A program made the translations under genes and the position numbers. Shown here in pieces: positions 1-53,823 of a stretch of DNA of 53,823 nt. The stretch is from a virus (Duplodnaviria > Caudoviricetes), in the IMG/VR virus record IMGVR_UViG_3300024982_000001, positions 1-53,823 of that record; one strand, written 5' to 3'. The notes beneath the pieces are model-generated. The model saw only the letters and a program-made list of their open reading frames with translations, was not told the DNA's origin and ran no database searches. Every line of letters starts with the position of its first letter. Position 1 is the first letter of the stretch.

Positions 1-509
1 AGGCTTCCGAGGTCTAAATAGCCACCCACAGTTGGGTTGAATCCTTCTGGAATTGATGTTAGGCTTCCGAGGTCTAAATAGCCACCCACAGTTGGGTTGA
101 ATCCTTCTGGAATTGATGTTAGGCTTCGCAGGTATAAATAGCCACCCACAGTTGGGTTGAATCCTTCTGGAATTGATGTTAGGCTTCGCAGGTATAAATC
201 GCCACCCACAGTTGGGTTGAATCCTTCTGGAATTGATGTTAGGCTTCGCAGGTATAAATCGCCACCCACAGTTGGGTTGAATCCTTCTGGAATTGATGTT
301 AGGCTTCCGAGGTCTAAATAGCCACCCACAGTTGGGTTGAATCCTTCTGGAATTGATGTTAGGCTTCCGAGGTATAAATAGCCACCCACAGTTGGGTTGA
401 ATCCTTCTGGAATTGATGTTAGGCTTCCGAGGTATAAATCGCCACCCACAGTTGGGTTGAATCCTTCTGGAATTGATGTTAGGCTTCCGAGGTCTAAATA
501 GCCACCCAC
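1..509. repeat. 60-bp coding tandem repeat array (8 full units plus a partial one; continues at 53690-53823)
   Basis: Perfect 60-bp periodicity with no spacers. Units differ only at unit positions 8-9, 14 and 20. The minus strand encodes TSIPEGFNPTVGG[Y/D]L[D/Y]L[G/R]SL. Confidence 0.98.
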
Positions 510-581
510 TTTTTCTACGCCAGTAAACTGTGCTTCGCTTAAGTTATATTTTTCGCAAAATTCTTTTTTTGATAGTTTCAT
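1..581 (-). CDS. N-terminal part of an LRR-like 20-aa repeat protein (wraps the origin into 53195-53823)
   Basis: ATG at 581 gives MKLSKKEFCEKYNLSEAQFTGVEKVGGYLDLGSL..., open to position 1. It is in frame with ORF 53195..53776 if the 76-bp terminal overlap is merged (about 377 aa). Absent from the ORF track. Confidence 0.88.
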   Translation of the reverse strand, partial: MKLSKKEFCEKYNLSEAQFTGVEKVGGYLDLGSLTSIPEGFNPTVGGDLYLGSLTSIPEGFNPTVGGYLYLGSLTSIPEGFNPTVGGYLDLGSLTSIPEGFNPTVGGDLYLRSLTSIPEGFNPTVGGDLYLRSLTSIPEGFNPTVGGYLYLRSLTSIPEGFNPTVGGYLDLGSLTSIPEGFNPTVGGYLDLGS

Positions 582-600
582 TTGGTTAATTATTAGTTTA

Positions 601-1338
601 TTAAAAAGGTGTTTTATTAAAATCTATTGTCATTCCGCTGACAGCTGCGCAAACATTTTTTCCTGTCAATTCTGATACTTCTTTTACAAATTGTACTTCG
701 TTTGAATTGGTATCTGATAAGTGAATCAGAACAATATTGTTGACTTTTGACAAGTCATTTGCAGACAGCATATCCTTGCAGTTTTCCAAAGAGAAATGCG
801 ATTGCAGGATCCTGTTTCTCAAAAATTCCTTTGCGCTGTCAGGACCATACTTTCTGTCGATGATTGCCTTTGAAAAGTTCGCTTCAATGATGATGTTTGT
901 TAATCCAGGAAAGGTGTATTTACAATAGTAGGTGTCAGTAACAAAAAGTGTTTTTCCACATTCCGGGTGATCAATCAGAAAGCCTAAGCATGGAACGTCA
1001 TGCTTTACATCAAAAGGCATCACTTTAAATCCACCGATATGATGAACTTTTGTTGGCTGTAATACAATTGCATTGTGATGTACAAAAGTCTCTGTTGCCA
1101 ATAATGTTTCCTTTGAAGCAAATGTTTGAATTCCGGCATTCATTACATCCTTAATGGACTTTGCGTGGTCACCATGCGAATGTGTAACAATACAGCCAGC
1201 TACCTTTTCAAGATTGAAATCCAACGCCTTTTTGATATCGTTGAAGTTTACTCCGGCTTCAATCAACAACGCCTCATTCTCTGTTTCAAGAATGTAAGCG
1301 TTGCCAATGCTGCCTGTGGAAATTACTTTGAGTTTCAT
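601..1338 (-). CDS. MBL-fold metallo-hydrolase (probable exonuclease partner of RecT)
   Basis: HSHGDH (HxHxDH), STGSIGN and IHLS motifs. Likely start MKLKV at 1338, directly after the RecT stop. Confidence 0.85.
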   Translation of the reverse strand: MKLKVISTGSIGNAYILETENEALLIEAGVNFNDIKKALDFNLEKVAGCIVTHSHGDHAKSIKDVMNAGIQTFASKETLLATETFVHHNAIVLQPTKVHHIGGFKVMPFDVKHDVPCLGFLIDHPECGKTLFVTDTYYCKYTFPGLTNIIIEANFSKAIIDRKYGPDSAKEFLRNRILQSHFSLENCKDMLSANDLSKVNNIVLIHLSDTNSNEVQFVKEVSELTGKNVCAAVSGMTIDFNKTPF

Positions 1339-1339
1339 T

Positions 1340-2368
1340 TTAGAAACCTGGTTGAGCTTGTGGAACTTCTTCTTCGATAGTAGCAGTCGTTGCTTCAACA
1401 TTTGTGGTATTTGGTGTCTCCTCTTCTACTTCTTCAAAGGCGGTGTCTTCGGCGTTATCATTAAAATCAAGAGGTTCTTTATTAGCTTCTGCAATCACTT
1501 CATTTTGAATGATAGCATCTTTCATTTCGGTTTCTTTTTGGATTATGGCCAAGTAGTTATCATCAATTTTTTTACTGTCGATTGTGATTGCATTAAAAGC
1601 ATTTCTAGAGATAGTTTTCAATGCCATTTCTTCAAACCAGCCTTCAATTTTTTCTTTCTCACCTGTTTTTTTACCGCCTTTCCAAACATCTTTTTCTCCA
1701 CCCCAGAATTCAGCAGAAGCATAAGCGGGTTTTCTTTTTTCGATATCTTTTAATGAGAAAACTTTAAGTTTGTTTTTCTCTGGATTTTCAAAGATGTGGT
1801 ACCAAAATCCACCAACGACATCTCCGCGATTAAATTCGTCAGTAACTTCAAAAGTGTAGCTTTCAACAGGATTGTTTATGTCTTTTTTGAACTGCTTGAA
1901 TTTGTCAGTTGAGTAAACTAATTCTACAACAATGTCCATAGGAACTTCCAATCCGTATTTTTTAGCTTTCAATTCCATACCTCTGTATCCAATAACAAAT
2001 CCCATATCGTATTTGTTATTAGCGGTATTTTTATAAGGAATCATATTGATGTGGTTCGGCTGTGTTGGGTCAAGTTCTACACTTGAATAAGCAATCACAT
2101 CAACCGCTAATTTGGACATATTTACATTCTCCCAAGTAAGTGCCAATCCATCACGATACTCTTCTGATTTTGCCATTCTTTTCTTCTCGGCATCTTTCAG
2201 GGTTTGGTCAATTTTTATGAAGTAATTTTGGCAAAGCTTCTTTTGAAAAGGCGTTAAAGTTATCTCGCCATTGTTTGAAGAAAACTCTTTGATTACTGCG
2301 TTTGTGAAACGCTCACTTTGAGATTGTTTTACTTCTCCTACTGCTGTATTATTTTTATCTGCACTCAT
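1340..2368 (-). CDS. recT: RecT-family single-strand annealing recombinase
   Basis: IPYKN...IGYRG, ELVYSTDKF, W(F)EEMALKT motifs and an acidic C-terminal tail. Confidence 0.8.
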   Translation of the reverse strand: MSADKNNTAVGEVKQSQSERFTNAVIKEFSSNNGEITLTPFQKKLCQNYFIKIDQTLKDAEKKRMAKSEEYRDGLALTWENVNMSKLAVDVIAYSSVELDPTQPNHINMIPYKNTANNKYDMGFVIGYRGMELKAKKYGLEVPMDIVVELVYSTDKFKQFKKDINNPVESYTFEVTDEFNRGDVVGGFWYHIFENPEKNKLKVFSLKDIEKRKPAYASAEFWGGEKDVWKGGKKTGEKEKIEGWFEEMALKTISRNAFNAITIDSKKIDDNYLAIIQKETEMKDAIIQNEVIAEANKEPLDFNDNAEDTAFEEVEEETPNTTNVEATTATIEEEVPQAQPGF

Positions 2369-2460
2369 AATTTCTAATTATTATTTGTTTAAAAAATGCA
2401 CTGTAAACTGTTTCACAGAACTTCCTGCATCGTTAAGTTTTTTTCTCTCGGGTTGTTATT

Positions 2461-4488
2461 TTAAGCAGCCAATTCTTTAGATTTAACCTCTAATTGCTTG
2501 TGCATTTCAGATACTACCAATCGAACCAATTGACTATCGGTTTCAATAAGCGTGTGCACGCTCTCAGCGTTGTCGATAAATATTGGTGCTTTAACTTGGT
2601 AGAATTCACAAAGCGTGTTTATGATATCAATTCCGGCATTCATTTTTGATGCAGTATTCAAATCAGTGTAAGGAACTCCGTTAACCATAGCCACGCAAGT
2701 TTCACGAAGTCCACCGTTAATTTGTTCCTCGAACATCTTGAAGTTTACCATTTTGAATTTGTCATTAATGGTAGCTTCCAAACGGTCAATTTTCTCTTTG
2801 ATGAAGTTTTCAATTGTGAATTGGATTTTTTCAACGTCAACAATTTGTTGAGCCAATGTGCTTTCCTCTTTCTTCAATTCTGCGATACGATTATCACAGC
2901 TGTCGATTTGAGTTTTAAGATTTAACGAACCTTTGATATTGTCGATTTTATCAACTAATTCTTTTCTTTTGGTAACTAATTCGGTGTTGTCTACCGTTGG
3001 AACCTCAACCAATTGACCTTTCAAAGTTTCCAATTTCTCTTTTTTGGTTTTGTAAGTTGGATGCAAGGAAAGAACGCTTTCGTAAACCAATTCCTCTGAC
3101 GGCAAATCGGTAGCAGAAACATTGTTTAAACTTGCGATTTCGGATTTTATACGCTCAATCTCTTGGTTAGCCTCATTCATAGAGGTGTTACCATTGTTTA
3201 TTCTGGTAACAAGTCCGTCAACTTCATTTTGAAGATTTTCTTTTTCATCCGACCAGGCTTTGCCTTGCGTTGTGATGGCGGTAAGCGTTTTGTTTTTGTT
3301 AGCTTTGAAAGTTGCAATTGCTTCTTCTTTTTTAGCCTCTACATCACCTGCAGGTAAATCCTGTTTACAAGTTGGACATTGACAATCGCCATCGTTGAAA
3401 GTAAGTTCTTTGGCATTTTCAACTCCCCATTCATCACGTTTGGCTTGAATTTTTACATCAAGTGCTTTGATTTCAGCCTCAAGGGATGTTTTCTTTCCGG
3501 TTAACGTTTGAACAGCGTTTTGATATGACTTGTATTCATGGTCTTTTTCAGATAATGATTTTGTCAATGTATCTAAAGCCGAAGTATCTGGAGTTAATCT
3601 CGTTCTGGCTTCATTTCGAGCCTCAGTTTCGATGTTTTTGATTTCAATCTCAACATTATTGATGTTAATTCTTAAGCCTTTTTGAGCATCTAATTTTGAT
3701 TGAAATGCAGTGGAGGCATTTGCCAAATCACCATCAACTTTGTCAAGTTGTTTTTGGAATTCATCGCGTTCTTTCTCCAAAGCAGCGAAATCCTGTACCT
3801 CTGGTTTTTGGCGAGTTACTTCGTCGATACGTGTTGGAATTGCTTTTAAATCATCTTTGGCTTTTTTGATTGAAGCTGTGATTTGTGCTTTGTAATCCTC
3901 AAGGGTTTTGCCTTGGGTAAGATTAGCAAGTAAAGCTGTATAAGCAGGATTTCCGGCAGCGATTTCTTCATCGGATACTTCGCCTGCAATTGCAGTAAGG
4001 ATTGTTCTTTTCAACTTCCAATCTATCATATTGAAGTAGATAGGAGAGGTGATCATTTTGAAAAGCTGTTCATCCAAAATAGCATTTACCTTTTTGTTGA
4101 AATCGGTAACTAACATTGGAACATCATTCCAATAACATTCAGTAACATTCCCGGAGAATTCAGATTCAAGAGAACCTCTTTTCTTTACCCAATTCTCTTT
4201 AAGGATTCTTCGCATGGTAACAGTATCACCATCGATAGTATAGACAGCTGATACTTCGTGCTCAATCATCGGAATTACTTTTCCAGAAAAATCAAGAGTT
4301 TTGATTTCAAAATCTTTTCGGTCCAAACTATCTTTCCCGAACCATAGCCAATTTACTGCATCAGCAATTGTGGTTTTACCTGTTCCGTTGGCACCGTAGA
4401 TATCGGTTTCATTTTTAAAATCAATCTTTAGCGATTTGATGCCTTTGAAATTATTAAGAGATAAATTCTCAATTTCGATTTTTTTCAT
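2461..4488 (-). CDS. SMC/Rad50-like AAA ATPase with long coiled coil
   Basis: LNNFKGI, Walker A GANGTGKT, central CPTC zinc hook and Walker B IFIDNAE. Confidence 0.85.
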   Translation of the reverse strand: MKKIEIENLSLNNFKGIKSLKIDFKNETDIYGANGTGKTTIADAVNWLWFGKDSLDRKDFEIKTLDFSGKVIPMIEHEVSAVYTIDGDTVTMRRILKENWVKKRGSLESEFSGNVTECYWNDVPMLVTDFNKKVNAILDEQLFKMITSPIYFNMIDWKLKRTILTAIAGEVSDEEIAAGNPAYTALLANLTQGKTLEDYKAQITASIKKAKDDLKAIPTRIDEVTRQKPEVQDFAALEKERDEFQKQLDKVDGDLANASTAFQSKLDAQKGLRININNVEIEIKNIETEARNEARTRLTPDTSALDTLTKSLSEKDHEYKSYQNAVQTLTGKKTSLEAEIKALDVKIQAKRDEWGVENAKELTFNDGDCQCPTCKQDLPAGDVEAKKEEAIATFKANKNKTLTAITTQGKAWSDEKENLQNEVDGLVTRINNGNTSMNEANQEIERIKSEIASLNNVSATDLPSEELVYESVLSLHPTYKTKKEKLETLKGQLVEVPTVDNTELVTKRKELVDKIDNIKGSLNLKTQIDSCDNRIAELKKEESTLAQQIVDVEKIQFTIENFIKEKIDRLEATINDKFKMVNFKMFEEQINGGLRETCVAMVNGVPYTDLNTASKMNAGIDIINTLCEFYQVKAPIFIDNAESVHTLIETDSQLVRLVVSEMHKQLEVKSKELAA

Positions 4489-4552
4489 AATTTTGCATTG
4501 TTAATATTAAACTTCATTTTAAGTTTGCCCATCGTTGTAGCGGTGGGTTTTT

Positions 4553-4810
4553 TTATTCGTGATAGAATATTCTATCGTCGTTAAATTCTTGATCTACTTT
4601 ATATTCTATTACTGAGTTCCACCAGAGATAAGCGAATGTTACAACAGATCCAAAAATCATTGCTATTCCAACTACTACCGATATCACCAACATGGCTTTT
4701 GGAAACAATTTGCAAAGCATTACGATGATTCCAATTATACACAACACTATTCCCAATGCTATTGGAAGCAGGTAGTTGTCCGATTTGATTAACTTGATTA
4801 GATTTTTCAT
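4553..4810 (-). CDS. Small membrane protein
   Basis: Two hydrophobic segments; ATGA overlap with the upstream ORF. Confidence 0.65.
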   Translation of the reverse strand: MKNLIKLIKSDNYLLPIALGIVLCIIGIIVMLCKLFPKAMLVISVVVGIAMIFGSVVTFAYLWWNSVIEYKVDQEFNDDRIFYHE

Positions 4811-4941
4811 TTGCTATATATTAATGTGTAATATCCTAGTGCTAAAAGAATTATTAATAAGATTGATATTGTGATAATCAGACCGTTTATAATTTCAATT
4901 GTTGGGTCTTGTTTTGGATTTTTTCTAAATAGCTTTTTCAT
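4807..4941 (-). CDS. 44-aa single-TM protein (below the ORF track cutoff)
   Basis: MKKLFRKNPKQDPTIEIINGLIITISILLIILLALGYYTLIYSK*, with ATGA overlaps to both neighbours. Confidence 0.65.
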   Translation of the reverse strand: MKKLFRKNPKQDPTIEIINGLIITISILLIILLALGYYTLIYSK

Positions 4942-5201
4942 AGTCCTTGTACTAAAATTTCCAATCCTTTGCTTTCATAAGAAACATTTGTTTCAATCGC
5001 ATAAAGCGAATTCGCTATCATTGTATAAGCACTTCTTTTCACATCGTTTTTAGTGTTTTCCGCTTCGGTCATACAGCCGGCTACAAAATCTACGAACTGA
5101 TCATAGGTTTCAACTTTGCTATAAGCCGATTCAATCCAATTGAAAATCATTGGAAACATCGGAAACTTAATGTCTGGTTTGGTAAAGGTTTTGGTTGCCA
5201 T
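4938..5201 (-). CDS. Hypothetical protein
   Basis: ATG ORF tiled within the early operon. Confidence 0.65.
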   Translation of the reverse strand: MATKTFTKPDIKFPMFPMIFNWIESAYSKVETYDQFVDFVAGCMTEAENTKNDVKRSAYTMIANSLYAIETNVSYESKGLEILVQGL

Positions 5202-5224
5202 GGTTAGTTTATTTTGGTTAGTAA

Positions 5225-5458
5225 TTATGCTGATTCTGCTCCTTTGGTTAAATTTCCTATCAAATGAAGTTGTACTTCTTCTGGTAATTGATAACCCCGA
5301 GGGGTGCGCTCTGGCTTAGCTCCCAACTCTTCCAGAGCGCGTTTCGCTTCCACTTTCGATTGTGTAGCTAATTGTAAATTCTGGCGGGAAACAGCTTCTA
5401 AAATGGTAGCTGAATCCTCTATCTTCTTCCAGAATGATATTTGATCCTTTTTGGTCAT
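5225..5458 (-). CDS. Hypothetical protein
   Basis: ATG ORF 2 bp downstream of the cro-like gene. Confidence 0.65.
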   Translation of the reverse strand: MTKKDQISFWKKIEDSATILEAVSRQNLQLATQSKVEAKRALEELGAKPERTPRGYQLPEEVQLHLIGNLTKGAESA

Positions 5459-5460
5459 GG

Positions 5461-5673
5461 CTATGCAGTTGCAGATTCCTGTTCAAAAATTTCTTTCTCT
5501 TTTAATCCAGTACTTTTATAATACTTAACCGCAGCTGCTTTTGTTAGGTTATCCGAATTACGCTCTGCAAGATTCTGTACATTTCTTTCTGTTACGTCTA
5601 AAGCCAAAGCTGTATTTAATCGGAAATTTTTGTCCGTTAACAGTTTTTCTATAATTAATTGAGATACTTTCAT
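5461..5673 (-). CDS. Cro-like small HTH regulator
   Basis: 70 aa, HTH-like TALALDVTERNVQNL, divergent from the CI-like gene. Confidence 0.7.
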   Translation of the reverse strand: MKVSQLIIEKLLTDKNFRLNTALALDVTERNVQNLAERNSDNLTKAAAVKYYKSTGLKEKEIFEQESATA

Positions 5674-5705
5674 TCTGTTTGTGTATTTTTGTTCGTATAT
5701 ATGTG

Positions 5706-5771
5706 CAAATATACTAACTGTTCGCGAACAAAAAAATAATTCGCGAACTTTTTTACGAATAATTCGCGAAT
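5706..5771. promoter_or_regulatory. Lysis/lysogeny switch: leftward -7 element and three TTCGCGAA palindromic operators
   Basis: TATATTTG on the minus strand at 5706-5713 (Bacteroidota TAnnTTTG). TTCGCGAA at 5721, 5740 and 5763, with a fourth copy at 5952 inside cI. Confidence 0.75.
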
Positions 5772-5801
5772 ATTTTTAATAGTGAACAATATCAGGGGTT
5801 T

Positions 5802-6482
5802 ATGTATAATAAAAAATTAATAGATAAGGTTTTGGCGATGGGATTTGATAATCCAGTCACTCAAATACACACTGATTTGGAATATGCAAAGAGTAGTGTG
5901 AGTAGTTTTTTGGGTGGAAAGATAAAAGCCAGCAAGAACTTTTTAGAATTGTTCGCGAAGCATTATAAGGTTAATATAGACGATATAACCGATGCCTTTG
6001 AAAACCAAACAAGTGAATCGTTAAACGGCGATCTTGTAAAATCTAAATCAGGAAAGTCTTTTGATAAGAATTCAGGACTTCTAGTTCCGTTCTTCGATAT
6101 TGATTTTTCAGCAGGTAATGACATTACTACAATGGATAGCAGCATAACTAAACCAGACTATTATATGGACGTTCCAGAATTTGCGGGTTGCACAGCATTT
6201 AGGGCATACTCTGATAGTATGGAGCGACTAATTAAAAGCGGCAGCATACTTTTTGGCACAAAAGTAGAGGAGTGGTTACTACACCTTGAATATGGCCAGA
6301 TATATGGAATCATTTGTAACGATGGTCGTAGATACCTGAAATATATAAGGCGCCATGTTGAAAATCATAAAGAAGTATTTTTGCTAAAGAGTGAAAATGA
6401 CAATTATGACGACTTCGATATACCAAAACAAGCTATACGATCAGTTTGGTTAATTCACGGATGGTTAAATAAACGAACTTAA
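5802..6482 (+). CDS. CI-like repressor with S24 peptidase domain
   Basis: N-terminal HTH-like region, Ala-Gly site (FSAG), catalytic Ser in SDSM and Lys in YLKY. Confidence 0.85.
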   Translation: MYNKKLIDKVLAMGFDNPVTQIHTDLEYAKSSVSSFLGGKIKASKNFLELFAKHYKVNIDDITDAFENQTSESLNGDLVKSKSGKSFDKNSGLLVPFFDIDFSAGNDITTMDSSITKPDYYMDVPEFAGCTAFRAYSDSMERLIKSGSILFGTKVEEWLLHLEYGQIYGIICNDGRRYLKYIRRHVENHKEVFLLKSENDNYDDFDIPKQAIRSVWLIHGWLNKRT

Positions 6483-6504
6483 AAACAACTTAAATTTTAC
6501 AATT

Positions 6505-7209
6505 ATGAAAAACGCATTATTAATATTCGTTTCGGTGCTTTTAGCATCATGCTCAAGTTCAGATTCGGGCACTCCACAGAATACAGACTTAAAGATTGAT
6601 CACATTACAGAAGGAAGCGCAACTACAACTTTCAATTATTCAGGAGATGTATTAACATCTCAAGTAACGACAGAACCAGGACAAAATACTCAGCATAGAG
6701 ATTTTACTTATGCAGCAGGATTGTTAACCGACATTCATAGTTATAATACCAGCGGATCAAGTAGCGCGATGTTGGATGAATCCGCAATTCATTACTCTTA
6801 TGTTTCCGGAAGAGTAATAGCCAGTCTTGAGGATTATGGAGCAGATGGTTATTATCAATCTGAATATACTTATACAGGAAATACATTGACATCCCGAGTA
6901 GAACATAATCAAGATGGAGATTTAACCAGTTCCGATACTTTTGAATATTTTGATAATGGTAATCTTAAAAAAGAAAATTCAAGTGGTTTTATTACTAATT
7001 ACACTTCATACGACGATAATAAAAATTACCAGGCTTTGATGTATTCAGATGCTATGTTAAAAGCGAGAAGGATTTCTAAAAATAATTTACTTCAAGACGA
7101 TAGAGGCCGTACATACGAATATGAATATAATTCTGCTGGTTATCCAACAAAAATTATATTTAAAGATGGTGGAGTAGTAGTCTTGACACAGTTTATTTAT
7201 TATCAGTAA
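6505..7209 (+). CDS. Lipoprotein with YD/RHS-like beta-hairpin repeats
   Basis: Lipobox LLASC followed by SSSD; repeated YxY motifs (YDDNKN, YEYNSAGYP). Confidence 0.75.
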   Translation: MKNALLIFVSVLLASCSSSDSGTPQNTDLKIDHITEGSATTTFNYSGDVLTSQVTTEPGQNTQHRDFTYAAGLLTDIHSYNTSGSSSAMLDESAIHYSYVSGRVIASLEDYGADGYYQSEYTYTGNTLTSRVEHNQDGDLTSSDTFEYFDNGNLKKENSSGFITNYTSYDDNKNYQALMYSDAMLKARRISKNNLLQDDRGRTYEYEYNSAGYPTKIIFKDGGVVVLTQFIYYQ

Positions 7210-7493
7210 TGAACCAAACCGATATCATAATATTAGACTTATTCGAATACCTTCGATTTGACAAGCAAGTGAAGTCGGAAGGAGAATTCGCCAGGCGTAT
7301 TAATATGCTCCAATCAACTATAACCAAAATCAAGAATGGAACGGCTCATTTCACTGTCGAGCAAATAGGATCTATTTGTCGTGAGTTTAATGTAAATGCC
7401 AACTTCTTATTCTGCATAGAAAGTAAGGTGTTTAATACCAAAGATAGTATCGAAATTAAAACCTATTTATCCACCGAAGCAGTAGTAAAATAA
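7209..7493 (+). CDS. XRE-family HTH protein
   Basis: EFARRINMLQSTITKIKNG...FNVNANFL; TAATG overlap with the lipoprotein gene. Confidence 0.8.
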   Translation: MNQTDIIILDLFEYLRFDKQVKSEGEFARRINMLQSTITKIKNGTAHFTVEQIGSICREFNVNANFLFCIESKVFNTKDSIEIKTYLSTEAVVK

Positions 7494-7619
7494 GGCATTC
7501 ACAAATCAACCTTGTCGGCAAGGTAAAAAATATATGAAAACAACAAAAACACTATAATTTGAATTAACAAACCCTTGTAAACACTGTAATTACATCGACA
7601 TATTTGTGGGAAGTTATTT

Positions 7620-7663
7620 TTCATAACCCTGAGGTCGGGAGTTCAAATCTCCCTCTCGCTACA
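7620..7663 (+). other. attP core: 3' half of a tRNA-Met(CAT)
   Basis: TTCATAACCCTGAGGTCGGGAGTTCAAATCTCCCTCTCGCTACA covers the anticodon loop, T arm and acceptor 3' strand. There is no 5' half upstream, and it lies about 110 bp before the integrase. Confidence 0.85.
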
Positions 7664-7670
7664 ATAAAAA

Positions 7671-7711
7671 AAGAGCCTTAGCCCTTTCCCAACAAGGGTT
7701 AAGGAGTTCTT
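7671..7711. terminator. Imperfect hairpin downstream of the att core
   Basis: ccttagccctt...aagggttaagg inverted repeat. Confidence 0.45.
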
Positions 7712-7774
7712 AAAACCACTTTCGATTCGTGTAGTTACATTTAAAACGACAAGGTAAACGTCAATGTAATTACG

Positions 7775-9031
7775 ATGAAAAAAACATTCAACAGCTGCAC
7801 TCGAACAGAATTATGGGCTTCTCCGCCTGACTGGGAAACAACCACTTCAAAAGCATCTTTAAAGAAAATTTGGTCCGTCCAATGTGACTTCTATGACCCT
7901 AGTTTCAAAAAAAAGTATCCAAGGGGATTTCCCTATCGTAAAAAGTTCAACAAACAAACAACTGTCGAAGGAAGGAGAGCTGTCATTAAGTTGATGCTGT
8001 CCGAAATTCAGAAACTACTTGACGATAAAGGTTACAATCCAATTACAAAGAAATTCATGGCTCCGGAAGTTAAACCGTTGACGGGATCGTTACATCAGAA
8101 ACTCAATTTTATTGAGGCGCTGCGGATAAACTATTTGACCTTGACATGTTCTCCTGGTGTTAAAAGAGAAATGAAGCGCATTATCCGAAAAGTTGAAACC
8201 TCAGCTGTCGAATTAAAGATTGAATTTACAATCTTTGAAATGCATAGTGGCCATGTTCGTGATTTATTGGATAACCTCAACTTAACGCCAAACGAATACA
8301 ACAAGTATCTAACTCATTTATCAATTATCCTTTCCGATTTGGTAGAAAAGCGCATGTTGTTTCACAATCCTATTCGAGATATCAAGAAGAAAAAGACAAC
8401 CAAAAAACTGCGGGAAACTCTCGAAATCTCGGAACTTCAACAAATATTTGATTACTTGAAAGTCAATCATTATTCGTTTTATAGATACGGAATGATTTTC
8501 TTTCATTCAGGATCCAGGAGCTCCGAACTTTTCAGACTGCAGGAGAAAGATGTAAATCTTGGAAAGCAGGAATACAAATTGACAATAAGAAAAGGCAGCT
8601 ACTATAAAGAAGTATTGAAGCCGATTTTGTTGAATGTCATTCCTTATTGGACCGAGATACTTGCTTTAAGCAATAATCCAACAGATTATTTGTTTACTCG
8701 TGGATTGGCGCCATCGGAAACACCAACACAACCATATCAAATTACAAAACGATGGAAGCGATTAATAAAAGACAAAATGTGCTTCAAGGATGGTGAGTTG
8801 ATTGAGATTAAAAGCCTGGAGAAAGGCGATAAGAATTTCGAGAGAATCACCGCCGATTTTTACAGCTTGAAACATTTATTCCTTGATGAATTAGATAAGT
8901 TTTCAAGTCTTGCTGGTACCATTGCCGGACATACTACTGATGTGACTGAAAGAGTTTATTTAATTGGTAGGGAAGGACGTAAGAATGAAGCTTTGAAGAA
9001 TATTCAAATCAATGTTCTAACCTCAGCATAA
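7775..9031 (+). CDS. int: Tyrosine integrase
   Basis: HSGSRSSEL (catalytic R), YSLKH, AGH and a C-terminal Tyr (ERVY); adjacent to attP. Confidence 0.9.
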   Translation: MKKTFNSCTRTELWASPPDWETTTSKASLKKIWSVQCDFYDPSFKKKYPRGFPYRKKFNKQTTVEGRRAVIKLMLSEIQKLLDDKGYNPITKKFMAPEVKPLTGSLHQKLNFIEALRINYLTLTCSPGVKREMKRIIRKVETSAVELKIEFTIFEMHSGHVRDLLDNLNLTPNEYNKYLTHLSIILSDLVEKRMLFHNPIRDIKKKKTTKKLRETLEISELQQIFDYLKVNHYSFYRYGMIFFHSGSRSSELFRLQEKDVNLGKQEYKLTIRKGSYYKEVLKPILLNVIPYWTEILALSNNPTDYLFTRGLAPSETPTQPYQITKRWKRLIKDKMCFKDGELIEIKSLEKGDKNFERITADFYSLKHLFLDELDKFSSLAGTIAGHTTDVTERVYLIGREGRKNEALKNIQINVLTSA

Positions 9032-9039
9032 ATAGAAAA

Positions 9040-9065
9040 CCCTGCGCTATACCACAAGCGCAGGG
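9040..9065. terminator. Hairpin between the convergent int and lysis genes
   Basis: ccctgcgct...agcgcaggg, 9-bp stem. Confidence 0.7.
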
Positions 9066-9110
9066 AATTCACTAATTAACTAACCAAATTAATTATCGTT
9101 TAAACATTAA

Positions 9111-9524
9111 TTATCCTCCACATGAACCTCCCCATGAGGTGGTTACCCAATAAACACATTCGCAAGAATGGTCTACAATCATATACGCTCCTACTGTTCC
9201 AGGTTCTACAATATTCATGTGATAAGTACGAATTCCATTAGTATATACTCCGTCACCGCACTCCCAATAGTTTAGCGTTACTGGCCTTTTCATTTGAGCG
9301 TCCTCGAAATATGACGGTGCCGACCAGTTGATTTTGGTTTTGGAATCGCTGTTGAAATAAACATAAAAGACGATTTCCCTATCGTTATTGGTAACGGGTA
9401 CCGCGAGTTCTGTTTCTTCTCTAAAAACATTTTCGCTTTGTGTTTTTTCATTAGTACAACTTACATTTACAAAAGAAGTTGCAATTGCTAATCCAAAGAT
9501 TAGACTTAAAAATGTTTTTTTCAT
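9111..9524 (-). CDS. Hypothetical exported or lipoprotein-like protein
   Basis: Signal peptide ending in VSC; Cys-rich C-terminus. Confidence 0.6.
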   Translation of the reverse strand: MKKTFLSLIFGLAIATSFVNVSCTNEKTQSENVFREETELAVPVTNNDREIVFYVYFNSDSKTKINWSAPSYFEDAQMKRPVTLNYWECGDGVYTNGIRTYHMNIVEPGTVGAYMIVDHSCECVYWVTTSWGGSCGG

Positions 9525-9571
9525 TATTGTTGAATTTTAATTTTGCCTACTCTTTAGCTTTTCGGCATCCG

Positions 9572-10309
9572 CTATTTTTTAATACTAAATATCGACTTAC
9601 TAACTCCTAAATAAATCCTAGTATCGGTATCAAAAGAAGTCTTTATCATTGTACTTTCTCCAATCTGAAAATCTAAATTTGCCTTTGCATTGAATTTATC
9701 AAATGATTTTCTCATGCCGGCTTCAAGTCCTCCCCATAATGCAAATGCAGTCTTTTTCTCTTTAGGTAGTGTAAATTCGTAATCAAGTTTTAATCTCTCT
9801 GGAGCACCTCTTGATATTCCACTTACTGTAGCATTCAAACTGAAGCCCAAAGTATCTTTTTTGAATATGTGTGAGAATTCTACAGACTTGCAATCACTGT
9901 ATAGCTTCTGAAAGTATTTGTCGTTTGTGGCTTGCGCTAAACTATCAAGTACATTATTCGCAACAATAAGGCTGTCATTTTCTGATTTGGTTAGATTGTA
10001 AAGCTTCCGGAATTTAGTCACTCCAGAACTATCGATAATAGTTTTAAAGCTATCATGAATAATTTGTAGTTCTGGCAATGGCCTTACTTCTGATGGCTTA
10101 ACTACTACAGCAGGAAATGAGCCTTTAGTAACTATAGGTTTGCTTGGTTTACTCAATAACCACCACACAAAGGAAGTTAATAGTATAGCCAATATTACTG
10201 CTAGTATAAGCGTTCTGTTGGCATCGGTTCTGTTAATTTCTGTTGTCATAGGTTTATTTTTTTCTAACCAATCGTCAATAATGTTGTTTTTTGGAAATTC
10301 CAAACTCAT
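9572..10309 (-). CDS. Membrane-anchored lysis accessory protein (spanin-like)
   Basis: N-terminal TM, a helical middle and amphipathic beta strands at the C-terminus; directly after the endolysin. Confidence 0.5.
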   Translation of the reverse strand: MSLEFPKNNIIDDWLEKNKPMTTEINRTDANRTLILAVILAILLTSFVWWLLSKPSKPIVTKGSFPAVVVKPSEVRPLPELQIIHDSFKTIIDSSGVTKFRKLYNLTKSENDSLIVANNVLDSLAQATNDKYFQKLYSDCKSVEFSHIFKKDTLGFSLNATVSGISRGAPERLKLDYEFTLPKEKKTAFALWGGLEAGMRKSFDKFNAKANLDFQIGESTMIKTSFDTDTRIYLGVSKSIFSIKK

Positions 10310-10313
10310 TTTT

Positions 10314-10835
10314 TTAATCCTCTTTATCTGAAATTAAGCCATCTCCATTCACTTTTATAACCCTTACGTTACTTGGTTGGGCAACGCTCCATTTCGTTCT
10401 TCTTGCTCCTAATAAACGAACTCTCGGAACTCTTTTGATGGATACTTCATCGCCTTGATTTCCTCCTAAAACATGATAGCATTTATCATCTTCACCAACG
10501 TAAATTCCAACGTGTCCGGAATTTGCTCCACGACTGAAAATCAAAATATCACCAAGCATGGCTTTTTCTTCTTCTGTTCCAAAGTTCAGCCAATTCCTTG
10601 CCCAAAGAGGATTTTTCACAGGCTCTTTACCTGCCATAAAACAAGCGTAAGCCACAAATAAACCACACCATGGAATTTCATCTGCAGTGTATGTATTTTT
10701 CAATCCCAATTTTTGAGCCCAAGCCAAAAGAGTAGGATTGCTTTCTTTTCCTAAAGTTTCTTTGATGCCTATAAGCTTATAGGCTTCTACTAATAATTTA
10801 GGAGCCGTTTCTGTTTTTAAATAATTGTAGTTCAT
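10314..10835 (-). CDS. Endolysin, TIGR02594-like NlpC/P60-CHAP peptidase
   Basis: DEIPWCG (Cys), ARNW, GHVGIY (His) and LGGNQ motifs. Confidence 0.88.
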   Translation of the reverse strand: MNYNYLKTETAPKLLVEAYKLIGIKETLGKESNPTLLAWAQKLGLKNTYTADEIPWCGLFVAYACFMAGKEPVKNPLWARNWLNFGTEEEKAMLGDILIFSRGANSGHVGIYVGEDDKCYHVLGGNQGDEVSIKRVPRVRLLGARRTKWSVAQPSNVRVIKVNGDGLISDKED

Positions 10836-11020
10836 TATTCGTCTTTATTAGTCAAAAGAATATTCACTTTTTTATCAAACTCATTCAGGTTGTGATTGTC
10901 CCGAAGTCTGTATTTATCCAATCTGTCTGATACTGGAATATGTTTGACTTTATATGCAACCTCTGGAGTTTTAAATGACAAACTCATTGCTAAAAACAAA
11001 ATTAAAATTGCGGTTTTCAT
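10835..11020 (-). CDS. Small exported protein in the lysis module
   Basis: Hydrophobic N-terminus; overlaps both neighbours. Confidence 0.55.
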   Translation of the reverse strand: MKTAILILFLAMSLSFKTPEVAYKVKHIPVSDRLDKYRLRDNHNLNEFDKKVNILLTNKDE

Positions 11021-11319
11021 TGCTTTTCATTATTAATTATACTGTCTAATTTTGATACTCGGTCTTTGTAAAATTCATTACGAAAATTGTACATTTTGAT
11101 AAGTTCATTTTCTAATCTTTCAATCTTTTTATCCTTCCGGATATCCTGCTCAATCAATCGTTTTACTTCATTTTCGTGCTGTATATTCAACTGACTAAAA
11201 AACTGGTAACAAACCCAACCTAGGGTAAGAATTATGATAACGGTACCGCCGATTAAACGTTTTCTGTCGTCAAGGTTTATAAATCCAAAAAATAGCTTTG
11301 ATGATTGTGATTGTTGCAT
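11017..11319 (-). CDS. Single-TM coiled-coil protein (holin/antiholin candidate)
   Basis: One TM segment followed by a charged coiled coil, upstream of the endolysin. Confidence 0.5.
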   Translation of the reverse strand: MQQSQSSKLFFGFINLDDRKRLIGGTVIIILTLGWVCYQFFSQLNIQHENEVKRLIEQDIRKDKKIERLENELIKMYNFRNEFYKDRVSKLDSIINNEKQ

Positions 11320-11395
11320 TTAGATTTGAGTTTTGGCATTTATAAAAAGGGCGTGTACTTTAAAAAAAGGCGCAGTAGGTTACGCCCGATTTTAT

Positions 11396-11788
11396 TTACT
11401 TCTTAATTCTTCCGTAACGAGGATCTTCTGGATTTAGCGCATTGATTAATATCGGCAACGCTGTTGCAATTGTGGTATTGATAATGTCTGCCCAATTAAG
11501 ACTTAATAAGGTAGTACCTTCTCCTAACCTGGCAATTATCAATCCTATCGCAATGGTCAATGCGTTTTTGGCAAAGCTCCCTAATACAGTTTGTCCCCAA
11601 ACATTTGAGCCTTGAACCCATTTCCATGCTGCTGGCAAAAATGCCCCAACTCCTGCGCCAATAACATCCCAAAGACGTAAGTCAGTAAACGGATGTCCAT
11701 GTGAGTATTGCAACAATGCAAATACTAAAATACCAGATACAAAGGCTTTTGCCCACGAACCTAAAACTTGTAAAAAAGTGCCTTTCAT
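11396..11788 (-). CDS. Holin-like protein with an internally duplicated 2-TM unit
   Basis: QVLGSWAKA and TVLGSFAKN duplication, 4 hydrophobic segments and a LNPEDPRYG tail. Confidence 0.65.
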   Translation of the reverse strand: MKGTFLQVLGSWAKAFVSGILVFALLQYSHGHPFTDLRLWDVIGAGVGAFLPAAWKWVQGSNVWGQTVLGSFAKNALTIAIGLIIARLGEGTTLLSLNWADIINTTIATALPILINALNPEDPRYGRIKK

Positions 11789-11817
11789 TTTTTCTATTTA
11801 TTTAAAGGGTTAAAAAT

Positions 11818-12633
11818 TTAATTTTGTGAGTATTGGAATATTCGATTTGATGGTAATACCGTTGGAGGATATGGCGAACCTGCATCATTAGCACTCCAAC
11901 TCACAGTACTTGAACTTAATTTCCCATTACTATTGTTTGGGTAGTTTGGATTAGGCTCAATTATATTTGCATTACTAAATTTAGGCACTCCTCTAGTTGT
12001 CCAATCATTATAAACAAAGATGTTGTTTATAAGTTCTGCTTTTCCTTGAATACCGACTTCTGGAGAAACAATATTAGACTGTCCTACGTTATTACCTGCA
12101 TAAATAAACTGTATCGTTTTGCCATCTAATTTTAAAACAATCTGACAAGTAGCCCTAGACAATGTGAACCCTGAAACAGCTATATCCTGATACTGTATAA
12201 CAAAATCCCCTGACGAATTTAAGCCATAGCGTATTTCAGGAGTTCCGTAATTTGAAGCTACCACATTTGCGCCAAATACACTTACTGTATAATCCCTAGA
12301 CCATGCCTCAAAAGTATTTGCAGTTGGTATTTTTACAGCAGCACTCATTACTTTACTCACGCCAAATGCAGCACTGTATCCATAACCAAACGTTATAAAA
12401 CCATTTGAATAAACCCTACATTTGGTGTAAACATTTCCACAAATAGTGAACGAGAATGGCAATGTGACCTCAACTGAACTATCTACATTAAGTTGAGTGC
12501 CTGTTTGAAATACTGTCCCGCCCGATATAGACGTATAGGTCGTTGGCAATAAAGCAAAAGAAAAGTCTTTTACTTTTTGTTGTCCAAACGCAATTTGTGC
12601 TAATAGCACACATAATAAAATTAGTTTTTTCAT
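11818..12633 (-). CDS. Secreted beta-rich protein
   Basis: Signal peptide MKKLILLCVLLAQIAFG|QQ; LPFSFT...YSNGFITFG resembles nidogen/adhesin-like Bacteroidota surface domains. Confidence 0.65.
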   Translation of the reverse strand: MKKLILLCVLLAQIAFGQQKVKDFSFALLPTTYTSISGGTVFQTGTQLNVDSSVEVTLPFSFTICGNVYTKCRVYSNGFITFGYGYSAAFGVSKVMSAAVKIPTANTFEAWSRDYTVSVFGANVVASNYGTPEIRYGLNSSGDFVIQYQDIAVSGFTLSRATCQIVLKLDGKTIQFIYAGNNVGQSNIVSPEVGIQGKAELINNIFVYNDWTTRGVPKFSNANIIEPNPNYPNNSNGKLSSSTVSWSANDAGSPYPPTVLPSNRIFQYSQN

Positions 12634-12649
12634 TGTATTTAAAGTTTAG

Positions 12650-13006
12650 TTAATAAAAATGTATATAAGTTAGGATTGCGAGAATGCATCCTATAATTCC
12701 CAATACTGTAGCCACCCAAATATCAGGACGGGCATATTTTTTCCAAAAAGGTTCGGTATTGTTACCTGGTTTTATTTGTTTCACTTCAATTACATAGGCA
12801 ACCAAGTAAGAGCCAAATCCGCAAATAAATAATTGGAAAAAATATTGGCTGAAAACAAATCCTGCAAAATTAAAGACAGCATCACGCAAGCCCATAAAAT
12901 TGTAAACATTGCCTACGAATGTGAATGCGTATGTAAATACGATTGAAAGCATGTGCCATTTGCTACCACGCCATAATTCTTTGATATTAGCTTTTAAGTT
13001 TTTCAT
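12650..13006 (-). CDS. 3-TM membrane protein
   Basis: Hydrophobic segments and a DIWVATVLG motif. Confidence 0.6.
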   Translation of the reverse strand: MKNLKANIKELWRGSKWHMLSIVFTYAFTFVGNVYNFMGLRDAVFNFAGFVFSQYFFQLFICGFGSYLVAYVIEVKQIKPGNNTEPFWKKYARPDIWVATVLGIIGCILAILTYIHFY

Positions 13007-13022
13007 TTTTATCTTTGTATTG

Positions 13023-15458
13023 TTAAAACTTAATCACGGTTTTCATAAAATCAATTCCGAAAATAGTTGCATTAGCATTATTGTTGACAGCTCCTTTAAT
13101 TGTAAAAAGTTGGTCAAGTGCAGGGATGTCCGTTGAAATAGTTCTAGTATCACTATAAGCTGTTCCTTTTCTATAAACCGTAAGTGTGCAACTGCTACTT
13201 GAAATTGGAGTTATTTTAATTTTATATACTTCGCCACTATCTACGTTTACAGGGAAATTGGAACCCAAATCAACGGTTGTAGCGGTGCCACTTGCATCAT
13301 TATAAATAACTTGTAAATTATTTGAACCAGATAATCTACATACACCAATAAGATTAGTAAGTGTGTTATATTCTATATTGCTTGTTAATGAGGAAACATC
13401 TGTAAATATTCCTATTATAAATCGTTGTCCCGATGTAGATGACCCTTCGGCTGTACCAAAAGATTGTTCAAAAGAAACTATTGAGCTTGGAATAAAAAGA
13501 CCAGTTGAAATCCTATAATTGTTGACATTACCGGCAGAAGAAGTTGTAAGCATTCCATATCTAGGAGTAGCTGTGTAAGCGTTGGTATTTGTCAAAGTTC
13601 TTGCAGTTCCCGTGCCTACACTTACTGCGGATTGATGCCCGATAACACTTATTGTATTACCTCCAGCAGCCCAAATCATTTCGTGATGGAAAGTATCGAA
13701 AAAGTTATTGGAATCTATTTGTAATTGTACATTACTTGTAATTCCTTTTGTATATGCCAATTCAGTAAGACTTGGATAAGTTGCTATATCGGCACTTTTT
13801 ACGTTGTTCGAAGCATCAATTATAGCAACCCTAGAAGCTGTTTCACTTGAAACAATTATAGCTGGTGTTGTAACCGTTCCTGTAAACGTAGGTCCAGCTA
13901 AATTTGCTTTTAAATCCAATCCTGTATTAACCGCCGTTGCACTTGGAGCAATAGTTGTACTTGCACTTAAACTGTTTTGCACTTTGGCATCAGCATAAGC
14001 TGTAGTAGCTATTTTAGTAGTGTTATCGTTGGCGCTTTGTGTTGGTGCGTTTGGCGTTCCTGTGAATGTTGGAGAAGCCAAATTTGCTTTCAACAAATCT
14101 GCTGTGTCAACGTATGCTGTTGATGCTGCTTTTGTGCTGTTGTCACTAGCCGATTGAGTTCCTACTACTGGATTAGATAAGGTCGGTGATGTTCCGAATA
14201 CTAAAACACCTGTTCCTGTTTCATTGCTAATAGTCGATGCTAATTGAGCAGATGTTGTTGAAGCATTATTTTGGTCTATTCTATTGGCTACTTTTCCAAG
14301 TAATGCCTCAAATGTTGAACTTATATCAATAGCAGGTGTTGTTCCCCCAGTCGATGTAATTCGATTTGTAGTACCTAAAACATCTGTTACCGTCCCAAAT
14401 CCTGATAAGTCTGATAATAAGGCAACCGTTCCATCGTTATCGGGTAATTCCCATTTCCTATCTGCTGTTATATTTTTATAAGACAATCTCGCTTGAAAAA
14501 CATCTGGATAAACATATTTTGAAAAAACTGTTTGAAAATCATCATCTGCTATTGTACTATTTCCAAATAGATTTACATAACTATGAGTATTTAGATTTCC
14601 AGCAGCACTTCCAAAAGCATTAACATCACTTCCAGTATTTGTAAATGCCGATGTATTTCCAAAAGCATTAACATTAATTCCTGTGTTGTAACTACCAGCA
14701 TTAGAACCAAAAGCATTTAAACTTTCTCCGCTATTATTAGTTGCTGCTGACGAACCAAAAGCATTTACCTCATTTCCAGAATCAGATGTTCCTGCACCAG
14801 AACCTTGATGATTTCTGCCGTTTGATAAATTATTATTATTATCTAATACTTGTTGTAAGGTTGGAACTCCACTCAATGCTAATTCCCAAACAGCACTTCC
14901 TGTTGTTGCATCTGTACATTTGTAAACATCTCCAGTAACTAAATTTTTATATGTGGAGCCAACTGCCCATCCTGCAACATCATCATAAGAAGCATCGGGG
15001 ACAACATCATCCATTGTTTCTGCATAGACATTAGTTCCGCCAACAGGACGAAGATACCTTACTCCATTCTCCCATTGGTCTTCTTTATCGGCTACACAAA
15101 CTCTTGAAATACCACCGCCAAAACCATTGTTTACAGTGCCTTTTTTGAGTTTAGCTCCGTTGTCTAGAACTATAGCATCGCCATTTGAAATAATTATATT
15201 TTCACCGTCGGTTTCGTTACCATTCGCTAAAGTTTGTGTTAGTGTTTGAGAACTTCCCCCACCTACAGCATCAACAATAGCTGTAACAAAATCTGACCAA
15301 GCTATCTTACTGGTAATACCGGTAGTGGTATTTCTAACCATAACGTCAGGAGTTCCAGTTGCAGTTGGTACATTAACAATCTTTTGTGGTCCAGAAACCG
15401 TTTGCGCTTTTCCTATAAATGCTACTAATAAAACTAAAAGGCTAAATAATTTTTTCAT
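13023..15458 (-). CDS. Tail-fibre/adhesin-like protein with N-terminal signal peptide
   Basis: KANLASPTFTGTP and TKIATTAY fibre repeats, TLQQVL motifs and five NAFG-type beta-roll repeats. Confidence 0.75.
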   Translation of the reverse strand: MKKLFSLLVLLVAFIGKAQTVSGPQKIVNVPTATGTPDVMVRNTTTGITSKIAWSDFVTAIVDAVGGGSSQTLTQTLANGNETDGENIIISNGDAIVLDNGAKLKKGTVNNGFGGGISRVCVADKEDQWENGVRYLRPVGGTNVYAETMDDVVPDASYDDVAGWAVGSTYKNLVTGDVYKCTDATTGSAVWELALSGVPTLQQVLDNNNNLSNGRNHQGSGAGTSDSGNEVNAFGSSAATNNSGESLNAFGSNAGSYNTGINVNAFGNTSAFTNTGSDVNAFGSAAGNLNTHSYVNLFGNSTIADDDFQTVFSKYVYPDVFQARLSYKNITADRKWELPDNDGTVALLSDLSGFGTVTDVLGTTNRITSTGGTTPAIDISSTFEALLGKVANRIDQNNASTTSAQLASTISNETGTGVLVFGTSPTLSNPVVGTQSASDNSTKAASTAYVDTADLLKANLASPTFTGTPNAPTQSANDNTTKIATTAYADAKVQNSLSASTTIAPSATAVNTGLDLKANLAGPTFTGTVTTPAIIVSSETASRVAIIDASNNVKSADIATYPSLTELAYTKGITSNVQLQIDSNNFFDTFHHEMIWAAGGNTISVIGHQSAVSVGTGTARTLTNTNAYTATPRYGMLTTSSAGNVNNYRISTGLFIPSSIVSFEQSFGTAEGSSTSGQRFIIGIFTDVSSLTSNIEYNTLTNLIGVCRLSGSNNLQVIYNDASGTATTVDLGSNFPVNVDSGEVYKIKITPISSSSCTLTVYRKGTAYSDTRTISTDIPALDQLFTIKGAVNNNANATIFGIDFMKTVIKF

Positions 15459-15468
15459 CTCTCTTTTT

Positions 15469-16197
15469 TTAAAATACTTCTCTTATTGTGTAATTGCTTA
15501 AATCTGTAATTGTTCCTCCATTGAACTTGGCTCTGACTAAATTCCCAACATTTACCGTCCAATCTGCATCCGAATAATCATCTCCTGACCATATTCCCTG
15601 TATTTCATCTCCGTCAATTAAAGCTTCTCCGAAACCATTGCCTTCTGCTTTAAATATTAGATAACTTCCAAAAGGAATTACATTCGATAATGGGAATACA
15701 GCAGGTCCAAAACTATCTTCTGTAACATTGATTTGAGTAACTAAAACGGTATGTAGTGGAATATTTGGTCTCACTGCTATTCCAGTTGTTTCAGTTCCTG
15801 TATATTTTACCAATGTTCCGCTTACAGTAGCTACAATGATGTCTATTCTTGTATTATCTGCTTCAGAAAAAGGAATATTTATAACTGTATCGTCAACTGT
15901 GAAGTAAGTAACTCCGCTAATTTGCCATTGACAACCAGCTGGAATTGTAATGTCATTGCCGTCAATTGTGATTTCACCGATGGATAGTAATTGATCTATG
16001 GAAACTTGTAAGATGCTATTTATTATAGTTTGTATAGCTAGCTTTTCAGAAATTCCATCATTACTAACGTGTAAAAAAGAAGTGGGAACTAATACTGTTT
16101 GTTCATCAAAACCATCGATTGTTTTACCATTAGCAATGATTTCATTGTATTTAGAATTTACTTCTACAACTAACTGTATTAATTGCTCAAAAGTCAT
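15469..16197 (-). CDS. Probable tail-associated structural protein
   Basis: Acidic and beta-rich, with an RIDIIV motif typical of fibre-attachment proteins. Likely start MTFEQ downstream of a -7 element. Confidence 0.6.
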   Translation of the reverse strand: MTFEQLIQLVVEVNSKYNEIIANGKTIDGFDEQTVLVPTSFLHVSNDGISEKLAIQTIINSILQVSIDQLLSIGEITIDGNDITIPAGCQWQISGVTYFTVDDTVINIPFSEADNTRIDIIVATVSGTLVKYTGTETTGIAVRPNIPLHTVLVTQINVTEDSFGPAVFPLSNVIPFGSYLIFKAEGNGFGEALIDGDEIQGIWSGDDYSDADWTVNVGNLVRAKFNGGTITDLSNYTIREVF

Positions 16198-16215
16198 AAT
16201 TGAATGATTTATTGA

Positions 16216-16260
16216 CAAATGTAATAAATATTATTCTTATTTAGTCTAAATAAAAATAAG
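16216..16260 (-). promoter_or_regulatory. Promoter of the fibre/lysis operon with a 35-bp conserved element
   Basis: TACATTTG at 16216-16223; 16226-16260 is identical to 31690-31724. Confidence 0.75.
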
Positions 16261-16314
16261 AAGAAAAAGGCTTTTATTTTTAAACTATTAAAATATGATT
16301 GCCTAAATTTGCGT

Positions 16315-16515
16315 ATGTGGTTTATAATAGGATTTTTTGTGGTATGTGTAGGAGGTTGTTATTTGATTTTCAAATCAATTGGCGAAGCTATTTTTGGGAA
16401 ATCTGAAAATAAGCCAATATACATTGATCAATCAGTAAACCATCATTACCACGATAATAGAACCATTCATGTCGATGGAGAAACTTTCAAAGGAATGAAG
16501 AAAGAAATAAAATGA
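16315..16515 (+). CDS. Moron-like small membrane protein
   Basis: MWFIIGFFVVCVGGCYLIF...; TAAATTTG at 16304-16311 upstream and a terminator downstream. Confidence 0.65.
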   Translation: MWFIIGFFVVCVGGCYLIFKSIGEAIFGKSENKPIYIDQSVNHHYHDNRTIHVDGETFKGMKKEIK

Positions 16516-16542
16516 AAACCCGCTAATTAAAGCGGGTTTTTT
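16515..16542. terminator. Bidirectional intrinsic terminator
   Basis: aaaacccgct-aattaa-agcgggtttttt. Confidence 0.85.
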
Positions 16543-16569
16543 AATTAAGGCGAATCGCCACAATTAGAT

Positions 16570-19143
16570 TTAGTATTTAATAAACCCATTATCCCCTTGC
16601 AATAATCCAGGAACCTCAACAGAGTTTGATCCATTTAATCCAAATACAGTACCATCAGCATTATATGGATTTCCAGCTTTTAGCATGGTTGCTTTCAAAA
16701 CATATAGGTTAGAATCTACCAAAGGACCTTCCGTTTCAAAATCGCCACTTTTTACATATTTGACACCATCCATATAAACTGTATTATGCGAAAGAGCCAT
16801 AGCTGTTTTTTCCCATATAGCTTCTGTAACAGGCTCGAATATAAATTTTTTCCCTTTGTACATCTCTGAAGCCAATAAAATAACATTTGAATCTGTTTTA
16901 TGAATATTGCTTTCTTCATCCAATAAACCTTCTGCATTAGTGATTGGCATTCTTATTTTATGACGAATGCCTGTTTGATAGAAAACGTCATTATTTGTGC
17001 TATTCCAATAATTGACTTCAATAGTATCTTCATGTCTTAGTTGCACATCAATATCTTCGCTCAAAAATTGAAGTGATGGAAAACCAGTGCTGCTATTTTC
17101 TATTTTCACTTTTATAATCTCGTCGACGTAATCTCCCATATCAATTGAAAATTCATATACTTCATAAGGAAAAATATTATAAACGCTTCCAACAATAACC
17201 GATACTTCAGCGCCTGTATAAATTTCGTTTATAACCAATACATCAGCATTCTTGTTTTCATCATAAACTACAGCTTCAATTAAAAACCAAGTACCTGATA
17301 AGTTGATGTAATTTCCAAACAATCCCCATTCAGGTAGTGTTTTATTCAGCGAGTGAGTTCCGGTAATAGATCCAGTATCATAATCATAAATGTTTCCTGT
17401 AACAAAATAAATTCCAGTTTGGCCATTTCCTAAATTGTATTTCAAAGCATCCCGCTTATCTTTTATTCCAATATTATTGGTTTTTTGTAATACAGGAACA
17501 GAAGTAGAACCATCTGAAGCAGGAGTGCTTTCTGGTGAATTTGTTGTTTGAAGGTATGATGTTAAATCGCCTTCCTGCAATTGGAACTTGTCGAAAAACA
17601 TTCCAGAAAAGCCGTCGCCTGTATGGTCAGGACTTCCAGATAAGCCTCTAATCTGCATCCCGATATTTATAGTCGTGGCCGTGTTCAATCCCATCTTAAG
17701 AGCAACTCTTAAATAACCGTTGCTTTCCTCGGTATAAGATGATGAAATATAAGTGAATCCGTTTAACCCATAATTATAAAAGAATGTTTTTGCTAAAGAA
17801 TCAAAACCTACACTTACCAAGCCCGCTCCCCCAACTTCATCAATAAAAATATCAATAATCTTTAATTCATCTGGTTTCACATAGAAAGAAAAAGTATAAT
17901 CGCCAGCTAAAGCACCTTTGTCAACTTCTTGGTTGAAACTGTGATAATTATAAGTTGCATCAGGTATCACTTTATCTGCGCTTAGTATCAAATGATTTTT
18001 AACCCAAGCCGAATTACTTAAATCGCCACTATAAAGCATGATGTTGGAAGTCGCTTGTGTAGGAATCATTAAGTCAGGCGCTCTCAAAATTTTAACTTCA
18101 TTTACATCATAATTTGATTTGAATTGAGTTGTAATAATATCAGCCGTTTGGAATAATTGAGTTTCTTTATATGGACACTTCACGTCAACTTCAGAAGATA
18201 ATGTGTTTTCGTCATTTTTATAATTAGACGAGTTTCCCCAACTGACTCTTTGTGCCCATCTAATTGAATTGGATTTTGAAATATAAAAGAAAGGAGAGTT
18301 AATTCCATTTTCATCTATTGTGAAATCTATTTGAAATGAACATCCGTATTGGTCCCTAACATAAAGCGTATAATTGTCTGGAACTAATCCAGAAAACACA
18401 TTTGAAGATTGCCATACATCATTATCCAAAGAATATTCCAAGTTTAATCCCTGAGTGTTTACATTGGTAACAACCATAGTTCCACCATTAGGACTTGAAT
18501 CAGCTGCTAATGTGAAATTTGATGCTGATAATACAGATGGTAGTAATATGTTTTGAGATAATTCATTCCCATCAGCATCTTTCACTTTTAATAAGATTGT
18601 TTGACCTCTAATCCATTCGAATGACAAAGGATTGTCTGTATTTGGATTTACTACTACCGGTGATATTATTTCGGTGCTTAATACTGAAGTTTCCACATTT
18701 ACCTTTACATTTAAACAAGGACTTGAATCTGCTTGAGAAATTGAAACATCAACAAAATCAAAAGCAATTCCGCTGAAGTTACTAATATCAAAATCAACAT
18801 CCGCTTCTGTACCTTCTTCAGTTAAAAAAGCTTCGCCTCCTAAAAATGTTAATCTATGATCTAATGATTTTATAGTTACTTCATTTGTTATTCTACTAAT
18901 TAAAAATTGAGACGTTCCATTATAATCCAATCCAAAAGAAGTCATAAAATTAATTGCTGCTCTTTCTCCAACAACATCAGAAACTACTCCTGTTGTCACT
19001 TGATTCGGTAAAGACCTTAAATTAACCCATCTTTCTTCATAAGAGTTTAAAGATAGTGGAGGTGTTATTGTTGCTTCGATTGTTAAAAAACTTCCAATTA
19101 CTAAATCTTCATTGAACGTTACTTTTATTTGAGAATATGTCAT
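16570..19143 (-). CDS. Minor tail structural protein with an Ig/SprB-like repeat and a CBM-like insert
   Basis: EYSLD...NVFSGL...YTLYVRDQYGC repeat; second gene after the tape measure protein. Confidence 0.7.
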   Translation of the reverse strand: MTYSQIKVTFNEDLVIGSFLTIEATITPPLSLNSYEERWVNLRSLPNQVTTGVVSDVVGERAAINFMTSFGLDYNGTSQFLISRITNEVTIKSLDHRLTFLGGEAFLTEEGTEADVDFDISNFSGIAFDFVDVSISQADSSPCLNVKVNVETSVLSTEIISPVVVNPNTDNPLSFEWIRGQTILLKVKDADGNELSQNILLPSVLSASNFTLAADSSPNGGTMVVTNVNTQGLNLEYSLDNDVWQSSNVFSGLVPDNYTLYVRDQYGCSFQIDFTIDENGINSPFFYISKSNSIRWAQRVSWGNSSNYKNDENTLSSEVDVKCPYKETQLFQTADIITTQFKSNYDVNEVKILRAPDLMIPTQATSNIMLYSGDLSNSAWVKNHLILSADKVIPDATYNYHSFNQEVDKGALAGDYTFSFYVKPDELKIIDIFIDEVGGAGLVSVGFDSLAKTFFYNYGLNGFTYISSSYTEESNGYLRVALKMGLNTATTINIGMQIRGLSGSPDHTGDGFSGMFFDKFQLQEGDLTSYLQTTNSPESTPASDGSTSVPVLQKTNNIGIKDKRDALKYNLGNGQTGIYFVTGNIYDYDTGSITGTHSLNKTLPEWGLFGNYINLSGTWFLIEAVVYDENKNADVLVINEIYTGAEVSVIVGSVYNIFPYEVYEFSIDMGDYVDEIIKVKIENSSTGFPSLQFLSEDIDVQLRHEDTIEVNYWNSTNNDVFYQTGIRHKIRMPITNAEGLLDEESNIHKTDSNVILLASEMYKGKKFIFEPVTEAIWEKTAMALSHNTVYMDGVKYVKSGDFETEGPLVDSNLYVLKATMLKAGNPYNADGTVFGLNGSNSVEVPGLLQGDNGFIKY

Positions 19144-19148
19144 GATGT

Positions 19149-21377
19149 TTATCTATTACTTTTTAATACTTTCCAGGATCCTTTACCATTTGGTTTTAAA
19201 TTGAAAAGAAATCCTTTTTCAATCTCGTTTTTATCATTTATAAATTCTACTGTTCCATAGAAATTTGGAATTTCCTTTCCTAAAATAGTTGTTGTTTCCT
19301 GAACTTGCTGCATGATTTGAAATGTGCATTCATGCTCAAATTCTATCCATTCCGGAACAAATCTTGCTCGTTCTAAAGTTGAGTTTAAAATATTTCCACT
19401 TTCCTTATATCTGTTTGCTGCAATAATCTTTGTTTCTAATTGACTATTTCCTGTGGATGATCCATATCGTATTTTATCTAATGGATATTTTACCAATCCA
19501 GAAGCAATTACCCACCCATGTCGCAAAAGGTTATTTATCGGAGATAGCCTCAAATTATTAGCAGTTTCCGGAGAGAATATTCCAGTAGGTGCTTCTTCGA
19601 AATCATCTTGCCATTTCCTTTCAAGAAAAACATTAGTAACTCCCTTTTTCAAATCTAATAACCAAATATCTTCATCATATTGCGTGTCTAATGTGTCATA
19701 AATCGAAAATGGTTTCCTTCTGGCAAATTCTTTTCCATAACCGTCTGCTCTGAAGTTTGAAATTTTAGAAAATGTTTGCTTTAACCTGGTTATTACGGTT
19801 GTAAAATTTGATTTTCCGTTAGGCTCATCCAATCCTTGCGCTTCTTGATAATCACCACCTTTATCGTATCCTATTTCCAATGATGAAGCAAAGTAAGTAG
19901 GAGCTACTGATCTCTTTAAATTCTTCACTTGATTGCCCAGCTTTATAGTAACATTATTATTATAGAAGTAACTTAAAGGCTCTATTCTAATTCTTTCCTT
20001 ATTACTTATTTCCTCAATTCCCATTCCTACATTGAATACAGCATTTACTGAAGCAATTGTATCTCTTAGTGATGTAGTAAACGATTTAAATAAATTTGGA
20101 TAATCTTCTGTTGACAATGGTAGTTTATCGAATCCTCTGATCCAAAATCCGTGAGAAGAACCAACAAAAGCGCCTGGACCATTTACTAAATATCCTAAAT
20201 CTATTCTTCCAAAATATTCTGAATAAAATAATTTGGATTCATTAGCGCAAATAGAAGTAAGCCTGTCTATTAAATCATGAACAAATATGAATTTAGATTT
20301 TGAAGGTTCGAAAAAACTATCTTCTTCAGCAAAAACATCACCTTCTAATTCTGTCAAATTCACTCTAAATTGAGTTGTTATTCCTAAGTTACATCTAAGA
20401 AGAAAATTAAATGCGATGCTATCTCCTTCATTCACATCAAAGGTTTCGTCAAAATTCAAATTATATAAATTATCTTGAATTGACAGAATATTTGGAAAAG
20501 TAGGAGAGGAATGTCCGGCGTAAAATAATTCCCTTCTTTCTTTAAAATCATAGTTAGTGCCACCCGAGTAAACAGTCAAACAAACCTTAAAATATGCCCA
20601 ATCAAATAAACCATATACAAAATGAGGTTTAAATTTAAAACTATTGGAATGAATTCTTATTTGCCTGTCTCTATCAAAATTAGCCATCATCATCATTCCT
20701 GTTGTTCCGCCTCCTTCTCCTGCAGCGCCTGAATTGAAAAGAACAGATTGAGCCTGTTCGTGTGATTGATTTATTAAATTCATAGGAACACCCTCAACGG
20801 TACTTCTGTCATTACCGTCATCAGAATGCACTTCTAAACTTGCAACCTCACCAGGACTAACGTTTACTTCCCATTTGGATTTTAGAAATATTCTTCTTCC
20901 CTCGAGCAATACTTCATTTGTTGGCAATGCTGGTAGTATTTTACCATCCATTGTTTCCAGACGATCTACCTCAACGCTTTCGTTTTCTCTGGACTTTATA
21001 ATTTGCTCTAATCCTCCGGAATTAAATTTTATTCCTACTTGATTATTTTCAAATTCCCAGGTCGATAAATCTAAAAACCCCCAATAAATCCTAATCCATT
21101 TATCAGTTTGAGGATGTCTCTCATATTTTGATAATTTCAAGTTAGCATTGATTCCGTATATTTTAAAGGTGTTATTTATGTAGTCAGCTCCTGTTCCAAT
21201 GAATTTTAAGGAATTTGAAAACTTTGTGAATATTCCGTGATAATCTTCATTTCTGGCAAATTCTTTTTCATCAGATTTCCATCCTATAGGTTCTTCTATA
21301 GGTTCTTCTGTGTCGCTTTCTCTGCAACTAAGCACATATTTTACTCTATCAAAAAAGGCTGGATTAATATTTCCCAT
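19149..21377 (-). CDS. Tail tip/hub structural protein
   Basis: 742 aa, immediately after the tape measure gene; EPIGW and IRIEP motifs. Confidence 0.65.
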   Translation of the reverse strand: MGNINPAFFDRVKYVLSCRESDTEEPIEEPIGWKSDEKEFARNEDYHGIFTKFSNSLKFIGTGADYINNTFKIYGINANLKLSKYERHPQTDKWIRIYWGFLDLSTWEFENNQVGIKFNSGGLEQIIKSRENESVEVDRLETMDGKILPALPTNEVLLEGRRIFLKSKWEVNVSPGEVASLEVHSDDGNDRSTVEGVPMNLINQSHEQAQSVLFNSGAAGEGGGTTGMMMMANFDRDRQIRIHSNSFKFKPHFVYGLFDWAYFKVCLTVYSGGTNYDFKERRELFYAGHSSPTFPNILSIQDNLYNLNFDETFDVNEGDSIAFNFLLRCNLGITTQFRVNLTELEGDVFAEEDSFFEPSKSKFIFVHDLIDRLTSICANESKLFYSEYFGRIDLGYLVNGPGAFVGSSHGFWIRGFDKLPLSTEDYPNLFKSFTTSLRDTIASVNAVFNVGMGIEEISNKERIRIEPLSYFYNNNVTIKLGNQVKNLKRSVAPTYFASSLEIGYDKGGDYQEAQGLDEPNGKSNFTTVITRLKQTFSKISNFRADGYGKEFARRKPFSIYDTLDTQYDEDIWLLDLKKGVTNVFLERKWQDDFEEAPTGIFSPETANNLRLSPINNLLRHGWVIASGLVKYPLDKIRYGSSTGNSQLETKIIAANRYKESGNILNSTLERARFVPEWIEFEHECTFQIMQQVQETTTILGKEIPNFYGTVEFINDKNEIEKGFLFNLKPNGKGSWKVLKSNR

Positions 21378-24300
21378 TATTTCTTATTCCAATTAATATT
21401 GTTGTGTCTCCAAAACTCGTAACCAAAATCTATCTTATTATTCAAAGTGATATTGGCTTTGTTTTTCTCTATGGCTTTGGTTGTTCTCTTTAATTCATCA
21501 AGAACTTCTTTTGAGTAATAATCACCATTTGTATTTTGATATTGAAAAGCAGAATTTGCATTTTTATCAAAGCTGTTGTAATATGAAGCTTTGATATATT
21601 TTTGGTATTCATCAACTGATTTATGCACAATATCGCCTTCTCTCAAATAAGTAAATGTTGGAACATTTGGAGTAACAGTTGGATTGTTGCCAAACCTATC
21701 AGTAACAACTTCGCTAACACCACCATCTCCGGTTATTGCAAATTCCTCTTTTCCTCCTTTACGACCAGTTTTATATTTTGGGAGAGGAGTGGCCAATAAA
21801 GTAGCTAATTGAATAGCTCCAATACCGGCATAAATAGCAGCTATTGCAGAAGCAGATATACCAAAATCAAATTTTGGAACCTGAGCTAATGTGGAAATGA
21901 CAGCTAATGCAGTTGCCCCAATAATTTGAGCGGCTTGTGTAGCTTTATTGAAAACTGCGGCATCATATTCAGCTTTTCTCTTCTTTTTTTCTAGAGCAAC
22001 ACGTTTCTTTTCGCGTTCTTTTTCAAGCAAGTCTTTTTGTCTGGCATCATTTCCAGCTAATTCAATTTCATGATTGAAAAAATCATCATTCGCTTGAATC
22101 TCTGCATCTATATTGGCAATTTTAGCTTCAAAAAGGGAGTTTACCAATCCAACCAATGCTTCCTTCAACTGCATTGCCATGTCTTTGACCTGCTCATTGA
22201 AAGCGGCTTCTGCAACTGTTCTTTCGTCTAAATTTTTCTTAAAATCCTCAGTACCTAAAGCATTGAGTTCTGTTTGATATTTTTGAAGTTTGTTTTCAAG
22301 GTCTTTTCTTTTTTCTGCTGAAATTTGTGCGCTAGCTTCTTTTGTTTTATCATCATCAAGTAACTTTTGAATTTCATCAATCTGCAATTGAAGTCCCTTT
22401 TTACTGAATTCTTTCTTTATTTCATATAATCTCCTTTGGTGTTCTTCTTCGGCATTTTGAATTAATTTATGATTTCCATCCGCTGCTTCTAAAGCATTTT
22501 GGTAAAGGGTGTTTTCAGAATCAAGAACTTTTTGAAGCTTTGTGTCTTCTGCCAATAATTCAGCATCTATTTGTTTTTGAAGAATAGCGACTTCATTATC
22601 GACAATGGTTTGTTTGTCCTTAGCGCTTTTTTCTTCTAAATTTTTCTTTTCAGCATAGTATTTTTCTAATATTAACTTTTCCTCGTTGGTTAGCTTTTCA
22701 GTGGCAACCTTACCGTCTATTATTGATGCAATTCTAGCCTCAGCATCTTTTTTATATAGTTGGAACTTTTGTTTTGAAAATTTATCCAAGCCATCCAATT
22801 CAAGTGCGTTTTTTAATAAATCATTTTGAAGAGTATCAGCATTTTTAGATTCTTGAATTTGGTTTATTTCAAGCAATGCGTTTATCCTTTGTTCATTGGT
22901 GCTTTTTTCTGAATCAATGATTTTTTGATTGTTATTGATTTCATTTTGGTACCGGAACTGAGTTAATTGATAGATGGCATCATTTACTTTTCTAGCATTT
23001 TTTAAGCCATTATCAAGCTTGTCTTTTTCAGCTTTAGCGGTAGAGTAAATCAATTCCTTTTCTGCATTTAAAGAGGCTATCTTATTTTTAATTACGCGTC
23101 CTTCTTTCCCTGATTTATCGGAAAGTCCTTTTATTAAAGCTTCTTGCGCTTCGATTTCTGCATCTATAATCTCAATGGTTCTAGCAGAATTTACAACTTG
23201 TGTTTTTGTTTTTTCATCGGATGCCTTGGCTGCTTCTTTTTCGGCTTCTGTTAAACCTTTCAAAGATTTCAATCTTCCTTGAGATAAAATTAAATCTACT
23301 TTTAAAACAGATAACTCTCTTTCTTTTGCTACAATAAATTCAGTAGTTATCGAACCTTCGCCTTCTACTTTTTTAAAATTTTTAAGGTTTTCTGTTCTAT
23401 CTTTTATGCCTTTAGCTAAATCTTTCTGAAGTGAAATCTCATCATTAATCGCTTTGTTTTTATCGATTTCAAGTATTTTAGCATTTTCAACATTATACTT
23501 TTTAAGTAAATCAGTATTTAGCTTTAAAGCTTCTCCATACTTATTTACGGCACTGACTGCTCCAGGAACTACTAAAGATAATTCTTTTGTAATTCTTTGC
23601 ATTTCACTTTGCTCCGCTGCAGTTAATTTGGTTTCACCCCCTAACTTTTTTGCCTTATTCTGTAGTTCCTCATATCGGCTGCTAAGTGTTTTGGTGGCAA
23701 CCGCATTTTTTGTTAATTCATCCCTGTTTTTTAAAAACTCTTCATTTGTTTTTTTAGTTTCTTCGTTTATATCGGATAGCGATTTATTGAATTTATTCAA
23801 GGCGTATATGGCAGCTACTAAAACAGAAACTATTAATAATAAAGCATTTGCCTTTAAAGCTGTATTAAATCTTTGCCAAGCCGTAGTGGCTACTGTGGTA
23901 GCTGCTGCATTTGCGGTTTGAGCAGTTGTTCCAAATCCTGTAACAACAACGTTTGCTTGTTGTGCTACTGTTGCTTCTGTAGTCGTTAATGCAAATAATC
24001 CTTGTTGAACTCTAGCAAGAGCTACAGCTGCTTTATAGCCCAGCCAAGCCGTTACGCTGTATCCTAATACGCTTAATATTACTTTAAGATTTGTGGATAA
24101 AAATTTAATTCCAGAAGTAAGAGATATTGTAGATCCTGTTGTATTGTTAGTTTCTAAAATATAATCAGTCCAAGCGCTACTCAATATTTTAAGTTGAGAA
24201 TCAAGAGAATTTAATTGTTTATCAGTTAATTCTTTTAAGGCACCACCCGAATTTTGATAAGCTACAGTGCTATCATTTATTTTTTGAACGTTGTTAGCTA

Positions 24301-25645
24301 AAATCACACCTAGTCCAGCAGTTTGGTCTCCGAATAAATCTCCGGCTACTTTTAATAATTCTAATCCAGTAGCTCCTTTTTCTTGAGCTTCATTGATTTT
24401 TCTAAGGGCATCGTCTAAACTCAGTCCTGAAGAAGCAAGTTTAACAAAAGAAGTTTGCATTAAACGTCCCGCTCTTTCTGCTTGAACTCCATTATCCGCG
24501 AGTGTACCAATTATAGCTGCTGTTTTCTCAATACTGATACCAACTTGTTTTGCAGAAGGAGCAATATATCCAAGGGAGTTTTTTAAGCCTTCGAAATCCA
24601 ATGCTGAACGGTTGGCGGCTTCGGCAAATACATCTGTAAAATGCGTGGCTTCATCAGCTCCGGCACCAAATGCATTTAATGTAGCTTTTACTAATGTGGC
24701 ACTATCCTCAGCGCTAGCTTGTAAAGCAATGGATAAATTGTTGATTGGTTCAAGTAGTTTCTCAGCTTCTTCAGTTGTAGAACCTAATTTAATAAGTTCA
24801 GTAGCTAATTTTGCTACATCAGTAGCGCCATTAACACTCGTTCTTGCAATCTCTCTGATTTTAGATTCCAGAGGAGCAATTTCAGTTCTACTTTTACCTG
24901 CAATAGCTGCTAGGTTTACGATTTCCTTTTCAAATTCTCTTACCGAATTAAAAGCGTCTTTCATTACGCTGGCAAACAATGCAATACCAGTTACAACACC
25001 AAATGCACTAATGAGGTTTTTAAGTCCTTCAGCAGCTTGTTTTGGATAGTTACCAACGTTTCTGTTGAATGTTCCAACAGCGGCATCAGCTGCTCTTACT
25101 TTTGAGTTTAGTTTATCAAATTCTGTTTGCGCTTGTTTTAATCTGGAATTATATTGTGCTTGACTTTCAGATGCTAATTTTCCTGTTGCAATTATGTTTT
25201 TCAACCTGTCTCCAGTAATAGCTACTTGTGCTGATAGTTTTTTGTAGGCGCTTTCAAGAGCACCGTTGGCAATAGCCTGCCTTTTTATTTCAAGATTAGT
25301 TTCATTAAGAATCGTTCTTTGTTTTATATATGCTTTATTGGTTCCCTCGGTTGCTAATTCATTTTTTTTGATTGTAGAAATAAGTGCGTTTTCAAGCATT
25401 ATTTGTTCCTTCCAAATAACAATAGCCTGTTCTCCAATTGAATTTGCTTTAGCTTGACTTTCAGATAATTCTTTTATAGAAGATGATGTTCTTGATTTTT
25501 TATTAGCATCATTTAAAGCCAAAATACTATCGACAAACTCTTTGTTTTTATCAATAGCGGGTTGAATCATTTTTACATATTGTTCACCCCATTTCAAAGC
25601 TTCATCCTCTATAATTTCTTTACGTGTAATCGCGTTTGTAGCCAT
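21377..25645 (-). CDS. Tail tape measure protein (TP901-like core)
   Basis: 1422 aa, helical and Ala-rich; LGYIAP...GISIEKTAAIIGTLADNGVQAERAG core; C-terminal YKTG...GEVV-like motif. Confidence 0.93.
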   Translation of the reverse strand: MATNAITRKEIIEDEALKWGEQYVKMIQPAIDKNKEFVDSILALNDANKKSRTSSSIKELSESQAKANSIGEQAIVIWKEQIMLENALISTIKKNELATEGTNKAYIKQRTILNETNLEIKRQAIANGALESAYKKLSAQVAITGDRLKNIIATGKLASESQAQYNSRLKQAQTEFDKLNSKVRAADAAVGTFNRNVGNYPKQAAEGLKNLISAFGVVTGIALFASVMKDAFNSVREFEKEIVNLAAIAGKSRTEIAPLESKIREIARTSVNGATDVAKLATELIKLGSTTEEAEKLLEPINNLSIALQASAEDSATLVKATLNAFGAGADEATHFTDVFAEAANRSALDFEGLKNSLGYIAPSAKQVGISIEKTAAIIGTLADNGVQAERAGRLMQTSFVKLASSGLSLDDALRKINEAQEKGATGLELLKVAGDLFGDQTAGLGVILANNVQKINDSTVAYQNSGGALKELTDKQLNSLDSQLKILSSAWTDYILETNNTTGSTISLTSGIKFLSTNLKVILSVLGYSVTAWLGYKAAVALARVQQGLFALTTTEATVAQQANVVVTGFGTTAQTANAAATTVATTAWQRFNTALKANALLLIVSVLVAAIYALNKFNKSLSDINEETKKTNEEFLKNRDELTKNAVATKTLSSRYEELQNKAKKLGGETKLTAAEQSEMQRITKELSLVVPGAVSAVNKYGEALKLNTDLLKKYNVENAKILEIDKNKAINDEISLQKDLAKGIKDRTENLKNFKKVEGEGSITTEFIVAKERELSVLKVDLILSQGRLKSLKGLTEAEKEAAKASDEKTKTQVVNSARTIEIIDAEIEAQEALIKGLSDKSGKEGRVIKNKIASLNAEKELIYSTAKAEKDKLDNGLKNARKVNDAIYQLTQFRYQNEINNNQKIIDSEKSTNEQRINALLEINQIQESKNADTLQNDLLKNALELDGLDKFSKQKFQLYKKDAEARIASIIDGKVATEKLTNEEKLILEKYYAEKKNLEEKSAKDKQTIVDNEVAILQKQIDAELLAEDTKLQKVLDSENTLYQNALEAADGNHKLIQNAEEEHQRRLYEIKKEFSKKGLQLQIDEIQKLLDDDKTKEASAQISAEKRKDLENKLQKYQTELNALGTEDFKKNLDERTVAEAAFNEQVKDMAMQLKEALVGLVNSLFEAKIANIDAEIQANDDFFNHEIELAGNDARQKDLLEKEREKKRVALEKKKRKAEYDAAVFNKATQAAQIIGATALAVISTLAQVPKFDFGISASAIAAIYAGIGAIQLATLLATPLPKYKTGRKGGKEEFAITGDGGVSEVVTDRFGNNPTVTPNVPTFTYLREGDIVHKSVDEYQKYIKASYYNSFDKNANSAFQYQNTNGDYYSKEVLDELKRTTKAIEKNKANITLNNKIDFGYEFWRHNNINWNKK

Positions 25646-25648
25646 GAC

Positions 25649-26233
25649 TTATTTCTTTTTTGATTGAGATTCTAAATGTTTTATTTTGGTTTTGACTTGA
25701 TATTCATAAGCATGAAATGCCTCTACGGAACACGAGTTAAAATCAAAGGCAACATTCAACACTGCAGAATAACTTGCCATAACATCAATTATTGAATTTT
25801 CGGATTTAACGCTTTCTTCCTCTATTTTTGGAAGCTTAGCCTTTAATCGATTTATATTTATAGTAATTCCTTTTGCTTCTCTATGGATATTATCAATTTG
25901 CGATTTGTAATTAGGACTGTTTTCGTCAAATTTGTATCCTTCTGATTTTAGTAAAGAAATTATTTTTTCGTCTTTAGAAAATAATAATTGCTCACAGCAC
26001 AATTCAATTATTAAAAATCGTTTCTCCTGGTAATTGATTTCTTTTTCTAAATTAAAAACCTTGTCAACTCCTTTCTTGTTATATTTTTGATTGAATTTAT
26101 CATCTAATTCAACCCAAATTATAGCGAGTTCCTCAAGTGGTTTTTCTTCATCTGAAAGCAATGATAAATCTCCTGTTTCGTAGATTTCCATTTGAATGAC
26201 CTTTGGTAACGTTCTTAATTTATCGTATATCAT
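25649..26233 (-). CDS. Probable tail assembly chaperone
   Basis: Position immediately before the tape measure gene. Confidence 0.5.
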   Translation of the reverse strand: MIYDKLRTLPKVIQMEIYETGDLSLLSDEEKPLEELAIIWVELDDKFNQKYNKKGVDKVFNLEKEINYQEKRFLIIELCCEQLLFSKDEKIISLLKSEGYKFDENSPNYKSQIDNIHREAKGITININRLKAKLPKIEEESVKSENSIIDVMASYSAVLNVAFDFNSCSVEAFHAYEYQVKTKIKHLESQSKKK

Positions 26234-26679
26234 AATCCGAGTTCTTTTCTGTAATAATTAATTATGAATGGTTTGAATTTGTCTTCGATAACTTTATTTA
26301 AATCGGCATCGGTAAGTCCGAATAAATCATGTGAAAGCCAATTTTCAGAATCTAATATCGTTGCTGTCTTTGAATCGGTTGATCCGAACACAACCATTCC
26401 GTTTTCAACTTTTGCATATAATTTTTCTAAGAAGCTTCCAGTGTCTTTTGCATCGAATGGTTCGCCTTTCTTTTTTGCTCCTTTAGAGATAACCTCAGTA
26501 GCATAAGAATAAAAACCAATTGCATCACCATAAACATCTTTGCTCTTTTCATTTAATTGAATCCTATTCAATTCTGTTAGTTCTTTTTCAATGGACCGTA
26601 TGAAATCAAAAAAAGCTTTAGACACTATGTTTTCGTCTAATTTTTTAACCAACGCTAAATGCTCGGTGAATACGTCCAT
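26230..26679 (-). CDS. Virion morphogenesis protein (HK97 gp10-like)
   Basis: DTGSF and LFGLT motifs; located in the tail module. Confidence 0.55.
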   Translation of the reverse strand: MDVFTEHLALVKKLDENIVSKAFFDFIRSIEKELTELNRIQLNEKSKDVYGDAIGFYSYATEVISKGAKKKGEPFDAKDTGSFLEKLYAKVENGMVVFGSTDSKTATILDSENWLSHDLFGLTDADLNKVIEDKFKPFIINYYRKELGL

Positions 26680-26696
26680 TTGATTTTTATAAAAAA

Positions 26697-26730
26697 AGGA
26701 CGTTATAGAATTTTACTTCTACACGTCCTC
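26697..26730 (-). terminator. Hairpin after the major tail gene pair
   Basis: aggacgt...acgtcct with a U-run on the minus strand. Confidence 0.55.
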
Positions 26731-26751
26731 TTATACAATAAATTTAAATTA

Positions 26752-26961
26752 CTATTGTTTTGCTTCTTCTTTTGCTTCTTCTTTGGCTTCTGCCTTATTC
26801 AATGCAATTATGTCATTGAATACAGCTTTCATTTCAGCTGCTCTTTCTTTCGGAGTAATGCCTTTGAAAACGTGCGTGTTTTCAAATTGCTCTCTGAATT
26901 GATCAAAGGTTCCATTCCATCCTTCAGCGAAGGTTATCCCTTTATATTCGTGTCTGGCCAT
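26752..26961 (-). CDS. Small hypothetical tail-module protein
   Basis: ATG ORF with an EAKE-repeat tail. Confidence 0.65.
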   Translation of the reverse strand: MARHEYKGITFAEGWNGTFDQFREQFENTHVFKGITPKERAAEMKAVFNDIIALNKAEAKEEAKEEAKQ

Positions 26962-26972
26962 AACTAAAAAAA

Positions 26973-27845
26973 TTAAGATATACCAGTTACAGAAAGAGAT
27001 CCTATTGACTCATAAGAGTCTTCGGTTTTAGCAACAACACCATTAAGGTCAACAACCAATGTATTCACAAAACCAGTTCCGGTTAGCTCATAAATTCCAT
27101 TAGCATCTGCAGCTACAAATGAGTGGGTTACAGCTACTCCTAAAGCAGTTTTTAAAGTGATGTTTGCAGTTACTAATGAAGTAACAACGTCGCCAGCACA
27201 ACCAGCATCAACAGTGAATTTGATTGATGTTGCAGAAGCGGAAACAAGTTTCAATTCTACATCCATAATACCATTCAAGTCAATATGAGACCAATCTGGT
27301 TTCAATACAACAGGATGATTTTCAAATTCATTGTAATCCTCATAAGTAAGAGTTACTGGAGAATATTGGTAGTTGTCTTTTACAGCATCAACCAATTTAC
27401 CAATCTCAATAGTTACAAGTTGTCCACGAACTTTAGTTCCATCAACAGTAGTTGCTTTGATTTCTTGTGCTTCTGTGAATTCATAAACACGCATTTTTTT
27501 ACCATGAAATGATTTCAAGGCTCTATGCGAACATGGTCCAAGAACACAATTAAAGGTTCTTATTTTTTTACCTACAGAAGTACGATACTTCTTGTTTCCT
27601 TCTTTGAAAGTATCGGCAGTATCAGCAATAGCCAATTCTTCAATTTCAAATAATGGAAAGATTTTCTTTAAATCCCTGTCTGTTTTCCAATCAGCCAATG
27701 TTTTGGCAGAAGTAGCAGTTGCAAATTCTTGTTCAGAAGTCGCTAACGCATGTCGGATTACAGGAGATTGTGTACATTGCTCTTTAGCTCCAGTGTTTAA
27801 AAGGGAGTTGTCTTCTTGAGCGCATTCTACAATATGATTAGACAT
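26973..27845 (-). CDS. Probable major tail tube protein
   Basis: 290 aa, N-terminal C...NTG...C pattern, Ig-like C-terminus and position in the module. Confidence 0.65.
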   Translation of the reverse strand: MSNHIVECAQEDNSLLNTGAKEQCTQSPVIRHALATSEQEFATATSAKTLADWKTDRDLKKIFPLFEIEELAIADTADTFKEGNKKYRTSVGKKIRTFNCVLGPCSHRALKSFHGKKMRVYEFTEAQEIKATTVDGTKVRGQLVTIEIGKLVDAVKDNYQYSPVTLTYEDYNEFENHPVVLKPDWSHIDLNGIMDVELKLVSASATSIKFTVDAGCAGDVVTSLVTANITLKTALGVAVTHSFVAADANGIYELTGTGFVNTLVVDLNGVVAKTEDSYESIGSLSVTGIS

Positions 27846-27857
27846 AATATATAGTTT

Positions 27858-28412
27858 TTAATGATTACAATTAAATGTGTATTTTAGAATTCCGTTTATT
27901 GAGAAAATATGATATGGCTGCATTCCGTTTAATTTGATATTTGAAATATCAAAACCCTTCAATACATCTTCAATGCCTTTCTCAATTCCGGTAATTTCTA
28001 TTGTTCCTAATTTTTTTAATAGCTTGTAACAAGTATCCTGAATTTCTGTATCCGGCCAATATGTTTTACCTTCAAATAAGCTTACTCCATTAACGAAAAG
28101 CTTTTCAAGGTTTAACATAAAAACAACTTTTATATTTGCTTCAAACTTTTCTTTTTTGATTTGATGGTTATCGCTATCAATGAAGAAAACATTTCCTCCT
28201 GGTGCTTTTGCCGAATCATAATAAACCTCTTTTCGTTTTGGCCATACAGCGTAAAACTCCGGAGTAAATGATTTTCCATCTTTTGAAAGAACTTTTTGAG
28301 CCCTGCCATAAAAATCGACATTTGTGAATCCTAATTTCGAACTCAAAACATTTTGAGTAATCTGTATTTTATTGTCGATTCCTTTTGCAGGATATGCGTT
28401 ATAGTTACTCAT
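27858..28412 (-). CDS. Probable tail terminator/neck protein
   Basis: Lies between the adaptor and the tail tube gene; MQPYHIF motif. Confidence 0.5.
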   Translation of the reverse strand: MSNYNAYPAKGIDNKIQITQNVLSSKLGFTNVDFYGRAQKVLSKDGKSFTPEFYAVWPKRKEVYYDSAKAPGGNVFFIDSDNHQIKKEKFEANIKVVFMLNLEKLFVNGVSLFEGKTYWPDTEIQDTCYKLLKKLGTIEITGIEKGIEDVLKGFDISNIKLNGMQPYHIFSINGILKYTFNCNH

Positions 28413-28415
28413 GGC

Positions 28416-29000
28416 CTACCAGATTGAACCGCTATTTACAGTTGCTTTGATTGGAAATATTTTGTTGGTTGCTTTTCTAATGGCTTTGTCCAATTTCTGA
28501 ACTAAACCGCTTGCTACCAATATCCCGGTATCATTTCTGAAACCTTCTAATTCCAGCTTCAAATTTGAAACTGCTAGTTTGGCGTTTCTTTCTACAATGT
28601 TGCTTTCTTTGGTGGTCATTAATAGTTCAAGGACCATCATTGCAACTTTGTAACCAATAGCATCATCAAAAAGAATCGCATTATCAATGATTATATCATC
28701 ATAAGCTGCTGTATTATCATACTGTAGGTTCTTATCCATTATCAATGGAATAATTTCCCTGGTTGCCTGATATTTAAGAGCAGTTAAAATATTGTTGAAT
28801 TTTTCTTCTGCATCATCCCCTGAAACAGGACAAGCTGCAAATATATTTTCAACAGTAACCAATGAATGAAACGATTTGAAAAAACGTCCGGTTGAACCAA
28901 CAGAGTTGGCTTCATCCACCTCAATGGAGAAGCCTTCCTCTAATGGTATTCCGAATCCTATTCTTTCGGATAATTCTACTATGGTATCTTCAGAATACAT
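28416..29000 (-). CDS. Probable head-tail adaptor
   Basis: First gene after the capsid gene. Confidence 0.5.
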   Translation of the reverse strand: MYSEDTIVELSERIGFGIPLEEGFSIEVDEANSVGSTGRFFKSFHSLVTVENIFAACPVSGDDAEEKFNNILTALKYQATREIIPLIMDKNLQYDNTAAYDDIIIDNAILFDDAIGYKVAMMVLELLMTTKESNIVERNAKLAVSNLKLELEGFRNDTGILVASGLVQKLDKAIRKATNKIFPIKATVNSGSIW

Positions 29001-29009
29001 ACTTTGCTA

Positions 29010-30554
29010 TTAAGCTACAGTTGCTGTGATTGTAACAGTGTCAGAAGCTACAATTCCTTCGCTATCCGTAACAGTTAACTTGAATACATAAGTACCAGTT
29101 ACCAATCCGTTTGCTGTCGCGTCAACCACAGTTGCATCAACAAATCCCGGAGTACCTGGTCCAGAAACAACCGTCCATAGATATGATGCAATTGTTTTAT
29201 CTCCTGCTGCAGTTACCGTTGCGTTCAATGCTTTATTAGCAGCGTTGGCAGTAGTATTGGTTCCGGCATCAACTACAGGAATTTCAAGAACAGCTTTCAA
29301 CGTAGTTTCTTTAGCTTTAGATAGTTTGTTAACCAATTTGATTAACTCAACATCAGTATTGCCAGTTGTAGCAGTTACGCCAACAGCAGCCAATGCAACG
29401 ATCAAGTTAGCAACAGTTACAGTGCTATCTTCGTAGATAGTGATAGTTGCGTTACTTTCTGTTTGTCCTAAAGTAGTTTGCGCTTCTGCAGCATCTAATT
29501 GATAGATACTTGAAACATTGCTTACTACAGGAACTGCTAAAGCCTGAGAAGATGTAAACTCAGCAAAAGGCTCATTTTCATGCCATTTTTTAAGCAAGAT
29601 AAACGTGTCTGATTTCGCATAAGTAACGGCTTTGTTCTGACGAGTTTCTTCTGCAAGCATACCGTAGAATAATTTACCAACATTCACTGCCGGAGTAAAT
29701 ATTACTTTGTTTGCTGCCCAAGGAGTCAATACAGTTCTTAAACCGTTTTTCTCGTTGATGATAACTCTATCCACAATAATAATGGTAGGTAGCTTATTTT
29801 TCTTAAGCATTCCATTTACTGCTTCTAAATCCGGAATAGGAATATTAGTGTTTTCACCAGAGAAGTTTTGACTGAAACCATAGAACTGTCTTACTTGCTC
29901 GTTAGCTGCGAAGTTGTCAAACGTAGTATCATCCATTCTCATAATGGTTGGAATATCTCCGTTAGCTTTAGCAGCTTTCATAACACGCTTGATGTCATCA
30001 ATTGGTTTTGCATTAGCATCTGTCCAAATAACTTCGGCACCGAACTTGTTTTCATCTTTATAGTTCAAGTCAATTCTGATACCTAAACCAGTATTGTTTT
30101 CTTGCTCTAAAACGGAAACGCCTTCAGATAGTAACTGCAATCCGATGTATTCCAATTTCTCGTGAACTCCCATGATACACTTTGGAGTGTCTTCAAAGAT
30201 TTTAGCAACCAAAACAGATGTTTCAACATTTCGGCTTTTAAGAATGTCAATATCTGACATCAATTTCTCTGACATTTTCATTTTCATACCGATTTTAGGA
30301 ATATCTCCTGTAGCGGAACCAAATGAACCTCTTCTTTTTAACGGTAAAGCAGAGTCTAACGACACAACGTCAGCAGATACTTGACCACCGTCAACATTAA
30401 GAGATTGCCATTTAAGATCAGTGGAAAGCTCTGGCGAGTACATTTCCTTGTAAGAGTAAGTAGCAACGGTTTTCTTACCGTTAACTCTTTCCTCAATTGC
30501 TTTAGCTAACTTCTTGAAATCAGCAGCCCATTGGATAAATAATGATTCTAACAT
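29010..30554 (-). CDS. Major capsid protein (lambda E-like) with C-terminal PKD/Ig domain
   Basis: ADVVSLDS, GDIPKIG and WTDANAKPIDDI motifs; C-terminal VDAG...SYLWT...GTYVFKLTVTD...SDTVTIT. Confidence 0.88.
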   Translation of the reverse strand: MLESLFIQWAADFKKLAKAIEERVNGKKTVATYSYKEMYSPELSTDLKWQSLNVDGGQVSADVVSLDSALPLKRRGSFGSATGDIPKIGMKMKMSEKLMSDIDILKSRNVETSVLVAKIFEDTPKCIMGVHEKLEYIGLQLLSEGVSVLEQENNTGLGIRIDLNYKDENKFGAEVIWTDANAKPIDDIKRVMKAAKANGDIPTIMRMDDTTFDNFAANEQVRQFYGFSQNFSGENTNIPIPDLEAVNGMLKKNKLPTIIIVDRVIINEKNGLRTVLTPWAANKVIFTPAVNVGKLFYGMLAEETRQNKAVTYAKSDTFILLKKWHENEPFAEFTSSQALAVPVVSNVSSIYQLDAAEAQTTLGQTESNATITIYEDSTVTVANLIVALAAVGVTATTGNTDVELIKLVNKLSKAKETTLKAVLEIPVVDAGTNTTANAANKALNATVTAAGDKTIASYLWTVVSGPGTPGFVDATVVDATANGLVTGTYVFKLTVTDSEGIVASDTVTITATVA

Positions 30555-30557
30555 GGC

Positions 30558-30962
30558 TTAGTCTTGTGTAAATCTGATTAATACTAAATCTGTTTTTGCT
30601 CCGGCTGGTGTGGTAAATCCTCCACCATTTACAAATGCTACTTCATTTACAGTTCCACGAACCATAATAGATGCAAAAGGTTTAGCTTTCAAGATGCTTG
30701 AAACTAAAATACCTTTGTAGGTGTGACCACCTGGCAAAGCAACATAAGCTCCTGAAGTTACATTCAAAGGCTTTAATACCTTTGTTGCAGTTTCTTCAAT
30801 GATAATGTGCCCTGCATTGATTTGACCTGTTGGAGTGTATCCTGATACATCCAAGGTCTTTCCTCCTGGAATAGTTTCTAGGTTCTGAACGATAACAATG
30901 CTATCGAATTCAGTAGAAACATTTTCCGGAGTACCGTTTAAATTTGCAGTCGTTCCTGACAT
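30558..30962 (-). CDS. Head decoration protein
   Basis: PGGKTLD, AGHII and GTVNE motifs; between scaffold and capsid genes. Confidence 0.7.
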   Translation of the reverse strand: MSGTTANLNGTPENVSTEFDSIVIVQNLETIPGGKTLDVSGYTPTGQINAGHIIIEETATKVLKPLNVTSGAYVALPGGHTYKGILVSSILKAKPFASIMVRGTVNEVAFVNGGGFTTPAGAKTDLVLIRFTQD

Positions 30963-30989
30963 GATTTTTACTTTTTTAAAGATTAAAGT

Positions 30990-31652
30990 TTAGATATTGA
31001 ACTGATCAACAACATTATCTATCACTTTTTGCTCAGAACCTTTTACAGTATCACCTGCTGGAGGTGGTCCTGAATAGCCTAAATTATTAGCGATGTTTTG
31101 GGTAAGTCCGCTATACTCCGTTTCCAAATTCGTAACCTGCGCTGCGATTTCATCTTCCGTCGTTTCGGGTGTAACAACCAATCTTTTCAACCAGTTTTCT
31201 TTTACTTCAGGAGTTAAGCCTTTAAGAACTTCAGAATTTTCAAAGGCTGCTTTTGCCGATATACTCTTTGTTTCTACAACTTTACCTGATTTAAGTGCTT
31301 CAACTTCTCCTGTCAATTTTCCAATTGCATCAAGCAATTTTTGATTAGGATCGTCTGCTGGTTTAGGTGGTGCTGGTGGATCAGCTGGCGGATTCGGTGG
31401 TGTAGGTGGATCAGTTGGTTTTTTCTGGTTTGCTTCCAAAGTCCGAACTCTGTCGTCCTCTTTCGCAATGTCTTCAAATGACATAATGCCGTTGAAGTCT
31501 TCCAATACCAAATCGATTGCTGCATCATCTGCATCATCTGCCGGTTTTGTTGCAAGTTTATCCGCAATCGCGTCTAACCTCTTAGTCGATAAGTTAGCCT
31601 TAGGATATTTAATCTTAAGTCTCTCCTTAATCTTTACTGCTGTTACTGCCAT
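30990..31652 (-). CDS. Capsid scaffolding protein
   Basis: Helical with a Pro-rich linker (PPTPPNPPADPPAPP). Likely start MAVTAV. Confidence 0.7.
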   Translation of the reverse strand: MAVTAVKIKERLKIKYPKANLSTKRLDAIADKLATKPADDADDAAIDLVLEDFNGIMSFEDIAKEDDRVRTLEANQKKPTDPPTPPNPPADPPAPPKPADDPNQKLLDAIGKLTGEVEALKSGKVVETKSISAKAAFENSEVLKGLTPEVKENWLKRLVVTPETTEDEIAAQVTNLETEYSGLTQNIANNLGYSGPPPAGDTVKGSEQKVIDNVVDQFNI

Positions 31653-31679
31653 GATAAATGTTTTTTGATTTATATGCAA

Positions 31680-31724
31680 CAAATATATAAAATATTATTC
31701 TTATTTAGTCTAAATAAAAATAAG
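31680..31724 (-). promoter_or_regulatory. Promoter of the head-tail operon with a 35-bp conserved element
   Basis: TATATTTG at 31680-31687; 31690-31724 is identical to 16226-16260. Confidence 0.75.
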
Positions 31725-31856
31725 GTATTTTTTTAAAGAAAAAACCACCCCGAATAGAAGTGGTTTAATAGCAATGTTTTTGATTAAGATAGCTAATCCT
31801 TTTTCAAGTTTTCGCCTAACCTCGGAAGACTTAATCATAACATTCGAGCCGCCCTG

Positions 31857-32234
31857 TTAATATGATTTTTCAAGTCTGTTTTTAGCTAAATCCTGAAAAT
31901 ATTTTAAAGGTTCACGTTCCAAAGCATTATCAATTTCATCCTGATTGGTATTGAATGTGAAATCAGTTGGAGGTTTTAGAATTTTAGCATCAATCATCAA
32001 GTTTTTAAAATGATAGACAGTTGCAAGTGCTATTCGATGCTTCTTGGCCATTTCATCCACCCACGTTGATTTGAATTGCTTTAGCTTACAAAACTCTTCA
32101 GTCAAAATGTTTCTTTCAAAAGTCAATCGCATGTTGTTGTGCTTGAAATAATTGACAATATTATTTTTCATGATTTCGTTTAGTGCTTCATTTTCCATAA
32201 TCAATTTAGTATTGTATGTACTTACTGTACTCAT
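31857..32234 (-). CDS. Hypothetical protein (possibly a winged-HTH, Fur-like N-terminal pattern)
   Basis: Likely start MSTVST, 1 bp after the portal stop. NMRLTFERNIL...IALATVYHF resembles the Fur DNA-binding pattern (RxTxxR...IxxATVY). Confidence 0.55.
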   Translation of the reverse strand: MSTVSTYNTKLIMENEALNEIMKNNIVNYFKHNNMRLTFERNILTEEFCKLKQFKSTWVDEMAKKHRIALATVYHFKNLMIDAKILKPPTDFTFNTNQDEIDNALEREPLKYFQDLAKNRLEKSY

Positions 32235-32235
32235 T

Positions 32236-33666
32236 TTACGCCGGAGTTGGTTTAATCTCTTTTGCCTTATTATCCTCTGCAATTCTATTAATCTCAGCTT
32301 GCGGATCATCACTCATATCTAGAATTTTGATTCCGGTTTCCTTACTCATTACTCCAGCTGATACAGCAGAAGAAACAATATCGACAGCTTCTTTCACATC
32401 ATCCGGTAGAATTGAATTGAATTGGATATCATAAAAAAGTTTTTGAGATTCTGCTTTCAATCCGGTGTTGGTAGTTGTAACCATTCCAGAAATAAGTACG
32501 TTGATGATGCGTTCAATCATTGTTCTGTTTTCTCCTTCGTTTGCTGATGCTTTAATAACACTATCCAAGAATAACAACCTCAAAGCAACACCTGATATCT
32601 GGCCAATTCCCTTCACGTTATTGAAAGAAAGATTAGGTGTTGATGTGATGGCATAGATTAGATTTTCAAGAGTGTTCAATTCAAGTTTATTTGATTCAGG
32701 CGCTGTGTCCGCTGTAAGGAATTGAACATCGCTTCTTATTTCGTTCCCTTCATTATCAATTTTAATTTCACAAAGCCAGGCTTTACCATCTTCATCTTTA
32801 TCTGGAGCGTTTTTGACTTCTCCATAAATCTTAAGCATTGGATGTCCGGAATAATCATTGCTGGCTCCCAATTTAGAAATTGCCACCTCAAATCTATCAA
32901 TCATTGCCTGAGCATCGAACCACTCTGGTTGTTCCTGGTCAACATAAACAACAGGAATTCTATCGAAACCGTGAGGTTCAATAATCGGTGGATTTTGTCC
33001 AACTATCTTATGAACGGTTTTCTCTGAATAAATCCAGGTATTTATCAACTCCTTACCTTCAGCATCCTTATTCTTAAATATCCAAGTAAAGAATAGCATA
33101 TTTCCAAACGCATCGAAATAAGGATACATTGAACCGCTCGTGTTTTGAAGAATAGAAAGCTTGATTTCTTTCCTTTGTCCTGATATTCCAAAAAATGCCA
33201 ATGCCTTTTGAATTAAAGAACCTTCTTTGATGTCAGTAATACTGAATACAATTGCAGCTTGAGTCTCTGATTTTTTTAGGGAAACAACTTTATTGATAGC
33301 GGCATCAATCCGATTGATTTTCCACAGTCTTTTTAATAATTCGTCAAGTTTAGAGTCAGTACCTTTTTCAAAAGAAGGAATCAATGTTACTGGCTTACCT
33401 ACTTCAAAAGCAGTTGCGGTACCAACTATTTTTTTGATGAATGGTACCGGAATACGAACACCTAAAACCGTTTTAGATTTTTCTGTACCTGCATTAACAG
33501 GTTTGTCTTTTTGGATTTCTCCAATCTGAGTTTCTCTAATTTTACGGTCCGTCGCTTTGTATTCCTTGATTATTTTTTCAATCGCTCCGGCATCTTTCCC
33601 CTGAGATTTTAATAATGTAATAGCTTTAGTTTGATCTGTAGTCAATAATGCAATGATTTCTTCCAT
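32236..33666 (-). CDS. Portal protein (SPP1 gp6-like)
   Basis: HGFDRIPVVY and SGVALRLLF motifs; follows TerL. Confidence 0.9.
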   Translation of the reverse strand: MEEIIALLTTDQTKAITLLKSQGKDAGAIEKIIKEYKATDRKIRETQIGEIQKDKPVNAGTEKSKTVLGVRIPVPFIKKIVGTATAFEVGKPVTLIPSFEKGTDSKLDELLKRLWKINRIDAAINKVVSLKKSETQAAIVFSITDIKEGSLIQKALAFFGISGQRKEIKLSILQNTSGSMYPYFDAFGNMLFFTWIFKNKDAEGKELINTWIYSEKTVHKIVGQNPPIIEPHGFDRIPVVYVDQEQPEWFDAQAMIDRFEVAISKLGASNDYSGHPMLKIYGEVKNAPDKDEDGKAWLCEIKIDNEGNEIRSDVQFLTADTAPESNKLELNTLENLIYAITSTPNLSFNNVKGIGQISGVALRLLFLDSVIKASANEGENRTMIERIINVLISGMVTTTNTGLKAESQKLFYDIQFNSILPDDVKEAVDIVSSAVSAGVMSKETGIKILDMSDDPQAEINRIAEDNKAKEIKPTPA

Positions 33667-33672
33667 GGTAAT

Positions 33673-35133
33673 TTATATATTAAGTTTTTTGATTTCTTCT
33701 TTTGATGTTACATATACTGTACTTCCTGTATTATGCGCAATATGACCGTACCTTCCCATGTCCCATATATGATTGAATTTATCAATCGGTTGATTTATTG
33801 AAATTCCATTAATCTCTTTCATTCTATAATTCTGTTGCTCTTTCAGCGCCTGTTGGTAAAGATGATTTTTAACAATGTGAATCTTTTTACCTTTCATAGA
33901 GTTGAGCCAATACATAACAGACTTTGTTTTGCTAATTTTATATGCATTTTCAAAGCCTTCATGCTTTAATCCTTTAACCATTTCAACCGTTCCCTTATTC
34001 TCACCGGTATATTTATCTGCTGAATCACATGGAATAATTGCCTGTTCATCAATATCTAAACTTCTCAAAAGAGCAGCTAGTTCCGGAGGTGTCTCTATTG
34101 GCTCGTAGCACAATGGCTCAATCCAAATATTATGTTCATCCTCGGCATATCTTCCAAGCACATTAGGATCAGTTGTGAATCCAAAGTCATTAGGATATAT
34201 TACCGCTTTATCTTGTGGCCATTGTTCAGGCTCAATCCATTCAACATAAGGGAAAATAACTCCTTTCATTGCTCCACGTAAACCAAGTCCATAAACCTTC
34301 CAATTGAATTCATCAGCTGTACCATTGGTTATGTTTGTTGGATGCGGTGGGGGTTGATTTGTTTTTGAAACAGGCTCAACCTTTTTTAATACCTTGTTGT
34401 AGCACATTATGATGCTATTTTCAACAAAATAGGAATCAGGAAGCCATGGTTCCCAGCTTAATATTTTATTCTTTTCTCCAACAGATATATGCTTGTTATT
34501 AAGATAAGTAGTTCTTAAAAATGCAACATCGGGACGGGAAAGAACATTGTCAAAGAACCAATGGTCAGTAACCGAAGGATTATAATCTGCCCACCAAAAC
34601 TTTCTGCATCTAAGCTCCACCTGGTCGAATACTTCCTTACGGATAAACATCATTTCATTGAAAAAAGCATAATCACAACCTCCACCGTGTTTTCCATCTC
34701 CAAGAAAAAAAATAGTGCTTTTACCAATCCTGAAACTCTTTACTTCTTTTGCTCGATGGAAAGGATTAGGAAGTCCATAATCATCAAGCCTACGTTTGAA
34801 ATCATCATATAGCGTAGTCTTGAATTCGTTGTATGTTTCCCGGTAGATATTGATTGTGCATCCATCAGGCTCTTGGTAAAGAGAAAGCCAAATTATTATA
34901 TCTACTCCTGACCATGTTTTACCGGAACGCGAACTTCCTTCCAATGCACAACCTCTGTATCCTCCAATCAACTCATCAATTTCATTATACATCTGCTGTT
35001 TTATGGCATTGTAAAGAAGTGCATAATTGGGATTAGTATCTTCATCAATTATTGTCAACCTTTTTCTTGAAATATCAACATCCCTTTCTTTCAAAAGGGT
35101 TTCTAATTCCAACATTTCGGCATCACTCAACAT
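33673..35133 (-). CDS. terL: Terminase large subunit (PBSX-like)
   Basis: EGSSRSGKT Walker A, FFNE Walker B, DYNP, DFGFTTDP and NHIWDMGRY nuclease motifs. Confidence 0.93.
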   Translation of the reverse strand: MLSDAEMLELETLLKERDVDISRKRLTIIDEDTNPNYALLYNAIKQQMYNEIDELIGGYRGCALEGSSRSGKTWSGVDIIIWLSLYQEPDGCTINIYRETYNEFKTTLYDDFKRRLDDYGLPNPFHRAKEVKSFRIGKSTIFFLGDGKHGGGCDYAFFNEMMFIRKEVFDQVELRCRKFWWADYNPSVTDHWFFDNVLSRPDVAFLRTTYLNNKHISVGEKNKILSWEPWLPDSYFVENSIIMCYNKVLKKVEPVSKTNQPPPHPTNITNGTADEFNWKVYGLGLRGAMKGVIFPYVEWIEPEQWPQDKAVIYPNDFGFTTDPNVLGRYAEDEHNIWIEPLCYEPIETPPELAALLRSLDIDEQAIIPCDSADKYTGENKGTVEMVKGLKHEGFENAYKISKTKSVMYWLNSMKGKKIHIVKNHLYQQALKEQQNYRMKEINGISINQPIDKFNHIWDMGRYGHIAHNTGSTVYVTSKEEIKKLNI

Positions 35134-35134
35134 A

Positions 35135-35362
35135 TTATTTCAACATTGTTATCTTTAATTTTCCGGAAGCAATAAGTACAGCAACATTTGATTCAACTAT
35201 ATCTCTTTCTTTTTTTGAAAGCAATGATTTCTTTTCCTGAATGAGATTATATTCTATAACATGCCTTTTCATTACTTCATCTTCAAGAGCATCTTTAGCT
35301 AATTTCTCAGCTACTTTACGTTTGAAGTTTTTGATTTTATTTTTAAAGAATTTTATCATTAG
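35135..35362 (-). CDS. Hypothetical protein
   Basis: Basic ORF abutting terL; start uncertain. Confidence 0.5.
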   Translation of the reverse strand, partial: LMIKFFKNKIKNFKRKVAEKLAKDALEDEVMKRHVIEYNLIQEKKSLLSKKERDIVESNVAVLIASGKLKITMLK

Positions 35363-35562
35363 TAAATTGTTTTTTCTGTTTGTAATTCCCATCCATAATG
35401 ATTAGAGACTTCCATTCCCGAAATCACTTCATACATAATTCCATGTTCCTGGATTATTATTGCTGTAATCATTCTTGGCTTTTGGTCTATATCGTGTTTC
35501 AGGAAAACAGTGTCGCGAATACTGAAATCATTTTCAATGGTTAGTTTTTTATTTTCTGACAT
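35359..35562 (-). CDS. Hypothetical protein (SH3-like)
   Basis: FSIRDTVFLK...PRMIT pattern. Confidence 0.55.
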   Translation of the reverse strand: MSENKKLTIENDFSIRDTVFLKHDIDQKPRMITAIIIQEHGIMYEVISGMEVSNHYGWELQTEKTIY

Positions 35563-35577
35563 CTGGTTAGTATTAGT

Positions 35578-35608
35578 AAAACCGCCTCACTGATAAGCAA
35601 GGCGGTTT
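35578..35608. terminator. Intrinsic terminator
   Basis: aaaccgcct...aggcggttt. Confidence 0.7.
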
Positions 35609-35616
35609 CTGATTTG

Positions 35617-35844
35617 TTAATCTTCTAGTTCATCCCACTTAGAACGACCTTCCGGTGCCAAATCCGAGTGTTGAACCTTGAAAACATATACTGTTTCTCC
35701 AACCCCAAGAACTGTCAAGTCAACGCTGTTATCGTTAACCTCTGTAACATCTGCCACATAATCTTTTCTTGGTTGCGCAAATTCCTTGTTTCTTCTGACA
35801 CTTGGTGTAAACAACACTCTCTGTCCTCTTTTTGCTTTTGCCAT
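35617..35844 (-). CDS. Hypothetical protein (SH3-like)
   Basis: GQRVLF...ADVTEV...VDLTV pattern. Confidence 0.6.
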   Translation of the reverse strand: MAKAKRGQRVLFTPSVRRNKEFAQPRKDYVADVTEVNDNSVDLTVLGVGETVYVFKVQHSDLAPEGRSKWDELED

Positions 35845-35877
35845 AATAATCTTAGCACTTATCCTTGCAATCGGATT

Positions 35878-36069
35878 CTATAATTGGTTATTAATTGATT
35901 CACTTTGGCTTAAATCATTTATGAAAACATCTCCATCTCTCAACACAATTTCCAGATTATCATCCTCCGTTGTTTCAGCATAATCGAGTAGGGCATAGCC
36001 TATAAATTCAGCATCAGTTGTATGTTGTCCATTGATAAAAATCTGTCCGTTATTGATGCTTACTATCAT
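35878..36069 (-). CDS. Hypothetical protein
   Basis: ATGA overlap with the AP2 gene. Confidence 0.55.
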   Translation of the reverse strand: MIVSINNGQIFINGQHTTDAEFIGYALLDYAETTEDDNLEIVLRDGDVFINDLSQSESINNQL

Positions 36070-36287
36070 GCTTTTTTAAGTATTTGAAGTGGTTTATTTA
36101 GTCCTAATGCTAAAATCTTTCTGTCTCTTGATTTGGCTGCGACTCTTTCTTCTTCATGATATCCACATTCATATCTCACTTTCTTATCGGTTACATAGGC
36201 AACCCACTTCTGAATGTCTCTTCTCCATGTTACACCAACATACTTCGATGTTCTTTTCTTTTGTTGCTCTTGCGCTTTTGTTAGCAT
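36066..36287 (-). CDS. Stand-alone AP2-domain DNA-binding protein
   Basis: TSKYVGVTW...KWVAYV...G.H.EE..AA...D. Confidence 0.8.
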   Translation of the reverse strand: MLTKAQEQQKKRTSKYVGVTWRRDIQKWVAYVTDKKVRYECGYHEEERVAAKSRDRKILALGLNKPLQILKKA

Positions 36288-36472
36288 ACTTTGATTTTAA
36301 AAATTGTGCTGTCTTTCCATTAAGGCTTTCGCCATGCTGCCAGTCTTTCGGTAATTTGCTCTTATAAAATTCAACTACGAGTGTCGGCTGTTCCAAGAGC
36401 TTTGAGTCAACCATTAACCGATGCCTACATCTCAGACAAGAGAGGAGTTTATGAAGGAACAGCTTACTTTAG

Positions 36473-36545
36473 TTGCGAGGGAGGGATTCGAACCCTCGAC
36501 CTGTAGGTTATGAGCCTACCGAGCTGCCAACTGCTCTACCTCACG
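36473..36545 (-). tRNA. tRNA-Met(CAT), initiator type
   Basis: CGTGAGG TA GAGC AGTTGGCA GCTC G GTAGG CTCATAA CCTAC AGGTC GAGGG TTCGAAT CCCTC CCTCGCA A folds as a full cloverleaf with a C1xA72 mismatch and A11-U24. CCA is not encoded. Confidence 0.93.
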
Positions 36546-36563
36546 ATTTTTGTTTTGATTTGT

Positions 36564-36595
36564 AAAAACCTCTCTAGGCATGTAGAGAGGTTTTT
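36564..36595. terminator. Bidirectional terminator
   Basis: aaaaacctctcta-ggcatg-tagagaggttttt. Confidence 0.8.
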
Positions 36596-36615
36596 GTATT
36601 CGGATGATATTTATT

Positions 36616-37002
36616 TTAACAGCTGTTTCGGGATAAAGCCAAACCTAGCTTTTGTAAATTCTTTTCCTGATCTATTAAGTAATTAGAATTTAACTTTTCA
36701 GTAAATCGAATCTGTTCAAACCTAGCATCTAAGCTTTGCCACCCTACGTCCAAAATGGTTGCAAAGGATTTAACAGGTTCAAAATTTCTAACTACATAAT
36801 TTTGGGTTGAGTGACCCGAAAAGATTGTCACTACATCGTAGTCGACAAAAGAAAAAGAAAGTACATCACCAACGATTGTAGAGACATGGAAGTCTTTAAC
36901 AATTGCTGTTGTTTGTTTTGTCTCCGGCAATGGAGTACTTGACATCGCCGTTAAACTAATCATCCCGATTAGTAAAATAAAGAGTGGATTAAAATTTTTC
37001 AT
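36616..37002 (-). CDS. Hypothetical exported protein
   Basis: Signal-peptide-like N-terminus, with its own promoter and terminator. Confidence 0.6.
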   Translation of the reverse strand: MKNFNPLFILLIGMISLTAMSSTPLPETKQTTAIVKDFHVSTIVGDVLSFSFVDYDVVTIFSGHSTQNYVVRNFEPVKSFATILDVGWQSLDARFEQIRFTEKLNSNYLIDQEKNLQKLGLALSRNSC

Positions 37003-37025
37003 TTGAAATGATTTTTATTTCATTT

Positions 37026-37067
37026 CAAATGTAGCATATTTTGATAATAAATAGCAAAATATGATAA
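37026..37067 (-). promoter_or_regulatory. -7 promoter element with paired TAGCA-N-TGATA operators
   Basis: TACATTTG at 37026-37033; boxes at 37032-37047 and 37052-37067. Confidence 0.7.
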
Positions 37068-37082
37068 ATTAATTTAGAAGAA

Positions 37083-37562
37083 TTATTTTTTAAGTGATTC
37101 TAAACCTTTAGCAATAAGGGCTTCAAGGCGTGCTTGTTTTTCAGGTCCAAAACCATCTGGTAACATAACCGGATTGTCTCTATCTCCCTGAAGCATTAAT
37201 TTTGGAGTTGGATATAATGCTTCCAGCTTGGAAATTTCCTTTTTGATATTGTTTACAACTGCCATTCCTTTCGGTGTGCCTTTGTATTCATCTTTCATGC
37301 TGCGGATATCTTGCTTTAGTTCAGCGATACGAAGAGATCGCTTTTGCTCAATCGTTGCTTCCTCCTCTTCATGCCAAACCTTATATGCTTTTTGGAGCAG
37401 GTTCTTTGCTTGGCGCAATCCAATAGGTTTGCCATCGGATTTTAAAAACTGTTGTTGGCATTGCTTTAAAATCAAATAATCTTGCACACCGTTAATTATC
37501 CACCCTTGGATGGTGAACACACGGTTTGCTGTTTCTAAATTACTTGCTTTAGCACCTGGCAT
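37083..37562 (-). CDS. Putative terminase small subunit
   Basis: N-terminal HTH-like region, EISKLEAL and a LQGDRDNPV tail typical of TerS; upstream of terL. Confidence 0.55.
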   Translation of the reverse strand: MPGAKASNLETANRVFTIQGWIINGVQDYLILKQCQQQFLKSDGKPIGLRQAKNLLQKAYKVWHEEEEATIEQKRSLRIAELKQDIRSMKDEYKGTPKGMAVVNNIKKEISKLEALYPTPKLMLQGDRDNPVMLPDGFGPEKQARLEALIAKGLESLKK

Positions 37563-37567
37563 GATGT

Positions 37568-37804
37568 TTATGTATTTGGATACATTGCCTTAATCACGGA
37601 AATATGACGGCTTAACTCATAGATTCTATCACGAAGTTTGATAGCTTCACGCTCACGCATAACACGAATTTCTTCGCTACTTTCTGTTATTGCTCCAGGC
37701 TCGTAGGCTTTTAATGCTGCTTCGCAAATCTTCTTCTCTTCCTCAAGATAGGTAACGATTTTGTCCCTCATTTCTATAAGTATTTGATAGTTAATATTTG
37801 CCAT
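37568..37804 (-). CDS. Hypothetical coiled-coil protein
   Basis: ATG ORF within the operon. Confidence 0.6.
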   Translation of the reverse strand: MANINYQILIEMRDKIVTYLEEEKKICEAALKAYEPGAITESSEEIRVMREREAIKLRDRIYELSRHISVIKAMYPNT

Positions 37805-37855
37805 TTATGATAGTAGTTTTGGTTTTAACGGCACAAAAATACACCAAAACTTTTA

Positions 37856-39325
37856 TTATAATGAAGCCAAAGCTTCCAAGTCTTCACCTAAATTTAACTC
37901 AGGATAATTCTCTTTGATTTTCTTCGGGTCGCCTTTGTAAAACACCAATACGTTCTGGTGCATCTTACCAACTTTACGACCACCATTGAATTGACGACGT
38001 ACACGAATAGCCAAACTGCCTACAACGTTAACCAATATGATTTCGTTGTATAATTCCATTCCGGCTTCTTTAAAGGCTTGGATAGTATCGCTAACGAAGT
38101 TGTAATAGAAGCCTTTTTTATCGCGCACATCACCTACAACGAAACAAGCAAAACGATCATCGTTCAGCTGGGCAACTGATTTCTTGATGATGCTGAAGTA
38201 TATTTCCTTGAACTTTTCATAAGGCATGTTCGAAAGGTCGTTCGGATCATCGCTGTATTTCTCCAAATCGGCATAAGGAGGGCAGCTCATAAGGAAGTCT
38301 GAAGGTAACGGCATCATGTCTAAAACCTCGTTACTGTCACCAGTAGTCCATTCTACATCTTTCAGCCCTAAAATAGATGCTTGCTTCCTGTTTGCCTCTA
38401 CCTGGTCCTCTCTTAAATCAATTCCTTTGTATGGATATCCAAGCACTCCGGCAACTACACCACGAACAGAACCACCAGCGAAAGGGTCTAGTACAGAACC
38501 TCCGTTAGTACAGAACCATCTGTACAGAAGCTCACAAAGAACTGGGTCAAAGATGCTGGCTCCTTCATAGACATGCATTCCTTTTTGCTTGGCATAGTCA
38601 ATGATTTCATCCCATGACGGCTCACGCTTCAATGTTTCACGCATTTTGTTTCGTAGTTCGTATATGGCGGTTGATTGGCCACTCTTAGCGATTAGCTCAA
38701 CATCTTCTCGGGTTTCCTGTGAGTTGAAACCTAACGCTAACCATTTGCGCTTGCGCTCCTGCCATACGCCGGAACGTGTATCAAGTATCGAGAAAGGAGG
38801 GAAGATAAAACTATCTTTTAATGATGAAGGCACAATCGTTTCTCCTTCTTCTCCAAACTCATTTTGCTTAAGCATTCCTTCGAAAGCTATGTTATCAAAA
38901 TCAGGTATGTTCAACATTCCCTGTAATTCCGGAAAGTCCAAATCAAAGTTTTGTACAAACTCAAGCAATCCCTGTTGCGTTATCCTGGCATAAGCAGATG
39001 AATAAATCAAAACTAATTCTGCAGCCTCTTTCATATTGCCACAATCAATGAATGTCGCCGGGAGCATGTCCGGCACAGTTGCGCCAGATTCCGATACCTT
39101 TTTCAAATCCAAAAACCTATGACGGCCATCTAAGCAATACAAAATGCCTTCATGCTCCCAAACCTTGAAAGGGTCAACAAACTGATACTTCAGTATAGAT
39201 TCCAACAGCTTTACATCGCCATTGTTTATCCATTCCTTGAAGTTTTCCTGTTGTATAAATTGAAGATTTCTCCAGTTGATTAGTTCGGTTTTGATTACTC
39301 TGGATTCGATTGATTGTGGGATCAT
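37856..39325 (-). CDS. ParB-like domain fused to an amino (N4C/N6A) DNA methyltransferase
   Basis: LDGRHR, VLDPFAGGS and SCPPY motifs. Likely start MIPQS. Confidence 0.82.
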   Translation of the reverse strand: MIPQSIESRVIKTELINWRNLQFIQQENFKEWINNGDVKLLESILKYQFVDPFKVWEHEGILYCLDGRHRFLDLKKVSESGATVPDMLPATFIDCGNMKEAAELVLIYSSAYARITQQGLLEFVQNFDLDFPELQGMLNIPDFDNIAFEGMLKQNEFGEEGETIVPSSLKDSFIFPPFSILDTRSGVWQERKRKWLALGFNSQETREDVELIAKSGQSTAIYELRNKMRETLKREPSWDEIIDYAKQKGMHVYEGASIFDPVLCELLYRWFCTNGGSVLDPFAGGSVRGVVAGVLGYPYKGIDLREDQVEANRKQASILGLKDVEWTTGDSNEVLDMMPLPSDFLMSCPPYADLEKYSDDPNDLSNMPYEKFKEIYFSIIKKSVAQLNDDRFACFVVGDVRDKKGFYYNFVSDTIQAFKEAGMELYNEIILVNVVGSLAIRVRRQFNGGRKVGKMHQNVLVFYKGDPKKIKENYPELNLGEDLEALASL

Positions 39326-39362
39326 AAAGTTTGAAAATTTTTGCTTTGGAAATATTATGAAA

Positions 39363-39404
39363 CAAATGTAGCAAAATATGATAATCTTTTGCATATTATG
39401 ATAC
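39363..39404 (-). promoter_or_regulatory. -7 promoter element with paired TAGCA-N-TGATA operators
   Basis: TACATTTG at 39363-39370; boxes at 39369-39384 and 39389-39404. Confidence 0.7.
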
Positions 39405-39407
39405 AAA

Positions 39408-39431
39408 TAAAAACCGCCTAGTTAGGGCGGT
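39408..39431 (-). terminator. Terminator ending the early operon
   Basis: accgcc...ggcggt stem with a U-run on the minus strand. Confidence 0.7.
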
Positions 39432-39536
39432 CATTTGTTAAATTATTGATAATCAGTTAATGTTTACACATTGTGCACTTTCCATCTTTGAATATCTGCA
39501 TGGAGAAACAGCGCTTACAGTATTTGAACATAGTGT

Positions 39537-39746
39537 TTAGTTTTGTAATTCAAAGCGTCCGTTTATGTCGAAAGCGAGTGAATTAGTTATTATTTCTTCT
39601 AATTCATCTACCAAATCGGGTTCTTCTTCGAACTCATACGCTCCGGTCCGGATATTCCATTCTGCATGGAAACATGAATTATCTAATCTGAATTGAAAAA
39701 CATTTGCATCGATTGTTGATGAAGGTGTGAATAGGAGAGTGGCCAT
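39537..39746 (-). CDS. Hypothetical acidic protein
   Basis: ATG ORF. Confidence 0.55.
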   Translation of the reverse strand: MATLLFTPSSTIDANVFQFRLDNSCFHAEWNIRTGAYEFEEEPDLVDELEEIITNSLAFDINGRFELQN

Positions 39747-39802
39747 AATATTGCTTTTAGATTGTTATCGTTGAGCAATATTGGGTTGACTCTTTTGAAG
39801 TA

Positions 39803-40159
39803 TCAAGGAATCACTAAAAAATATTTGATTACATCACTTGTGCCGTATTCTATAAATCCTTTCTTTTCAATCAGATGTTTTTTAAGTCCTTCATTCGTGA
39901 ACTCTCGGATGATGAGTGCTCTATTATCTCTCTTACATGAATTCTCAAACCATTGAAGCACATCTGTAAAATGTCCGTTGCCAGGATTACTGTTTATGAC
40001 TGATAAAATCTCATAAGCTTTTTCTTTACAACACCATAGGCCTTCAACAGTTCCAATTCTAAAAGCATTCCATATTGTCGTTGGGTCAAACTGCCGATGA
40101 TACGTTGCTGTTTCAAAGTCAAGTTTATGTTCGGATTCAAATTGTGTAGATGTACTCAT
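39803..40159 (-). CDS. Possible GNAT-fold acetyltransferase
   Basis: SVINSNPGNGHF (motif A-like) and N...LIEKKGF (motif B-like). Confidence 0.45.
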   Translation of the reverse strand: MSTSTQFESEHKLDFETATYHRQFDPTTIWNAFRIGTVEGLWCCKEKAYEILSVINSNPGNGHFTDVLQWFENSCKRDNRALIIREFTNEGLKKHLIEKKGFIEYGTSDVIKYFLVIP

Positions 40160-40530
40160 TTTTTTCTTTTCATTATTGGTACTAACGTTTTCTTTCTTGA
40201 AGGTGTTGCAGCTTTCTTTTCTTCTTGCGTCATGATCAACTGCTTTTCAAAATCAAATAGTTTTCTGGACACAATAACTTTATCAAAGTTTTTTGTTAGT
40301 CTCTGCCAAAATTTCCAATGCTTCCCACATAGAATAAACCTTTCGTTTATGGAGAAAAAGCTATATCTTCTGTCCCAATATTCCGGACCGATTCCATAAT
40401 CTCGCACCTTCGTTCCTCTGCAGCATCCTTTGGCTTCACAAATCCACCAAACCAATTTGAATTCTACCACGTCGAGTTCTTCCTTCGACATTGCTTTTAA
40501 TTCCGCTATGGCTTCTTGCTCATTCTCCAT
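40156..40530 (-). CDS. Hypothetical Cys-containing protein
   Basis: CEAKGC...LCGKH; overlaps its neighbours. Confidence 0.55.
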   Translation of the reverse strand: MENEQEAIAELKAMSKEELDVVEFKLVWWICEAKGCCRGTKVRDYGIGPEYWDRRYSFFSINERFILCGKHWKFWQRLTKNFDKVIVSRKLFDFEKQLIMTQEEKKAATPSRKKTLVPIMKRKK

Positions 40531-41137
40531 CAGGTTCTATTTCGCCTCGTTCAACCATATCTTTATACTCTTGCTCCCAAATTGGAGAAAGTTCATCATA
40601 ACATGGTTGACAAAACCAACATCCCTCGCTATCGGTTGTCATTGTATCAATGTCAAAAGGTTGAGTACACGATTCACATTTTTGCAGACAAATATCTGGC
40701 TCCCAAAATGACAGCTTACCTTTCACGTTTAAAATTGGCTTATCGTATAACACTGGATTGGCTAGCACCCAATTGTAGATTGGTTTGCCGATTGGCTTTT
40801 CTCCTTCGGTTTCATCTGCTTCATACATGAATGTTTTCTCCGCCCAAATACTCGGATGATTGATTACGCAATCCACGATGTCAACTTCTCCAATGATAGC
40901 TGATGTTGGTCTATTTGGATAATAGCTTTTATTTCCTGCCTTAACCATTGTCGTTTTGCTTTGAACTTCTATGAGTTGTTCTGGACTTAGATTGGCAAAA
41001 AAACTTCCCATATCTTTAGCTGAAGCATGGATATAAATCCTGCCTCGAAAGTGAGTTTTCCAAGTTCTGTTCTCGATGTCTTTTATGCCGGAAGCAATTA
41101 ATGATGCCCATGGCTGTTTTATTGATAGTGCTTTCAT
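40520..41137 (-). CDS. ASCH-domain protein with C-terminal zinc finger
   Basis: MKALSIKQPWA...GIKDIENRTW...RGRIYIHAS; CESC...CQPC. Confidence 0.88.
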   Translation of the reverse strand: MKALSIKQPWASLIASGIKDIENRTWKTHFRGRIYIHASAKDMGSFFANLSPEQLIEVQSKTTMVKAGNKSYYPNRPTSAIIGEVDIVDCVINHPSIWAEKTFMYEADETEGEKPIGKPIYNWVLANPVLYDKPILNVKGKLSFWEPDICLQKCESCTQPFDIDTMTTDSEGCWFCQPCYDELSPIWEQEYKDMVERGEIEPDGE

Positions 41138-41138
41138 G

Positions 41139-41543
41139 TTAATTAGTTTTTAAAGTTCGTTCCCAATCAATTCTTAAATCTGCACCGTTTCTTCTTGATA
41201 ATTCATGTTTGCCTCTTTCTAAATCTATACAGGATTTTTTACAACCTCGTTTACTCCAAAAATCATATAAATCACCTGCAAATATTAAATTGCTTGGTGC
41301 TTTCTTTTCATTTTTAAAGTCTAACAAAGAATAAACTGGACTATCTTTCAAATCTTTTAATGCGGATTCACAATCGAAATAAGAACCCATTTCTACTCGA
41401 TGTGATAATAGTTCAAAATCGGCATCTATGTCTAAACTTCTGACTACACATCCATAATTTTCTGTTCTTGCAATAAGTTCCATTGGTAATAATTCACCAA
41501 CAAAATATATTTTTTGCGCTTCTTTTAGGTCTTTGTAATTCAT
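41139..41543 (-). CDS. Hypothetical protein
   Basis: Tiled ORF; ELSRRN motif. Confidence 0.6.
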   Translation of the reverse strand: MNYKDLKEAQKIYFVGELLPMELIARTENYGCVVRSLDIDADFELLSHRVEMGSYFDCESALKDLKDSPVYSLLDFKNEKKAPSNLIFAGDLYDFWSKRGCKKSCIDLERGKHELSRRNGADLRIDWERTLKTN

Positions 41544-41902
41544 AATTTCTGTCCTTTACAGTTTTCACATTGAACATCACATCCTCTTTCGTTGTGACAA
41601 TCAAAAGTAGGAGGCTTTATCTTTTCTTCTCGCTTTTTAAGTCCTTTCAAGATAAGGATTTCATCGTTAACCTTTTCGTTGTTTAATCCGTGCTCGAGTA
41701 GAAAGTCTTGGATGGCTTCGAACTTCATTATCTCGATGAAGGCAATTTTTTCAGTTTTTATAAGATTAAATATTTCAGAGATTAGTTTTTTAAAATTGTC
41801 GGCTTCATCTCTAGTTGGAAGTTTGTCTTCATAAAACTTACCCATTAAAAAATGAATCAGGATATCATCTTTTGTAATTGTATTTTCAGTTGGCTTTGAC
41901 AT
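41540..41902 (-). CDS. Hypothetical protein with Cys-rich C-terminus
   Basis: C...CDVQCENC. Confidence 0.6.
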   Translation of the reverse strand: MSKPTENTITKDDILIHFLMGKFYEDKLPTRDEADNFKKLISEIFNLIKTEKIAFIEIMKFEAIQDFLLEHGLNNEKVNDEILILKGLKKREEKIKPPTFDCHNERGCDVQCENCKGQKL

Positions 41903-41913
41903 AATTAATTTGG

Positions 41914-42339
41914 CTATTTGGTTAATAGTAAATTCAATCGTTTTCCTTGAATTTCCTCATAAAGAGTTGATCCGTTTTGCGTGATAGCGTAAGGAAGAAA
42001 CACTTCGGACACATCCGCTAATTCAGATTCTACCAATGCCATTTGTGCTTCAACCCAATCTTTAATAATTCGCCATGAAGTTCGAACTGCCTGCTCTTTA
42101 TTCTGATAGGTTTTCGGTACCTTCTGTTTTTCCATGGCTTTCATAACTCCTTTATATCGTGCAGGTAGTTTGAAACCAATAAGTTTTCCATTCATTTCAA
42201 TAGTGAAATTCAACGATACAGGAGTGCCCTCTTCATAGTCAGTCATTATTGATTTTGCGCCATGCATTGACAAACACTTGGATATTTCACCAAGTGTTTT
42301 GTGATAGTCAATTTTTGTGCTGTAGTTTAGAATTGGCAT
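41914..42339 (-). CDS. Conserved phage hypothetical protein
   Basis: QAVRTSWRIIKDWVEAQ...EVFLPY pattern. Confidence 0.7.
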   Translation of the reverse strand: MPILNYSTKIDYHKTLGEISKCLSMHGAKSIMTDYEEGTPVSLNFTIEMNGKLIGFKLPARYKGVMKAMEKQKVPKTYQNKEQAVRTSWRIIKDWVEAQMALVESELADVSEVFLPYAITQNGSTLYEEIQGKRLNLLLTK

Positions 42340-42341
42340 GG

Positions 42342-42638
42342 CTATTCTTTTTTATCGATGAAGTGGACAATATCTACTGCTTGAATAAAGAATAAGCAAA
42401 CGCCCATCATCATAAAAAGCCAATGTCTCCATCCCCAATGCCATGTTGGTTCGTGCGCATCACATGCAGCAAAATTGCAAAACTGATACTGATTCCAATT
42501 TATCTTTAATCCGCTGCCCTTACACTTCCAATCTCCTAAAATTCCGTGCAGGCAATCTCCAATAAGGCTGACTGTAATTGCAGCTACAAAGACCATTATT
42601 ACTCTTAATGATACCAATGCTAATTTTTTTGTTTTCAT
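42342..42638 (-). CDS. 2-TM membrane protein
   Basis: Two hydrophobic segments and a WHWGWRHW motif. Confidence 0.6.
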   Translation of the reverse strand: MKTKKLALVSLRVIMVFVAAITVSLIGDCLHGILGDWKCKGSGLKINWNQYQFCNFAACDAHEPTWHWGWRHWLFMMMGVCLFFIQAVDIVHFIDKKE

Positions 42639-42641
42639 ATT

Positions 42642-43769
42642 TTAAGAGTTTAACATTACCGGCATAACCAGCATTATCAATTCCTCCCCTTCTTCATAGT
42701 TATTCTCGGGTCTTACGATACCGGCTCTGTTTGGCATTGAAGTTTCAAGAACAATTCTTGAATCGTCAACATTGTTCAATGCCTCTGCTAAAAATCGTGC
42801 GTTAAAACCGATTTCGATATCTCCGCTGGATGGCATTGGCTCACACACTAAAGATTCTTTTCCATTAGTGCTATAATCGATATCCTCCGCTACTAAATTC
42901 AATACTGTTCCCTTTTGTTTGATTGCTACCTGGTGTGTAGTTTTATTTGAGAATAGCGAAACCCTTTTCAAGCTGCTTGACAATTCTGCAGTATCAACAG
43001 CAAATTGATTCTGATTTTCTTTTGGAATTACAGCCTCGTAGTTTGGATATTTAGCATCCACCAACCTTGTTTTCAATTCATAATCACCAAAGCTGAATGA
43101 TGTATTATGAGCATTGTATTGGATATCTACATTCTCTGAATCGATGCTTGCTAAAACTCCTTTCAGGATATTCAATGGTTTTTTAGGTACCACAAAATCA
43201 ATATCGTCGTTTGCAAAATGGTCCGTTCTGCTGAACTTAACCAATCGATGTGCATCGGTAGCTACAAATGTCATTCCTGTAGTTCTCATTTGGAATAATA
43301 CGCCATTCATAACTGGTCTTAGTTCATCATTGCCACATGCAAAAACGGTCTTTTTAATGGCGCGTTCCAATACATCTGCTGGCAATGTAATTGTTGAAGG
43401 ATTTTCTACCTCTGTTGCTTTTGGATATTCATCGCCATTGTGATAAGCAATAGAATAGTTTCCGGAAGAAGAAATAATTTCTATTTGATTATTGTCCAGG
43501 ATTTGGAGTTCAATCGGTTGTGATGGAAGCGCTTTCAATATGTCGATTAGCAATTTCGCCGGAATACAAATGCTTTTCAATCCTTGGCTTTCAATTTCCA
43601 TTTTGGCGATCATTGTCGTTTCCAAATCAGATGCGGTTATCTTCAATGCTTTGCCATCCAACTCGAAAAGGAAGTTTTCTAAAATTGGCAATGTGCTGTT
43701 GCTTGGTGCCACTCCTGATAAATACTGAATTCTCTCTAATAATACTTTACTGTTTAATTTGATGTTCAT
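42642..43769 (-). CDS. dnaN: DNA polymerase III beta sliding clamp
   Basis: TLPILENFL, ASDLET, VATDAHRL, YPNYEAVIP, IGFNARFL and LVMPVM motifs; 375 aa. Confidence 0.96.
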   Translation of the reverse strand: MNIKLNSKVLLERIQYLSGVAPSNSTLPILENFLFELDGKALKITASDLETTMIAKMEIESQGLKSICIPAKLLIDILKALPSQPIELQILDNNQIEIISSSGNYSIAYHNGDEYPKATEVENPSTITLPADVLERAIKKTVFACGNDELRPVMNGVLFQMRTTGMTFVATDAHRLVKFSRTDHFANDDIDFVVPKKPLNILKGVLASIDSENVDIQYNAHNTSFSFGDYELKTRLVDAKYPNYEAVIPKENQNQFAVDTAELSSSLKRVSLFSNKTTHQVAIKQKGTVLNLVAEDIDYSTNGKESLVCEPMPSSGDIEIGFNARFLAEALNNVDDSRIVLETSMPNRAGIVRPENNYEEGEELIMLVMPVMLNS

Positions 43770-43792
43770 GGTTTCTATTTTAATTTGTTAGT

Positions 43793-45172
43793 TTATGCAG
43801 CTTCTTCGTTCTGCGTTAGTAATTTTGAATCTTCTTCTTTTAATTTTTTGAATTCCTCCACCAGTTTCGATATCTTTTTGATATTTCTTTTGATGATATC
43901 AATAATCTCGTCATGGTATTGGGTTGGTTTGTTGTCAATGCCTCTTGCTTGAATAATTTTGAAGCTGGAAAGCGATAATTCTATTGTTTCGAGTCGTTTT
44001 CCACCCAGTCTTGCCGACATTAACAGTATTCCGGCTTTTTTATGATATCCGTTTGTGTGCACACAATGCTTCAATATCTTGCCTTCCTGTTTCACATCTT
44101 CCTCCTCGATTAGAGTTACAATTTTCATTTTGCCTTTCTCAAGTGCGAAATCCTTAAAGACTTCAAGTTTCATATCAATCAGGATTTTGTCTTTGGCTGC
44201 CTGTTCTCGTTCCCTTTCTTGGCGAACCAATTCCCTTTGGGCAATTTCTTTATCCGTCTTCTTCTGTTTTTTAGCTACATAAAAATTGTGAGCACGCTTC
44301 AGATTTTTAGGAAGAATGAACTTTGGACTTCTGATGTCTTTGCCAAACTCCACAAGCAGCTTGAGGTAGTCATACCAAATTCCGGCATCTGAAACTTTAT
44401 ATTTATTCCTGAGCATGATTCTAATTTGTGGCCAGTAACTATTGTAATGGGAATCTTTATGCACTGCATGAAGCAGCAATTCGTATTGGCGAGCTTTTAA
44501 CAAAGTTTCTATCCTTGGTTGCAACTCGATTTTGCGAATCAAATATCTCCAATCGCAATCGTGACCGCTGTGCTTATTAAAAGCATATTTGTCGAATCGA
44601 GGTAAAAATTCTGCTCCAGGGCAATTGTAATCTGATGCGAAACGATCATATTCAGTCATACCTCCATACTGCGATTTATTTCTTCTAACTTCATAATCGC
44701 TAGAAGTAAATCCATCACCGGTCCAAGTTGTATTTCTCCCCACAACAACTTTTTTGTTTTTTTCGTAGTCGGTCCACTCTTCAAATACACTACGGAAATG
44801 GTGCACAGGCTTTTTGTTTTTGTACATCCACTTCCAGCAAGTAAAATATCTTACAACCTGAAATCTTTCTACTACTTGCACAACGGAATAACTTATGATT
44901 TTAAGAAAATCTCCATTATTTATGGTAATCTTCTTTAGTTTCTGATTACATGATGGACACGTAACTTGGTGAAGCCTATTAGTTGAATTCTTTTTCCAAA
45001 AGACTTCTCCTGGCTTCCATGTATGATTGCACTCCAAACACACTAAATTTTTGTAGTGAGTAGTGTAGTACAATTGATGTTTTGAAATTACAAAAGGCTC
45101 ATGTTCCTTTGGATTAGGAAGAGTTTTGTGCAACTTCCAAACTTCAATCTGTAGTTTAGTCGATGGTATCAT
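43793..45172 (-). CDS. PcfJ-like protein
   Basis: CLEC/CPSC zinc finger, WYDYL, AHN, EGKILKHCV, ETIEL and QARG..N motifs. Confidence 0.85.
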   Translation of the reverse strand: MIPSTKLQIEVWKLHKTLPNPKEHEPFVISKHQLYYTTHYKNLVCLECNHTWKPGEVFWKKNSTNRLHQVTCPSCNQKLKKITINNGDFLKIISYSVVQVVERFQVVRYFTCWKWMYKNKKPVHHFRSVFEEWTDYEKNKKVVVGRNTTWTGDGFTSSDYEVRRNKSQYGGMTEYDRFASDYNCPGAEFLPRFDKYAFNKHSGHDCDWRYLIRKIELQPRIETLLKARQYELLLHAVHKDSHYNSYWPQIRIMLRNKYKVSDAGIWYDYLKLLVEFGKDIRSPKFILPKNLKRAHNFYVAKKQKKTDKEIAQRELVRQEREREQAAKDKILIDMKLEVFKDFALEKGKMKIVTLIEEEDVKQEGKILKHCVHTNGYHKKAGILLMSARLGGKRLETIELSLSSFKIIQARGIDNKPTQYHDEIIDIIKRNIKKISKLVEEFKKLKEEDSKLLTQNEEAA

Positions 45173-45177
45173 AGTAA

Positions 45178-45750
45178 TTAAAATAAAGATCCTTGGCCTA
45201 CTGTTTCTTCTTCGTTTTTAGCTTCCGGAACTTCTCCATCTGTTGTTGCCGGAACTGGAGTAGCCTTTGCTTTCGCTTTTTTCTTGTCAAGCATTTTTTT
45301 CCTTGCATCTTCAACAGCTAATTCGATTGCTTTTTCTCGTGCTTCAGCTTTATCTTCTTCGCTCAATTCTACTTTGTAATCGAGTTTAACCTTTTTCTTT
45401 TCGTCTTCGATAAATCTCTCGATAGCTGTTGCTCTTGCTTCGGCCATTTCTGTTTCACTAAGTTTGATTTCCTTATTAACAACAACTTTTCCCGGAGTAG
45501 TAGGTATGTTTTTAATATTATCTTCATCGTAGTAATGAACTGCCCAACCGAAAACTTCTTCATCAGCATAACCTTCTCTTTTGCCTTCTTTAGCACATTT
45601 CATTACATAATTACAGCACTCTTTCAGGGTTTTGTTTGCTTTAGCATAGGTTACTGCAAACAATTCATCCTCTGCAGCACGTTTGTCAAGATAGTCTTTG
45701 ATGCTTTGCTCAAATGGATTCAACTTTGTTTCTTTTTTTTCTGTTGACAT
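45178..45750 (-). CDS. PcfK-like (AcrIIA9-related family) protein
   Basis: FEQSIKDYLDKRAAEDELFA...KTLKECCNYV...DEEVFGWAVHYYDEDNI...QGSLF. Confidence 0.82.
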   Translation of the reverse strand: MSTEKKETKLNPFEQSIKDYLDKRAAEDELFAVTYAKANKTLKECCNYVMKCAKEGKREGYADEEVFGWAVHYYDEDNIKNIPTTPGKVVVNKEIKLSETEMAEARATAIERFIEDEKKKVKLDYKVELSEEDKAEAREKAIELAVEDARKKMLDKKKAKAKATPVPATTDGEVPEAKNEEETVGQGSLF

Positions 45751-45780
45751 AATTTCTCGTGTATTAAATTTGATTGTTTA

Positions 45781-48306
45781 TTAAAATTGTAAATCTTCTA
45801 TTTCATTGAAAAACTCATTGATATCTTCGATATGTGATAAATCGATTCTATGAAACTCCTTGTAATTTCCCATGTGATAACCGTCTTGTATTCTGACTAT
45901 TCGACACCATACTTTTGTCCCGGCTCTCTCAAAAACACAACTCGGTAGCATTATTTCTCCTGTCAGCTGATACCGTTTATTTTTTGGATCATTAAGGAAC
46001 TGGTCAAGTCTCTTTTCCATCGATGGTCCATTAGGAATAATGGCCAGTAATTCTCCGCCATGCCAATGAAGCATCTTGCAGGCTTTTTCCACGTGCTCCA
46101 TTGCTGTTTTACCGGAAGCTCCGAACGGTGGATTCATGGCTATTTTGTGAAACTTATTCCCGATGTAGTAGTTTTCAAATGATGTGTTGTGAACGCTTCC
46201 GGATACATTAACTGCAAGTTGAGAAGCTAAATCATGGCTAGGTTCTACAAAATGATTTGTTGTGGTACCAGGAAAGAATCTGCCAATTGCTCCATGGCCA
46301 GCTGACGGTTCCAACATATCTTCGTTTGGCTGCGGATTTAACCATTCAACCACTTTCATTCCGAGTGGTTCTGGAGTAGCAAAGTAATCTACACCTTCTC
46401 TTGATTTGTTCGAAGATGTTTTCTTTCCTCGAGCGAAATAGTAAGTTTTGGCTTTGTCAAATTCTGAAATAGTAAACAGGTATTTATCTGCTTCCTTGCC
46501 TCCGGTTCCTTGGTGTATATTTGGAGCATCCGTATGTGGATTATTATATCCTTCCTTGAAAGCTGTTTCCAAATCACGTGCAAGATTTCCCATTGCAAGG
46601 TTCTCTGCTGTTTTGGACCGCTCTGCAATTTTTGTGGCAAAGGCATATCTTTCAGTTGTTGTTTGAAGTGTAGCATATTCGTAAATGGCATTACTCATCA
46701 ATCCTTCGCGATAAATTCTTCCTTCAGTTTGAATTGCTTGCGTTGGCGCTGTAGGCAGTCCAAGATTAATTAAAACCCTTTGGTGCTCTCCAGTTCTGTC
46801 ATGAAGAGAAATTCCTTCCTGTCCGGCTTTAATTTGAACCACAATCAGATTTGTATCTGAACCATCGCGATTGAAATCATTTATGTTTTGACTGCGGAGT
46901 CTTTTATTTACGGTACCGTTGAATTCTTTTGCATGAGGGAAAAACAATCTCAAAGTTTCACGCACGTTGATCAAGTAATTCAATTCAAGGTTCCAGAAAT
47001 AAGAATACTGCTCTTTGAAATTATGGATTTCGTTTTCCAAATCATAATTACTGTATTCGTCTTTTTCTAAAAATTCTGCAATGTCAAATTGAAAAGGGTG
47101 GGATGGAAGAGAGTTATTGTAATTGTGAAATACAACTACCTTTCTGCCTAAATCTAAATGCTGTTTGATGCGTTTACATATTTCCCTGGCTTTGATACAC
47201 TCCAACAATTGAGTAATGTACAAGTGATTATGTTTCTTGTGGATCCTGTCGCTGAGTATTGGATATTTATCGCAGAAAGCATCATCATAGAATAAATCAA
47301 AACCTTCTTCAATCTTTTGACCTATGACAGAATCAAGCGTTATAAACTCTCTGGAGTAATCAAACTCAAGGTTTATTTGTCGCGTGGACATAACGCCTTT
47401 TTCTTTCCAATTTTCAAAGAAATTACGCTCCATTAAATTCACATCAACACCGCTTTCGGGAATTGTACATCGATTATATCTCATTCGATATCCAAAATTC
47501 TCTACCATGAATTTACTCCAACCGGTAGGTGTGTTGTACGAGTCGTTATACTCTGGTTCTTCAATGGTTTCGTATATGTCAAAAAGGCAACCATCAGCGT
47601 ATTTAATGGATTTATGATAAGCGAATGGTGTGGCCGATAGGAAAACAACTTTTGTTTTTTCTACCATTTCAGTAACAATTTCACGATATCGATTTTCATC
47701 AAATACTTCTCTATCGTATTTATCTCTTGAGTATAGAAATGGATACTTCTTCACTCTAGGTTTTACCACTGACGGCACCTTAACCACTTCTTGATGCTGC
47801 AGGTAATATGAAGTGCAATTTCCTTGCTCATTTTGGTTTAAATAATGGCTTTCATCATAGATTACTAAATCAAAATCTCTGTTTAAAATAGCCTCGTTCT
47901 GATAGAAATTAGCGTACGTTGTAACTGTTGTTTCAAAACCCTGGTCATGGATGCCATTCAGCTGATAAATATTCAAATTGAATTTCACTGCTTCTTCAAC
48001 CCAGTCAGTACATTTCTTTTGTGTTGGAACTACAATCAATATTTCTCTTTTGTTTTGACGATGAAACCTGTTGGCAATACCCAATCCAACAAATGTTTTT
48101 CCGGTCCCGGTTCCATTTGTAAAAAGATATCCCTTGCCTTCTTCGAAACGTCTTTCGGCAAAGCTTATATCTTCAACTTGGGTGTCAAACAGAAATGGCA
48201 TCATTGTTTTTATATCTGAAAATGGGGTTAATATTGGCTCGGCTTCGATTGTCTCAATCGTATCTTCGAAAACAAGAAATAATTGATTTTGGCTTTTAAT
48301 TTTCAT
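45781..48306 (-). CDS. SF2 (Strawberry-notch-like) helicase fused to a C-terminal N6-adenine methyltransferase
   Basis: GTGTGKT, DESH, SATP, EGISLHD and QTEGRIYR helicase motifs; YFATP, LEPSAGHG and MNPPF methyltransferase motifs. Start at 48306 or 48351. Confidence 0.85.
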   Translation of the reverse strand: MKIKSQNQLFLVFEDTIETIEAEPILTPFSDIKTMMPFLFDTQVEDISFAERRFEEGKGYLFTNGTGTGKTFVGLGIANRFHRQNKREILIVVPTQKKCTDWVEEAVKFNLNIYQLNGIHDQGFETTVTTYANFYQNEAILNRDFDLVIYDESHYLNQNEQGNCTSYYLQHQEVVKVPSVVKPRVKKYPFLYSRDKYDREVFDENRYREIVTEMVEKTKVVFLSATPFAYHKSIKYADGCLFDIYETIEEPEYNDSYNTPTGWSKFMVENFGYRMRYNRCTIPESGVDVNLMERNFFENWKEKGVMSTRQINLEFDYSREFITLDSVIGQKIEEGFDLFYDDAFCDKYPILSDRIHKKHNHLYITQLLECIKAREICKRIKQHLDLGRKVVVFHNYNNSLPSHPFQFDIAEFLEKDEYSNYDLENEIHNFKEQYSYFWNLELNYLINVRETLRLFFPHAKEFNGTVNKRLRSQNINDFNRDGSDTNLIVVQIKAGQEGISLHDRTGEHQRVLINLGLPTAPTQAIQTEGRIYREGLMSNAIYEYATLQTTTERYAFATKIAERSKTAENLAMGNLARDLETAFKEGYNNPHTDAPNIHQGTGGKEADKYLFTISEFDKAKTYYFARGKKTSSNKSREGVDYFATPEPLGMKVVEWLNPQPNEDMLEPSAGHGAIGRFFPGTTTNHFVEPSHDLASQLAVNVSGSVHNTSFENYYIGNKFHKIAMNPPFGASGKTAMEHVEKACKMLHWHGGELLAIIPNGPSMEKRLDQFLNDPKNKRYQLTGEIMLPSCVFERAGTKVWCRIVRIQDGYHMGNYKEFHRIDLSHIEDINEFFNEIEDLQF

Positions 48307-48340
48307 TATTAAATTTTCTTCAATATTGGGTTGACTTAAT

Positions 48341-48775
48341 CTAATTATCAAGCAAAAGCTTGTTTAAGTCGGTTTCTAAATTTGTGTAATTAAGAGAAGT
48401 GTATCTTAGTACTCTCCATCCCAGGCTAACTGCTAAATTGTATTTCTCAACATCCCTTGAATATCCGCTTACTGTTGTGTGCCTGCTTTTCTTTGAATAA
48501 ATTCCTTCGTACTCAATTGCTATGTTCAGTTCTGGTATTGCCCAGTCAAATCGAAATCTTCTTACTTGATCAAATCTGTATTCGGTTTCATATCCTTGAA
48601 TTTTACACTGCTGCAGGAACATTTTTAAAAAAAGTTCGATTGTGTTTTTTTCAATCGATATCTTGACGATTTTTACTCCTTTTGGAACTGGCTTAACTTC
48701 AACATGCTTCTTGTTATCTTCTATTTTGAGGCCTTTGTTTCTTAAATTCTGTAAATCCTTTTCGCTCCAGGCCAT
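48341..48775 (-). CDS. DUF559/Vsr-like PD-(D/E)xK endonuclease
   Basis: EYRF...RRFRFDWA...IAIEYEG...H...D.EKYN.A...GWRVLR. Confidence 0.82.
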   Translation of the reverse strand: MAWSEKDLQNLRNKGLKIEDNKKHVEVKPVPKGVKIVKISIEKNTIELFLKMFLQQCKIQGYETEYRFDQVRRFRFDWAIPELNIAIEYEGIYSKKSRHTTVSGYSRDVEKYNLAVSLGWRVLRYTSLNYTNLETDLNKLLLDN

Positions 48776-48776
48776 G

Positions 48777-49001
48777 TTAGATTGTTTTTAAATTTGATTT
48801 TGATTGCTTGGTCTCGAAGAAAAAAGGAACTTCTTTCATCAACTGATCAACATCCATTTCCTTGATGTGATTTATTCTGTTTAGTATCAAATGCGTTTGA
48901 TTTAATAACTTTGGAAGCGCATAGTTTGGACAAATAGGAATGAAATCCTTCAACTTCTGCAGTTGAATTTCAAATTCTTCTGCCTGCTCTATGTGGTTCA
49001 T
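48777..49001 (-). CDS. Hypothetical protein
   Basis: Tiled ORF. Confidence 0.55.
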   Translation of the reverse strand: MNHIEQAEEFEIQLQKLKDFIPICPNYALPKLLNQTHLILNRINHIKEMDVDQLMKEVPFFFETKQSKSNLKTI

Positions 49002-49822
49002 TTTAAAGCAGCTTTGAATTCGTTAAAATCATTTGTGAAACGACACAGATATTCAGAAACTGCAATACTTCTGCATCTGTTTTTGACGATACTCAAACGT
49101 TTTCCTTGCCTGATAGTTTCTCTTGCGGTATTTAAATCGGCCTTTGCAATAGTTGAGTTTGGTCTTTTAGCATAATCTTCTTCAAGTGATTTCAAATACC
49201 TTAATTCTTCAGTTTTGTATTGAATTTCTTTATCCTCGTTTGAAATTTTTATAATTTTTAAAGATTCCATTTCATCAAAAAGAAGCCATGCTTCAGGGAA
49301 AAAATTATACTCTTTCAGTTCGTCAAAAACAGTTTTTAAAAATTCTTCTCTGATTTTTGCCTTATCTTCTTCCGTTGCTTCCTTTGGAGCATTGAGCAAA
49401 AGGTTTTTTTTCTGTGAATAAACTTTAAGGCTTTCATTTCGGAATGATTTATAAGCGTCGAGCACTTCACCAACCGATACACAATCAAGAATTCTAAAAA
49501 CTTTTATTTGTGGAAATTCTCTGGCTACATACATTTTGAAAGCTTCTTGAATCTCTGGAATAGTGAAATTTCCAAATTTTGATTTTATAAAATCCATGAT
49601 AACAAGCATCTGAATCTGTAAATCCTTTTTTTCATTTTCATTGGACATTTTGATATTCATGATTGTAATCAGGTAATTAATCAAGCTATCCGTTTGAGAA
49701 GTGTCAACAATGGTTCTGATTTTATGATGGTCCTCTTGAAGTGTTGCTAGAAATGGTCTCGACAGCTTCTGAAGTGCTAAATCTGAATTGTTGTTTTGGA
49801 TTGTTGGAGTTTGTTTGCTCAT
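48998..49822 (-). CDS. Hypothetical protein, possible helicase loader
   Basis: Follows the initiator gene; FTIPEIQEAF motif. Confidence 0.5.
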   Translation of the reverse strand: MSKQTPTIQNNNSDLALQKLSRPFLATLQEDHHKIRTIVDTSQTDSLINYLITIMNIKMSNENEKKDLQIQMLVIMDFIKSKFGNFTIPEIQEAFKMYVAREFPQIKVFRILDCVSVGEVLDAYKSFRNESLKVYSQKKNLLLNAPKEATEEDKAKIREEFLKTVFDELKEYNFFPEAWLLFDEMESLKIIKISNEDKEIQYKTEELRYLKSLEEDYAKRPNSTIAKADLNTARETIRQGKRLSIVKNRCRSIAVSEYLCRFTNDFNEFKAALK

Positions 49823-50534
49823 TGTTGATTGTATTTTTTGATATAAAATTTTTGTCGTTTTTCGCCCAGGTCTGAAGTCGCCTTTCGAGTGACCATGTTT
49901 TTTCTAATTCCTGCCGGAATTTTGAATTTGATTTATTTGGCTCGGTCCAATACAGATAAAAATCATTTAAAAAATCCTTGCCATATTTTTCTAAAAAAGG
50001 TTTGAGTGTGGAAGAAAATTTTAATTTTCTGACATCAATATTCTCTTCTTTACTTTCCTTTACTATCCTATCCTTTTCTTTAAGGATAACTTCCGCCTTT
50101 TTGCCCTGTGCAAGCGTCAAACTTCCGCCGGATTGACCGTTTTTTGATAGTATTGTTTCCAAAAGGGCGGAATATTGGATAATTCCGTTTTTTCTTTTTC
50201 GGTATGCATCTTCGATACTATTAACGAATTTTTGACTGTAGATTACCTTGTGATTTTCATATAAAAATTTATCAATTGCTCCTAATTTTGCCAAATCATT
50301 TAATATTGAAATCAGCTTTTCTTCTTCCACATTACATACCGAAACCAAGAACATTAAATCACTTTCATCTGAAATATCTATGTAATGATTATTGGCTTTT
50401 CCAAGGCGCTCAAGAATCTTAAACCAAGTTGCATAACCATCATTCTTATACTTGCTTTCTATGATGTGCATCTTACGCCCATGTGTACAATCATGTGGAA
50501 AATAGTCTACGTCTGTTCTTTGTTCTCTTGCCAT
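49722..50534 (-). CDS. Replication initiator (DUF4373/Lin1244-like N-terminus)
   Basis: VDYFPHD...GYATWFKILE; C-terminal FYLYWTE...RRLQTW. Confidence 0.75.
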   Translation of the reverse strand: MAREQRTDVDYFPHDCTHGRKMHIIESKYKNDGYATWFKILERLGKANNHYIDISDESDLMFLVSVCNVEEEKLISILNDLAKLGAIDKFLYENHKVIYSQKFVNSIEDAYRKRKNGIIQYSALLETILSKNGQSGGSLTLAQGKKAEVILKEKDRIVKESKEENIDVRKLKFSSTLKPFLEKYGKDFLNDFYLYWTEPNKSNSKFRQELEKTWSLERRLQTWAKNDKNFISKNTINNEQTNSNNPKQQFRFSTSEAVETISSNTSRGPS

Positions 50535-50538
50535 TTTG

Positions 50539-51687
50539 TTACTTTTGAAATGGAACGTTTGTTAATTGTCGGCCATTATTCCAGATGGCAAATCTTCCTT
50601 CGTTATCTTGTTGGATTTTCATTGTTTCAATTTTTCCAAAAAGTTTAATATTACCTCCCATGTCTACAATCCAGGCATTTAGTTTTGTTGGCCATATTCT
50701 CATTGCTCTACCTAGTATTTGATAATAAAGAGATAGAGACATTGTGGACCTAGCCATAAGCACTGCTTCCAATTGTGGATAATCAAAACCGGTTGTTAAA
50801 ACACCTACGTTAATCAGGCATTTAATCGTTCCTTTTTTAAATCTTGATAAGATCCTTTCCCTTTCTTCTTTTTTAGTTTCTCCGGTAAGTACAACCGAAC
50901 CTGGTATCATTTTAGCAACTTGATTTGCTTCTTCAATCAGAGAACAGAAAATCAATAAATTTGGTTTCTGTGATAGAATATGACGAGCCGTTTTTGCAAT
51001 TCTTGAAGGCATGTCGATTGACTTATAATACCTTTTCAAAGACTGCGGAGTATAGTCAGTTCCGTTGCTGTTTAGCTCTAATTTAGAACGGTCAATAACA
51101 TCAAATGAATAATACTCAAGCTTTGCTAAATAACCTGAATTGAATAGCGTATCATTTTGAACATAGTAAAGCACTTTATCAAATATTCTTGGTGTGCTTC
51201 TGGTTAAGAATGTCAATTGATATCCTTCGGCAGCCATTGAAAGTCTGTAAGGTGTAGCCGTTAATCCTAACACATTTGCATTTGGGAAATACTTAATGAA
51301 TTCCTTATACATTCCATCATCAGAATTTACGAGGTGGCATTCGTCTATGAGAATATTTTTAACTCCTTTGAATAAATGCTTTTTGTTGACTATACTACCA
51401 ATGGTGCAAAATGTTACCCGGTCAATTCTTTTCTCTCCGGCAGATGCGCTATAAATAGAAGCTTTGCCATAGTTACTATACTTTTCAAAATTCTGTTCCA
51501 AAATCTCTTTTGAAGGCTGGAGTATAACGGTCATTCCGTCAACTCCAGCTACAATACCTGCGGTTACAATAGATTTTCCAGAGCCTGTAGGGAGGATTAT
51601 TATTCCATTATCATTAGTTACACTATTGAAGAAATTAATTCCAATCTCAATCGATTCGCTTTGGTAAAATCTATATTGAAAACTCAT
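50539..51687 (-). CDS. DEAD/DEAH SF2 helicase (RadD/YejH-like)
   Basis: LPTGSGKS, DECH, TATP, VLTTGFD and QILGRAMR motifs. Confidence 0.9.
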   Translation of the reverse strand: MSFQYRFYQSESIEIGINFFNSVTNDNGIIILPTGSGKSIVTAGIVAGVDGMTVILQPSKEILEQNFEKYSNYGKASIYSASAGEKRIDRVTFCTIGSIVNKKHLFKGVKNILIDECHLVNSDDGMYKEFIKYFPNANVLGLTATPYRLSMAAEGYQLTFLTRSTPRIFDKVLYYVQNDTLFNSGYLAKLEYYSFDVIDRSKLELNSNGTDYTPQSLKRYYKSIDMPSRIAKTARHILSQKPNLLIFCSLIEEANQVAKMIPGSVVLTGETKKEERERILSRFKKGTIKCLINVGVLTTGFDYPQLEAVLMARSTMSLSLYYQILGRAMRIWPTKLNAWIVDMGGNIKLFGKIETMKIQQDNEGRFAIWNNGRQLTNVPFQK

Positions 51688-51691
51688 ACTA

Positions 51692-52237
51692 TTATTCTAC
51701 TTTGGCAGCTTCAAAATTTTTATCCTCTGAAGGAAGAAAATCCATAGTCGTTTGTTCCATCTGAGGTGCTGATTTTCCATTCATATAAGCTTCAACTTCT
51801 GAAATAGCATTATCAAGAGCATCCGTAAGTTGAGTCAGATATAAATAACTTCCATTTAGTTTTACTTTTGGCGCATCAAACTTGATTGCTCCATTAGTTA
51901 CATATTTGGTACCTGAAATTACAAGCGCTCTATTTTCTTCAGAACCTGAAATTTTAAATGAAGAAACATTGTAAGATTGTGTTTCTGTTTCTTCTTCAAG
52001 AAATGATAATTCAGTTGAGTTGTCATTTCCGGTAAATGCATCGTCTAAATGCGCTAAGAAAACATTGAATTTTGAAAAGGCTTTTTCTAAATCATCATGG
52101 ATGATATGTTTTCCTTTGTGGTCAAGTTCATCACCAGAAGTTGGTCCGCTTAATAACTCATAAGAGTATTTACATAATGCATCGCTGAGGGATGCGCTCT
52201 TAATTTGTACTTCCTTTTGTTCTAGGTTGTCAGTCAT
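51692..52237 (-). CDS. Hypothetical acidic phage protein
   Basis: Tiled ORF; EVEAYMNGK motif. Confidence 0.65.
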   Translation of the reverse strand: MTDNLEQKEVQIKSASLSDALCKYSYELLSGPTSGDELDHKGKHIIHDDLEKAFSKFNVFLAHLDDAFTGNDNSTELSFLEEETETQSYNVSSFKISGSEENRALVISGTKYVTNGAIKFDAPKVKLNGSYLYLTQLTDALDNAISEVEAYMNGKSAPQMEQTTMDFLPSEDKNFEAAKVE

Positions 52238-52244
52238 AATTTTG

Positions 52245-52562
52245 TTAATTTGGATTAGTGTTTATAAAATATTCTTTGTAATTCCCTTTTATTGTTTCTT
52301 TGTCTACATGAACACCATAGATATCTATCAAATCTTTCACACGTCGTCGTAAATCGCCAATTCCGTATTGGAGTAAGGCTTTCGTAGTTGTGAGCCTTTC
52401 GCCCCGCATAAACGCCCTATAAACGATTTTGCATTGTTCTGTGAAATGCTCAATATTCCCATCAAAAATTGCCTGGCTTTCTGCATTGTTTTCGTGATGA
52501 ATAAGTGGCTGTTTAAAATCAACCGGCATATTGAAATCGATAGTTGTTTGTGAAGTGTTCAT
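52245..52562 (-). CDS. Winged-HTH protein
   Basis: GERLTTTKALLQYGIGDLRRRVKDL. Confidence 0.65.
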   Translation of the reverse strand: MNTSQTTIDFNMPVDFKQPLIHHENNAESQAIFDGNIEHFTEQCKIVYRAFMRGERLTTTKALLQYGIGDLRRRVKDLIDIYGVHVDKETIKGNYKEYFINTNPN

Positions 52563-53008
52563 ACAAATTCTTGATTTTGATGTTTACTTATTTCGTTTTC
52601 TAATTGCTGTATCAATACTAAATCTGTTGGTTCTGGAAGGTATATTCCGCATTCCTGACTTGAAAAGTTCCTGAACCTACTTATGGCCAATGTCATTTCT
52701 GCTTTATCCAATGAAGCAGAACTTCTCCATCTTTCTATCCTTACCCCCGGTATCTTATTTTCAACTTCTCCATCATAAAAAAGAGTTGGATTAACGTGCT
52801 TTTTGAATATGTCAAGCTTCACTTCTGGCATTGTTAATCCAACTTCTAATCCGAACCACGTTAATATCAAGTGCATGTAGCTATTTTGAGCTATTGAGCG
52901 TCTAGGATGTTTGACCTTTAATTCAACTCTTTTCCCGTTTTTGATATAGTATTTAACCTTTTCAATGAATTGGTTTCTTTCTAATGGATTGTCGGTGCTG
53001 AAAATCAT
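52559..53008 (-). CDS. NinB/Orf-like recombination protein
   Basis: RRSIAQNSYMH...RSSASLDKAEM...GIYLPEP. Confidence 0.7.
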   Translation of the reverse strand: MIFSTDNPLERNQFIEKVKYYIKNGKRVELKVKHPRRSIAQNSYMHLILTWFGLEVGLTMPEVKLDIFKKHVNPTLFYDGEVENKIPGVRIERWRSSASLDKAEMTLAISRFRNFSSQECGIYLPEPTDLVLIQQLENEISKHQNQEFV

Positions 53009-53009
53009 T

Positions 53010-53192
53010 CTAAAAAAGTGTATCTGGAAACTTCTGTTTTAGCAACCACAAAGGCGCTTTCAATTCTTCTTTAGTTGGATTAAATTCAACCAAGCTTTTA
53101 GGGAAATGAGCTTTATCGCCTTCGCAATCCAAAAACAAACTCTTTTCAGTTTCACTTATTAAGGTGGCTTCGATGGTGTATATTTCATCCAT
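53010..53192 (-). CDS. Hypothetical protein
   Basis: ETEKSL...FPKS...PLWL pattern. Confidence 0.6.
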   Translation of the reverse strand: MDEIYTIEATLISETEKSLFLDCEGDKAHFPKSLVEFNPTKEELKAPLWLLKQKFPDTLF

Positions 53193-53194
53193 GG

Positions 53195-53823
53195 CTAGAA
53201 CTTTACTAGCTTTTTAAACCTATCAATACCATAAGCATTAGATTTCACAAGAATTGGAAGCAGTTCTTTAGCTTTAATTCCTTTTTCTATAATAATTGCT
53301 CTTTCCTTCTCATTGAATTGGCTTTGCATCCAAGAATTTACTCCTAATTCACAAGCGCCAGTCAACAATCTATAATGCTTGATTGTAATAATTGTGTCTT
53401 CTAAAATTGGTTCGCTTTTCAGTTTTTCAGCAATAAGTTTAAATCTGAAATCCTCTTTTGCTTTTTGAAGAGTTTCTCCGTGAGCGTGAGTTTTGCCGTC
53501 AGTAACTAAGTAGAATTCCTTGGTAGAATGCACTTTTCTAACCTTGTAAACATTGCCTTTTTTACTCAAGACTTCTGTAAACATTCTGTCGGCACTTACA
53601 TATTTTCCGTCTTGCCAAAACAAAAGTTTGTTTTTAGGAGTGTTTAAAAACGCATCGGCTTTTGGCTTCGTTGTTTTTGCAGTAAGTCCGCTTCGCAGGT
53701 CTAAATAGCCACCCACAGTTGGGTTGAATCCTTCTGGAATTGATGTTAGGCTTCCGAGGTCTAAATAGCCACCCACAGTTGGGTTGAATCCTTCTGGAAT
53801 TGATGTTAGGCTTCCGAGGTCTA
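53195..53823 (-). CDS. C-terminal part of the LRR-like repeat protein
   Basis: Last repeats followed by a globular domain with AHGETL...D..FK and YRLLTGAC..G motifs; open to the window end. Confidence 0.88.
   Translation of the reverse strand, partial: DLGSLTSIPEGFNPTVGGYLDLGSLTSIPEGFNPTVGGYLDLRSGLTAKTTKPKADAFLNTPKNKLLFWQDGKYVSADRMFTEVLSKKGNVYKVRKVHSTKEFYLVTDGKTHAHGETLQKAKEDFRFKLIAEKLKSEPILEDTIITIKHYRLLTGACELGVNSWMQSQFNEKERAIIIEKGIKAKELLPILVKSNAYGIDRFKKLVKF
53748..53823. repeat. 76-bp terminal direct repeat of bases 1-76 (circular assembly overlap)
   Basis: Exact match read directly from the sequence. Confidence 0.85.

Follow-up and report, generated by a model that had tools for sequence, protein, structure and literature searches.

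The window analyzed in this study is the whole 53,823-nucleotide stretch of IMG/VR virus record IMGVR_UViG_3300024982_000001 (Caudoviricetes). The gene of interest lies on its minus strand; from its start at 581 it continues past the record start, re-enters at the record end and stops at 53195. Two frames could be identified, a minus-strand open reading frame that begins with the ATG at 581-579 and leaves the record at position 1 (193 amino acids) and a second minus-strand frame that runs from 53821 inward to the stop at 53195 (208 amino acids), and both are parts of one gene cut by the record ends. The coordinates originally given for this gene (1-581) hold for its N-terminal part, the remainder being located at 53195-53823. 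Tandem Repeats Finder located the array of 60-bp repeats at 1-509, with 8.5 copies and 97% matches, and a second part of it at 53690-53823 (2.2 copies); only one array and one C-terminal domain (C-domain) are present in the whole record. The N-terminal cap carries a motif conserved in 124 relatives (F-18 77%, C-17 62%, T-11 74%, Q-8 81%, F-7 77% and G-5 84%). All features are shown in Table 1.

Table 1 Features of the repeat gene and its neighborhood in the window
Feature	Position	Strand	Basis
SMC/AAA_23-type ATPase, head of the recombination block	2461..4488	-	Pfam AAA_23 1.7e-07
RecT-family single-strand annealing protein	1340..2368	-	Pfam RecT 1.9e-10; phrog_148 9e-13
Metallo-beta-lactamase-fold hydrolase (MBL), upstream neighbor	601..1341	-	Pfam Lactamase_B 2.8e-08; phrog_392 3.4e-78
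Start codon (581-579) and 25-residue N-terminal cap	507..581	-	ORF list
Array units 1-8 and first 26 nt of unit 9	1..506	-	Tandem Repeats Finder, unit table
Unit starts and variable sites	unit k begins at 506-60(k-1); variable + strand positions 500, 494, 489/488, minus 60 per unit		
76-nt copy of 1-76, 'direct terminal repeat' wholly within the array	53748..53823		
Rest of unit 9, then the seven-residue terminal partial unit (cassette YDR)	53693..53747	-	
Conserved C-terminal domain (165 aa) and stop codon (53197-53195)	53195..53692	-	
60-aa protein, downstream neighbor	53010..53192	-	phrog_8580 2e-18
NinB/Orf-like recombination mediator	52559..53008	-	phrog_72 1e-16

The original prediction had placed the gene in an early operon just downstream of RecT and the MBL nuclease. 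Its position was borne out, the gene having RecT/MBL on one side and NinB on the other within a replication-recombination operon. The ATPase of this operon also matched SMC_N (2.1e-06), under the cut-off of that model. The predicted lack of a signal peptide was likewise confirmed (the protein has no hydrophobic leader), and the product is a cytoplasmic early protein of a Bacteroidota-type phage. Annealing-protein and nuclease genes also adjoin the family gene in phage TJE1, Riemerella phage CRP6 and the related loci L016 and L006. The closest isolated phage by terminase is Cellulophaga phage Nekkels_1 (61%); no syntenic comparison with it was possible because the window RecT has no near relative in isolated phages.

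The array consists of 60-bp units with only three variable sites, as had been claimed: nine full units have identical DNA elsewhere and are followed by a terminal partial unit. The variable nucleotide columns of the unit are 7 (T/G), 13 (G/T), 18 (C/G) and 19 (G/C), and their amino-acid outcomes are Y/D, D/Y and G/R. The three-residue cassettes read YDG, DYG, YYG, YDG, DYR, DYR, YYR, YDG and YDG, with YDR in the terminal partial unit, exactly as listed before; six of the eight combinations are present and D-D is missing from the window array. Other details had to be revised. Synonymous differences, said to be absent, are represented by one case, Leu CTC/CTG at column 18, which is strictly linked to G/R. 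The statement that D-D never occurs is not a rule, given that 659 units of relatives contained 41 D-D against 44.5 expected. Nor is a crossover needed to explain Y-Y: the sites are 6 nt apart and a single point change from Y-D suffices. The three codons that vary coincide exactly with the x positions of xLxLx, which is one choice among 1140 (3 of 20 codons). The array is acidic (net charge -12 over 168 aa, pI 4.05), and related arrays were net negative in 113 of 122 cases.

The record ends share only two overlaps, of 16 nt and 76 nt, and both lie inside the array. The 76-nt overlap (1-76 = 53748-53823) goes with the classification of the record as having direct terminal repeats, and plain head-to-tail joining of the record ends breaks the frame. 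Removing the 76-nt overlap gives ten motifs, the number originally counted; the frame is restored as well when 16 nt are removed, the count then being eleven. Because the overlap at the record ends is inside the array, both the number of motifs (10 versus 11) and the unit order rest on short-read assembly. We collected k-mer depths from the Logan contigs of runs X1, X4 and X7, of which X1 and X4 may be source samples. In X1, the depth was 101 for the flank and 968 for the 47-nt spacer, and 324, 317, 189, 138, 91 and 83 for YDG, xYR, DYR, YYG, YYR and DYG, respectively. The spacer-to-flank ratio was 9.6 in X1, 9.1 in X4 and 8.6 in X7, and the cassette composition of the window array agrees with the k-mer depths in all three runs. 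The same neighboring pairs result from six unit orders (ten motifs) or twelve orders (eleven motifs); cassette triples (133 nt) fix one order and fit within a 150-nt read. An exact search with the 47-nt spacer gave no match in IMG/VR, from which the record of the window itself may have been withheld, or in JGI metagenome contigs. Of 98 related loci, 42 broke inside the gene, and 27 of these end directly in a unit. In the available part of one study (PMC12222747), assemblies of such repeats from short reads are reported to be unreliable, with collapse of fungal repeats. In a separate RNA run (X8), one contig of 344 nt covers 52812-53155 and another of 90 nt falls within the array; carry-over of DNA is possible.

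The proposed LRR type of the array was supported by solved structures: the N-terminal part matches the LRR domain of SspH1 with a best E-value of 4.9e-6 (chains 4nkh, 4nkg and 9h6w, 4.9e-6 to 3.7e-5). The HMMER alignment placed IPEG of the window on LPEG of SspH1, and the alignment register versus SspH1 differs from that versus Pfam LRR_1. No Pfam LRR family was found for either part of the window protein at E<=0.1 or for the type-A relatives P0273, P0274 and P0286 at E<=0.01, and NCBIfam gave only a weak SspH2 match for the window protein (E=0.32). Two relatives, P0271 and P0283, pass Pfam LRR_1 (24.3 and 29.7 bits, cut-off 20.6), and the array of P0271 is 51% identical to the window array by BLASTP (E=2e-28). 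P0283, which has a type-B array, additionally passes Pfam LRR_14 and matches the solved beta-solenoid LRR protein FlrP (8Z5U) with E=5.4e-26. The LRR core pattern is LxxLxLxxN/CxL. L4 was present in 99% and L6 in 98% of the 659 units, and the Asn position of the pattern is deleted in the window unit relative to type B. On the basis of these sequence matches, the window array is a divergent 20-residue leucine-rich repeat with 10 or 11 predicted rungs. Since it is homologous to relatives that pass Pfam LRR_1, codons 3, 5 and 7 would encode outward-facing residues of the LRR beta-strand.

Examination of homologs revealed that almost purely nonsynonymous variation at the same sites recurs family-wide (51 arrays). 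Codons 3, 5 and 7 were the variable ones in 47, 49 and 48 of the 51 related arrays. Among 999 unit pairs from 51 distinct arrays, the nonsynonymous difference was 0.75, 0.69 and 0.79 at codons 3, 5 and 7 (synonymous-only <=0.03), whereas codons 12, 18 and 20 showed synonymous differences of 0.33, 0.20 and 0.30 (nonsynonymous <=0.05). At the protein level, within-protein mismatch was 0.64, 0.60 and 0.59 at positions 3, 5 and 7 and <=0.27 elsewhere (136 proteins, 659 units). Position 5 was D or Y in 83% of units. A total of 163 kinds of cassettes could be identified in 569 units, the commonest four accounting for 21% and the commonest ten for 40%; the small TALE-like alphabet implied by the original prediction was not observed. 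Over 624 variable residues across repeat types, Y (18%), S (15%), D (11%) and N (10%) were frequent. No order signal or coupling could be observed between neighboring rungs (|z|<=1.7), and a Tyr-Asp ladder as the structural cause of the variation was rejected on this ground.

In contrast with the variable codons, the backbones of units are homogeneous within arrays. Their identity was 0.94-1.00 within 16 arrays (1.00 in the window) and 0.51-0.91 between arrays, and all 72 units examined had their nearest neighbor in their own array. The mix of transversions and transitions (244:157) was near unbiased. The view that arrays change by gain and loss of units was supported by two loci, L064 (9 units) and L078 (4 units), and by further groups. 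The flanks of L064 and L078 are 99.4% and 99.3% identical and the offset is exactly 300 nt, or 5 units, in short-read assemblies. Four groups whose members share at least 99% of their C-domain DNA also carried different arrays; part of the array differences between near-identical phages could be collapsed assemblies. In four groups of near-identical contigs, the arrays were alike as far as they reach, and thus array change is not fast at the scale of those samples. The pattern is apparently one of concerted evolution combined with diversifying selection, as in fungal NLR repeats.

The constant C-terminal domain that had been proposed to follow the array is conserved across 574 representative relatives. 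This family comprises 574 representative clusters at E<=1e-3 and 222 at 1e-10; at E<=1e-5, 548 clusters were found among 679 candidates, and their names are all hypothetical or absent. Nearly all members are metagenomic. Among 401 genomes sampled from a single bacterial phylum, the profile was detected only in the starting genome, and the family is phage-borne. A search for related loci with the smaller C-domain alignment A2 yielded 5 loci. Among the longer forms of the family (51 matches, the longest of 413 aa), no informative fusion was found. The domain, of about 140-165 residues, is conserved and basic (net charge +13 and pI 9.75 in the window), and related C-terminal parts were net positive in 94 of 122 cases. 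In an alignment of 127 sequences, numbered on the 208-aa C-terminal part, H114, K128, T154 and G160 are invariant (127/127), and D78 (122/123), Y150 (126/127) and C157 (126/127) are near-invariant. The invariant His, Cys, Lys and Thr, together with Asp and Tyr as near-invariant residues, are suggestive of either an enzyme or a binding site that stays fixed, the word enzyme being a guess from conserved residues because the domain matches nothing known. It had no match in Pfam, NCBIfam, PHROG functions or PADLOC (0 families at E<=0.1 in the latter); profiles A1 and A2 matched no PDB sequence at E<=1 and E<=10, respectively; and the protein atlas returned unnamed viral clusters only. A NEL ligase was rejected because the profiles matched neither a PDB sequence nor a Pfam family. 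Permuted papain-like, caspase-like, GIY-YIG and helix-turn-helix readings were dropped, as no result supports them; the Tyr residues needed for GIY-YIG are not invariant.

The C-domain is paired in this family with either a divergent 20-residue LRR array or another solenoid, and is the only part conserved across repeat types. It sits behind many kinds of solenoids, nearly all of them with similar hypervariable positions. It should be noted that some of the relatives listed have little or no N-terminal part, which for many of them may reflect gene calls cut short where a contig ends. Comparison of the C-domain tree with the N-terminal repeat class gave 55 class changes (shuffled mean 69.7), a figure that is unreliable because only 9 of 123 tree branches are well supported.

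We consider it probable, though by no means certain, that the gene encodes a hypervariable LRR recognition array with a constant C-domain, acting as an early binder of a host or rival-phage target. In-register recombination or slippage between the 60-bp units would add, remove and homogenize units, while selection would retain and renew amino-acid differences at three positions. Because positions 3, 5 and 7 are predicted to face outward, the variable residues, mostly Y, D, S, N, R and G, would line up in three ladders and form an acidic recognition surface, which may change quickly between phage lineages, and the C-domain would be the constant working or docking part. The likeliest role would be at an early stage of infection, when the product would bind a variable protein of the host or of a rival phage and so serve host takeover or counter-defense. 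A bolder form of this idea, which we regard as rather doubtful, is a retargetable effector in which three-residue 'words' on each rung, renewed by homologous recombination between the 60-bp units, aim a constant, hitherto undescribed His/Cys-bearing C-domain enzyme at host immunity proteins that change. The phage's own annealing protein might then aid the recombination that re-sorts the words, and the repeated coupling of the constant domain to other hypervariable solenoids might represent a general phage recognition platform.

Several other explanations need to be weighed against a hypervariable binder. The acidic solenoid might imitate nucleic acid and block host nucleases or other DNA-binding defense proteins, with the basic C-domain anchored on DNA or the recombination machinery and the variable residues tuning the fit. 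Such mimicry would account for the opposite charges of array (-12) and C-domain (+13), which most relatives share, and for the annealing-protein and nuclease genes that adjoin the gene in the window and four relatives; lambda Gam beside exo and bet is a parallel. However, a plain mimic has no need of hypervariable triads, and Tyr, Ser, Asn, Arg or Gly, none of them acidic, make up half of the variable residues. In addition, no known mimic was similar in PDB or PADLOC searches, and the words solenoid, repeat and LRR are absent from the available part of the main text of a 268-protein anti-defense catalog. We regard a DNA mimic as unlikely. It also appears quite improbable that a linear polymer (ssDNA, RNA or a repetitive peptide) is read at one unit per rung through the three variable residues, in a TALE- or PUF-like manner. 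Near-identical units with localized variable residues and the location of the gene within a recombination module would fit such a code, and Y, D, N, S and R all occur in known nucleic-acid codes. A similar proposal was made by Altae-Tran et al. for Dictyostelium LRRs with Y/D/H/N variable pairs, according to the available part of that paper (PMC10392669). On the other hand, the 163 cassettes with their flat distribution (21% for the top four, 40% for the top ten), the missing order signal between neighboring rungs and an acidic array unfavorable for nucleic acid all argue against it.

That the solenoid is merely a spacer or oligomerization rod with unconstrained variable positions is quite unlikely as well. 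Conservation of only the C-domain across repeat types would agree with such a filler, as would the relatives with little or no N-terminal part, many of which may be truncated at contig ends. Homogenization, however, would erase unconstrained sites, and the variable sites still differ in 69-79% of unit pairs; D or Y at position 5 in 83% of units indicates a choice, not drift. The mosaic might also be an artifact of strain mixture or assembly errors, the true gene being uniform or having far fewer units. The contig begins and ends within the array, to which the 'terminal repeat' belongs, related loci frequently break in the gene (42/98, 27 with a unit at the very end), six or twelve orders are compatible with the same adjacencies, and assemblies of such repeats from short reads are reported to be unreliable (PMC12222747, as far as the available part goes). 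Nevertheless, cassette depths were approximately whole multiples of the flank depth and the spacer was at 8.6-9.6 times the flank in three runs, cassette triples short enough for a 150-nt read fix one order, and the same codons vary in 47-49 of 51 independent arrays, including that of the isolated and separately sequenced phage TJE1. An artifact is thus very improbable. Finally, a diversity-generating retroelement or a similar targeted mechanism might write the three codons. Variation limited to few codons would be expected from it, and the residue set Y, D, N, H, S, G and C overlaps the output of such retroelements. Nonetheless, reverse transcriptase PF00078 was absent from the complete phage record (three control genomes matched), no template copy was found elsewhere in the record, the coding-strand changes T/G and C/G are not adenine-specific, the transversion-to-transition mix is near unbiased, and several groups keep identical arrays across samples. 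Programmed hypermutation is close to refuted.

Near-identical repeats that vary at three residues and are followed by a conserved domain are a design typical of fast-evolving recognition proteins. Identical backbones with few hypervariable codons are a hallmark of recognition in conflict, as in TALEs, lamprey receptors and fungal NLRs. Text searches of the literature, which covered two key papers in part, yielded no account of phage early genes with this kind of system, and repeat, LRR and solenoid proteins go unmentioned in the available main text of the EVADES preprint. Should the array bind host proteins, it could lead to counter-defense or takeover mechanisms that are new for Bacteroidota phages, and binder design would gain a compact LRR scaffold of 20 residues whose variable positions are natural ones. 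The influence of phage recombination systems on the phage's own genes could then also be studied in this family. Moreover, such arrays break short-read assemblies and can pose as terminal repeats; care is therefore needed with 'complete circular' records and with gene calls at such ends.

Several known systems resemble this protein. Lamprey VLRs are LRR binders with diversity on the beta-strand face, assembled somatically from flanking cassettes, whereas the phage record has no donor cassettes and phage diversity lies between lineages. TALEs share near-identical tandem units that differ at a small fixed set of codons, but the phage array is LRR rather than a helical repeat, is acidic and has no small alphabet. 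The closest solved structures by sequence are found among the SspH1/SspH2, IpaH and YopM proteins, which likewise have 20-residue units with a conserved Leu/Ile-Pro turn motif and an LRR followed by a C-terminal working domain. Compared with the SspH/IpaH effectors, the phage C-domain is not a NEL ligase, the phage unit lacks the Asn-ladder position, and the window protein is a phage early protein whereas the effectors are secreted. Units of SspH, IpaH and YopM effectors have diverged, unlike the DNA-identical units of the window. Vibrio FlrP (8Z5U) shares its repeat class with the type-B arrays of the family, as indicated by the P0283 match. FlrP has a beta-solenoid LRR core and is located on the polar flagellar rod, according to the part available (bioRxiv 10.64898/2025.12.04.692373); it differs in being periplasmic, with a signal peptide, positive charge and no such C-terminal domain, and hypervariable units have not been reported for it. 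In Dictyostelium purpureum, LRR units have hypervariable positions that are mostly Y, D, H and N, and the passages available describe no phage family (PMC10392669). These LRRs are eukaryotic, of another subtype and without the phage C-terminal domain, and their two variable residues are adjacent, in contrast with the three alternating ones of the phage units.

The HIC (high internal conservation) WD40 repeats of the fungal proteins HET-D and HET-E are 80-100% identical within a gene via concerted evolution, have few codons per unit under diversifying selection, are polymorphic in unit number and make short-read assemblies fail, as described in the part available (PMC12222747). All four traits were also observed in the phage arrays. 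Differences include a WD40 propeller versus an LRR solenoid, a unit of 126 bp versus 60 bp, and a fungal immune receptor versus an early gene product of a phage. The high-internal-conservation repeats of fungal NLRs are a closer analogy than the VLR or TALE systems to which the array was first likened.

The two parts of the studied gene on either side of the record ends (see table) are one gene with 10 or 11 copies of the repeat motif. IMG/VR puts the record in its 'direct terminal repeats' class and estimates its completeness at 100. The two ends overlap by only 16 and 76 nt, both within the array; thus, this 'terminal repeat' is a stretch of the tandem array that stayed unresolved at the two ends of the contig, and it marks an assembly break rather than a packaging repeat. 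The gene frame was lost when the ends were joined unaltered. Removal of 76 nt at the junction gave a 377-aa protein with the ten motifs of the original prediction, whereas removal of 16 nt gave 397 aa and eleven.

Coordinates of features in the window and in related loci (L0xx)
Record	Feature	Position	Strand	Details
Window	60-bp tandem array, first part	1-509		8.5 copies, 97% matches (Tandem Repeats Finder)
Window	60-bp tandem array, second part	53690-53823		2.2 copies (Tandem Repeats Finder)
Window	ORF, N part	ATG 581-579, off first base of record	minus	193 aa
Window	Frame, C part	enters at last bases, stop at 53195	minus	208 aa
Window	76-nt end overlap	1-76 and 53748-53823
Window	Block (YD., DY., YY.), present twice	27-506
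Window	Codons 6-7 of a unit (example)	486-491
Window	Open antisense frame through array	157-321	plus
Window	Region compared with sequencing runs	52559-53780
Window	DUF805b RNA (Rfam)	9544-9575	minus	45.6 bits, gathering score 35.6
Window	ORF downstream of DUF805b RNA	9572-10309	minus
Window	tRNA-Met (CAT)	36472-36545	minus
L002 (phage TJE1)	Homologue, single ORF	2860-3597	plus	245 aa; L002 2790-3597 = NC_019930.1 39060-39867
L021	Tandem family members	1214-2395 and 2410-3495
L011	Tandem family members	2491-3450 and 3526-4140		second copy ends early inside C-domain

Cutting the array into units reproduced the ten predicted triplets, or cassettes (residues 3, 5 and 7 of a 20-residue unit). The nine full units were identical in DNA except at columns 7 (T/G), 13 (G/T) and 18/19 (CG/GC), with changes at residues 3 (Y/D), 5 (D/Y) and 7 (G/R); the tenth is partial and runs into the C-terminal part. 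The claimed absence of synonymous differences held for the backbone of the full units but not for column 18, where a synonymous Leu change (CTC/CTG) is strictly linked to G/R. Codons 6-7 are always CTC GGA in Gly units and CTG CGA in Arg units, and this linked pair also occurs in L006, L035, L038 and L042 despite their differing backbones (12 CTC GGA, 8 CTG CGA and 2 exceptions reading CTC CGA). It is either an old polymorphism that survived homogenisation or a recurrent dinucleotide swap. The repeated three-unit block looks like a block duplication. The array of a related protein, P0273, reads (DYS YDR) three times, and higher-order patterns of this kind in both arrays suggest duplication of two- or three-unit blocks.

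We considered whether the array is an assembly mosaic. The flank was found in seventeen public runs (freshwater and freshwater-sediment metagenomes of 2017, all stored as contigs), seven of which held at least half of its words; four runs were compared with the window. In run X1, depth was 101 for the unique flank and 968 for the 47-nt invariant spacer and, among the cassette pieces listed, 324 for YDG, 317 for the piece common to DYR and YYR, 189 for DYR, 138 for YYG, 91 for YYR and 83 for DYG. The spacer-to-flank ratio was 9.6, 9.1 and 8.6 in X1, X4 and X7, respectively; the record may stem from the samples behind X1 and X4. These depths fit nine to ten full units of roughly the assembled composition. 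Neighbouring cassette pairs are common to six orders (ten motifs) or twelve (eleven motifs), and cassette triples, which need 133 nt, settle on one; contigs alone cannot give the order. An exact search of IMG/VR and JGI metagenome contigs yielded no second assembly with the spacer. Among the related loci, 42 of 98 were broken inside the gene (in 27 of these the contig ended in a unit), in keeping with a fungal analogue for which passages of PMC12222747 describe shortened arrays in short-read assemblies. When contigs were grouped by C-domain DNA at least 99% identical, four groups carried different arrays (L050/L053, L061/L065, L015-L063/L057 and L064/L078-L081-L083) and four carried arrays that agree over the length covered (L010/L054, L011-12-13-58, L017-84-85-86 and L018-19-92). 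Between L064 and L078 the length difference is exactly 300 nt, which equals five units, and their flanks are nearly the same (99.4% identity over 2.1 kb and 99.3% over 3.2 kb). Such array differences point to turnover, and assembly collapse could account for part of them.

The N part matched no curated family in Pfam or NCBIfam. Among solved structures it matched the SspH1 LRR domains (E=4.9e-6 to 3.7e-5) and, weakly, IpaH9.8 and YopM; it also matched the array of P0271, a related protein from a Flavobacterium isolate (51% identity, E=2e-28), with 'VGGxLxL' in register and two compensating 2-residue indels per unit. Pfam LRR_1 was passed by P0271 and by P0283, a relative with another repeat class (type-B LRR); P0283 also passed LRR_14 and matched solved FlrP of the Vibrio flagellar motor (8Z5U, E=5.4e-26), a beta-solenoid LRR according to passages of bioRxiv 10.64898/2025.12.04.692373. 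The LRR_1 model strand LxLxxN falls on xLxLxxT of P0271 and P0283 and, carried over through the window-P0271 alignment, would place residues 3, 5 and 7 outward on the LRR strand and L4 and L6 in the core; the SspH1 alignment is in a different register.

Ahead of the C-domain, relatives carried the window-type unit, type-B LRRs, BspA-type LRRs (LRR_5 was passed by 14 of 127), 19- and 22-residue units, or 9- and 8-residue repeats. Across 29 representatives whose repeats, of whatever type, were clean, the 624 residues in hypervariable columns included 18% Y, 15% S, 11% D and 10% N. Within proteins carrying the window's type of unit (136 proteins, 659 units), mismatch was 0.64, 0.60 and 0.59 at positions 3, 5 and 7 and did not exceed 0.27 at any other; position 5 was D in 44% and Y in 39%. 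D at both positions 3 and 5, noted as never occurring in the window's array, was found in 41 units (44.5 expected), so its absence in the window is a small-sample effect. Among 51 distinct arrays of at least three units (999 unit pairs), the amino acid varied at codons 3, 5 and 7 in 47, 49 and 48 arrays; at these codons 75%, 69% and 79% of pairs had a nonsynonymous difference, and no more than 3% a synonymous one. At codons 12, 18 and 20, synonymous differences were seen in 33%, 20% and 30% of pairs, and nonsynonymous ones in no more than 5%. Backbone identity, taken over 16 arrays (72 units), was 0.94-1.00 within and 0.51-0.91 between arrays, the nearest neighbour of every unit was in its own array, and cassettes such as YDG, DYG, DYR and YYR recurred in three to five arrays each. 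Taken together, within-array homogeneity and the nonsynonymous excess mean that the backbone evolves in concert while three codons are under diversifying selection.

Programmed mutagenesis was weighed as another source of this variation: single-step codon differences lay mainly at the first codon position, the mutational bias was not strong (244 transversions, 157 transitions), and no reverse transcriptase was found in the phage record. A polymer code read by the rungs was weakened by 163 cassettes in 569 units with no order signal. We also considered a DNA mimic, given an acidic array (-12, pI 4.05) and a basic C-domain (+13, pI 9.75), a polarity kept in most relatives, and a solenoid serving as a mere spacer, against which the variation at three codons speaks. 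The best-supported reading is a two-part early protein, with a probable acidic, fast-evolving LRR recognition face joined to a constant basic domain. The three variable positions of every rung would together form one face, which may bind a variable host or rival-phage factor, and the basic domain would act, through putative catalysis, or dock.

A search of 1.84 billion representatives gave 574 representative relatives of the C-terminal part (165 residues) at E<=1e-3, of which 222 reached 1e-10, and the match was at the C-terminus every time. Of 679 candidates, 548 clusters passed E<=1e-5, and all were named hypothetical or left unnamed. H114, K128, T154 and G160 (numbered in the 208-aa C part) were invariant in 127 aligned sequences, and D78 (122/123), Y150 and C157 (126/127 each) nearly so. 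No match was found in Pfam, NCBIfam or PADLOC, or in PDB sequences with two profiles; PHROGs gave only small families of no known function, and the protein atlas no known protein, only unnamed viral clusters. The family is phage-borne: isolated phages with the domain were only Tetrasphaera phage TJE1, Riemerella phages CRP5 and CRP6 (homologues annotated 'ribonuclease inhibitor'), Dulem virus 31 and one faecal phage record, and of 401 genomes sampled within a single bacterial phylum only the starting genome had it. Instead of the single homologous ORF, the TJE1 record annotates an opposite-strand orf50 through the array and, as orf51, the C-terminal part only. Some phages, such as L021 and L011, carry two tandem members, with different arrays and near-identical C-domains. 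Proteins P0004 and P0090 have an XRE-type helix-turn-helix or response-regulator receiver domain ahead of the C-domain, and may be genuine fusions or merged gene calls.

The minus-strand operon runs SMC/AAA_23 ATPase, RecT, MBL-fold hydrolase, the studied gene, a 60-aa protein, NinB, a winged-helix protein, an uncharacterised protein and helicases, which agrees with the predicted early position just downstream of RecT and the MBL protein. The predicted lack of a signal peptide was likewise upheld, with no hydrophobic leader or membrane segment. Relatives adjoin ERF and exonuclease (TJE1, L016), ERF (CRP6) or exonuclease VIII (L006), and other contexts vary. The terminase shares 61% identity with its counterpart in Cellulophaga phage Nekkels_1, and relatives were located in Kaistella, Pedobacter, Ferruginibacter and Bacteroidales assemblies; thus, the host is likely a member of Bacteroidota. 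Elsewhere in the window, a DUF805b RNA lies directly upstream of an ORF, and a lone tRNA-Met gene separates the packaging/head genes from the replication block.

Text searches of the literature returned nothing relevant on such a phage protein. The main text of the EVADES preprint lacks the words repeat, LRR and solenoid; its supplements might list such proteins. Altae-Tran et al. (2020; PMC10392669) reported hypervariable LRRs in Flavobacterium psychrophilum and Dictyostelium purpureum; the matching passages describe no phage family, although the supplements might list such proteins. According to these passages, the variable pairs of the D. purpureum LRRs are drawn from Y/D/H/N.
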